Origin: Eledone cirrhosa
Taxonomy: Eukaryota
DNA: 64,000 bases
Assembly: GCA_964016885.1 (NCBI GenBank)
Contig: OZ024740.1
Span: forward strand, 68,572,001 to 68,636,000
Direction of reading: 5' to 3'
Below, piece by piece: positions 1 through 64,000 of the stretch. Below the pieces are notes generated by a model. That model saw only the letters and a program-made list of their open reading frames with translations, was not told the DNA's origin and searched no databases. Each line of letters begins with the position of its first letter. Position 1 is the stretch's first letter. The position numbers were made by a program, and so were the translations under genes.

Positions 1-92
1 TCTCACTGTGTAACACACTTCTCTCTGTGTAATATATGTGTATATATGTAAAGCGAGATAGCGAGAGAGAGATAGACATAGATATATACAGA

Positions 93-124
<32 letters not shown>

Positions 125-480
125 TATATAGGGAGGGAGAGAGAGAGAGAGAGCGATATTTATATATATAAATATATGTGTGTATATGAATTTACACACG
201 CTTCATTTAAGCTATAGCTGTGTTTGTACCTAGGTGGAGGTGTTGAAACATTTATAGAATAAGTCATATGTCATTGTGTTGTTGTGTCGGCCATCATTTC
301 ATACGGTATTCTTTCTTAATAAACTTACTATTGATCTGTCTGCTCTGCGTTACTTCTTTTCTTGCTTCAGTAGACTGATGCAAAACTTCGTTTCCCCGTG
401 AGTGCACTGCATTATATCGGTAATAGATAGATAGTTCACTTACTCCTATTCCTTTCATCCTCATAATCATATCGTTATTT

Positions 481-626
481 CTTCTTCTTCTTCTTCTTCT
501 TCTTCTTCTTCTTCTTCTCGTATGCAGTAGCAGCAACAGCAACAGTCTTTTTAGTTGTTGTAGTAGCACAAACAGTAGAAGTAGTTGTAACAGCAGTACA
601 CTAGTAGTAATAGTAGTAGTAGTAGT

Positions 627-676
<50 letters not shown>

Positions 677-690
677 TAGTAATGGTAGTA
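481..690. repeat. Compound trinucleotide microsatellite (CTT)n/(TAG)n/(CAG)n
   Basis: Direct inspection; explains the low-complexity ORF 294..746. Confidence 0.95.
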
Positions 691-869
691 AAATTCATTA
701 GCTTTTTTTCGTCTGTCATCACAACATCATTGCTTCTTGTAGACATATCTTCGGTCCACGTCCGTGTTATTTATTATAATGACACACATATTCATGCACG
801 CACACAGAGTCACACCCATATATATATATATATTCATTCATAATACATACATACACACACACACACACA

Positions 870-939
<70 letters not shown>

Positions 940-1464
940 GGCCTTCCTATTTCATTTTATATTATATACATGTCTGTGTATATTTTAATCATTCAAAAAT
1001 CATTTTTAAGTGAACTTGATTTTAAAAAATATTTTTAAGCGAACGTGACCCAATGGGTCACGTGTGGTCTATTACAGATATGAAATGTACTGTATATTTA
1101 TAAAATGATATACCAACATTCCACACATGGTGTTGTTCTATTCACAGATTTACACGGTGGTATTACTACGAACAACCGAGAACATATCCAAACAAAATCC
1201 ACCCAGGCGATTGACAACGACACACACAGTGATCTCCAGCCCACCGATGTGCTGTCCCTCCCTTCTGCTTATTCTGGAACGACTACAATTAACCGCTAAT
1301 TCATGATTGGTAATTCCATAATAAATATACTTGCAATCGATTGAAACCATGTCCGTATAGCATAACCATTCTTCCCCACACTCAATACAAAATGCTGTTG
1401 CGTATGAAAAGTCGATTATATTGATAAGAGTTGTTTAAATGCACTTAAAAGAATCGATCTTAGA

Positions 1465-1560
1465 ACGATGATAGGTAAAATTAGCCTGAAAGGAATTTGA
1501 ACTCAGAACGTAAAGTGCGGGAACATATACTTCCAGTTTTTTGTCCGACGTTCTTATGTG
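1465..1560 (-). mobile_element. Degenerate tRNA-derived SINE fragment
   Basis: ggaatttgaactcagaacgtaaag matches the reverse complement of the B-box region of the SINE family seen at 11792, 22944 and 25161. Confidence 0.55.
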
Positions 1561-2699
1561 TCTATCTGAACTCCCCAACCGAAAGCATGTAGTCCTTCAT
1601 CATTCCACACGGCAGTATTATCAATTTGCAACTAAGTGTATTGGACTTTTGGATATTAACTTGAATATCTAAAATTGTAGTAAATAGATGCAGACCACCG
1701 ACTCATAAGCATAGGTGTCCTGAATATATCAAGGGTAGCTTCATATCAATCCTATTTTGGCATGTCGAACAATGTTTCTTCTTTTTATTTAACCAAATTC
1801 AGACGAGTCAATGGTCCCCGGAGAGAACCCTATATTTTGGAATAGGGATTATTTAACATGCCGGTTACAGTTTTTTCATCATCAGTTGGGATATTTATAC
1901 ATTTTCCTATGGTGTGCTTTTATGTCGAGAATTGCTGTGAGTATTCTATATTTGTTTAAATTCATATTTGCGTTACTTATCTCCGCATACTCTATGCTAA
2001 TAAACAACATAATAACAGAACAAAAGAAAAATAAATATAAAAATGATCTAGTTGTTGATTTAAAATATCGCATTTCAAGAATGAACTATCAACATACATT
2101 ATAAGAATATGTTGTAAGGAAAAGAAACATGGATTGATACTTCAGATATTAGATTTCTGCCGTTGTTCCGGTTGCAATGGTTGTTCTCAATGTGATTATT
2201 ATTGCAGTCATAGTTTTCGTTGTGCGTTTCGAGTGTCCTTGAAGAATATTCATAATTATTTCTTTCGTTGTATGACAGTTGTAGAGGGCTGTGAATGTAG
2301 AGGGTTCTGGCCTTGTTTGAAATGGAAACGTATACGGGGTTTTATAGAAAACACTTCCTTGAGATAGTAAATTAAGCATACCGATTCATAGATTGAGATT
2401 AATTAATTACCCCCAAATCATGTCTGAAGACACTTAGTTTAAGTAAACATTGTAGTAACGGTCAAGTCCCCTGGATAATTTTATAGAAACAACTTAACTG
2501 TTAAATGTTATGACTTCTTTTATTGTTGCAGTAACACATTCAAGGCCTACACAGAAGCCATACTGCTTTATCGATGATATCACTCCCATAGACCCTCCCC
2601 TCGTATTTCGACAATTGAGTGTTCAGCAGTATTCTCAGCTATCTTTGTATTGTTATCTTTTAAATTTAACTTGAGTTCACCAGTTCGTTTACACATCGA

Positions 2700-3800
2700 A
2701 CATCATTTAGTGAAGATGACAGGATTTTGACCGAAGCAGAAGAAAAGGTTTGATCGAATCTTGGACTTAAATTATATAAACGAACCAGCCAATATATTTT
2801 CAAAGTTGTTTATAGCTTCATGGAAGAGAATTATCCATTTACCACGGCCAGCAACTAAGGCTTCAGAAGAAGTAAGGGGTATATCCACCGATTTAAGATT
2901 GCACTTCAGTTTGACTTTATATTTGAGTAATGGTCTGTCTGCATTACGTACACCATTATAAAGTTGGCTGTATGATATCAAGCTTATAAATGTGGATAAC
3001 TCTGGGCCATATAATAGTGTGGACTGGGCCATATAATAGTGTGGACTTCACGATAAAGTGGAACATTCGTTTTCAGGGATATACCTCTGATAGCCAATAG
3101 ACGATGATGTACTTTGATAAAGGAGCGAAAGTTTTCGGTGACGCAATTAACGATCTCATGATCAGCTTACTGCCAAGGTATGTAAAAGAGTTTACATAAT
3201 TCAGACCTTTGTCATAAATAGTGATAGAAACGGGAATGCCCTTGCTTCGGCTGTCCCTGCTTAAAATCTTCTACTTGTCTCGGGTTTTGGCTGAAGTACC
3301 ACTTTGAAATGCTGAATGCTAAACTAAACGACGTATAGGCAAGCGAGAAGCGGTTCATCAGGTTTTTTTAGTGCCTATTCTAGGGATAATGCATCAAGTG
3401 CAGCATCATCCGCAAACAGTAAATCAGGAATAATACTTGTTCGTCTAAGTGCTTTAGCTTTAAGGCTCTGATGGTTGAATTTCCCACCCAATGCATGGAA
3501 TTCAAATCTGATAGCAATGCGTAAGTTGCCAAAAGCATACTACAGCATTATAGAGAAGAACAAAGCAAAGAAAGCTGGAGACATGCCACAAACCTACTTC
3601 GAAGTCTTTGTGACACCAAAGCGTTAAGAGGATTCAAACATTGACAACATTGGTGTTTCGTGTTCTGGTGAAAGGAAATGATGATATTCAGCATATTGAT
3701 AGGTATCCCAAGGTTTGTGTGGACATCCCAGAGACCTTTGCGATTGACAGGTGATTGATTCCAAGGAATATTACATCGGCAATTAATGTCATCCAACAGG
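2700..3800 (-). mobile_element. Decayed RTE-clade LINE, RT and C-terminal fragment
   Basis: Minus-strand translation gives VNRKGLW..LGIPINMLNIIISFH (~3670-3750), IIPDLLFADDAA (~3399-3435), STLLYGPE and LKYKVKLKCNLKSVDIP..RGKW. These are RTE RT motifs in the correct order, with frameshifts and deletions. Confidence 0.85.
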
Positions 3801-4099
3801 TTCTCATGTATAACGAAGCAAACATCAAAAAACGCTTGAAAGCTGTTTATAAAATTTAAATCTAAATTTCATTCCAAGGAAAATAAACCGGGGCATTTTT
3901 CTCTGAGAGATTTTTATAAGATGGGAATTTTAAGTCCAAAAATATTAGGAAGAAAGAAACAACAGCAATAAAAAAAAATCAGATTACCGTCATGTTACCG
4001 TCCATTTTGCATTGTTTAGCCTTATATCTCTTTCCACATATTATATACCATGATTTATGCAAACTAGAACATTACACACACACACACACACTCATATAC

Positions 4100-4178
<79 letters not shown>

Positions 4179-4224
4179 AAAGAAATAAGATTTCTCTTCA
4201 ATCATAGCTTTAAACAATATGTGT

Positions 4225-4530
4225 AGAAATTTCGTATTTCTAAAGAAATTCGGCTTTAGGAAGCCGTAGCAATGGAAACACCGGGGATCTAACGCCATCT
4301 GGTGGGGTCCAGCAGAAGCAAGGGGGACGACCGTCTATCAATTTCAGGCTTGACTGGCCTTCGTCAGTCTTTTGCAAGACTTCTTATCTGAAAACGTGTG
4401 TTGAAACAGATATTGTTATACTTATTGAGGGTGATGCTGCCAATATAAACACACGCACCTGTTTATTTTCACTTCAATTTATTACAAATTTCAGGGTGGT
4501 TGGTTCAATAACCGAATCGATTTTAATGCT
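4225..4530 (-). mobile_element. Small non-coding repeat (family H1) with hammerhead-like core
   Basis: Minus strand reads CTGACGA-aggc-cagtcaa-gcct-GAAA-ttga-TA (~4335-4367); a diverged copy lies at 16350-16510 (+). Stem I is poor. Confidence 0.55.
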
Positions 4531-4619
4531 TTATTATAGCTCTTTTGTTACATATTATGTGACCTCCTTTCTTATTGTATGTCTCTCCATTGTTCTGTTA
4601 TACACCATCTTGTTTTTGT

Positions 4620-5499
4620 GTGTTGTGTGATTGAAGAGTCTGGTCTCTTGCGATAAAATCTCTTTCTAAACTGCCTCCAAACCTCTACATAGTAGTCTTT
4701 GTTGACTGTCTGACCTTGGTGGACCCAGGGAATTTAGTTGGTGCCCTTGCTGTCGAATGATGGGATCATCATGACCTTCACAGTAGCCTGCTTTCACTGG
4801 CTTTCTTCGGTCTCTGGATCATAACAGTAGACCCAGCTCTCATCACAGCTTACCAGAGACTCAAGAACAGTTGCATCCGATGTGATCCACTCAACCATCT
4901 ACCTGTTGTCATCAACGAGCCTATGGCTTTGGGAACAAACATTGCGCATGCTCAGATAGTCATGATTGACTCTGTTCACAGTGCCCTCACCCACATCAAA
5001 TGTTTAGCAATCGTCAAAAGTTATGCACCACCGTACTCGTCCAGACATTTGTGAATTTTGTAGACCAAATTTGACATGATGTAGTCTCTCTCCTTGTCAT
5101 ACCTCTAATCGTTCCTCTCTTGTTCTCTGCATAACTGGACCACCTTGTGCTAGTGGAAAACTTTTCACCGCCACATGTAAGTTTGTCCATAAACAGTTTT
5201 GACCATTTCATATATTTCTGCCGCGTTTTCACCGAGATTGACACTGAACTTTATGGAATAGCGAACCTCCAGCTTGTCCTGACGGTCCGTTTGTGGAACC
5301 AATGAACTGTGGCAAGGCCTGAATAACTGGTAGTGTTTAAAGTGCTTGATCGGCCCGAACTCTCAAGCTGGAAAAGAAGGATATGGCATGTTAGTTCATT
5401 ATAAGCATATCAAGGATGTATTAGAATAACAGTTACGTAGGTCAACTAAATGTAACTGAAAATAAAAAAGTTTCAAACCTAACTGCTTGAGTGTACCTC

Positions 5500-5501
<2 letters not shown>
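4620..5501 (-). mobile_element. Decayed mariner transposase fragment with one TIR
   Basis: Minus strand gives LVSCDESWVYCYDPET and KVMMIPSFDSKG..QGQTVNKDYYVEVWRQFRKRFYRKRP; the terminus reads TA-TACGAGG next to (TA)n. Confidence 0.85.
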
Positions 5502-5553
<52 letters not shown>

Positions 5554-5554
<1 letters not shown>

Positions 5555-5720
5555 TACGACGAGTTTCTGCTGCAGTTTCTGTTCACCAAATTACACACAC
5601 ATATCCTTGTTTAACCAGAGGCATTGGTGGACATATTTCCTATAGGTTCTTGGTTTTAGTCAGAACCAGGCAGTTACGATGCAGACACCAGAAATACATT
5701 TCTAAGCCCGAGGCTGTAAA
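5554..5720 (-). mobile_element. Degenerate SINE-like repeat next to (TA)n (second family)
   Basis: tacgacgagtttctgctgcagtttctgttcaccaaatt... resembles from memory an abundant octopus microsatellite-associated SINE; a similar relic lies near 31500-31620. Confidence 0.4.
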
Positions 5721-7475
5721 TTATATATTATATCCGTGACATCAATGGATTTATTACTTAGATAATAATGTGTATCTAAAGTTCTAATTCCTAGATATAC
5801 TGATCGGCTTTGATGAAATTTCTGCAGATATAAGAGATGAATCTTGAAGTCTTGGTAGGTGTAAATTAACACCTACTTCTATTAATCTTGGAAATATATC
5901 CATTAATGCAACAGATTGTTCTATGAATTAACAACAAAAAACGACTATTTCGTTTAATTCAATTGATTTCATAAATACACAAGTAGTTTGTTTTCCAGAC
6001 AGTCAAATATCGGATAGCTTGTGCATATTTTATTGTTAGCAAAGTGTGAAATTATTTCATTTTACAGTGGGTGGTGCTGCAGTTTATAAATGAATGAACT
6101 ATTTTACATATCAGCAGCACTATGAAATTGGCAGGTCAGACCTATCTAGCCTACATTTTTAAATATGTACCGACTCTGGCCATCCGTACTTTTCGCAGTT
6201 AGAATGTACCCGAAACGACATTTTCCGAAGTGTACGATATTTCTATGTCGATGGGACGTGATTTCAATACTTATAGGTCCGCTAATTTTAGCAGTTTGTT
6301 CATCCACATATTATCCCCCGTATTGCAGTGCTCAATATCTCCGGAGTTTAGTTCTTAATCGAAATAATTTTTTATGACTTGCTGTTAAAACGACACATGC
6401 GCATAAAATGTTCAGCTCTGACATTACAGATTAGTTGTTTGCGAAGGTAACTTACTCCGAGGAAAATGGATGAAAATCTTTATTGAATACACTGGAAATT
6501 TGAATTTAAAAAAATGAAAATAGGGCAAATATCCTAAAAGATTAGTAAATATAGCAGTTTAATGAATACCGTTTGATAAGTAGCCAGAGGCTGTTTCCTT
6601 TCTTGATGTCAACATTCTCTCTTTTTTCCCGGATCGATAATATATATACCATTCTAGCACTTGGCTTTCGGATTGGAGATTGCGGATTTAGGACTATGTT
6701 TAGAAGTCAAATCAAATGACATTAAATATGAATCTAACCGGAAATGACTTTCACTCAAACGAAAGAATAGAAATGAATGCAGTGAAGACGTTTTGAATCT
6801 GCGTCCTACTATTTAAACTCAATTAAAAATTATAAATATTTATTCAGCGTCTAAAAAAATTAATTAAATATATATTGATTTGATAAAAATGCCTCATAGA
6901 TAGGGGATTGGAGGATGGAAATATTATCGCTTGAATATATCTTGATTTAGTGACATTAACAATGTGAGGGAAATTACTCAAAATGAAAAATGAACATATT
7001 TGCGAATCTGACTCACTATGATGTTAGGGCAATAGTTTCCGTACTGGACCTTCTGAAACTATATTCAAGTCAATTAATGGAGAGTAATAAAATATTAATT
7101 ATCAATGAGACTGGGGTAGTTTAGATAGAAACCATGTCGTAGTAATAGTTTGGTTCACGGCTATAATCAGTTCAAATCTCACAGTGGGGCGGTTTATATT
7201 TTGTTGCATTGAAAGTTATATAACATTCACTGGCACATTGTACACGGGAATAATACCACTTATACCGGTATCTGGAAGATATGGGGTCAATTCCTCATAG
7301 CGGCCGTTCGAAACTTCTTTTTCGTCTGTTAAGTGTCTGCATCCTATTTTATATTCTACCTTTATAGCATTTCCTCGCTTGAGAACTTTCTTTATACTCT
7401 TTGTGCATATATATATATATTCTCAATGCTTCAAAAGATGAAATTTCGGCAGCGTATATATATATGTGTGTATTT

Positions 7476-7857
7476 GTAGAGGTTATATTTAATTTGTTGG
7501 GATACAACAAGCAAAATAGTTTTATAACTGATATAAAGCACTCACCAAATTATTGGAGTAAATATACAATATATTAACAAATAGAAACTATATTTATAAA
7601 ACCATATTTATTTCATTATACATATTTCAAGGGACACTAAGTCAAACTATGGTGCGCTTTCATCAAATAAAATATATCCAGGAGATTCCAAGCAGAATGG
7701 TTGCATTTTTTCAGAGTATGTCAATATTTATTTATAAAACTAACCTATATTATATTTTATCTGATGAAAGCACACCATAGTTTGCCTTGGTGGCCGTTGA
7801 AATATGTATAATGAAATAAATATGGTTTTATAAATATAATTTCTATTTGTTAATATA

Positions 7858-7860
<3 letters not shown>
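7476..7860. mobile_element. Back-to-back inverted pair of HHR repeat family H2
   Basis: ~7560-7676 is the reverse complement of ~7750-7860; the same family occurs at 51471-51808; flanked by TA repeats. Confidence 0.85.
7753..7818 (+). ncRNA. Type I hammerhead ribozyme (family H2)
   Basis: tattttat-CTGATGA-aagcacacca..tggtggccgtt-GAAA-tatgta-TA-atgaaata; stem I tattttat/atgaaata. The inverted copy at ~7609-7673 has C3>T. Confidence 0.75.
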
Positions 7861-7902
<42 letters not shown>

Positions 7903-7908
<6 letters not shown>

Positions 7909-8615
7909 CGGAGTGAGTTTCTTGGTCAGTGCCCAAGTCTCAGACCCGTATAGCAGCACAAACTCCACTACAGCAATGAAGAGGCGGATTTTCAGGTCTT
8001 TACGAAGGTCAGACTTCCACACCGATCACAAGCTGTGGCACGCCGCCCGCTTTGCTCTTCCTCTCAACCACATCATCTTCCGTATTCCCAATCTCTGCTC
8101 CCAAATACAGGAAGTCCTCAACCAATTCTAGCGGCTTCCTGCCTACATTAGTGATCCCCTCTGTCTTCTCAACATTCTCTACCAGATATTTTGTTTTTGT
8201 CTCATTCATTCTGAGCCACACACTCATCGACACAGTCTCAACCTCCTGCATTAAATCCTCGCCTCCTTCACTGTATTTGTCACCAAAACTATGTCGTCGG
8301 CAAATTCAGCATCTGATACCTTTTTCGCCTTAACTCTCCTGCTCTGAGCCGGTTCTACAGTAAAGCCAGGGTCATGGTGTTTCTCCAGTGCAAGGCGCAT
8401 AAAATAGTCCACTACGATGAGTTGACATTGCACTCAGTGCTCCTGGGGGAGCCCCTACATGGACACACTGGAAGAGGAAGACCAAGGTTAACGTATGTTG
8501 ATGCCCTAAGGACAGACACTGGTGTGTTGGAGACGCAGGACATGGCAGCAATAATGAGGGACAGTGACCCTGGAGAGATCTCGTCCATGGATCTCTGGAA
8601 TTTTACCTGCCCTAG
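7903..8615. mobile_element. RTE-X-like LINE fragment with internal inversion, between two (TA)n tracts
   Basis: Minus part (7903-~8418) has IVVDYFMR..EFADDIVL, VEDFLYLG and VLLYGSETW. Plus part (~8410-8615) has HSVLLGEPLHGHTGRGRPRLTYVDAL (C-terminal motif). Confidence 0.85.
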
Positions 8616-8641
8616 ATATATATATATATATATATATATAT

Positions 8642-8698
<57 letters not shown>

Positions 8699-9668
8699 AT
8701 ATATAGTGAATTGTTTTCGTTTATATTATTATTGTTTTGGGAGTGGAGAGGGGTGTAGTTCATGGCAAGGTAAGAAGAGTGAGCTATAGGTAGCTGAGGG
8801 GGAGAATCTAACATATAATATAATGTATTAAAGGAGATAAAACATATTTTAAAACAATATACCTGTTGTGTTGTACGGTTTGTTTAGGTGAAAGTAGAGA
8901 TGTAGAAAGATGAGTGTTTGAGATATAATGTTAGAATTAATGTTAAGCTAGGACTAGTAATAGGTTTAGTGTGAGAAGATTTTCTATGAGCTGTCACGTA
9001 CCTTCAATCCTCCCACAAATTGTTACTCGGACTGGGATGACAAATCTTTTAATTCTGCTTCTTAGACGATGTTCTGTCTGTTCTTAAAAAAGAAATATGC
9101 GGAAAAATATGTGGAAGCAGAATAACCATAAAGATACTTGCGAAACAAGGGACACGATGGGTCTACGTGTAGTGGGGGTACATTTTATTAAGAAGCAGAT
9201 GTAATCTGGAGACATGGAAAGTTCTATACATATACTCCGACGGGTAATGGATTGGCCAAACTAGGAATAACCTAGTCTGATAAATGATTATTAACCCCAA
9301 AGTACTCACTGTCATGTGACCCATACTAACAGCAAAATGACACGTAGTCCGTAGCCATGTGTCCGTTAACGGTAACTATACTAACATTAAAACTAATGAT
9401 AATTCTAACTCTTACAGAAACACTAATTATAATTCTGGCACTAAATCTGAAACATCATATTTCTATAACTTAACCTTCACCAAAGAAAACAATAAAGCAT
9501 AAAACGTATATCATTTGTTCTCGTTTATTCTATCTTATTTTATTCCCGCTTCCCTCACTCAATCCCCAGCAGCTCACGCTTCATATCGTGCCGTAAGCAA
9601 CAGGCACTACAAAAATACTCCACCATCCTCTACACATAGAAACATGTTGCTTGACATACACCAACTCA

Positions 9669-9784
<116 letters not shown>

Positions 9785-9839
9785 AAGTGGTAGCTTAGTA
9801 AAATCGAAGCTTCGGCTGAGGGCAAGCAAATCTACCTAC

Positions 9840-10418
9840 ATATATGCATACAGACGTACAGTAGTATGTATATTAATACATATATATATGTACGTATGGA
9901 TTTACCGAACATTTATTATAATGCTCGTTTTTTTTGTAAATAAACATTCCGAATTAAGCCGTACAGTGTTTAACAACCATCGTTGCCCTTTCGTTCAACA
10001 CTGACAAAGGAACAATGTACTAGTTTCAAGCTTATTAGCTATCGTCAGCACCGTATACCTTCCTGCCAGATGATTGAACCTCTGAAAGTATATACTTTCC
10101 TTATGCATATTAACGGCTAAGTAGCCGAATTTGCATATCGAGTGTGTTAATCGGCCGGGCGCACCGAAAACGATACATGGAAAAAATAAAACGAAATTTC
10201 ATTTCTCACTCTTAGTACGACTGTTACTTAATTATAAGTATGTATACATACATGCATATATGTATACATACGTACAGTAGTGTGTGTATACATACATACA
10301 CGCACACATATATGTATATATGTACGTATGAGTTTACCGAACATTTATTATAATGCTCGTTTTTTTTGTAAACAAACAGCCCGAATTATTAGCCGTACAG
10401 TGTTCGGCAACCATCGTT
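9840..10418 (-). mobile_element. HHR repeat family H3, about 1.4 head-to-tail copies of a ~420-nt monomer
   Basis: cgtacagtag..ccgaacatttattataatgctcg..aaccatcgttg occurs at 9855 and again at 10271; further copies at 12990-13680, 48955-49285 and 50795-51380. Confidence 0.85.
10012..10054 (-). ncRNA. Minimal type I hammerhead ribozyme (family H3)
   Basis: acggtg-CTGACGA-tagct-aata-agctt-GAAA-ctag-TA-cattgt; full core, palindromic stem III (CTAG), GUA cleavage triplet. Confidence 0.85.
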
Positions 10419-10680
10419 GTTCTTCTGGTTTTCAAAAGTAGAATTGAGATGGAGGATTTGTGGGTTTTCTCACATCTGTGAGAAAAACCACAAACTCTCC
10501 ATCTCAATTCTACTTTTGAAAAGCAGAAGAACTGCGAAACTGGTAAAGGAACCAATGAAATATATATATTTTTTTTAAAAGACACCAGTTACATTTTCGA
10601 TTTCATCCTTTTTCCTTATACTTTCCTGTGAGTAGGACACCTCGATTTTTTTTTCATTTTGTAAAAAAACCTCACTTTCT
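10419..10680. repeat. 114-bp fold-back palindrome (10419-10532) continuing into a decayed HHR repeat
   Basis: Arms pair around ctcaca-TC-tgtgag; the right arm continues ctt-TTGAAAA-gcag-aagaa-ctgc-GAAA-ctgg-TA-aag (10513-10548, two core substitutions). Confidence 0.8.
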
Positions 10681-10681
10681 A

Positions 10682-10790
<109 letters not shown>

Positions 10791-11791
10791 GAGAGGTCGG
10801 CAGATAGATAAATGTACATATGTATACAAATATACATATATATATATATAAATGCATACATACGCATATGTTATTATACATGATATGCATGCGCATGTGT
10901 GTGGCTGTAACTATCTATATATGTGAGCGTGTGTAAAGAAATATATCTATCTAAAATACAGAAAGATATATATGTGAGCGTGTGTGCGCGCATGAGCCTG
11001 TCCGGTTATGTATGTATGTTCCTATATATATTATTTTATTATTTCACATGACAATAACGTTGCCGACTGTATACCACTTTTGGCATTTCCAATCAAATTT
11101 TTAGCAACAGGGAATGAAACTTGAATAGAAAACCAAAAGGAAGACGTTAGTCTTTCAAATCCTAAAGCAGCAAAAGCATGTTCTTGATAAATCAACAAAA
11201 CAATGCAATAGTAAATATATCTATATTTTAAAATAATTTTATTCTCTTTTCATATTTCATGAATTTTTTGGGAAGATATTTGAATCAACAAAATAACAGT
11301 TAACTTCAGTTGCAAGTGACAACAATATTTATCAAGAATCAGATGCATATTTTGAAAACTTTCTTCGTTTTTTTTGCTCTCAAACATTTAAAAGAATATT
11401 TTTTAACAATTTTAAAAGACCACGCGGTTTGTTGAATATATATATTCGATGATTATATCCACTCTAATACATCAATGATACCTGGAGGTGGAATGTTCAA
11501 ATTTGATTTTAACATGTTGGAATTCAGAAGGTAACTAAATGTCGCTACATATTTAATGACTCTGCCAATACATTGTATTTTGTAACCAAATAAATAGAAT
11601 TTACTTCTAATATAAGAGTCGGAGAAACTCGATTAATTCCATCCGAGTGCGAGACGTTTTCTCTCATTAATTGCGGAGGGTTGTAAGGTAAACTTGACTT
11701 CAGCAGGATTTAAAATATGAATGTAAAGATCCGAGGATAATACCTCTAGGTATTTTGCCAAACCACCACCCTTAATAATAATAGTAGTAAA

Positions 11792-11982
11792 AATAATTGT
11801 TTCTACTTTTGGCACAAGGCCAGCAATTATCCCAGTGCATTACCGGTACTTTATTTTATCGACCCCGTAAGGGTGAAAGGCAAAGTTAACCTCGGCGGGA
11901 TTTGAACTCAGTCCGTAATGGGACGTAACTCTATGCGTCAAAGCATGGTGTCCGACCCTCTACCGATACTGCCAATCCACCG
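11792..11982 (-). mobile_element. tRNA-derived SINE, full length (~190 bp)
   Basis: A-box-like tggcagtatcgg, B-box gagttcaaatcc and an (ATT)n tail; many copies in the window. Confidence 0.9.
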
Positions 11983-12880
11983 AAAAATATTACTATTCGT
12001 AGCAGCAGCAGCTAGAATGAAAACTACATGAAAGCCAACAAATTGAACTGGTTAGTTATTATGAATACAAAAAAAAAATAATAATAATAATAAACATATA
12101 CAATCTATTGTACCTTACGTAATAGGTATACAAGAAACTAATGTTATTTATTGGACCTCGCTGACTGATGCCAACATCGTCGTATTTAATACTTTTTTAA
12201 CGTTTAGAGATCAGTACCATTGCATGGCCAATTGAGAGAGCATTCTCTAATATAGCCTCGGATTAACCGATATATAATCAGGGATAGCGCATAAAGGAAA
12301 ATGTAATGAACGTAGTTTTCTGTTCTAGAGATGTTTCTTCGACATTAGATTACAAATAATAATTGTTATTATTTCTTACTCGCTGATTGGAATATGCGGG
12401 AAAATGTCATTTTATATGTTCTCTTTGACTAAGCGATAGAAAAATCCCGCTACAATCGACATTCATTCAACACTCTGATGTTGATAAAAAAATGATCCAG
12501 CATATATGCTGTTACCTTTATTGGCGCTAACCTTGCATGAAAAGAGACGAACATGTGCCAATGTAATTAATAACTAATCTAAGGAAGCATAAGATAAGTA
12601 TAATAATGGTATGAAATAGAATTTGTGTTAAATGTGGCAAATAAAGACAGAAATATGTGCAATATCTAGCACAGGTGATTTCAAGGGTTAGATTTTATTT
12701 CATTGATTCAACGAGAAATCATGTATGCACGCTTATGTCAGAAAAGTATTTACTACAAAACTGAAGAAGACATACAGCTCTCCACGGCTTCTTACGTATG
12801 CCAATAATAGTGATGTGAACTGCTAGAACTGTTGCCCGTTTGATTCGAAATAATATGAAGATTAATAACAGTTCACCCGC

Positions 12881-12929
<49 letters not shown>

Positions 12930-12952
12930 ATATATGCGTGCGCCTAAGTGTG

Positions 12953-12989
<37 letters not shown>

Positions 12990-12990
<1 letters not shown>

Positions 12991-13680
12991 AGTATGTATA
13001 CGTGCATACATATATGTATACAGACGTACAGTAGTATGTATATATATACATACATGCACACATATATATATCTACGTATGGATTCAGCGAACATTTATTA
13101 TAATGCTCGGAGTGTTTGTAAACAAACATCCCGAATTAAGCCGTACTGTGTTTAGCAACCATCGTTGCTCATTTGTTCAACGCTGACAAAGGAACGCTGT
13201 ACTAGTTTCAAGATTATTAGCTATCGTCAGCAACGAATACCTTCCTGCCAGATTGTTGAACGTATATACGTACCATATGTATATTAACGGCTGAGTAGCC
13301 CAATTTGCATATCGAGTGGGTTAATCGGCCGGGTGCACCGAAAACGATAAACGGAAAAAATCAAACGAAATTTCATTTCCCACTCTTACCATGCATAAGG
13401 TAAGTATATACGTTCAACAATTTGGCAGGAAGGTATACGTTGCTGACGTTAGCTAATAAGCTTGAAATTAGTACAGCGTTCCTTTGTCAGTGTTGAACAA
13501 AGGAGCAACGATGGTTGCTAGACACTGCGGCTTAATACGGGATGTTTGTTTACAAACACACCGAGCATTATAATAAATGTTCGGTGAACCCATACGTACA
13601 TATATATATGTGTGCATGTATGTGTATATATACATACTACTGTACGTCTGTATACCTATATGTATGTACGTGTACATACT
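12990..13680. mobile_element. Back-to-back inverted pair of family H3
   Basis: 12990-13390 (minus sense) and 13405-13680 (plus sense) are mutually reverse-complementary over ~280 bp; (TA)n on both flanks. Confidence 0.9.
13195..13235 (-). ncRNA. Minimal type I hammerhead ribozyme (family H3)
   Basis: cgttg-CTGACGA-tagctaataatctt-GAAA-ctag-TA-cagcg. The opposite copy at 13437-13479 (+) has A9>T. Confidence 0.75.
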
Positions 13681-13699
13681 TATATATATATATAATATT

Positions 13700-13964
13700 A
13701 AGGATACTATTTATAGTTATGTATATTTTAAACTATAAACAGGGAAGATCAGTAATTTATTACTACCTTATTACCAGTAAGATAAATAGCTCAATGTAAT
13801 AACATCAGTTTTTCAGCAGAGCAGTTATATAGAGTTCACAAGAATCAACGCTATGTCCAAAGCGTTTATTAACTTACAATTGTTTTATCCAAACCTAGGC
13901 TTGGTTCCTTCGGAGCATTTTTCAATGCTTGTACATATAATTGACCTCCTATCCAACGCAAGAG

Positions 13965-14026
<62 letters not shown>

Positions 14027-14516
14027 ATGTACAGTGGAGTGAAATATATTATACTATACTATATTTGTACAATTCAAATTCAAAGTCAAAATTAAAATTA
14101 CAATTAAAATACTTGCGGCAGATAACACAGATAATGCTATATGATAGTTCGATAGTCAGATCTAGTAGATAGCGTATGCGTTAGTCATACATGGAGCATG
14201 CAAGTGTGTCTCATTTATATACGAGTATTGTGTGGCAAGGTGTTACATGTAATGCAAGCACTTTAAGCGGGTAAGCAAGAGTACTATGGTGGTGGTAGAG
14301 GTAGGGTATTTTTTGTATAGATAAAAAAAGTATGTGTGCAGAATATTACAAATAAAAAGAAAGTTATAGTTTTCTCATCCCCCACCATTTTCAGATTCAG
14401 GAGGTCAATTATATGTACAAGCATTGAAAAATGCTCCGAAGACACCAAACCTAGGTTTGGATTAAACAATTGTAAGTGAATAAATGCTTTGAACATAGCT
14501 TTGATTCCTGAACTCT
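13700..14516. mobile_element. PLE-like repeat family H4, inverted pair, decayed
   Basis: ~13825-13950 is the inverted copy of ~14400-14516; homologous to 35453-35913 and 36682-37320; decayed CCGAAG(A/G) HHR cores. Confidence 0.75.
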
Positions 14517-15511
14517 ATATATATATATATATATCCATATATATTGATTTCAAAGGTGTTGGCTCATTGACGCTTGCAGTTAGGTCTCTGAATCATACAT
14601 ATAACCGACCCTCTAATATATTAACAATAAATAATCAGTGAGTGTAACCACCCACGAATCTATATCGCTTGATATCCGTGTCATTACACGCTGTGCAATG
14701 TATTGGACTCGTTAAATCAATTAAAACTCTGTCTTCTCGTTGAAGGGCACTCGATCCTCGACCGAGTGACAATTAATCAATTATAAATCATATATAGAGT
14801 TATCTCGAATAAAACCAGCACTTATTTGTTGACTCACCTTCCAATGTACAAACACAGTGCATTTATAATAAAATGATATTATTGATTCGTTCTCATCGTT
14901 TTCTTTAGCAATAGAAGTCAATTGAATTGTATAAGTTATCTGCCTACTTATTGGCCTGCATCTGTCTCAATAGACAACAACATATATCTCCATAGAGGCA
15001 AGTCAATTTTACTTTTATATCATTCAGATCCCAAGAACATTCCGCTGTCGGCCTTTTAAGGAGATCAGATCAATATATCTAGCATCAAGTTTGCTGCAGA
15101 ATAAACTAACACCAATCCTCACAGGTACCTTCCCTTTCTCTTTCGTTATTACATCTCTGTCTTTCCGTTTCTTCTTTATACACCTACAAAAGCACTGAAA
15201 ATATATTTGATCCACGAAACATATTACTTATTTCTGATCTACATCTGAGAAAAGTAAAGTAGTGTGATTCTTATTAAGATATGATTTGGTACATATTATA
15301 TATCATCTAATAAAAGATGTACACTTTTAAGAAGATAATTTCTTAAATATATTAAGGTAAGCATCTCTCAGACATAAACCCGCACATACACACACTCACA
15401 CACTCACACAAACACGCACACACGCACACACACACACGTATATATATATATATACTTTATATTTAATATTATATATATGTATATATATATATATGTATAT
15501 GTATATATATG

Positions 15512-15545
<34 letters not shown>

Positions 15546-15546
15546 A

Positions 15547-15631
<85 letters not shown>

Positions 15632-15832
15632 TGTAATAAACAACATAAGATAATTATTTCATTTGCCAGTGGTTTCTTGAAAGCAAGCAAAATTTGCTTT
15701 CAGTCATCAGAATGAAAAAATGGTGGTGTATTTATTGACAGTGGATTTTTAAAAACAAACAAAAAACAAAAAAAAACATATTATACCCTTATCTTAACTT
15801 CTATCAAGTGTAGACCATTCTCTCTCTCGCTT

Positions 15833-15936
<104 letters not shown>

Positions 15937-16211
15937 ATCGTCACTTGATAGAAGTTAAGATAACGGTATAATATGGGGGTGGGATAGAAATGGTTAAGAC
16001 ATAGAAAATATGAGCAAATGTAAATGAAGAAATAAAAGATCGAAGACGTGGTTGTCACGGCTATCTACACACACACATAGAAATTAAAAGATAAATAGAT
16101 ACAAAAGAAAAGGATATATATATATTAAACTATAGGTATATTATATACACATTTCACATACGTAATTTGTATCTCCTATACACAACGAATACATAGATAT
16201 ATACATACATA

Positions 16212-16277
<66 letters not shown>

Positions 16278-16349
16278 GGGGGTGGGGGGGGGGTTGTATC
16301 TGTGTGTGTGATTAGAATTTAGCTACGAACATAGCTGTATGTATTTGAA

Positions 16350-16510
16350 TTTGACGAGAATCAGTTGAATTCAAAATGCATCGACGATTGGCCCCCTTGT
16401 TTCTGCCGTGCACTGCTTGTTGGCTTTGGCTGCCAGATTTTTTAATAGCTATGGCTTTCGAAATGTTTATTCATAAACATACTGTATTTCTTTTGAAATT
16501 CGAAGTTCAA
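16350..16510 (+). mobile_element. Diverged copy of family H1 with HHR remnant
   Basis: TTGACGA-gaat-cagttga-attc-AAAA-tgca-TC, then gacgattggcccccttgtttctgc, aligning to the minus strand of 4240-4365. Confidence 0.55.
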
Positions 16511-16553
<43 letters not shown>

Positions 16554-16588
16554 ATATAAGATCAAAAGATGGTTAAAGGAGTTCCATG

Positions 16589-16659
16589 TATTTTATTATG
16601 CGCATTTCAAAAGCAAACATCATCATGCAATAATATTTGTGTTTTCATCAGATAAAACA
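16589..16659 (-). ncRNA. Type I hammerhead ribozyme at the PLE 3' end
   Basis: tgttttat-CTGATGA-aaacacaaatattatt-gcat-gatgatgtttgctttt-GAAA-tgcgca-TA-ataaaata; 8-bp stem I and palindromic TGCGCA. Confidence 0.85.
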
Positions 16660-16769
16660 GGAGAACATGATATGAAGGCTAAAAAACACTTGTGGATAGT
16701 GCAGTTTTAAATCAACATATGAAAAGTGGTTTTAGATTGATGTGTGATATTGGGAAAACATATTTTATT

Positions 16770-17160
16770 TAGAGAGGGGGGGTGTGAAAAGGGGGAGGAG
16801 ATGAGAGGGAGAGATGGGTGATAGAGAGAAAGAGATAGTTTTTATAACTGAGAGGAGATATATTGTTTTACATAGAGAGGTTGAAAACCGTTGGAAGATA
16901 ATGTATAAATTAAAAAAATTTGAAAATTAACGAAGGGAGGATATGTGCGAGGAAAAAATAATTTATTTAGGGAGGGGGGGGATGAAAAAAGGGGGAGGAG
17001 ATGAGAGTGAAGGTGGAGAGGGAGAGATGGGTGATAGAGAGAAAGAGATAGTTTTTATAACTGAGGAAAAGATATATTGTTTTACATAGAGAGGTTGAGA
17101 ACCGTTGGAAGATAATGTATAAATTAAAGGAATTTGAAAATTAACGAAGGGAATTTATGT
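16770..17160. repeat. ~195-bp tandem duplication inside the PLE 3' region
   Basis: gagagggagagatgggtgatagagagaaagagatagtttttataactgag..aattaacgaaggga occurs twice (~16803 and ~17016). Confidence 0.85.
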
Positions 17161-17686
17161 ATGAAGATAGAGAGAAAATAATAATTGTGGATGAATATTC
17201 TAACGTTAAAAAAAGTGTATGTTGATAAGTATTGTGGCAATTTCAAAATTAACGAAGAGAAAAATTATTAAGGTTTGTGTGTAGAAGGATTTGAGAAAAA
17301 TAATGTGAAGTTAAAGTTTGTATATTGAAGGAATTGATAATATATGCGAATAAAGAGTTAATATGTATTAAGAATGAGTTCGTTGATGGGGAGAAAAAAA
17401 AAATAATAATAATAATAATAAATTAAGGATGAAATTGAGATTAAAAAGATTTATGATAGAGAGAAAAAATAATAATGATTGCGGATGAATATTCTAACGT
17501 CAAAAAAACAAATGTATATGTTATGAAGGATTTTACAAGGTGAAGATAGAATGAGGGTAATGAGTAAACAAGTATTAAAGAGTGTATAATGCCCTTTAAA
17601 GTAAGGTGGGAAGATGGGTATATTTTAAAGAGGTGTATGTATATGTGCCTTTGAGAAAAGATTCTAAATTGATAAAGAATTGAATA

Positions 17687-18523
17687 TTAACTGTATACTT
17701 TGTGAAAAGTCCTATGGAATTTATGCAGGCAGATAGAAAACAAATCTGTACGTTTATTTATTATAGAATCTAGGTTAGAGATAATGGTACATTTTTCATT
17801 TAGGCAGAGATTACAGATTTTAGATAGAGAGCTGTTCAAGTATGAGGATGCAGAAGAAACCTTCTTCCAAAAGATGGTATGTTTAATGTTTTTGTCTTTT
17901 AAGGACCATATGAGTTCTGAGAGAGCAGTGTTGGTTCTTTTAAGTTTGTATTTGAAAGATGAATGATGATTATAGAGACGAGCTTTAAAAGAGGTGGAAG
18001 TGGAGCCAAAATAGGTGAAGGAATTGGTGCTAGTTATAATTTTACATTCATAAATTAAGTTTTTATCGAGACAATGGTTGTTGAGAGGACATTTATTTTT
18101 AATGCGGCAGTTGCAATTAGAGAGATTATTAATGAGTAACCTAGTGTTATCTATAGAAGGAATTGGATTGGAGAAGTTGTTTGCGATAGGAATAATAGGA
18201 ACAATAGTTTCTTGATTTAGAGTTGGATTATGAACATTTAGCGAAGTTGTGTTTGACGTTGTATTTGGGTTTACAGAAGTTAGCCTAGGGTTTACAATGA
18301 CGTCGGGAGTACTATTACTGTTATTATGAAATTCAATGTTGGAAGGAAGAGATTTAGTATTTAGTATTTTATTGTTGTGTTTAGAGATGATGTTGGAAAT
18401 ATTGGAGGATCTAGCATAAGAAAATTTGATGGTGTGTTTGTTAAATATTTTACTATAGATATGTGAGGGAGGGAAGCATTTATTTAAGGCACTAAAAAAT
18501 AATTTAGGAATATTGTTATTAAT
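17687..18523 (-). CDS. Start-less open frame: PLE linker plus GIY-YIG endonuclease domain (~279 codons)
   Basis: Manual translation without stops: [32 protein letters not shown]...[75 protein letters not shown]. It is absent from the ORF track because it lacks a start codon. Confidence 0.88.
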
Positions 18524-19748
<1,225 letters not shown>

Positions 19749-21459
19749 TCACGCGCGAGCTTCTATATAGTCACCTGACATACTACAATGGCAGTAAAAT
19801 CTCCCTCAACCTACACTCTAACAACTTATAAAAGGTACTTGTTCGATAAAGAAAACTCTGTTAATGCATTGCTAGAAAATTTAACGGCGGGATAGTCACG
19901 CACGAAAATATTTTGGGTCTTAGGTCTACTCAATGAGTTTCTACTTGAACCTCAAGGAAAACATCAATAATTTACAAAAATGACAATACGTTCAATATTT
20001 CTTGCGAAATATGTTTTCATGTAAGCACTGTTTTGGCAGTTATTAGAGCATCAGTTTAAATGTCTCTGTACTCGATTGGATCCTTTCGGGATCAATAAAT
20101 GAATTACCATTCAGGTATGTTGGATTGGTTGAATTGTTATAGTCGAATGGGATTTTTGCAGTATCTGATCAGGACCTGTGCGTTCTGAGTTCTAACGCTG
20201 CCTCGTAGATCCGACCAGCAGTCAGTGGCTGCATTAGAAAGGGGGAAATATAATTTACTTGTTCCTTATTTCTTTAATATACAACCATAGGCACAACGAA
20301 ACTTGAATGATTATCACAAGAATTTTAAGGAATAACGTAAGTATGGAAAGAATTACGCACAAATGAAATAAATATATAAAACTATAAGAATAAAGACAAC
20401 AACAATGAGAAAAAATAAAGAAAGCGTGGAAGAAATAAAGTAAAGTGCAACCACATTGAGCAACGTAATGTAACAATTTCTATTCCTTCGGGAACTAAAG
20501 TTATTGACATTTACAAACCCTTTTAGATTATATTAACATTCTTGCTGACGCAGAATTTTTCCAGTTTTCTCGGAATCTCGATTTTTTTCCCTAATGAAAA
20601 AACGTTTTCACCAGCTGAACCTCTTTTTAAGAATAGCAAATTAAGAAATAATACTAACATGCTGCAGTTGGTGTTATAAAGAGGCGTGAAGTAGGTAAAT
20701 AGATGTCAGCATATTTAATATATGGCTCATTAACTGCTGAATTTGAATAAAACGTGGCGCGAACAATAAATATTAGTCGATTATTTATAATGAGGTCTTA
20801 CGATAAAGTTCTGAAGTAAGAATGTAGCATCTCCATTTCTCTTATTATTAATACACATGGGGAGTGGATTACCATATGTTCGCTGGTTGGCATAGGCATG
20901 TAGACTGACTAATTTGTTAAGGCATCGGACAAAATGTCGCCGTATATGGCAATGGTATTTTTTTTTATTTCAGAATTCAAATCTCCCGATATCGACTTGC
21001 CAAGCGCCAAAAATGTGAGAACCAACTTCCATGTTTTATTTATGTGTAATATTGTTTGGTACAGTGACTGAGGATAATGAATTCTTATCTTCAACTTAAT
21101 TTTTCTGAAGCGGTGTCAAACGTAACTTGTAATTGTTAGCATAGAACAGAGATAACCGTTTAAATATGAAATAATGTTGGCAGAAATTAATATATTAAAC
21201 AACGGATGTTTTGCAGTTGTAATGCAAGTGTCACAGTCTGAGTGTTTGTTTATGTGGAGAAGTGAAATGTTTGTCGTAAAAGTCTCAAGGTGTGAGATTG
21301 GCGATAATGAACGCTTGGTAATTCTCAATCTTAATAATTCTATTTCACACTTCAATATGTCCAAAGAAAGCCCAAATAAAGATTTCAGCCAAATGCAATG
21401 TATCTATCTGCTGGTCGTATTGAACATATCCTTTATAATTTCACAGAAGAATTACCTCT

Positions 21460-21880
21460 CTCAATGGTAGCCTTCGTGCTTTCCTCTTTTTTAATATCTA
21501 CCCCAATCGTCAGCCCATCCACACAAATACCAGGAGCTTCCTCTATGCAGATGACCTCTGTATTTTATCCCAAATGAGGTGCCCATACTAGTACAATCCG
21601 TAGCACAGCGCTAACCCTTTGCTACACAACCGCAGAATATGCCTCACCTATGTGGAGCAGATCATCACATTCATAGAAAATCAACCCTACCATAAATGCC
21701 TCTTGCAGATCATTCATTTTGGTTATCTCAAGTTAACCAAAATTAATGATCTGTACTTGCTTAGGGGCATTGCTTCCCCACACTTCCCCAAACCTCACGA
21801 GAAGCTATTAATTATTCTCCTGTCAGACTGGTATCATCAGCTCCTTTACAACATCCCCTTGCTCTAGCACCAATATTCAA
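21460..21880 (+). mobile_element. Decayed Ingi/Vingi-like LINE RT fragment
   Basis: FLYADDLC (~21538) followed by RSTALTLCYTTAEYASPMWSRSSH, resembling the ALALCYSxAEYxxPVW motif of this clade. Confidence 0.7.
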
Positions 21881-21945
21881 ACCTGCCAGTAAATAGGGCG
21901 AGGTTGGTTCTCATTTCATGTAATAATCATTAAAGAACCCATCAT

Positions 21946-22107
21946 AATAATTGTTTCTATGTGTGGCACAAGGCCAGCAATTATTCCAGTGTATTACTGG
22001 TGCTTTATTGTATCGACCCCGTAAGTATGAAAGGCAAAGTTAACCTCGGCGGGATTTGAACTTAGACCATAAAGGGCCGCAACTCTTTGCTGTAAAGCAT
22101 GGCATCC
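21946..22107 (-). mobile_element. tRNA-derived SINE, 5'-truncated
   Basis: High similarity to 11792-11982. Confidence 0.88.
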
Positions 22108-22943
22108 TAAATGATTTTGAAAATTTCCCCCTTGCCTTGGAGATGGCTGGAGTAAAATAGAGGTTATAAAATGATGAAATTTATTTCAATTTTCTTTTTA
22201 AAAATGTTGACTTTGTAGCCTGAACAATATTGCCAATCAACGTTACCTATGTAATGCTTTTGTTTTTAATATGCATGACAACTTTGCTATTGCATTCAAG
22301 TAGTCTGCATGGCAACACTTTTTCATCCAAAATTATGCAAGTCGTCTGACGTTGAAATGTATAATTATTATCAAATATAGCAAATTTAATGTACATGGAG
22401 GGATTACTATATACAGTACCTATGTTCTTGCCAAGTTTCTTAGACATTGCCTTGGGGGGTCTGGGAAACATTAAACATAAGAAAAGTACTAAATTTTAAC
22501 ACGTGTACAATTGATGACCTCATCAGACATTTCATGATGTCCACAATCTTTTGTAATGCGGGAATACAGGGTTATCAACGACATATAGTTGTGCTGAATT
22601 TCATTATCATAGCAATAGTGGCCCAGAAATAAAGTGGAGGGTCCTAAAATGTCCAGGTAGAACAAGGTTAATACACAAATACATTAGATTATCAACTACA
22701 ATTTCGTGAATCATTATTTGAATATACATATTGAGTATACTGATATGTAAACATTGTCATATAAACGTAATGATCCTTACGTTGAAAATGGATCGAGACC
22801 CTTATTTGATGTTCGACGTGTATAAGATACCACGGGAGATATCTTTGATATTGATAGATAACGCATATATACGCCATTAATGACTACATGAAGCCTACTA
22901 TATGAAGGAATATAGGTAAAATGGAGGTATTATTTGGCATATT

Positions 22944-23124
22944 GGTGGTGGATTGGCAGTATCGGTAGAGGGTCGGAGGCCATGCTTTGCAGCATAGAGT
23001 TACCGCCCTTTATGATATGAGTTCAAATCCTGCTGAGGTTAACTTTCATCCTTACGGGGTCGATAAAATAAAGTACCAGTAATGCACTGCGCAATTGCTG
23101 TCCTTGTGACAAAAAGTAGAAACA
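22944..23124 (+). mobile_element. tRNA-derived SINE with 15-bp TSD
   Basis: TSD attatttggcatatt at 22929-22943 and 23125-23139; A and B boxes. Confidence 0.92.
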
Positions 23125-23762
23125 ATTATTTGGCATATTATTAATACTTCAGGTGGAGCTGAAGGTAATTCATGCTGGATGCACTGCATCAACACTGATA
23201 TTCATTTATTGTGTATTCAATATAGTATCTTCATAGATTTTCAATATAATAATTATATGGCTAGGTAGAAAAATAAGCGTTTATAGCCTATTTTTGAAAT
23301 ATATTAAAAACAGAGTTGGTCTTATACTCAGAGTACCACTTTATGAAGGGTTCTCGTAATTATCGATAGGAGGTAGTACATATTTGGAGAATTTGACACA
23401 ACAAAATAGAGTGTATTAGCTGCTGATACAGTAGTGATTAGTGCTGTGCAGAATGACTCAGATTTTAAAGAATCGTTGCAAGAGTCAAAATGATCACCGT
23501 TCATAGGAAGAGAACCATCAAACCCATCACATGACCAATTAAGTTTCCATGGAAAGCATACACAAATACCAAAGTAGGAAGATATAAAAGAAAACTGTTA
23601 ATCTAATTCACAACGAACAAGTTTTGACCATCGTAAACAGAAGATATATATATATATATATATATAGACAAACATACGCCCACAAACACGCACGCACGCA
23701 GGCACACACACACAGAGACACAAACCCACACAAACACGCACACTCACACACATACACACACA

Positions 23763-23800
<38 letters not shown>

Positions 23801-23996
23801 GATATATTGTGACCTGAATGCAATTAGCACTCGTATTTATAAACTACGTATTCAGCAGAAAAATATATCTTCATATCTATAAGAATCCGTTAATGATACA
23901 GACAATAATATAGAGACTGGTACACACATACACACACATACACACACACACACACATTCATATATCTATATCTATATCTGTCTATCTCTCTCTCTC

Positions 23997-24067
<71 letters not shown>

Positions 24068-24098
24068 TATATACATAGACATATTCACATACACATAC

Positions 24099-24214
<116 letters not shown>

Positions 24215-24993
24215 TTATACACATCTATGTATTTATATTTGTATACGTATGTAACAATACTATCATTTCAGATCATAGTAGTTAATGAAAATATATGATA
24301 CCTTTACGAAAACAATAGAAAAAATATATTAGTAATAGAATAAAATATAAATCTGTCATGTCAGCGGTTTGCAATGCTAGAGGAGGAAATCTTGCTATTC
24401 AAAAGAAGAACGTGCAGCGAATACAAACACGAGATTTATTTTAGAATCTACGAGTAATTAAACGAGAGATATTTCGGCAAACATATATTTTTGTCAAATT
24501 CTTCATAACTTGCGATTGTTGCACATCACACACACATGAACACACAGATAGAAACGTATACACAGATAGACACACGATAGACACACGCACACACACAGAG
24601 ACACATACACACACACATACACATATATATATATATATATATATGAACACACGGAAAAAACACTAAAGAAAAGCAAATACTAATTTAAAGGTAGAAGAAC
24701 TAGATGAATTGTTGCTATGAATATGGCCGGTGGTGTCAGTGGCGGTTCTGCTAATAGTTTTATCAAGGCTAGGTTCTTGTTTACTACAATATATTTAGAT
24801 TTGCAAGGTCTACATATTTTTTGTTTTGTTATTATTGTTGTTGTTGCTGTTGTTTTCGTTGTTTTGTTGTTGTTAGTGTTGGTGTTGTCGCTGTTGTTGA
24901 TGATGCCGTTGTTTTTCTTTGGCATGTTGTTACAATGTCCACCGATGTATAGAAGTGAAGTGCACGTCTTCGTAGCAAATTTGTTTGAAATAT

Positions 24994-25034
<41 letters not shown>

Positions 25035-25160
25035 TCGGAGGGGGTGGCATTGCTGCTGTTGTTGATGAGTTTGGTAGTTCGTAAAGGTGGAAACGTTAGA
25101 ATCTGTTTTGATTGCTTTTCTATTTACAATCACCGCTTCAATATTATTAAATATCGTATT

Positions 25161-25347
25161 TAAGGGCGGTGGATTGGCAGTATCGGTAGAGGGTCGGACG
25201 CCATATTTGCAACATAGTTACGTCCCTTTACGATCTGAGTTCAAATCCTGCCGAGGTTGACTTTGCCTTTCATCCTTACGGGGTCGATAAAATAAAGTAC
25301 CAGTAATGCACTGGGTACTTGCTGGCCTTGTGCCTAAAGTAGAAACA
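25161..25347 (+). mobile_element. tRNA-derived SINE with 18-bp TSD
   Basis: TSD attattaaatatcgtatt at 25143-25160 and 25348-25365. Confidence 0.92.
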
Positions 25348-25599
25348 ATTATTAAATATCGTATTCATCAAGCTCAAATAAAAGGTAATCTCAACTGTAG
25401 ACGCATTAACACTCGTAACATCTCTATACACCCACACACAAGTACACACACATACTAACACACTCACACCTACACTCAAAGATATATATACATATATATG
25501 TGTATGTGTATATGCGTGCTTATGTGTGTGCATGTGTGAGTGTGTATTTGTGTATATGTGTGTTTCTGATACATAATGTAAGTGTATATATATACATTC

Positions 25600-25710
<111 letters not shown>

Positions 25711-26647
25711 AGCTCCGCTACTTCATATAATGTATCTGCTTCTGTTTTTGTTTATGTAACTATCTTGCCCTGAATAGGCTAAGCTCAAAGGCTTCCAATT
25801 ATGACCCTCGGTACTGTCATAAATATTCCTACCTGAGGCTGCATTCTCCTGAACGTGCTAACTAATTTGTTATACATTTCAGTATATATTTGAGCGAAAA
25901 ACGCTTAAGTCTATCTAGCCTTTCGAGTAAGTGTGTAGGCAGAATCTCGTTCGCTTGATCGTCAACGTCTAATCACAAACTGTTACTCTAACCTATTCGA
26001 CTGATTTACACCCACTGTTCCTTATGGCATTCAAACCTATACAATCGACATTTTAAAATATATTGTTTACCCCGGGGAATTAGAAAAAGTGCTAAATGTA
26101 TTTCGAAAACTTCTAGTATTGAAGATTGGAAAAGCTTTATGTGTATTTACAATTCTTGCAAGAGAGTGCCTGAAGGCTAAACTATAATAAATAAATGATG
26201 TACAGAGAATACAAACCGGACCAGGACGAAATTTTAATACACAAATCTTGGGTAATTTGGGAATATCGATTGAGTGAGTGTAATATACATTCAGAAAGTT
26301 AAAAAGATCAGATATGTTTTCTTATTTTATTTTTACTACAAAAATTTGAAACTTCAGGAGAAGACATAGTTCTGTGATGTGACACAGGATACCATAGATT
26401 ATTAACTGATAGTGACGGGAGATTACCGTACACAAGTAATAGATACATGAACACGCGCGTCTTTCGCCATTATTTTAAGATATTCATCACAAAAACGTAT
26501 TTGAGATGTTAACAGAAGCTTCCCATTTTGCACAGTGTTGTGATGGCTTTGTTTAATGGAATAGTAAGCATAGCCGATAATCAATGGTAGCCAGCCGACT
26601 AAGTCAGTCAACAGAGAATGTTTCGTATTATCTATTCTTATTCAAGT

Positions 26648-27331
26648 ATTACGAGGTATTATAAAGTCCTGTAAGAATTATCCAGCAATGTGTTTCCTGA
26701 TTTACAAATTTGAGCAACGTACCGGCTTCTGTCATGCAGCTCTAAAAATCTATTATCGAGGACGTTCAAATTGTTCCTCAGATTTTGAATAAACCTCCCC
26801 GAAGAGAAATAAAGGTTTTTGAGTAAGACGACATTTACAAATTGGTTATATTAATGAGATTTCAGAGCAACCAATCACTCGTAGAACAGATTTTATTTTG
26901 GAAAATAGTTGATATTATCCTTGAAAGCTGTTGACTAACAATCGATACGATCCCTCACATGACTGGAATATAATATGGACTCTGCTAGGAGATTATCAAG
27001 AAAATCATGAACATGTATCGCATGTATCGCCTTTGGTGACTTGACTGTGTTTGCCAAAATGAAATTCGGCACATGATGAAATTTGAATGGAATGACAGGT
27101 GGTATTGAAGCAAACTTTAGAAGAAGACTACCACAGTTCTTTTCAGACGCGGAAAAGTTCCCTGGCTTAATGTCTCACGCTTTTCAGATATGGAAGATGG
27201 ACTCAGTGTATTTTGTGCATCTCAATGGACAACGTTTGAAAATGGTGGAACAACAATCTATATTATGTATGGGATACACTATTTATCATGTATTTAGGCC
27301 TAGTTCGGAAAATTACTGATTCCATCGTATA
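26648..27331 (+). mobile_element. Highly decayed mariner-like relic
   Basis: Begins tacgagg and ends tcgtata (mariner-type termini); faint C-terminal transposase-like translation. Confidence 0.4.
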
Positions 27332-27558
27332 TTAATTATAAGTTCAATAGAAAGTGGTCATATTAAAATTGATATCGCCACACACATCCGTGCACGCAGA
27401 GAGGCAACCGCACACATAAGGAACCACATCAACACTCATACACAAATATGTATACCTACATGTACATTTACACATATATAAATATGTACACTCAGATACA
27501 CATACACACAGAGAAACACACACGCACACATACACTCACTCTCTCTCACACACACACG

Positions 27559-27635
<77 letters not shown>

Positions 27636-27829
27636 ATACACAAAAAAGCAGGCGTACAAGCGCACCTTGATATATTTGCTGGAATGTAGATAACATATGT
27701 ACGCTCATTCAAACAAAATACAATGTCCTTTGGTTAGTGAAGGAAATTCAAGTCGATTAAAGTAAGATTCAACACATGATCGTCTGTGAGTCATTATTGA
27801 CATCATAATTATTGTTACATTTCCCTTCG

Positions 27830-28026
27830 ATATGATGATAATGATGACGTCTATGATGATGACTATAAAGATGATGATGATAGTGGTGGTGGTGGTGATC
27901 ATGTTGATGGTAATAATAATAATGATGATGTCGGTCATCATCATCAAAACTATCATTTTCAATAACAATTATTTCACTAACATCTGCTTTGCAACGGAAA
28001 AACTACAATACGCCACAACCACCACG

Positions 28027-28083
<57 letters not shown>

Positions 28084-28124
28084 TTCTGCTGCTGCTGCTG
28101 CTGCTAACTCTACTACTACTGCTT

Positions 28125-28170
<46 letters not shown>

Positions 28171-28200
28171 ATCACATCGTCCTTATTATTATTACTATAT
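27830..28200. repeat. (GAT)n, (CTA)n and (CTG)n microsatellite cluster
   Basis: Direct inspection. Confidence 0.93.
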
Positions 28201-28988
28201 AAAACATACGGTGTTAGAGAGCTTCTAGTTGAGCCAGTTTAATATATCCAGCCCTCCATTTCTAATATCGATATTATTGGTCCGTGATAACTGGAGAAAT
28301 CTTATAAATGCATTATATTGAACACATATTTTTTCTGATTTTGATATAATAAAACTGTTTGCTCAAAGTTTGTAAATGAACATTAACAAATCATCTGATA
28401 GCTTCAAAATTACAATTTTGTATTAATTGATCTTCGTTTTTATTTTTGTTTTTGTTTTAATTTATAATTGTAAATGTTATATTATTTTATTCATATTTTA
28501 TTTATATTTTATTTATAATATATTTATCGATTTAGTTTATAGCGTGAATTCACTCCTAATATCCATTTCTCCGTCAGTATTTTTAAAAATCACTCCTCTA
28601 TGAGAAAACGTTAAAACGAAACTATGTACTTTTCTTTTAACATCTTCCATCTCCATGACTGTACTGTCGTTTTGGATGTTTTGTTTGTTATTTTGAAATA
28701 TTTCTTTATGTTGTTGCTTCATGGCACGAATTTATTGCCTCGAGTACAACTAGATTTAATTAAATTAAACAACAGAAATCCTCCAACAACGCTGCTACAT
28801 AGTTTTCAATCATCATAAATATTTACAATTTAAAATAATTAACTTTGTTAAAAAGAGGAAAGCACCCAAAAGATAAATGAATAAATTTAACAGAACGAAA
28901 AACTCCTGCATGAAATCATTTATATATATATATATATATACATTTATATAACTACATATATACACATAAACATATGCATATAAATATA

Positions 28989-29074
<86 letters not shown>

Positions 29075-29087
29075 GATATGTATATGC

Positions 29088-29158
<71 letters not shown>

Positions 29159-29749
29159 TCAACATCAAGAACATCACCATCAATTCAACTACAACAACCA
29201 TATAGGGACATTTTATTTATTGCTTTCATCACCAGAAATATTTTTATAGAACATCCTTTTTAATGTAACCAACTAACTAAGTAACATCTTACTGAATGAA
29301 TAAATGAATACATAAATAAATAAATAGATAAATAAATAAATAATTAAATACATAGATAAATAAATAAATAAATAAATAAATAAATAGATGAATAAATAAA
29401 TAAATAAGATAAATAAATAAGATAAACGAATAATGTTTATAAACGAAAAAAATATATTTATCGAAAAATCATTCCGTCTTGAAAAATTGAATTATATTAG
29501 GATAAATATTTAATTAAAATATATACCTTGATTGATTTTTACAACGTCATCATCACTAATAACAGCAGCAGCAACATCAGTACTATTTGTGGTATTGTTG
29601 GTATTGTTGTTGTGCTATTTCTGTTGTTGTTGTTGTTCTTGTCATTTGCTCATTGTGAGTCTTCACGCAATATTTATTTAGCGGAAGAGGCAAATGAAAA
29701 TGGGAATTTATATATTAATATATATATATTCCTATAACATTCTATCACT

Positions 29750-29776
29750 TTACTACTACTACTACTACTACTACTT

Positions 29777-29814
<38 letters not shown>

Positions 29815-29848
29815 GCTACTGCTGTTCATGCTACTACTACTGCTGCTG

Positions 29849-29883
<35 letters not shown>

Positions 29884-29902
29884 GCTGTTCATGCTACTAC
29901 TT

Positions 29903-29937
<35 letters not shown>

Positions 29938-30010
29938 GCTGTTCATGCTACTACTACTGCTACTACTACTACTACTACTACTACTACTAGTAGTAGTAGT
30001 ACTACTACTA
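29750..30010. repeat. (CTA)n microsatellite with higher-order unit punctuated by gctgttcatg
   Basis: gctgttcatgctacta recurs at ~29821, ~29885 and ~29938. Confidence 0.9.
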
Positions 30011-30257
30011 CGTCTGATGCTGAAGGATCTAATCTTTGTTGAATCTATGATCACTAAACACAAAATAGTTGGACATTCAATTAATAGCGAAGCCACTGTT
30101 TATTCTGGTTGTAATATGACACGATATCATAAACCAGAATAATAGCTAACTTGTGTTATATTTAATTTATGAGAATCACCTGATTATCACTAAACATGTT
30201 GCATATTCATATTCTTATTTTAGTTGGTATTATTGTCATCATTGGCATTATTCATAT

Positions 30258-31240
30258 GTATCGGTGTAGGGTCGGACGCCATGCTTTGCATCACGGCTCT
30301 TTATAATCAGAGTTCAACCCCACAGAGGTTGACTTTGCCTTTCATCCTTATCGGGTCGATAACATAAAGCAGCTGTAATATACGGGGTAATTGCTGGCCT
30401 TATGCCAAAATTAGAAATAATTATTAGCTTGGCGGTGAAGGGCGCTGGGTTGGCAGTACCACTAGAATGATGTATAAAAAGCTTTGAGATGTATAGTTAT
30501 AACACTTTATATTCCGAGCTCAATCCTGCTGGGATCAACGTTCCCTTTCCTCCTTCCGGGAGTCGATAAAATAATGACAATGGTCGATTGACTCGACTTT
30601 TACCTCCCATCAATTTGTTCACCTTGTGTTTAAAGTAAAAATCATTATTTAGGTGGAGAATAGGCAGAGATATTGGAGCGTAGGTGTTTGTTCTGGCTTT
30701 TGTGCCCTAAGTTCAAATACCACCGAGCTCAACTTTGGCTTTCCTTCCTTCGTCGTAGATAGAAAAAGTATTAATCTATGGGCATTGAATTCGCGGAATT
30801 ATTAAAGAACCGGACGTGATACTTTGTGCATTTAGTTGCCGCTTTGTGTGTCAGGCAAAGCTGTGGCGGTTCTCCCAGCAATGGAAGAAACCAATAGAAA
30901 CATATTTTCCTTGATCCAATTTCACTCTTTTCATTTCCTTTATTAGTATGCCAAATGTAGAAACAATTATTCTGAGCATTATTACGGTGAATTGGCAGTA
31001 TCGGTAGAGGGTTGGTGGACATGCTTTCTGGCATAGTTACGTCCCTTTACAGTCTGAGTTCAAATCCCGCCGAGGTTAACTTTGCCTTTCATCCTTACGG
31101 GGTTGATAAATTACCCAGTGCATCACTGGCCTTGTGCCAAATGTAGAAACAATTATTATTAACATTGGATTGACAGAGTCAATGCTTTAAGGTATTTAGT
31201 TACGACGATGTTCGTTCTGAGTTGAAATCCTGCCAGGATT
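30258..31240 (+). mobile_element. Cluster of 5 or more same-orientation SINE copies of differing age
   Basis: B-box-like motifs at ~30310, ~30516, ~30710, ~31056 and ~31219; the best copy is 30985-31157. Confidence 0.8.
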
Positions 31241-32827
31241 ATCCATCAATGTGTCGTATTAAATGTTCTTGTGAATTAAGGTAAGTGTACTTGTTTCTGT
31301 GGAACACTCAACCACACACATGTGAATTTAGCAAGGAAGCCCTTCCGTTGGTCTTGAAGTAACATGTAGGCTGTGGAATATTCTACTGATACATGTATCC
31401 ACAAATTAAATTTCGACCCGAAACCACTTGAAGTAAAACGTGGTAAGTTAGGATTTTTAAACTACAGGTAAAATCAATTCTACGAGATTGGAAGTTCTCT
31501 CTATGTACTTTCACTTGTAAGGTCTTAGTCGACGCAAAGAAATCTGTCCAAATGCCATAAACATGGATCCAACCAGAAATTTCATAAATGCAATGCGAAT
31601 TTCTTTTTCACTCAACCATCCCCACTTTCGAGAAAAACTGGGCTTCATGTTAAGTACAGATGAAACATAATGCTGCGTTTATACCATTAATATGTTCATC
31701 CACAGCACAATTAAAATGACAGACCTCCTATGTTACATAATTTATCACAAACGGCATATATTTTATTCTTATACTTATTCCAATCGAATACCCGCAAGAG
31801 TTATAACTATCTACGAACAGTTACGATTAAAATATAACATGTATGCTTTTATCCAATTGCATTGGTTTTATAATTTAAGAGAGTGATCGACAATCGGAAA
31901 TCAAAAGTGAATTATGATTTACATTCGAAGGAGGAATAATATTAAACTATGCAAATTCCATCTTACGAAACGAAAATTAATATTCACTCATGTTTGAATA
32001 TTGAACTGATTTCGAAATATGTTGCGCTTGTGTCGGCATTCATCCAGAATTGATTTAACCGGTTTCACCATGTATTTCCACGACATCGCAAGAAAATACA
32101 GTAATCATGTACTTTCAAATTGATCGAAAGCGCATCACGATTCGGACTGTGGATATCATATATGCAAGGACCAGATATTATATTAAGATCCGACTGGATA
32201 GTATCAATCCCCGTTTTACGCTATATATCTAAAAGTTTACGCCATAACGAAACCCGCTCTGATGTGACTGCAAAGCGGATGAGCTCACCTCGAATGTAAT
32301 TTTCAAATAATTACCCTATAGGAAAATATTGTATTTGAACGTCGAACATTTAAGTATTGATTTATATCAAGCAAAGCATTGTGTAAGGCCTGTGGAACCA
32401 GAAAGAGTTTGCTCAGCTAATTTTCTGCCTTGTAAGGCTACAGCTTTTAACTTTATCGATTGACCAATAATTTGTCATTTCATCTTGTAAGTAAAAATAT
32501 TCCCGATAATTAATAGACAAACATTGAGAGAAACAGGAAAGAAAGGGAGAGAGTGTTTGGGAATAATGATGTTATTGTAAGTGAGTAGAGAAATAATTGT
32601 TATATAAAAGTGAAAGAAGTCGAAATGAGAGGCGGAAAAGGTGATAAAGAGTGAGAAAATTAAACAAAGTACTATCAGGAATTGAAGTAAAGTAAAAAGT
32701 GCCATAAACTATTGGTGAATTATTAAAGTAATCTTTAAATCCGTGCACATTTATTAACAACTATTAGAGGCTACAGCATCGAATAAATGGAAATGTGATG
32801 GATTGCTTGCGATTTGGAAATGATTTG

Positions 32828-32860
32828 AATAATAATAATGATAATAATAATAGTAGGAAT

Positions 32861-32907
<47 letters not shown>

Positions 32908-32938
32908 CAGAAATAATAATGGCAATGACAATGATAAC

Positions 32939-32973
<35 letters not shown>

Positions 32974-32998
32974 TGATAATAATAATGATAATAGTAAT
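32828..32998. repeat. (AAT)n microsatellite
   Basis: Direct inspection. Confidence 0.95.
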
Positions 32999-33939
32999 GC
33001 AATTTAACTTCGTTGAAAATACATTAGGATAAACTGAAAAAGCATTTTATCTAAATTTGATCTTACAAGAGACAAAAACATTTGACATTAAGTGCATTTG
33101 AAGAAAAATAGATTAGATATAAGTATTTGTTGATGCTTTTACTATTACACATACTCTTAACAGTGTTGATTCGAAGATGTTTTATATTTTGCACTTTAAA
33201 TATGCATTACATCTTAAATAAACAACTACTCTGTTATATGAATTGAAGAAACGCAAAAGACTTAGCGTATCATTTATGTTTTATTTATATTATTTTGGCT
33301 ATAGAATTTTCTCATTTCTTTTTCAAAGTTTCACGTTTGAAGAGAAAGCATTATAGTAGATTAAAAACCATTTCAGTAGTTTTTAATTAATTTCTCTCTG
33401 GCTAGAGAGTATATTGGGAATCAATACAAAACATAAATATATATATATATATTCTGATTTTGAATACGATGGACAGATGCTTTGTTGTAGAAAAAAGAAA
33501 AAAAGCTTGTGCAACAATATCACAACCTTTAAAAAAATGACATTTTCTACATGACATTTGAATATATGGCATAACTATTGGTTACTAATTTATGCATAAT
33601 GCCAGTATTTTTCACGTGGTGGAGGAATGAGAGGATAAATCTAAAACACTACTTGAGTGTTAGTATATATCGTCGTCTACCGAAAGACAGAAAACAAATT
33701 TGACCTCGACCAGATATAAGACTCAGATTGTAAAGAGCAGAAACTACATGCCTAAAAGCATTTTCCACGCAAACAATTATGCCAATCCACTGTTCTCTGT
33801 GTCCTATGAAATAAATATTTAAATAAGGTTGGTTGAGGTAGAGGAAAAAGAAAATAAATGGAATTCCAAGATTAGAATAGGTTTAGTTTAATTATCCTAA
33901 GTTATATATATATTGCGTCTCGAAGATAGCAATATAAAG

Positions 33940-34765
33940 TTTTCCCTTTCAAATTAATCCCCTTCGAGTCTAACGCACTTTTCTATCCATCTCTGCCACA
34001 GCTCATTGTACTCCTGGAAGTATTCTCCCAGGATTAACCGCAGATCCGTCGTCACAACCGACTTCATAGGTAACACGCCCGTAACTCGAGTCCGATTGAG
34101 AATCCTCTTGAGCTTGGGGTAAAGGAAAACAACCCACACGAAGCAATGTCGGGTGAGTTGTGTGGCTGCACAATAGGAGATGTCCTTCGCAGCAAGGACT
34201 TGCCGGATGCTCAGCGTTTTTGTGAGCTGCTGCGTTGTCGTGGATCTTTCGCATGCCCAACTCTTCGGCGAAAATCTTCCAAATGCTGTTGTGGTTCATG
34301 TCCAGCTAACTTGAAATCAGTCCAACAGTCAGTCGATGATTGTCTCGGATCACCTGCTTCACACGCTCATAGTTCGCCTCAATCCTGCTCGTTAAAGGCC
34401 ATTCGCACATTAGGTTGTCTTCCGCATCCTTGCTCCCCCATTTTGTGTCACTCAAACGCCCGAAAGCGTGACGTCGTATCCTCACCTTACACTTGTTGCA
34501 GTATTCCGAGTGTTTGTAACGGAGTTTTCTCTAGCTAGACCAGCAACTTCATGTTGGTTCGTTGCTCTGTGCCTATTGATCGACGGCCTAAAATTGAAGA
34601 GCTGTTAAGAAAAGCCCGTGAAGTATTATACATTGACTGCAGACAGCTGCGATCACAGTGATCGCGGATATTACGGCACATGGTAACGCTACCCACTAAT
34701 CGCTATCCCACTCATAACTCACTCAGCACACTAAATCCTGTTATCTTTCTGATCCATCTCGTATA
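33940..34765 (-). mobile_element. Internally deleted mariner element
   Basis: Minus strand gives MSIGTEQRTNMKLLV..TLGILQQV, IWKIFAEELGMRKI joined directly to HDNAAAH, FLYPKLK and WQRWIEKCVRLEGD; the terminus reads TA-TACGAG at 34765. Confidence 0.88.
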
Positions 34766-35147
34766 TAAGCATACATAAATACATAGTGGCTCCCAACTCG
34801 TTTTCGAGTACGGCCACTACTTCATATCCATGTAGGAGACCACTACTGATGCGCTGAACGAGTGTGACTTTTTAGTCCAGCCAGCGACTTGAAAACTCTG
34901 GTACAAACACTGCTCTTGTGACAATTATTGACACATAGTGCTGGGCCCATGGTACCAAGTGACGACCAGTGCAGAGAGATCTCCAGATATAAAGCAATGC
35001 CTGTACCGTGAAGCTTCTATAGTGAGCAAAGGCACTGCACAAAGCCAGTCCCACTCGCTTAACCAAGATAAATACATAAATACATAAAGACATATATACA
35101 CACACACAAACACACACTTACATAGAGAGACTCAGACACACACACAT

Positions 35148-35236
<89 letters not shown>

Positions 35237-35237
35237 T

Positions 35238-35451
35238 ATAAAAGTTTACATATATATATACATACACATACATATACGTGTTTTGCAACCGGTCACTTTG
35301 TGGCTCAATGAAAAATTAATAAATTAAACAATCAGAGCTATATAGCATAAAACATGTCTATAGAATTTATTAATTTTTCATTGAGCCACAAAGTGACCGG
35401 TTGCAAAACACGTATATGTATGTGTATGTATATATATATGTAAACTTTTAT
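35238..35451. repeat. Near-perfect 88-bp inverted repeat with 38-bp spacer
   Basis: 35238-35325 is the reverse complement of 35364-35451. Confidence 0.92.
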
Positions 35452-35452
35452 G

Positions 35453-37320
35453 AAATATGAAATATAAGTATCAAAGAACTGTTCAAAACATTTTTATGCT
35501 TACAACTGTTTCCTCTAAACCGAGGTTTGGATTCTTCGGAGCAATTTATTAATGAATGAACTCTTATATGACCTCCTTTTCACCCAAGAGACATACAGAT
35601 ACATATGCAAATATTGTGGGTCAACATTCATTACAGCATTTAGAGTGGCAGTACACACTTAGAGATTACATTCATATTAAAAGATACAATCAAAAATACA
35701 GGTTAAAATACAACATGAAAATAAGCGGTTATATAGTGCAAATGTTATATGTGTGGCAAGCAAGTGCGTCTTGTTTATATAGTGTGGCAGAGAGTTACGT
35801 GTAGTAGAAGCACTTAGGTAGGTAAACAAGAGTGTTAGGTTGGTTGATCTGGTGGCAAATTCTTTATATGATTGTTATAGTCTGTGTGTGGAGAAATGAT
35901 ATAAGCATTAAAAATGCTGAGTGCAGAGAATGAATGTATTGCAACTGGCGTGCGGGTTGTACATATATGGATGATTTGATGGTCTGAGTGGGGTCATGAG
36001 GACTGCGGATTGACCTCTGGTCGGCCCTGGTGATGATTATCTTTCGACATCCAATGTAGCAAGCGATGACCCAGAGCTTACCAGAGATCATTGTGTGCTG
36101 AAGTGATTCTGCAATCACCGCGCCTGGTCCTATGAGTAGACTACAACCACAGAGATCATTAATTTAGAATCCTCGCTCGTCGTCTATAATATTCATTTGT
36201 GGCACCCTACAATGGGGGACAATTCACCATGATAATACGAACACCTTCAGCACAACTTAATAGACTACTCTATAGTTAAAAGACTTTATGCTTTAGAAAT
36301 TGTTTTAGAAGTTGCGCATAACCATAGAAATTAGGGTCTATTTTGAGACACATTTCAATAGTTAGTAATAGAAACCTCGGAGTTACCTCCTCTCATGCAT
36401 TAACTCCCCTTAGCCACACACACACTTCCGGGTAGTATTTCAATGTCGATTCTCGAAACGTAACTTCCTCCTGTATTGAACTAAAGAACATCAGACTACA
36501 ATTCTCTAACTGGATTGTCAAACGCTCAATATCGAATTGTCGTGGATTATGTGAGGGGCATATAATCTGAAAAATACACTCCCCTGACTATGAAAATGTC
36601 GAAGTACATGAAGTCCATAACATCCCTTCGCTGTGCATTTCCAATATTTTTAATATTTTTAATATTCTTAATACTTGCACTATTTTTAATGCTTATATCA
36701 TTTCTCCACACACAGACTATAACAATCATATAAAGAATTTGCCACCAGATCAACCAACCTAACACTCTTGTTTACCTACCTAAGTTCTTCTACTACACGT
36801 AACTCTCTGCCACACTATATAAACAAGACGTACGTGCTTGCCACACATATAACATTTGCACTATATAACCGCTTATTTTCATGTATTTTAACCTGTATTT
36901 TTGATTGTATCTTTTAATATGAATGTAATCGCTAAGTGTGTACTGCCACTCTAAATGCTGTAATGAATGTTGACCCACAATATTTGCATATGTATCTGTA
37001 TGTCTCTTGGGTGAAAATGAGGTCATATAAGTGTTCATTCATTAATAAATTGCTCCGAAGAATCCAAACCTCGGTTTTGAGGAAACAGTTGTAAGCATAA
37101 ACATGTTTTGAACAGTTCTTTGATTCTTATATTTCATATAACTGCTCTGTAAATCATCTGATGTGTTTACATTGAGCTACTTAACTTACTGGTAATAAGG
37201 TAGTAATATATTACTGCATACCACTATTTAGGGTTTGTATAAAAAAATATATATAACTGCAAAAGGATTTTGTATTTACATAACCATAAATAGTATAATT
37301 AATACTATGTAAACTTTTAT
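35453..37320. mobile_element. PLE-derived element (family H4) with ~460-bp inverted arms
   Basis: 35453-35913 and 36682-37140 are near-identical inverted copies (see the twin spurious ORFs 35556+ and 36793-); each arm has an HHR-like motif; the spacer has a faint PLE-like YVRG motif near 36548. Confidence 0.8.
37051..37097 (+). ncRNA. Variant-core hammerhead motif (CCGAAGA), family H4; twin at 35497-35543 (-)
   Basis: tgct-CCGAAGA-atccaaacc-tc-ggttttgag-GAAA-cagttg-TA-agca. Confidence 0.6.
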
Positions 37321-37513
37321 ATTTAATAATCACCCACTAGGCTGAAATACAAATTTGGCTGTATTGTGCTGTGCTTTCTAGCAAACATGCCACCAGTCGT
37401 AAGCAACTACCACACCTTCCAACCTGACCGCGACTACGTCACGATGTTTGGCCATTTTGAAATGAATTCTTGGCGCGATCGTTTTGGAAAATTTAATGTC
37501 TAGATATGAGCAA

Positions 37514-37601
37514 GCTTCCTGAAGAATCCGGCGCTCGAGTTTATATAATTATTACATAATTATTGGAAAACTCAAAACACGGACGAAACCATGGTAGAGG
37601 T
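37514..37601 (+). ncRNA. Type I hammerhead ribozyme with long stem II (family H6, element ~37320-37880)
   Basis: gcttc-CTGAAGA-atccg..gagttt..aaactc..cggac-GAAA-ccatgg-TA-gaggt; palindromic CCATGG and GUA triplet. Confidence 0.8.
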
Positions 37602-37869
37602 ATTTAAATGTATTCTATTTTCTCCTAGTTTATTTTAAACCTAATTCTGCTTAGTTGACTGTATCTAGGCGATTACGCTGTCGAAATATTCGATAAATAC
37701 TCCGCTACGGCCGACGAGAAGCGCTAGTTTTGGTTATTTGTCGGAGATTCCTTCATAGAAGCCTCATTCGTATAGCCTGGTCTATTCGATTTTTTATATA
37801 GTTAATTATGCTAATTGGGAGAGGAAATAGTATATATTTTTTATTTTGTGATTCTATAGACATGTTTTA

Positions 37870-37905
<36 letters not shown>

Positions 37906-40614
37906 TGCTTTAGCAGAATAAACAAGTCTACGAGCATGTTTTTATCTGTCTATACGCTCGCTCTATTTATAGAAGCTACAATATATCCATCGTATCAAAC
38001 TATCAAATAATAATGCATTGAAAAGTATAATCACTGATATACATAAACAAAGGAATCTCTCCGGTTATAGGTATGCTCGATTAGGTTTTACATAGAACTA
38101 AAAAGCAACAACAATGACATTTACAGTATAACATTAGTCGTCTAAGTAAAAATATATTATACGGATATTACAACCATGTCAAAGTCTTGGATGTCTAATG
38201 ATTTTTTTTAGAACGCCACCCCACATTCCTGATAAATATTTATTCAATTTTAATTTTTCACTATGCACTGAAGCAATATTATTTAGGGGATGTAGTAATG
38301 GTAGTGACGTCACCAAATCCATCAATTTTCTTCAGACAACTACAGTAGCCTCCAAACAGAGAAATAATTTATTGATTGATATTTCATATTGATTCATAAA
38401 TATTTGCAACTAAGTGAATTATCTTACGGTGCATTTCGCTTAAATTGTGACTGGATTGGTTTCTAAATACACCAACATATATTTTAATAGAAACAATAAT
38501 AATACATTTTAAAAAGGAAGTCAATAACTAAGACATTATGTGATTCCTCAAGCTGCTTAAGATAACAGCGAAATATCTCTCATATTACTTTATAAGTCCT
38601 CTGATTAAGAACACTTTGGATAATAGTGCACTGCCCCTAATAACCATAATACTAATATGAATAATAAATCACTCTGAAGTCCAAATAGATTTGTATAGGA
38701 ATCGTTTATATTTTGATCTTATTCAGGAAATGGTCCGCTTTACTAGGAAACTACATCTGGTAATTGCAATATATGTTCTGCATGATATTCTTCATTAAAA
38801 TAGAAAAGGAAGAACGAAATAAGAACCAAATTAGTGAAGTTATGACTAGGTTACTTTGCCCAATATGAGATAGGTGCCTTGGTCATAAGTTGGATATCTT
38901 ATTGACTGGTTCTGTTTTATAATAATATAATGTATAATCATGCTTCGTGTTACTCAATGATCATTTTCTGCTGAGATATTCGTGACGCGCCAACATGAGA
39001 TATTTGCTAAATCCTCCACAAATCACATCTTAAAACTTATTGAGAAAATGATGTAATTACACTACGGAAATGACAAAATATGAAAAATCAATCGATGTAT
39101 TAAACTAGATCAGAATTTAAGTCAAGTGATAAAAACATCTGATTGTTAATGAACACGTATAGCATATAATCAAGTAGGGGTCACATTAGAATGTCCGCAT
39201 TATTTAGTAGTTCATTTCGTGTATTTTTGTGTGGAGTTCAAATCGGGGGTTTGACAAATAAAGTACTATCACAGAAGTCATGGGTACATGAAATTGGTAA
39301 AGAAATGGGCTGTATGGTTTCTGATATATATCTTCCTCTTCTGCCTGGATTGATATCCCATGTAATGTCACTAAAAGAAGCTTGTGTCAAGAATTGCGAC
39401 CGTCAGATAATTTTAACTGTGGAAAGAACAATATAGCAGTTTCCTCAAAACCGATAAATTTCCTTTTATCTATTTATGTATTTATCTATTTGTAAAACGA
39501 ATGTGAAGAGCTATATTATTCCTCCCCATGGAAAAATAGTACCCGAGCAAATGATTGGTTGAGTGTGATTTTAAATCAATTTGAAACACAAATATTCATA
39601 CTTTTCTTACAAATGACTTTGTCTGTCTGAGATTATGGTTTGACACCAAAGCAATTATATTGTGGAAGAGTAATTCTAATCTTGCAACCCTACACATGCA
39701 CAGACACGCACACACAAACGCAAACACGCACATACATACACACTCACATACATACGCACGCAGACACACACACACATGCACACACAGACAGAAACACACA
39801 CAAACCCACATACGAATTTACATGTACCCATTATTTCTCTGTTTCAGCATTTTCGTCATACTATTTGCGAGAGAAATCAATCCACTACACGCTATGTTTG
39901 TGGCAAGGTTATGAAGGATGCGCTGACAATGTTTGCACCAGGAAGTAAAAAAAAATATGTAGAAAGCGTGAATTTAGTAGTCTTTGCCTGTTGTTCCAAT
40001 GCCTAAAATAAAACTATGATATATAATTTATAACGTTTTGTAGAAAAGAAGAGAAGAATATAGCATTAGAATTGTATTTTATCTGTAACTTCTAAAATCA
40101 ATTTTCAGAATACAATTTTTTTTTTTTACGGAAACAATAATATTTATGTTAGAAAATATTGAAATAAATGACGTCGTAATCTTTTGAGATTTACAAAACA
40201 GTTGACATCACAGATACAACCATAGATTTGCTGCAATTTTCTGAAATCAAAAGGAAAAATTATTTGGATGCAATCAAACAGAAGGAATATAGTAATCTAT
40301 TGTTTCTATTTGCAAAAATAGAAGAAATCGAAAAAATAATAATGATAGTAATAAAATCAATTTCAGTTATTTGTTGTCGAGTTTGAAATTTTAATTTTCT
40401 TTACTTCTGTCAATGCCTGCAACTCGATAAAAAGAATGGTGTTGGAACATTGTCCGAAGAAAGAAGAAAAATAATTTGACATTATAGAGAATAACAATAT
40501 CATAAACATTATCTTTGTCATTATGATCATGGAACTGAATATCATCATCATGATATCTTCATTAGCATAAGCGCCAGTAGCAGCAATGGTAATAGTACTA
40601 CTAGTAGTAGTTAA

Positions 40615-43600
40615 GAATAATATTAATAATAATAATAAAATAATAATACTTTATATATTGGCCACAAGGGTCTACATATAGGGGACAATACAATAGACAG
40701 TGACAGTTGGCATTTACAATTAAATCGAGTAAAAAGCGAAAATTAAAAAAACGATTAAGAAAAAATATAGAATATAGAAATCCCAAATATGGGGGAGAAG
40801 CACCCAGGGCCAACTCAGGTACCCCACCAATCCTGAACTATCTGACGCTTCATGAGCACCCATGAAGTGCACCCCTCTCCTTCTCAATTCAACCAGCCTA
40901 GGCCGATTCACATGGGCGATTCTCGCCACAATTACCCTCATTTTAAGAAATGTACTGGGTTGCAGCCCTTCTTTCAGTCCTTTACCTTCCTTTCTAAGCG
41001 AAACTTGAAAACGTTAATGAAGGATTGGTCAAATAGAAAAGTGTCTGTATTCAGTCATTTCAGTTTCGTCTACCACACAATCTCTTTCCCCACCACGACG
41101 AGACAGGAAATATGCCCGCCCTAAGGAGACGCCGGAGAGATTTTCACTAAGGATTCGGTCGACAGTTGTATCCAATCTACACTCGATGACAGCGGTTTGA
41201 CATAAATCCACAAGTCAGTACAACAGGGATACTGGACAAATGCATGCAGAACGGATTCTTCCATCTGAGCGCATCTCGGAAAGACCTGTCTGATCACACT
41301 TTCGTACCTGTAGAATCTATCTCATCTGCAATGCCAAGCGAGGTATTTCTGGAATATATCCACACTCTCTGACTCGGATTGTCAGTTCGATTTCGACAAC
41401 TCTCACCAATAATCCCCTATAGAACTCCAGATTGGATGCACCACTAATTGCATTGCCACCCTGCTAGAGGGCAGCGAGCGCCTGACAACATTCCAGATGC
41501 GAAGAGGACAGTCTCGGTCGCTTATTGGCCCAGAACTGCAGTTATGTCGACCTGCGGAAATACCTGTCTCAAAAACGGTAATCACACATGTTCATCATTT
41601 AAGAAGAATATCCGGATATGCTTCACAAGATATATGTTCACGCATCATTAACCACGGCGTGCCCAGCCCTCTGTGTAGAGGGGGCTCGCAGCAGATGGAC
41701 CGCCTCACAAACAGAAACTGGCCACTCCACATGCATGTGCCACTCCGGGTGACAAGCTGCAAGCCTGCCGAGTTTTCAGGTATCAAGTTTGCTCTCGTCA
41801 AACTTTAATATGCTTCTGCGCCAACCGCCTCTATTTCTGAGGTGTTCGACAGCATCACTGTGATATCGTCCGCACATTCTGACAGAGCCCTGCCACGTCC
41901 CGATTCGAGCGGGATACACTGCAACATCTCCAGCTTCCGCAGTCATAGCTCAAATGTGAATACGCACGAAAAGATCGCGTGATCTGAAATGGTTCCGAAG
42001 CGTGGTCATTTACTGTGACCACCGACCAGCAGCCACAGTGCATTACAGATACCGAGTCTCCGAAGACGGGACAGAAAATAGTTGTCTCTAGATCCCGATG
42101 TTCGACCCAATAAACAACTTTTGATTGATCTAAATTGTTCATAGCCAAACCGATGTCAGTTTTACCCTCTCTTTGATGAGGTTGCGATTGTCGCGTATGG
42201 ACCCGGTCGGGATTGCACAAGTTTGTGCTTCCTCTAAGAAACCCTCGTCGACAAGCACCAACTTTATATTTAACACATTGGCCAACATCTTAGACTCTGT
42301 GCTTAGAATATTTATAGGCTTGAAATTGTCTATAGAGTCCCAAGTGTTCTCGTCTTCAGAACGGGAATACTCCCGTTCTGCTGCCAGTTGCGGTAGACCG
42401 CTTCAAAAAAAAAATCTGAGAACAAGACTTGAATATTTACGTAGAACTCGTAGGGCAGACAATTTAAACCGGATGACTTGCACCGCATGCAACCAACTAT
42501 GGATCTTGAATCACGATCCATTTTATCGGCATTTCGTTGCACTTATCATCGGCTGGGAAGCGTGACAGGCCACCGAGGTAGGAACTTAAGTCCGCTACCG
42601 TCTCCGACACCACTGTCCGTCGTACACCACTCAAAAAGTGCTGGCGAAAGGCCTCACACATCTACCTGGAATCGTTCAGCACGTGTTCGCCTCAGTCCGT
42701 CAGTTACTGGATTGTGGTTTTGTTACCACTCTGCGTGTCTCCCACATGTGTCCATGGAACAGCTTTCGTTTCCTTATTTCTAAGAGCATACGCCTTAGCT
42801 CTGACAATGCAACCTTCATATTTTGAAGTGAAGAAATTGTTTAATAACATTCCCGCTGTTTGCCTGTCAGTTTCAATCCCAATTCTAATTGCCTCATCTA
42901 AATTAACTAACAGCTCTCAATCTTTTCTAGATTTCTAACGCTAATCTTTGCTAAAACCTATTGAAACTACTTTAATCTCTCTCTTAAGAGTACCTCACTA
43001 CCTGTTGTTGATCACACCCCTGTCATCTAACACTTTATTAAAATAGTGACCCGGTGCCTGTAGGCTTTACTAGCGGGTAATGACGTTTTAAACATCCAGT
43101 AACCAGATCCTAGCCAACGTGTTCTACCTAGAGCGACCATGAGGATCACAAATGTTTTATCTGAAAAGACCGTTTGAAAATGTGGACAAACTATTTTATC
43201 TTTGTCTGCTGATTTTACGAAATCCTATGTATATACGATCTAGATTACTATATGCGTTTGGTCCAGAGCCATATTAGCGCATCGGGGGAATCAAGTAGTT
43301 ACATCTCTGACCGTTTGAACTGTCTTATCAGGTATTTGAATCTTTTGCACCTGTTTCTCCTATCAGCTACATGCACATAATTCCAACATGTGTCTAAGAT
43401 GCCTTTCCAGTCCTTCACTAGCAGTAAATTACGAGAAGTTACCAGAACGTGTTTTAGGCGACTGAAATAATCCGGCCGTCAGACACCGGTAGGAGCATAG
43501 ATGGCCACCAGTCTGAAGGCACCACCATCATTATTGCTCACGTCTAGGACCACCAATTTACCGCCTGGGTACAAGAAGATGGTTCTTAGCTCAAGATCCA

Positions 43601-44570
43601 AGTCTTTCCTAAGCAGCACTGCCACCCCACCTCACATTCCCGGTCGTCTAAGCGGGGCGAAGATCTGTTAGTCATCAAAACTGGGCTAGTGTGCGCGTGT
43701 GGGAATCCTGGTTTCACTGACGCATGTTACATCCATATCTACCACGCAGCAAGTGAACCTTGCTTTCATGACGAAACCAAGCCACGAACATGTATGCAAC
43801 CTATCTCTTAAGATAGCCATGTTTATTGGATGATCAACAGAGAAAAAAAGGGAGGTCTTACGTACCCTCAGTGCTGTGCTGGTGATTGGGTGATTCGAAC
43901 TCCGTATCTGGTGAGATTTCGTTTGGGAGCCCCTTTAAAAGCCTACTCAGGGCTTTTATGTTCGGTGTTTCCACGTCATTAGGGAATCATTCCCTAATGG
44001 CTTTGTAAGAATCTAGCGAGCTTCGAGTCATCCTTATTTTTTCAGGTACTCTAAATATACTGATGCCAAATATTCCCCCTCTTTCTCAATCTCTTTACGT
44101 CGTGTTTTGAGTTCCATCAGTTCTTTGTTATCCCTTAATACAAGCACGATGTTTTGTATATGTGGTGTTCTTTGCTGTTGGTTTTCTGTGTTCATGTGGT
44201 GTCTTTTAATGGTGATTGGTTGTGGCTATAGTTGAGTTAATGGTGGTGTCGATGAAGATTCTGTTTTCAGTTGCGAAGATAGTAGTGTCGTTGCACATGT
44301 GGTTGTGTTTAGTGTTCTTTTCTTTTTTGTAGTTTCTGGAGTACAAATTGGTGTCTGCGAGAGTGTTGTCTGATTGTTTGTGTGTGTCTTTTTTTAATGT
44401 TGGGTACTTGGGTTTCCTCTTCTCCTTGAATGAGGAGCTACATGTGTCAGATGATGGTGGAGTTGCAAATATGTTTGTGGCATTGTGTGTGCGTATGTAT
44501 GTGTGCCGTTAGATCATGTGGAGAAGGAGCGCTTTCTTGAAATTATATAAACAGGATGTGGTGTATTAAA
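40615..44570 (-). mobile_element. Decayed L1/Tx1-like LINE (APE endonuclease plus RT), ~4 kb
   Basis: Minus strand gives DMDVTCVSETRIP (43701-43739), GAFRLVAIYAP (43491-43523), DNFKPINILSTESKMLANVL (42271-42330), NLDQSKVVYWVEH, SEPFQITRSFR and ADDITV (~41856-41874); (ATT)n-type tail at ~40615-40648; many stops. Confidence 0.88.
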
Positions 44571-45157
44571 GGGAGGATAGTACTAATAAGTTTCTTATTT
44601 AGGCACAAGATAATATACTAGGAGCTGGAAGATGTTAAAGTCGATTAAATTAACTGTAATACTTGGATATTACTTTATTTTATTGACCTCCGGAACACAT
44701 CGTTTACGTCACGTTTTCAAAACTACAATAGGAACAATATTTGTACGGCAAGTTATGACAACAGAGAGCAATTATATAAACACTAAGCAGTGTTCATAAT
44801 TTTACTCATACTTGAACAAATAGCCCTGCTTGGTATTGTACATCGTAAACAACGTACTTATTACTAATAATATAAAACAAAACATATGCTACACTAGCAG
44901 CCAATATTATAACACAATGCATGAAGTATATTATTTAAACCATCCCCACTAATGAGCAACACTCATATTCTTACATAATAGACATCCAAAACTAATATAT
45001 TCCACACAGCGCCTCTGTGCTTAGTAATCTAAAGCAACTCCTAACGAATATAACCTACTGTGCATAATCCTGCCCCAGATTATATAACACATAAAACAAC
45101 CTACATCGAATACGAATATTATCATGAACCAAAGTTATACTGAAAGCTCACATTAAA

Positions 45158-45423
45158 CATATATTACAAAACAAATAGACGAAACTCTAAAATAACATAT
45201 ATAAAGGATATTAGATATATTTATCATGTTGTAGAATCTTACCAACTGTACACGAAGGTTTAAATTATGTTAAGAAATAAAAAAAAACTACATATATTAC
45301 AAAACAAATAGACGAAACTCTAAAATAACATATATAAAGAATATTAGATATATTTATCAGGTTGTAGAATCTTACCAACTGTACACGAAGGTTTAAATTA
45401 TGTTAAGAAATAAAAAAAAACTA
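45158..45423. repeat. ~132-bp near-perfect tandem duplication
   Basis: catatattacaaaacaaatagacgaaac..gaaataaaaaaaaact occurs twice. Confidence 0.93.
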
Positions 45424-45570
45424 CTCTTATAATTATACATTCGAACAGACACTTTTGTAGATATTTCGGAAACACCCGGCTATATACCCACCGACGGAAC
45501 TAATGTTTATGTAATGATGAAGTGCAAATATGCATTAATTTATTGGGAACATGATAAAAATTGCTACAAA

Positions 45571-45928
45571 TGATTGTTTCTACTTTAGGTACAAGGCCAG
45601 CAATTATCCCAGTGCATTGCTCGTGGTTTATTTTATCGACCCCGTAAGGAAGAACGAGAAAGTTAACCTCTGCCGGATTTGAACTCAGAACATAAAGCGC
45701 GATAAATCTGTGCTGCAATGATGTCTGACGTTCTATAAAAAATAGCTACAAATACTTGTTTCTACTTTTGGCATTAGGCCTGCAATTATCACATTGCGCT
45801 TTATTTTATCGACCCCATATGGATGAAAGGCAAAGTTAATCTCGGTGGGATTTGTACTCAGAACGTAAAGTGCCATAACTCTATGCTGCAAAGCATGGTG
45901 TCTGATGTTCTACCGATAATGCCAATCG
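45571..45928 (-). mobile_element. Two tandem SINE copies
   Basis: 45571-45735 and 45755-45928 match the SINE family. Confidence 0.85.
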
Positions 45929-46915
45929 ACGAAAGTGACGCTCTTTCTTTATTTTCTATCGAATTATACTTTTAATAATTCAAAATGTTAATGTCTTGAA
46001 AAATAAACAATGAATAATATATATGGTCAATAGCGCTTACATTATGGACCATTGTAGCTAAACCAACACGTTAGAAATGATCGGTTTGTAGAGTATTCTA
46101 ATTACTTTCTAGTTTTAATCGTTTTTCTGTGAAAATTCTAACAGGAAAAAATGACCCACAAGAGCAGTTTCAGTAAAGGCTTTTTCTCGAATCGCTTATT
46201 AGATTATAACATATCTCTTGTGGATTAATATTATTAGAAAATTATAAGCTAGAGTGTCATACATCAGTAGAGGTAGAATAAACTATTATTATCTCACTGA
46301 TAATTCTTTTCATCGTGTTTCGTTAAAAGCCAATTACTAAAGTAAATTCATCGTAAAATATTAATGCAATTTCTCTGTTTTTCTCTGATTACTTTAGGAT
46401 ATAACAAGCGATCATATATCAAAGGTGCAGTTATTTTCATAGTTCAATTAAATATTTACTAGTTCATAAATATAAAAGTGAAAATATTTTCTTCCATGAA
46501 GAAACGGTAATTAATATTGCACAAATTATCTTGTCACCGTACAGCATTACAGTGTTTCCTGAGATGCAAAGTCATTTTGTCTTGTGACATTCTTGTGGGA
46601 CATACGAATGTATTATCATAGAGCAAAATGATCGTTCAATATATATATTTCAAGAAGTACAAGATACCACATCAATGGTTGAAGATATGCCTACTTCTGC
46701 TAATAGGAATGACTGGAACACAAGCTCAGCTACCTATTGGTGAAACCATGCAACCTACACGATATATACGATATATATATATAACGAAGGAATTGTGGTA
46801 AGGAACCAGATGGATCATAACGCACCAGAGTACTCAATACTTAGGGTGGAAGAGTGGGTAATAGAAAAAGTATGACCCCTATATATATATATAAGGGATC
46901 TCTCTCTCTCTCTCA

Positions 46916-47716
<801 letters not shown>

Positions 47717-48738
47717 AGCTGAGAAATGGGAGTATTTTTGTAAATATATAATAAACACCGGAGAACTGAACTCGAATTAAACCAGCTTTTCTCCACTGAA
47801 ATCAGTATATCATAACAATAATTAAAAATTAAGCAAGAAATAATGAAAATAAATTTCATATGGAAATAATTTAATGAAAGTAATTTAATATAGACGATTA
47901 ACCTATGTATACGGCTAGATGAGAAAAATGTCAATAAGGTATGAACGATGCCAATGAATAGAGCCGAAGATTGAGTTAAAACAGTAATGTTGTCGTTACT
48001 TGATACAAATGTTCTTCTGGTCATGATATGAGATTACATTTCTTTTCATAAAGTGATATTATTCCAGCAAGAGGTAAAATAAATTTAATTAATGTAGAAT
48101 ATCTATCTCTAAACTTCTATGCCTATATCTCAACCATTCTTTCTTCTGCCAATTCTGAAGAAGGGAAATGCAACAGGTGCAGAAATAAATATCTTTAGGC
48201 TTATTTGCCAAGTATTTTTCTTAGTTTTTACCAGTTGAGACAAGTATGCATGATTGTGTGTATGTAAGTACGTATGTATATATGTATGTATGTATATATG
48301 TAAGTATGTGTGTATATATGCATGTATGTATATATGTAAATATTAATATAAGTATGTAGATGTGTTCTATCTTTCTCTTAATTTTGAGTTTATTTTTGAT
48401 CGGCCATCTTCCTGGTGGCAAGGCTGTAAAGAAGAGGAAATCATCATCGTCTCTTGTGTAAGCGTTCATCGTTTGAATCGTAAGTATATCTTACAAATTC
48501 TGAAGTTTCAGATATCTATATGTTTCTTCCGAAGTAGGGAGCGACTTTCTTTCTCCACAAATCCACATTTAGATTTAATTTGATCCAAGTGGATTGGTAT
48601 ATAATTTATAGCTCCATGATACGGACATGCAGTTGAAGGTGTATCTTGCATACTGGATCTGCAATCTCTTTATCAATGGTCTATAAATATCCTCTTTTTC
48701 TTGCATTTTTCTTAGATAACTGGCATTAAATGTGCATA

Positions 48739-48887
48739 TGCAGCATAGAGTTACGGCCTTTTACGCTCTGAGTTCAAATCCCACCGAGGTTAACTTTGGC
48801 TTTCATCCTTACGGGGTAGATAAAATAAAATAGAAATAATGCACTGGGATAAAAGCTGGCCTTGTGCCAAAAGTAGAAACAATTATT
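48739..48887 (+). mobile_element. tRNA-derived SINE, 5'-truncated
   Basis: B box gagttcaaatcc and family tail gtagaaacaattatt. Confidence 0.88.
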
Positions 48888-48954
48888 AATGTTAGAAATA
48901 ACCCATTCGTACATATGTGTGTGTGTGCATGTATATATGCATATATATGTGTGT

Positions 48955-49285
48955 ACGTATACATACTTACATTTATGTATCAACACTGCTAGAGCGAGAC
49001 ATTCTAATTTCATTTCTAATTTTCGGCATGACCAGCCGTAACTCGATCGATATGCAAATGAACCTAAACACTCGGTATATACTTCGAAAAGACTGTATAT
49101 TTTGATCCGTTCAACAGATTGGCAGAGAGGTAAACAGTCCTGACGAAGTGTAATGACCCAGAAACATGTTGATTGTTTCTCGGTGACACTTTTGAACTAA
49201 CGGATGACGATTGGTCATCAAGGCAGAGCACAGCTTTTCTGGGCTGTTTGCTTGCAAACGAATTGAATATTATTATTAAGGTTCT
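48955..49285 (+). mobile_element. Old diverged member of family H3 with HHR at 49132-49178
   Basis: Colinear motifs (gatatgcaaat, tggcagagaggta, tgtttgcttgcaaac) and aaacagtc-CTGACGA-..-GAAA-catg-TT-gattgttt. Confidence 0.7.
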
Positions 49286-49290
49286 ATATA

Positions 49291-49500
49291 GGGCGGTGGA
49301 TTGGCAGTATCGGTAGAGGGTCGGATGCCATGCTTTGCAGCATAGTTTTACGGATCTTTATGATCTGAGTTCAAATCCCGCCGAGGTTAACTTTGCCTTT
49401 CATCCTTTCGGTGCCGATAAAATAAAGTACTGGGGTCGATTCGATCGACTTACCCACCCCCCAATTACTGGCATTGTGCCTATATAAGAAACCATTATTA
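49291..49500 (+). mobile_element. tRNA-derived SINE, subfamily with alternative 3' tail
   Basis: Same head as the others; the tail reads gtactggggtcgattcgatcgacttacc instead of gtaatgcactggg. Confidence 0.88.
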
Positions 49501-49561
49501 ACGTTCTATATAACCCATACGTACTTATGGATATGTATGTGTGTGTGTATATATATATATA

Positions 49562-49642
<81 letters not shown>

Positions 49643-50296
49643 ATATATATATATATATGTATGTGTGTGTGCGTCTATATTTATGTTTGTACATTCGTAC
49701 ATGTTTTTACCATGTGTGCTAGAGCTAGAAATAAAATTCGAATTATATATATATATATATCATTATCTATAAAAGGCAGATTGTTGTTGTTGTGTGTGTG
49801 TGTGTGCCTGTTCCATGTTTATACATTTGCACAATTTCAAACCGATTCGATGTAAAGTCTGTACGAATGTTGTAAATGGTTCAACTTAGAACAACGACTA
49901 TTTAGTTAATTCACACTCACCCACAATTACGGAAATATCGATAAAACTAAATACATGACGCTTTACTCCTCTAATACAATCAGTTTACCTCTCTCTACAC
50001 CTCTTAAAATTCGATAAAACTACATATATACTGCAACTTTCTCTGATATACGATTAAACTTACAAACTTTAAGAGAGGGAGAGAGAGAGAGAACGTTTGT
50101 TTTTGAGTGTGGAACGGTCAAACATTTATTTACTTCAATGACAAAGAGAACTTATTACATTTCATACGAAACAACAATTATTCAAAAGCAACAGATACGT
50201 TTATTCAACAACAACACAAATAGCGATAAATCTTTTTTAAACATCTATCAACGAACGTGGAAGAAAGAAGTATCAGTTCATTTAATATACACAATA

Positions 50297-50480
50297 ATAT
50301 CCTCTATGAGGTCATTAAACCTGCTAGAAACAGCAGCTAACTATCCACCATATCACACCATTCCCTATTGTCTTAAATTTAGAAAACATATCCTCTATGA
50401 GGTTACTAAACCTGCTAGAAACAGCAGCTAACACTCCCCATATATCACTCCTCCCTACTGTCTTAAATTTAGAAAACACA
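50297..50480. repeat. ~91-bp tandem duplication
   Basis: atatcctctatgagg..aaacctgctagaaacagcagctaa..tgtcttaaatttagaaaac occurs twice. Confidence 0.88.
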
Positions 50481-50489
50481 CATTAGACA

Positions 50490-50776
50490 ACCATACCGAA
50501 CAACTCCATCGCAGCTCTGTTGTTCGGCTGCCAACGTCTACGCGCGTGTTGCGCAAGTACTGTGAAACAATAAATTTCAACACTTCTTTTCACAGAGATA
50601 ATATCCATAGGCGAAACTACAATTGTCACTGCTGGCGCAGCTCTTGCTTCGGCAGTCCAGGTCGGCAATTCATTCACCCAGTGCCTGGCAGACAAAAAAG
50701 TGCTGCCATAAAATGGGTGGTGCAACCTAACTTAGGTAACTTACTGGCCCCGAGCAACGCCGGGCTTTAATGCTAG

Positions 50777-50777
<1 letters not shown>
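50490..50777 (-). mobile_element. 5' part of a Helitron/Helentron-type non-autonomous element
   Basis: ccccgagcaacgccgggctttaatgctagt is the reverse complement of the terminus at 54587. Confidence 0.6.
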
Positions 50778-50794
<17 letters not shown>

Positions 50795-50807
<13 letters not shown>

Positions 50808-51190
50808 ACGTACATACATATATGTGTACAGACGCACAGTAGTATGTATATATATATATACATACATGCACACATATATATATGTACGTATGGGTTTACC
50901 GAACATTTATTATAACGTTCGGTTTGTTTGTAAACAAACAGCCCGAAATACGCCGTACAGTGCTCGGCAACCATCGTCGCCCTTTTGTTCAACACTGACA
51001 TATGCAAATTAGGCTTCCTCAGCCGTTAATATGCATGAGAAAAGATAAGATTTAAACTAGTACATCGTTTAATGTGACAGTGTTGAACAAAAGGGCGACG
51101 ATGGTTGCCGAGCACTGTACGGGGTAATTCGGGATGTTTGTTTACAAACAAACCGAACATTATAAAAATGTTCGGTAAACCCATACGTAC

Positions 51191-51233
<43 letters not shown>

Positions 51234-51237
51234 CATG

Positions 51238-51275
<38 letters not shown>

Positions 51276-51380
51276 CTACTGTACGTCTGTACACATATAT
51301 GTATGTACGTATACATACATATATTTTGGTATCAGCCGTACTAAGAGTGAGAAATGAAATTTCGTTTCATCCTTTTCCAT
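50795..51380. mobile_element. Back-to-back inverted pair of family H3 (HHR deleted or decayed)
   Basis: ~50800-51000 is inverted at ~51076-51320; the right arm runs through the monomer end-start junction (gtactaagagtgagaaatgaaatttcg). Confidence 0.87.
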
Positions 51381-51396
51381 TTATATATATATATAT

Positions 51397-51461
<65 letters not shown>

Positions 51462-51470
51462 ATATATATA

Positions 51471-51805
51471 TATTAACAAAAGGAAACTATATTTATAAAA
51501 CCATATTTATTTCATTATACATATTTCAAAGGCCACCAAGGCAGATTATGGTGTGCTTTCATCAGATAAAATATAATATAGATTAGTTTTATAAAACTAA
51601 TCTATATTATATTTTATCTGATGAAAGCACACCATAATCTGCCTTGGTGGCAATTGAAATATGTTTAATGAAATAAATATGGTTTTATTAATATAGTTTC
51701 CATTTGTTAATATATTGTATATTTACTCAAATAATTTGTTGAGTGCTTTATATCAGTTATAAAAATATTTTGCTTGTTGTATCGCAATAAATTAAATATA
51801 ACCTC

Positions 51806-51808
<3 letters not shown>
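51471..51808. mobile_element. Spacer-less 242-bp palindrome (51471-51712) of family H2 with two HHRs
   Basis: Centre gattagtttta|taaaactaatc at 51591/51592, about five mismatches; HHRs at 51508-51573 (-) and 51610-51675 (+), both with CTGATGA and GAAA. Confidence 0.92.
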
Positions 51809-51852
<44 letters not shown>

Positions 51853-53239
51853 GATGATCCGATAAAGCGCATCACATAAAACCCTCGTTAGAATGACAAG
51901 ATGCTAAACCATTATATCACGAACTGCGCACAGTGTATGGACAACCGTACATGTTTTTTGCCCCACAGCGGCCAAAGAATGAAAAAGATGTGATAAAAAT
52001 AAGGGAATATGGTGCGAAGACTGTTAAGACCTTGTAAGCCACTCTTCGCGTGTTAATCCCAAAGTGAGTGTTAATCCCAACGTCACTACCAAGATTTTAG
52101 AAATGGGTAAGATAAGGCAAATTAACTCTGGCAAAGCACCTCCGAAATATGACATTGTGTGTGAATTAATGCACAAGTTTGTGCTATAGTAAACGATATG
52201 TTGCATAATATCTACTAGCAGGTGTGGTTGAAGAAGGCAGTTACATATTACAGGAAGTATAACAATATTTTCTCCCTCTTGAAGATGAGGTCCAAAAGTG
52301 TTTTTGACAACTACCATGTGACTTCTTTAAAATCATTTGTGGTAATGCCTTTGACAGAATTCATCTTAATAGTTTGCTGATGCACGTTGCACCTATGATC
52401 CTGCTGTAAAATCAGCCTGGTTTCCATCCATATATGGGTAATACAGAGAGATAATGTGCTTGCATATATACATGGATGCACATGCACTCTGATGAGATTC
52501 TCCATATTTCTGTATACGCACACGTATTCTTAGGATTAAGGTGCACCTGCACTGTTGCGCTGATTAGTATTGGAGATGATTCAATGATAGGAATAGCCTG
52601 GGTGTGAGACGTGTATACTTTACCTGATACGTGTATGTTTAACGTTATTCTCAAGTTGATTCTAGGTGACAGTTTTTGGCAAGTCCAACTCTTTAAATTA
52701 CAGACCTGAAGCAACTCGAATTAAAATGTCTCGGTGACACACAACGCGCTACCGAAAATTAAACTTGGGACTTAACGATCATAATCTGAACACTCTTACC
52801 CCAAGTTATCGTACGAACATATAAAACCATATTTGACAACTGGGTTGGTTTCGTCTACATCCCAATAGAACAGCTCTGTCTTAAACTTAGAGATAGTGGC
52901 ATTTTCTTTATACATTTTTTTTATTTGTCAGAAACAAATTTGAAAGATATATCAACAAAAGATTATGTCTATATACGTAGAGGAAAAAGAGTACAGTACT
53001 GAACCGAGAGAAATAGAATGAGTGAAAAATAGTGAGGTAGAATGAAGAAAAACCAGTCGTTGTATAGACTTTCGTTAAGAGCTAGTATCAACTAAACACT
53101 GATGTCTAACATTCAAACATTCAATATAGATGTCTCCTCTGTGTGTATGTCTGATTCTCTTTTTCTGAATATACAGTTAACACACAAGCACACACATGCG
53201 CACCTCCACACACACACATATACATATATAATATATGTA

Positions 53240-53389
<150 letters not shown>

Positions 53390-53490
53390 GAGAGACACAG
53401 AGGCACATATACACACACACGCGTATATATATATATATATTATATATGTATGTATTTATATACCTCTATAAACTGATGCTTAGAATGATT

Positions 53491-53522
<32 letters not shown>

Positions 53523-53547
53523 CATAGACAGACAGACATTTAGCTAC

Positions 53548-53657
<110 letters not shown>

Positions 53658-54586
53658 TATGTACGTACATACTCTTGGTTGCTATAGGATAAAAACAAGA
53701 TGTCTCTGGCGAAAACAATGGATGAAGAAACGTGACGTAACTGAAAAACTTGTCAGTCACCAGGAAATATATTGTTCGTCAGAAATTATTTCCTTTGAGG
53801 CTTAGGTAAATCATTATTTTGGCTGTTGAAGGATTATATGAGATTTGCATCAGTCGTAATTTAAAGGAATCTTTCAAAATTTCGAGACAACAGTAAGCAT
53901 TGCTGTCGTCTTATATATATACTCTAGATTAGTTTATGAATTTATAGAGAAAATTGAAAATCTCTACTATTTGTCACTCTTCAAAAACATATTATACTGA
54001 GATAAGTGACAGTAACAACAATCAAATTAATTTATCTTTATTATTGATTTCTAAACACGTGGCTTCAGAATCAATTTCGATTGAAAACAAGGCAGCAATT
54101 TCTCTTCGTATTAAAAAAAGGGAAAATGGACTCATATGATTATATATATTATGCATGTGTATAGTCTCGGTATGAGTATTTGAAGTGTTGATCATATTTT
54201 ATAGCTACCCTAGTATCAAATGTGAGAACACTTTATACACGAATTGTAATAGTATTATCCATTTTCAGCTGTGGCTTTATTATTCTAAGATATATGAAAT
54301 AATTAGAAATTATATATATTTTGTAAACAAGCAATGTTTGTCGGTGATATAATTACATATAGTGCAAGTATAACTAGCTCCTATTAAATATTAATAAAAC
54401 TAACACGGCATGATTTAGAATAACTATGTATATAGACCCATATACAATACTCAGCGAGAATATATTTATTTTTATAATACATAAATGTATAGTAAACGGT
54501 GCTACGTAAACATTTGTTCCCAACCATGCTGTGCTATCACTAATATAATTTAGATAAGTTATACATTAATTTGAATTTTATTGAAT

Positions 54587-55408
54587 ACTAGCAGTAAAGC
54601 CCGGCGTTGCTCGGGGTCGCTCAGTAGCTGTGTTAAAGTTACAATGTTAAGTTTCTTTTTTGGCTTAAAAACTGTAATGTCTACTGTGCAGACTTGCATG
54701 TGGTGTTTTTGATTAATATTCCCTCAACCAACAATATGCCTTATGAAGTTAAGAAAACATAACGATAACCCGAATGTTATAACAAAAGAGGATGCTGGGG
54801 ATAAAAATGGCACTGGTTATTTATTAACAAAGATCGAAAATGTAAACACTGCAACGCAGAGAAAAACATTAGCGTAACCAAATTATCAGTTATGTCTGTC
54901 TGCACGCCTATATCACCGCTCTGCACGACTGTCTGTCTGCACGCCTGAAATATTTGCTTGTTTTACGTAGTCTTTAAATAGACTTGTTTTCAAGTAAAAA
55001 TATTGTTTTAAAATGCTTTTAAATGGAAATGAAGCAAAACGGAAGCTTAGTGTTCGAACTGATGAATTTTGCAGGTAAATATTTTGCTGGCTCGACAACT
55101 GTCTGTTCGTGTATTGTGTTAATGTCATTTTAAACGCTGAGAAAGCCAGCGTAATTTTTTACGTAAGACGCTCAATGTAAACAGAACAAAGGGAAATAAC
55201 TGATAACTTACGCTCAAAAATCGATACATTATATTCGATTTCGTCACATAGGGTGGGTCAATTTGAAATATTTTTTTTCCGATGTCTTCGCTAGGGCTCA
55301 ATGTACAAGTATAGCAATTTCGGTGCAATTCCGTGAGAGATTCTAAGAGGAGATGTGTGCCAAAATTCGATAGACAGACAGACAACCACAGTTTTATATA
55401 TATAGATT
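54587..55408 (+). mobile_element. Helitron/Helentron-type non-autonomous element
   Basis: 5' actagcagtaaagcccggcgttgctcgggg and 3' (gaca)n..ttttatatatatagat. This end architecture is typical of DINE-1/Lep1-like elements; there is no TSD. Confidence 0.7.
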
Positions 55409-55779
55409 AAATGAAACATTTATATGGCCAAACTTAATTAAATATTACCGAAATAATAGACTTTCAGCATGTACTCTCCCCTGCAAAAGAATAGAAATAG
55501 GAAATAGAATTTGCCCTTATTGTATCTGCCCGTCTTGAAACTGTCACTGTTGAAACTGTCCTTGCCATTTTTTCCTATTTCATATCTCAGCAGAACTTAT
55601 TTGTCAACACATTTAATGGGATTCTGTTAGATTGCATGATATTTGATATATACATATGTTTTTTTGTTTAAATATTCTGTTTGCTTTTTATGTTCCTATT
55701 TTAGTAGAACATTAGTTGCAATAGGCTACGTATATATTTTAGTTTAGTTAGCCGTGCAGTTATTGTAAAACTTGTTTAT

Positions 55780-56560
55780 TTTGTTAGTCTGAGTGCAATG
55801 GCAGAGTGCCAATAATTTGTTCACACGTTCCGAGACAGAAGGATAATAAAGAGAGGTTAGCTTGATTAACGTCCATTTTACCTTTTGAAAGAAAGCCAAT
55901 TGGTGTGAAAAATTACTGTGGAATGGACCACAGTGGAAGGAGAACTGATCATAGTTTAGTGTAGGGAAGGTAGAGCTTACAGTAGGAGAATATGACATAT
56001 GCGATAGGAGAGACAGATATATGTGGTAGATATGATGGAATGATGCAAATTCAGATAAATAAACGTTTGTTGTTTTTATGGTTCTGGTGTGAGTTCAGGT
56101 CAGCTCTCATCAAACGTTAGAACAGAAGCATGCAGCTGTTTAAATATATTGGTGGGTTTCGCAGATCTATAATTCTGGAAATACCATAACTTCATCTAGT
56201 ATAAAATCATAGTGTAGTATTGAAATATGTGCATGTTGTTCTCATTTCACTATTCAATCTATTTATACATGTCCGTTTATAAACAGAGGTACGTTGTACG
56301 TTCGGTCGAAATACAAAGGAATAGAGACTGTGAAATAATAATGAGTAGATTATAAAGCAGGTACACGCTTCTTGTATACGGTCTGGATTCATATGCGCTT
56401 CTGCAGTAATACGAATATATTTCTACAGGCAGGTGTAGTAATATCATGTAACCTTTTGAACTTTATAGATTTGCATGTATTTAGTTACTTTCTAAGTCGA
56501 AAGAGAAAGATTTGCGTTAGCCGCAACCGTGGCTATTGAAATAACACCAGAATACGGAAA
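55780..56560 (+). mobile_element. Possible very old BEL/Pao LTR-retrotransposon relic
   Basis: Fragments HVP..EDN, WNGPQW and TGLD-like occur in the expected order but are frameshifted. Confidence 0.3.
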
Positions 56561-57339
56561 TGGGTTACACTCAAACATATGTACCCGTCTCTGTGTATAT
56601 TCTTTTCGGTAAAGACGATGTCATTTCAATATGCAACAAAATGTTCAATGGAAAGGATTTGTATATAGATGAAAGACTTTAAGGAAAATAGCAAATAATA
56701 GAATCTCGTCAGAGGGATTGCACAAAATTCTCAGCGACAAGAATTAAATATTAATGTCTTGATGCACCAAGCGGTAACTATGCACCGTCTCATTTTTTTT
56801 CCAGAACTTTCTTCTTCTCACACATTAACTTTCTATTTTATCTTTTATTTCTAATTCCATCATGTGGGGAAGGACTTTTTCCAAAACGCTAGGACTCTTT
56901 TGCTACTATGCCAAGCGTAAAACCAGTAATATATTTGTTCATTCTACTGTGTTGTTTGCATTGTTATTTCTGATTACTATTTACATATATACATACATGT
57001 ATATACAAGTTTTCAAAGAGAGGAAGAAGAAGAAGGAGAAGAAGAAGATACATATATATGTATAATATATTAATTGTTAGGTAAACATGTCCATAGGCTG
57101 AGTTTGAATATAATTATTAAGGCCGATTATTACAACTGTTACACACCAGGGAGTATTGTACTTTAGCCCTGAGAACACATTTGTTCAACCTGTGCCGATG
57201 AAAATCAACCAGTTCATTGTAATTCTACTTGACACAAGTTGCACTCGTTAGTGCTCATGTCTAACGAAACATACGTACTTGGTATGGCACCGTTGTGTTA
57301 ACCGACCTTAATAATTATATATATATATATATATAGGAT

Positions 57340-58690
57340 AACAAATTATCGTTATAGGTAATCCAGTTAGAGGTTGTGAGTACTCTGTATTGTGGATAGT
57401 TTTAACTTACGGCGTTGTTTGACTCAACAAAATGATTCCTTATTTAGATGGCGAGTTCCCGGAAATTCCTCTGCAGGTTAATCTTGGAGTAATAATAGTG
57501 AAAGAGTGAAGAATAACATGGTCAACAGTACAGACATGGTTTTATTTACAGTATTAACAATTGTTTCATTGATTAGGATGTCTAAAGATTGATAATCACT
57601 TGAAGTTGTGTCACTCAATCATAAATACAATGTATGCCTAATCAAATCATCGGAATAACTGACAAAATTACACTCGATATCTGTCTTTATATTACGGAGA
57701 TTTCTAATAATAACATAATGATAAAGAAATAAAAATAAAAATAAAAAAAAAATAATAAATAATAAAGAAGTTAGAATGAAGATGATAAAAAATAAGGTAA
57801 CAAAACTATACGTGAAAAAATATATGAACATCATATGATTGTTGAAAATAGTGGTGGTGGTAGTTAAAGTTATAGTGGTGTGTAAGTATAAAGATGTGAT
57901 GAGGGTAGGAATATTATTAATATGAAAATAAATATTAAATATATACGTATATGTATTGGTTAAATCACAGATGGTTAGAGTAGGAAGAAAGATAAATTAA
58001 TGAATTAGAAGTTATGTTAGAGGTTAAGAGATATAGGATAGGAGATTTATGATGTTGATTTAGTGATTAGCTCGTTTGTTGTCAGTTAATAATAGTGAGT
58101 TTGTATGTAGTTATTATAATAGACCCTGGATGGATCAGCTTGTACTATGGCGTTATTGGATCGAATCATGTTGGTTTGAAATTTGCGAATTTAGTAGCTG
58201 CTTTGGGCCTACAGAGAATTGATCGTTCTATTTTGCTGTTAAGCAGCATTTTGTCATACTTTAAAATATGGAACAGCTCCATATTGCAAAGTCCCAGTGA
58301 GACATTCTATTTCTGTAGTTGTTTGCTCCCGATAATTTCGACCAGCTAATCCTGTATTCTTGGTTTGTATCCTTAAGTTGCCAGATTATATTGGCCAGCG
58401 TGTTTGTGTTCACTAGTCTACGGTTCATCAAAGAATATATGTGGACATACCATTTTTTTTTTACTCCCCAGCCGTAGAAGCTATGTAGTTCCATGCTAAG
58501 TTGCCCGAATTTATAGTACACAGATATACTATATTTGATTCCAGGCATCTATTTTGTAGTGGGCACTTATCCGGTAAGTGGCAGTTACATAGGGAGGCCT
58601 ACCTGTGTGCAGGTTCTCCGTTGCGGTTTTGTATGTTGTAATGTATGGGTTGAGATACTAATAATATGTTATGTATGGGTTGAGATACTA
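57340..58690 (-). mobile_element. Inverted 3' portion of a PLE (decayed GIY-YIG, 3' UTR and HHR)
   Basis: NTLANIIWQLKDTNQEYRISW; ~58341-58660 is the inverted copy of ~60420-60735. Confidence 0.87.
57549..57661 (-). ncRNA. Variant-core hammerhead motif (CCGATGA) with long stem II at the PLE 3' end
   Basis: cagttatt-CCGATGA-tttgattagg...cctaatcaat-GAAA-caattg-TT-aatactg; 9-bp stem II base and palindromic CAATTG. Confidence 0.68.
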
Positions 58691-60740
58691 ATAATAACAA
58701 TGAGGAATTTACTAGTGAAAAATACGGGTTCAAATCCTACAAAAATCCACCGAATAACCCTCAACTCGATGCCTTTGAACTCGACCTCGTGAACATGATA
58801 AACAGAACCAAATTCAAAAATCGGACAGGGTACAACTGCAAAACGACAACAATGCACTACTAAAATATCTACGTAACACCAACGGTATTATAGTAAAAGC
58901 GGACAAAACATCAAACGTATAAACCATGAACCTTAATACAAACAATAACTTTAAACGCTGTGAATTACACAAACATTACAGGAAAACTATGGCATCTACA
59001 CTCACTAGCATTAATAAGGATGGACTTAATATAGTAAACAAAACTGAAAATATCTGACAGAACCGAGCCTCTGACCTCTTGTAAACCCACATTTAATCTA
59101 AAATATCATAAAAATAACTTCGAAACTGACCCTACTATTAGATTAATATGCCCATCGAAATCGGATATAGGTACAATTAGCAAGTATATACTAGATAGAA
59201 TATTAGCACAAATTAAAGACAAACTAATAATTAATCTATGGCGTAACACTAACGAAGCAATAGATTGGTTTCGCAAAATTGACAATAAGGAAACATCCGA
59301 CTTTATACAGTTTCACATCAATGACTACTACTCCTCCATTTCCCCAGTCACTCTAAATAAGGCACTAACATTTGCACAGAAAAACTCGGACCTATCCTCT
59401 GATGAAATTAGAATAATACTATCTGCTAGGAGAACTATCATTAGGTTCGATAATAGTTACTGGGAATTAATAAAAATCAGAATTGCTTCGATATCACTAT
59501 GGGATCTAAGGGCTCAGCTCAAGTAACAGAGATAGTTGGAATATATATAGCGCATAACTTACCTAGGGAATTTAATAACCCCCAAGGAGGAATTTATAGA
59601 GACGATACACTCCTTTTAGCTAAAAACTTAAATAATCAAAACTTGGAAAGATTACGTAAAAACATTACAATCTTCTTCAATAAACTAGGCCTATGCATCA
59701 CTTTCGAACTTAATTCTAAAAAAGCTAACTTCTTACATGTAACACTCAATCTTAACGCAGCAAAATAGAGCCCTTCCATAAAAATAACGAAAATCTAGCA
59801 TATATTAGTTATAACTCAAACCAGCCTAGCTCCATAATTAAGTCCATAGAACATTGTGTATCCCTCAGAATTTCGCGCTTATCTTCTAACCTAGATATGT
59901 TTAATTAACACGCAAACTACTATAACATAGCTTTACTTAAGGCAGGCCACAAGTAGAGGCTGAAATACATACCAGATACAGACAACAACACTACCCACAC
60001 CTATAGAAATAGCAAATATAGGACTAACCATGGAAATAGACAACGACCACCAGAAATAACTGAACGAAATACGAATATAAGGATCCCTAGGAACTATAGA
60101 AAATCCAGAGATAGGAAATACTTATGGTTCAATCCAATATTCAACTCCTTTATAAAAACAAAATTACCTTCTACATTCTTTAAATTAATTGACAATCACT
60201 TTCCTAAACTTCACAAATACCATAAGATCTTTAACAGAAAAACTATCAAACTGTCTTACTCTACTGCAGCCAACATAGAATCACACATACATAAAATTAA
60301 CTATAGAAGAATCTCTAATGAAAATAACCTACAAACACCAACTACAAAACACAAACTCATAACAACATCACAACCACATAAAAGTCAGAACGCATCACAA
60401 CAAAACATCCAGAAACACAAATCTCAACCAGTACATAACAACATACAAAACCGCAACGGAGAACCTGCACACGGGAAGGCGTCCAAATGTAACTGCCACT
60501 TACCGGATAAGTGCTCACTATAAAATAGATGCTTGGAATCAAATATAGTGTATCTGTGTACTATAAATTCTGGCAACTCAGCATGGCACTACATAGGTTC
60601 TACAGGTGGGGAGTTTAAAAAAATATGGTACTTCCACAGACTTTCTATGAATAACCATACACTAGTGAACACAACAACGCTGACCAATGCAATATGGCAG
60701 CTTAAGGATACAAACCAAGAATACTGTACGAGCTGAAGAT
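58690..60740 (+). pseudogene. Penelope-like RT plus GIY-YIG pseudogene
   Basis: YGFKS..AFELDL, IVKADKTSN, RLICPSKSDIGTISK, LWRNT..IDWF, FIQFHINDYYSSI, FDITMGS..AQVTEIVG, GIYRDD, NFLHVTLNL, WFNP, HFP..HKIFNRKTIKLSYS, NIVY..YIGST; several stops and frameshifts. Confidence 0.93.
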
Positions 60741-60796
60741 CCACTAAGGTGAAACACAATTATTCTCGGTATGGTGAACTAACTGTTGTGTTACCA

Positions 60797-60862
<66 letters not shown>

Positions 60863-60961
60863 CCCACAACTACTATGAAATCCCACAATGAATTTTATAC
60901 TTGAATTTTCAAATCTCAAATTTTAACTCTTCGTATTATTAATTTTTCTTAATATTAATCA

Positions 60962-61008
60962 ACATTTGAAAAGATGGCTTTTGCAGACCCATCGAAACCG
61001 GTCATTTT
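60962..61008 (+). ncRNA. Decayed hammerhead motif in a small TA-flanked repeat (60857-61141)
   Basis: TTGAAAA-gatgg..ccatc-GAAA-ccgg-TC; stem II, GAAA, palindromic CCGG and GUC are intact, but there are two core substitutions and a weak stem I. Confidence 0.45.
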
Positions 61009-61140
61009 TTATACTCTTTATTATTTCCTTACCTTATAAAATTATATGTTTTTTCACAAAAAAGTATTCTGTCTCTTATATATTCCATGTGCCATTACCA
61101 ACCTCTATAACCTTCGTTTTGTGTAGAAAATTACACTTTT

Positions 61141-61171
<31 letters not shown>

Positions 61172-61177
61172 GTGTGT

Positions 61178-61346
61178 GTAGTAGTAGTAGTAGTTGTAGT
61201 AGTATTAGTAGTAGTAGTAGTAGTAGAACAGCAGCAGCAGCAGTAGGAGTAGTATTGGGGGTAGCAGCAGAGCGACAGCAGAGGCAGAGCGGCAGTAGTA
61301 GTAGCTGCGGCAGCGGCAGCAGCAGCAGTTGTAGTAGTAGTAGTAT

Positions 61347-61408
<62 letters not shown>
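61178..61408. repeat. (GTA)n/(GCA)n microsatellite
   Basis: Direct inspection. Confidence 0.95.
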
Positions 61409-61409
<1 letters not shown>

Positions 61410-61899
61410 AGAAACGCATATCGGTATCGACAGAGGCGGAGGGAGAGAGAAACACCGATATAAGCCTGAAGAACTTGGAATAATTACCAAGTTGTTTCCT
61501 TTATTCATATTACTGGTTCTGGAAAACGTTACAGTGTTGATGATATGTTCCTATTTAAATGGCTATAGATATGCCATATACATGTCGTAGAAAGGTACCA
61601 AACGAAGGTGATCTTCAGCTTTTATATTATTCTAAAAAGTATGAGACACTTTACGTTTAATGTATATTCATTGCATAATAAACACACCGAAATGTAAACA
61701 TAAGTATATTGAAAAAAGTAGAATATTTTATTTGAAGCAAATAGGTGGAAGAATGACTGTGTGGTTAATAAGTCTCCTTCGAAATCATGTGGTTTTGCAT
61801 TACGTTTCATATGTGGCATTTTCACCGAACCCATTAGACGCAAGGAGAGTATTGACCTCTTTTAACTGCTTCATTGTGTTAAATCTAGGACTTCACTGG

Positions 61900-62460
61900 C
61901 CGGAATGTATCTGTGATTAATTCATTATATTTAGAAAATAATCTTTACGATAGATTCTATTTTGTATGTGAACCTTACTTTGTGAAACAAAATCTTGGGA
62001 TATAATTGTTGCTTTTGTCTGAATGAAGCGGTTGTATTCATCGTATCCACAGTGTCTCTAAGACCAGAGAGACTAAACATATCTAAAATGTGTGCAAGGA
62101 GAACACCTTACTTGAAGTGATTATTTTGATGCTGTAGATGGATTTGGATATCATAGAAATGACAGACACAAGGGAGTTGTCTCACCGAAGTAATGTAGGA
62201 AATACCAAGGTGTTATACAATGTACCCTGACAAGGATATAATGAATAGCATAGAAATAGAGATGATGCTTGTTAAAGAGCTTTCTAATTTAGAAGTTCGT
62301 TGTATTTTGTAAGATATATTGTATGATGGCTTATCAGATTTCATCGCATTATCTATGTTTCTGGCTGGTCCAAATGTCTTCGACAAACTGGTTATTGTTT
62401 TTAAATTGAATGGATTGTTAATAATGTTTCTCGTATTTCATTGCAATCTACTCGTTGTAG
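61900..62460 (+). mobile_element. Highly decayed mariner relic
   Basis: ctaaacatatctaaaatgtgtgcaagg translates LNISKMCAR (compare LxMxKVCARWVP); downstream gtcttcgacaaactggtt resembles the C-terminus. Confidence 0.35.
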
Positions 62461-63347
62461 AAGTTATATATATGATTGCTCAAAAACATAAGAGACTCTA
62501 ACGATGTGGTTGGCTGTCTGTATAATTATGTGGAGTGGAAATATCCCTGATATATATGTAGATTCTCATTAAATATTTTCGAATTTCTTTTTTAAGAAAC
62601 ATTAAAATATGAACCACTTTGTATATCATAGATTTATTGAGTTATCATATTTTTTCCTTTTACTAAAAATATATGTAAAGGTAATAATTAGGAAATGTTC
62701 AATTTATTCATAAAAATATCTTCCGAAATCTATTATAATCAATTATTAAAAATGTTAATGGATTAAATTACTTTTTGATTCGGGATAAATATCCCTGTTT
62801 TTCATAGAATGGAACGCAGAAAAAATATTTTCTACTTGAAATATTGAAATGTTTGATCTAGAAATTTATCTTATTAAAGTATGCTGTTCGTAGTAAAAAT
62901 ATCTTCTTATGAAAATTAATAAATATCTATTTGATCCATTGGAAAATGTTATATTGAAAATGCATATATATCACAGTAATAATCAGGATATATATTTTAA
63001 ATTTACATTAAAATTATTTGTTTACTGCATGTTAGATTTAGTAAAACATAAAAACCAACGTAATCAAACAGATTTCTCATCCACTATATGATTTCTTTTT
63101 ATTTTAGTATTATGGCATTATACATCAAATCTATGGTTAATGATGGATCTAGGATGAAGTAATATACTTCTGATAAACATGATATTATATAATGGTATTA
63201 GGATTCCCTAAAGAATAAACAACCTACGAAATGGTAAAATGTATATATTTGAATTTGTGTTGTTTTATATTACTTCATTACTTTTTATCTCATTTAATTT
63301 CCAATCTGCTCCCCATGATTCCAGCAACGTACATTTAGATCTCTCTG

Positions 63348-63463
<116 letters not shown>

Positions 63464-63924
63464 CACACAGAGTGTGAGAGAGGGAGAGAGATGTGTGTGT
63501 GTGTGCATGTGCGTGTGTGTGTGTGTGTGCGTATGCGTGTGTGTCTGTGCGTTTGGAATAGGAGCATTAAACAGCCGAAGATTGCGATAACGCTATATAT
63601 GTATATATAAAGAGTGCGTAACCGAGACTGCGTCAATATTCACATTTGTAATATGTAGGCTTGTAAACATGAGAGTCAATACAAATTTCCTAGTAAATCG
63701 AAAAAAAGGGGAAAAACCAGTTTAATCGATTGTCGTGCCTAGTTGAGTCATCATCTGGAGATGTATATATCATCTAAACAACGATAAGGAAACATGTGTT
63801 TGGTAAGCTTATATACCCATTCACTCTGAGTAGTATTCTGAATTAGACGAACTAATTTGCAAAAGTATTTCAGATCGTGTTGGTAGTTAATTAGCCCATA
63901 CCCACGCACAAATACACACACAAA

Positions 63925-64000
<76 letters not shown>

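Follow-up and report, generated by a model that had tools for sequence, protein, structure and literature searches.

What kind of element is the H3 copy at positions 9833-10419 (minus strand) of the 64,000-nt Eledone cirrhosa sequence analysed here (the window), and from what sort of RNA was it copied? The initial annotation described H3 as a circularly permuted monomer of ~420 nt with one hammerhead ribozyme. A single type I hammerhead and a unit of ~430 nt are indeed what we find, but the family is not freely permuted: its 3' ends are fixed, with 96 of 127 falling at two sites. H3 is a real and abundant family, likely a new member of the non-LTR retrozymes that is mobilised by a Penelope-like element (PLE). 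Our overall account, which we hold with modest confidence, is that H3 is a non-LTR retrozyme, likely a non-autonomous PLE, whose template was a probably circular RNA. As an element the family is of an ordinary kind; its significance is that it displays the two-start signature of PLEs on a non-coding unit without a 5' stop.

The H3 unit is ~430 nt long and non-coding, and tandem copies outside the focal locus have a period of 430-432 nt. As reference we used one natural 432-nt unit of the tandem locus L024, treated as wrap-around, in which r1 is the first base after the predicted ribozyme cut. A 27-nt pattern (r18-r44) has 2,010 exact matches in the 3.0-Gb, AT- and microsatellite-rich source genome and a control pattern has none, while a search with 331 nt of H3 returned 2,884 candidates, the best 40 of which scored 93-95% identity. 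Thirty loci from the 331-nt search, which is biased to full-length matches, served for a first look only. The positional sample consists of the first 100 of the 2,010 27-mer matches by position, on contig C1; after merging of overlaps it comprises 79 loci with 81 H3 insertions, excludes the best-match insertions at 45.73 and 56.91 Mb of C1, and is biased in that every sampled insertion must contain r18-r44. L065 and L066 appear to be duplicates of a single insertion, and L061 is a nest; variant counts omit L061 and L066, and end counts include both. Most loci hold 1-1.6 units, an unbroken run exceeds 432 nt in 49 of the 81 insertions and 864 nt in six, and the longest run is 2,472 nt. Tandem H3 with at least two consecutive hammerheads is found at a minority of loci (L024, L017, L055, L119 and L151). 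A longer variant with a period of ~500-510 nt, an expanded TA tract and intact hammerheads is arranged in tandem at L151 (7950-9201).

In size and composition H3 resembles known retrozymes (150-450 nt, GC below 50%, no LTR, PBS or PPT): it measures 430-432 nt, and its units have no reverse transcriptase (RT) or endonuclease match. Folding of the monomer, which had been proposed as a check, gave z scores of -8.0 for the linear and -9.1 for the circular unit, and -5.5 when the TA tract was removed, so that the unit RNA is predicted to be highly self-paired, as in retrozymes. The internal TA/CA microsatellite-like segment noted by the initial annotation is present at about r126-r225 and is predicted to form a long hairpin.

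The type I hammerhead of the focal copy lies at 10012-10054 on the minus strand, with its core at 10048-10018, a GUA triplet at 10020-10018 and a predicted cut between 10018 and 10017, after the GUA. It consists of a helix I of 6 bp, a CUGACGA core, a helix II of 4 bp with U-U at its base and an AAUA loop, GAAA, and a helix III formed by the palindrome ACUAGU. Helix III thus amounts to one pair plus a palindromic tetraloop, a form reported to need dimers in the accessible text of PMC7229834 and PMC4209133, and one whose weakness is associated with poor monomer cleavage (PMC7229834). Core, helices and palindrome are intact at 72 of 125 H3 sites, the focal one included, and the cleavage triplet is GUA at 72 of the 125 and GUU at 51. 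In an 8-sequence alignment of H3 with an older sister family, 6 of 13 hammerhead pairs, palindrome included, are changed on both sides, a count that should be read with the caveat that two related families represent a handful of events and that the structure was written from the same sequences. Retention of pairing by compensatory change suggests that the hammerhead was under selection. At gathering score Rfam detects no hammerhead anywhere in the 64-kb window, and the 80 matches at E ≤ 10 within 9700-10700 were all below gathering, mostly hairpin miRNA models, with no hammerhead among them. Folding energy gives no support either, since local z scores of the region were between -1.4 and +0.4 in all four copies folded; the hammerhead is predicted from its motif, its helices and their covariation. 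Hammerhead motifs with other 6-nt helix III palindromes (AGTACT, ACCGGT) are present in coding PLE families (L144 at 3636 on the minus strand, L158 and L132), and the corresponding palindromes are ACTAGT in H3 and ACATGT in the sister family. Such family-specific palindromes could make dimer cleavage family-specific.

The sister family is represented in the window at 48882-49290 (plus strand) by a copy with a 409-nt unit that another repeat interrupts; the hammerhead of this copy, at 49140, is compensated. The sister family has 1,892 candidates in the genome, and many of the 25 loci inspected show ends at the two corresponding sites. The initial annotation had placed a diverged H3 junction at 48955-49010. 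A diverged form of the motif is present at ~48990-49010, but it belongs to the 409-nt unit of this sister family.

Mapping of insertion ends on the wrap-around unit, a check suggested with the initial annotation, gave evenly spread 5' ends and 3' ends concentrated at two sites. Allowing for an uncertainty of several bases in ends called beside (TA)n, 49 of the 127 outer 3' ends lie at site A (r211-r226, ~r218) and 47 at site B (r269-r279, ~r277), ~59 nt apart; 17 of the remainder fall in the TA tract (r126-r210) and 14 elsewhere. The 5' ends, by comparison, show no hotspot: their largest 12-nt cluster is 10, against a uniform mean of 10.6, and 3 of 156 are within 5 nt of the cut site where 3.6 are expected. 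The cut site is crossed by 136 of 146 runs (counted as passes over r18). Copies longer than the unit, read-through of the cut site and the lack of a 5' hotspot all argue for a circular or multimeric template, as the initial annotation had proposed. Linear cleaved monomers were also considered as templates and rejected, since the end peak expected at the cut site is absent; no 3' end (127 outer and 29 inner) lies within 5 nt of it.

The two sites are used as a pair. In 46 of the 81 insertions the RNA 3' ends point outward on both sides, giving a head-to-head arrangement, and among the 27 of these with site A or B at both ends, 25 combine A with B, one has A twice and one has B twice (p=2.8e-6); the other 19 of the 46 have at least one end outside A and B. 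A TA run is found within 20 nt of 41 of the 47 ends at B and 35 of the 49 at A (76 of 96 in all), compared with 438 of 3,950 random 20-mers (11%) and 7 of 35 outer 5' ends. H3 thus has the inverted, 5'-truncated arm with a tail at one end only and the microsatellite or AT-rich target of Penelope-type insertions. We also considered that one arm might be a DNA copy of the other and rejected this, because in 11 of 19 simple cases the A arm exceeds the length of the B arm without its tail, and in 11 it equals or exceeds the whole B arm. Two further inverted insertions lie in the window. The head-to-head insertion at 12979-13692, which is outside the sample of 81 and does not figure in the initial annotation of this finding, is an exception to the A+B rule in having site A at both outer ends, while the one at 50791-51384 contains internal jumps and ends at site A on the left and at site B, beside (TA)n, on the right. 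It was within the latter, at 51300-51370, that an independent end-to-start junction had been reported. The motif does occur there in opposite orientation (~51330-51360), but as part of the terminal tail of the inverted insertion (51258-51384), which ends at site B.

The suggestion that the internal TA tract helps to prime synthesis at genomic (TA)n is not supported by these data, since r126-r210 accounts for only 17 of the 127 outer 3' ends and the same two-site pattern is seen in a coding PLE that has no such tract at its ends. Site A does sit at the 3' edge of the tract with a match of ~5 nt to (TA)n, which leaves room for a small priming role. A similar U-rich motif (TTTCG..TTTCAT..TTTTTC..TTTAT) precedes site B of H3 (r254-r279) and the +102 end of a coding Neptune element (L143, ~6390-6420); the motif is short and of low complexity, so the resemblance is suggestive only.

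The focal copy is an atypical mosaic of two H3 subfamilies set between the ends of two other repeats, a setting that the initial annotation had overlooked. It comprises ~1.4 units, from r33 through the cut site to ~r201, and aligns to 601 nt of the reference. The period is 416 nt when measured from the start given in the initial annotation (9840 to 10256) and 432-434 nt in the unique part, and the two passes carry different subfamily alleles at four sites (r46, r47, r71 and r122). Its TA/CA-rich tract occupies 10232-10328 (minus strand, bounds approximate), with site A (r218 = 10232) at the 3' edge, and the tail between site A and site B (r277 = 10173) occupies 10173-10231 (minus strand); the copy reads through this tail. 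The motif that had been taken for the monomer end is an interior stretch (~r230-r255, 10196-10221) between the real 3' sites, and ~35 nt of the unit separate it from the supposed start into which it was said to run directly.

On its 3' side the focal copy adjoins a terminal piece of ~57 nt (9782-9840, minus strand) of another repeat family that ends in (TA)n; the piece has 40 matches and comes from the (TA)n-facing end. The family ends at (TA)n in all seven loci inspected (L187-L193), where no canonical hammerhead was found near its end, and at L190 it stands head-to-head with a pLTR of the coding Neptune-type family represented by L142 and L143 (the L142 family). On its 5' side the focal copy is joined, at a 3-nt microhomology, to a head-to-head foldback of an L142-family pLTR (10419-10680) that ends at (TA)n. 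The composite is bounded by (TA)n tracts at 9718-9781 and 10682-10750, and the 3' ends of its elements point outward. Such a structure likely arose by template jumps among the RNA of another repeat, two H3 variants and a Neptune pLTR, and if these took place in one event, the L142 family would be a candidate helper for H3. Successive insertions into one TA tract accompanied by deletion explain the composite too. Among 35 outer H3 5' flanks, a PLE end is convincingly matched at the junction in one and an L142-family end in none, so the L142 family is a candidate helper only.

If H3 is copied from a circular or multimeric RNA, do the units of a single insertion come from one molecule? Rare variants (those in at most three insertions) are shared with the partner unit in 58 of 360 cases within a run and in 56 of 343 between inverted arms (16% each), compared with 588 of 73,040 (0.8%) between different insertions. 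This excess suggests that units and arms usually derive from one molecule or one source. The shared variants stem from 8 of the 23 runs compared and 10 of the 38 pairs of arms, and without the five longest arrays the rates are 15% within runs and 19% between arms. Subfamily alleles give the same picture: they match in all 16 runs and in 31 of 33 arm pairs, but differ in 1,793 of 3,077 pairs drawn from different insertions. Gene conversion or a uniform source locus could also give rise to shared rare variants. Five of eight long arrays examined (L119, L017, L104, L109 and L024) carry variants in only some units, partly with a 2- or 3-unit periodicity in L119 and L017, and such patterns fit multimer templates or later DNA duplication better than a single monomer circle.

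Taken together, we favour a circular H3 template over other readings of these sequences. Read-through transcripts of tandem copies would be cut by paired hammerheads acting through the palindromic helix III, and the resulting monomers would be ligated into a circle. This circle would then be bound by a borrowed, probably dimeric PLE protein, which would nick both strands of a genomic (TA)n tract and start one cDNA at each of the sites A and B. Both cDNAs would run round the template and stop at random, and their meeting in the middle would give single, more-than-unit and inverted copies. The most specific form of this proposal, in which a dimer of a Penelope protein holds a single endless circular RNA and the two halves of the dimer start at the two fixed sites, one per nicked (TA)n strand, and roll round the template, is a tentative reading to which we give somewhat less than an even chance.

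The same two-site PLE mechanism might instead operate on an uncleaved linear multimer transcribed across tandem loci, with the hammerhead cutting rarely or acting at another step, and we regard this as a strong rival, though less probable. The poor cleavage expected of monomers with a single-pair helix III would fit such a template, as would the mixed variant patterns of the long arrays and the span of two subfamilies in the focal copy. Moreover, the one PLE examined in vitro used mainly unprocessed RNA as its substrate and did not require cleavage (PMC11167929, as far as its accessible text describes). A multimeric RNA of this kind requires long linear sources, however, and these appear to be few given the prevalence of 1-1.6-unit loci and the six of 81 insertions that exceed two units. 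Nor do the 35 outer 5' flanks carry a common source flank: they contain four matching pairs, none of which abuts H3 in both members at the same place, and all-against-all flank matches are dominated, among the matches listed, by other common repeats. The stop rate is also roughly flat across unit boundaries (0.23-0.54 per 100 nt), and the compensatory changes in the ribozyme argue that its pairing matters.

Fixed 3' ends, a tail and inverted arms are hallmarks of a pLTR (PMC8557442 and PMC3846280, in their accessible portions), which raises the question of whether H3 is the pLTR plus short tandem 3' region of an unsampled coding PLE, with its copies representing truncated ends. The initial annotation had itself named a fixed-end pLTR of a longer coding element as the finding that would overturn its proposal; the ends are fixed as in a pLTR, but no in-line coding element was found. 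In a tblastn search with nine PLE proteins, which covered 120 loci and the window, no PLE ORF lay in line with H3 on its 5' side, nor was one found in line with the units at the 25 sister-family loci. H3 thus lacks, in the sampled loci, the RT plus GIY-YIG ORF between pLTRs that defines an autonomous PLE, and no parent PLE with sequence matching H3 was found. The runs themselves point the same way, in that 76 of the 88 reaching r295 going 5' continue past r260, re-entering the unit instead of an ORF, and the remainder stop in unrelated sequence. A genome search with the GIY-YIG profile (PF01541) returned 10,597 candidates, of which 150 were scored and 40 loci inspected, a coverage that leaves space for a hidden parent. 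H3 lies near two of the 40 PLE loci, and there other repeats intervene or H3 is beyond the ORF end. At one locus (L104, 3562-4600) H3 breaks off at r397 and continues, on the same strand, partway through the coding region of a PLE RT, which may reflect a template switch; the junction is single and falls mid-ORF. We consider a coding parent unlikely. L151, which had seemed a case of H3 behind a PLE ORF, was rejected because its array is separate, ~2.5 kb away across other repeats, and head-to-head H3/PLE neighbours were seen at L005 and L019.

The coding PLEs of this genome provide a useful comparison for the ends of H3. RT and GIY-YIG domains were found together in four of five frames scanned, and L142, a 938-aa stop-to-stop frame that is near full length but not intact, has the CX4CxxC linker of the Neptune/Nematis type (assigned from the accessible text of PMC8557442). 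Its pLTR has 10,895 exact genome matches, and the ends of the first 30 were mapped: 17 of the 3' ends are at ~+170 and 10 at ~+102, beside (TA)n, so that 27 of 30 use two sites 68 nt apart, with 3 elsewhere. Head-to-head pairs have one of each end in five of seven cases and the same end twice in none. H3 shares these paired starts with the coding family and differs at the other end, since 19 of 30 L142-family 5' ends cluster within 12 nt, ~30 nt below a TATA-like box, while H3 has no sharp 5' stop. The stop in the coding family may mark the point at which RT reaches the 5' end of a linear mRNA and runs off. Members of this family (window 10419-10680; L142, L143 and L194-L223) carry a hammerhead-like motif with the non-canonical core CAGAAGA, and their 5' ends are strong-stop-like.

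The same end pattern in a coding PLE, together with the 96 of 127 ends at two points, the A+B coupling and the prevalence of short dispersed insertions with inverted arms, largely refutes the very improbable view that H3 is a freely permuted circle, with priming at any (TA)n to which its TA tract can anneal, or else a minisatellite that has multiplied through DNA duplication, despite the 17 of 127 ends in the tract, the position of site A at its border and the signs of block duplication in some long arrays.

Several parts of our preferred reading, a PLE-mobilised circle, are already in print as observation or proposal in the accessible portions of the sources cited here: the one-end tail of inverted PLE insertions, two internal starts, and the mobilisation of retrozymes by PLEs from circles. 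Mobilisation from circular RNA rests there on co-occurrence, shared hammerheads and pLTR similarity, and its mechanism is called open (Cervera and de la Pena 2020, PMC7229834; Li et al., bioRxiv 10.64898/2026.07.22.740005); according to the part of a 2020 review available to us, metazoan retrozymes have no motif that points to a helper (PMC7761336). As described in accessible portions of the same two retrozyme sources, metazoan non-LTR retrozymes resemble H3 in having a non-coding, 150-450-nt unit of low GC with one type I hammerhead, in occurring as monomers to multimers, in their highly self-paired predicted fold and in their coexistence with PLEs. The helix III of H3 is like that of axolotl HHR_Amex1, and its helix II has the basal U-U also seen in HHR_Amex2 (PMC7229834). 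It differs from the metazoan retrozymes as described there in occurring mostly as dispersed 1-1.6-unit and inverted insertions at (TA)n and not as long arrays, and in its two mapped, fixed 3' ends.

Endonuclease-bearing (EN+) PLEs have a pLTR, an inverted 5'-truncated copy and an optional tail, and those of the Neptune type share with H3 the head-to-head arms, the tail at one end only, the (TA)n targets and a hammerhead ~100-280 nt before the 3' ends (PMC8557442 and PMC3846280, accessible portions). H3 differs from them in having no ORF and a tail of ~59 nt as opposed to 30-40. The closest biochemical parallel in the accessible text of Frangieh et al. 2024 (PMC11167929) is the PAc Poseidon element of Anolis, for which two internal RT starts flanking a tail, cutting and extension of both strands, AT-rich targets and a predicted dimer were reported. 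Unlike H3, PAc codes for its own protein, shows no strand difference in start site in vitro where H3 pairs one site with each end, and starts in an AC-rich stem loop where the H3 sites follow U-rich stretches. Putative non-autonomous elements of Chlamys such as MRC1, like H3, derive from PLEs, are non-coding, have pLTRs and insert as several copies arranged head-to-tail, but, in the portions of PMC8557442 available, their 3' ends generally resemble an autonomous family and they mostly lack hammerheads, while H3 has no matching parent. We found no description of a cephalopod retrozyme or of a retrozyme end map in the literature accessible to us, from which most subscription papers were absent, and the H3 family may already be catalogued in Repbase or Dfam.

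Because H3 supplies exact start sites and a candidate helper family, it makes the PLE proposal testable in the existing in vitro PLE assay. If one dimer-held circle is indeed the template, H3 would document, directly in genomic DNA, the way in which an animal retrozyme moves, and its contrast with the coding Neptune family would tie retrozymes to the PLE enzyme and show circles to be real transposition templates.

Other repeats in the window deserve mention. Decayed PLE-like coding fragments with 30-42% identity to the L145 frame lie at 17705-18511 and 58455-60724, and a hammerhead-like motif is found at 60733, beside the second of these. A distinct hammerhead-like family (CTGATGA ... GAAATATGTA) occurs at 7761, 51565 and 51618, and forms a head-to-head pair at ~51480-51750 that adjoins an H3 insertion. 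Finally, a 133-nt tandem pair that is 98% identical and unrelated to H3 is present at 45157-45424.
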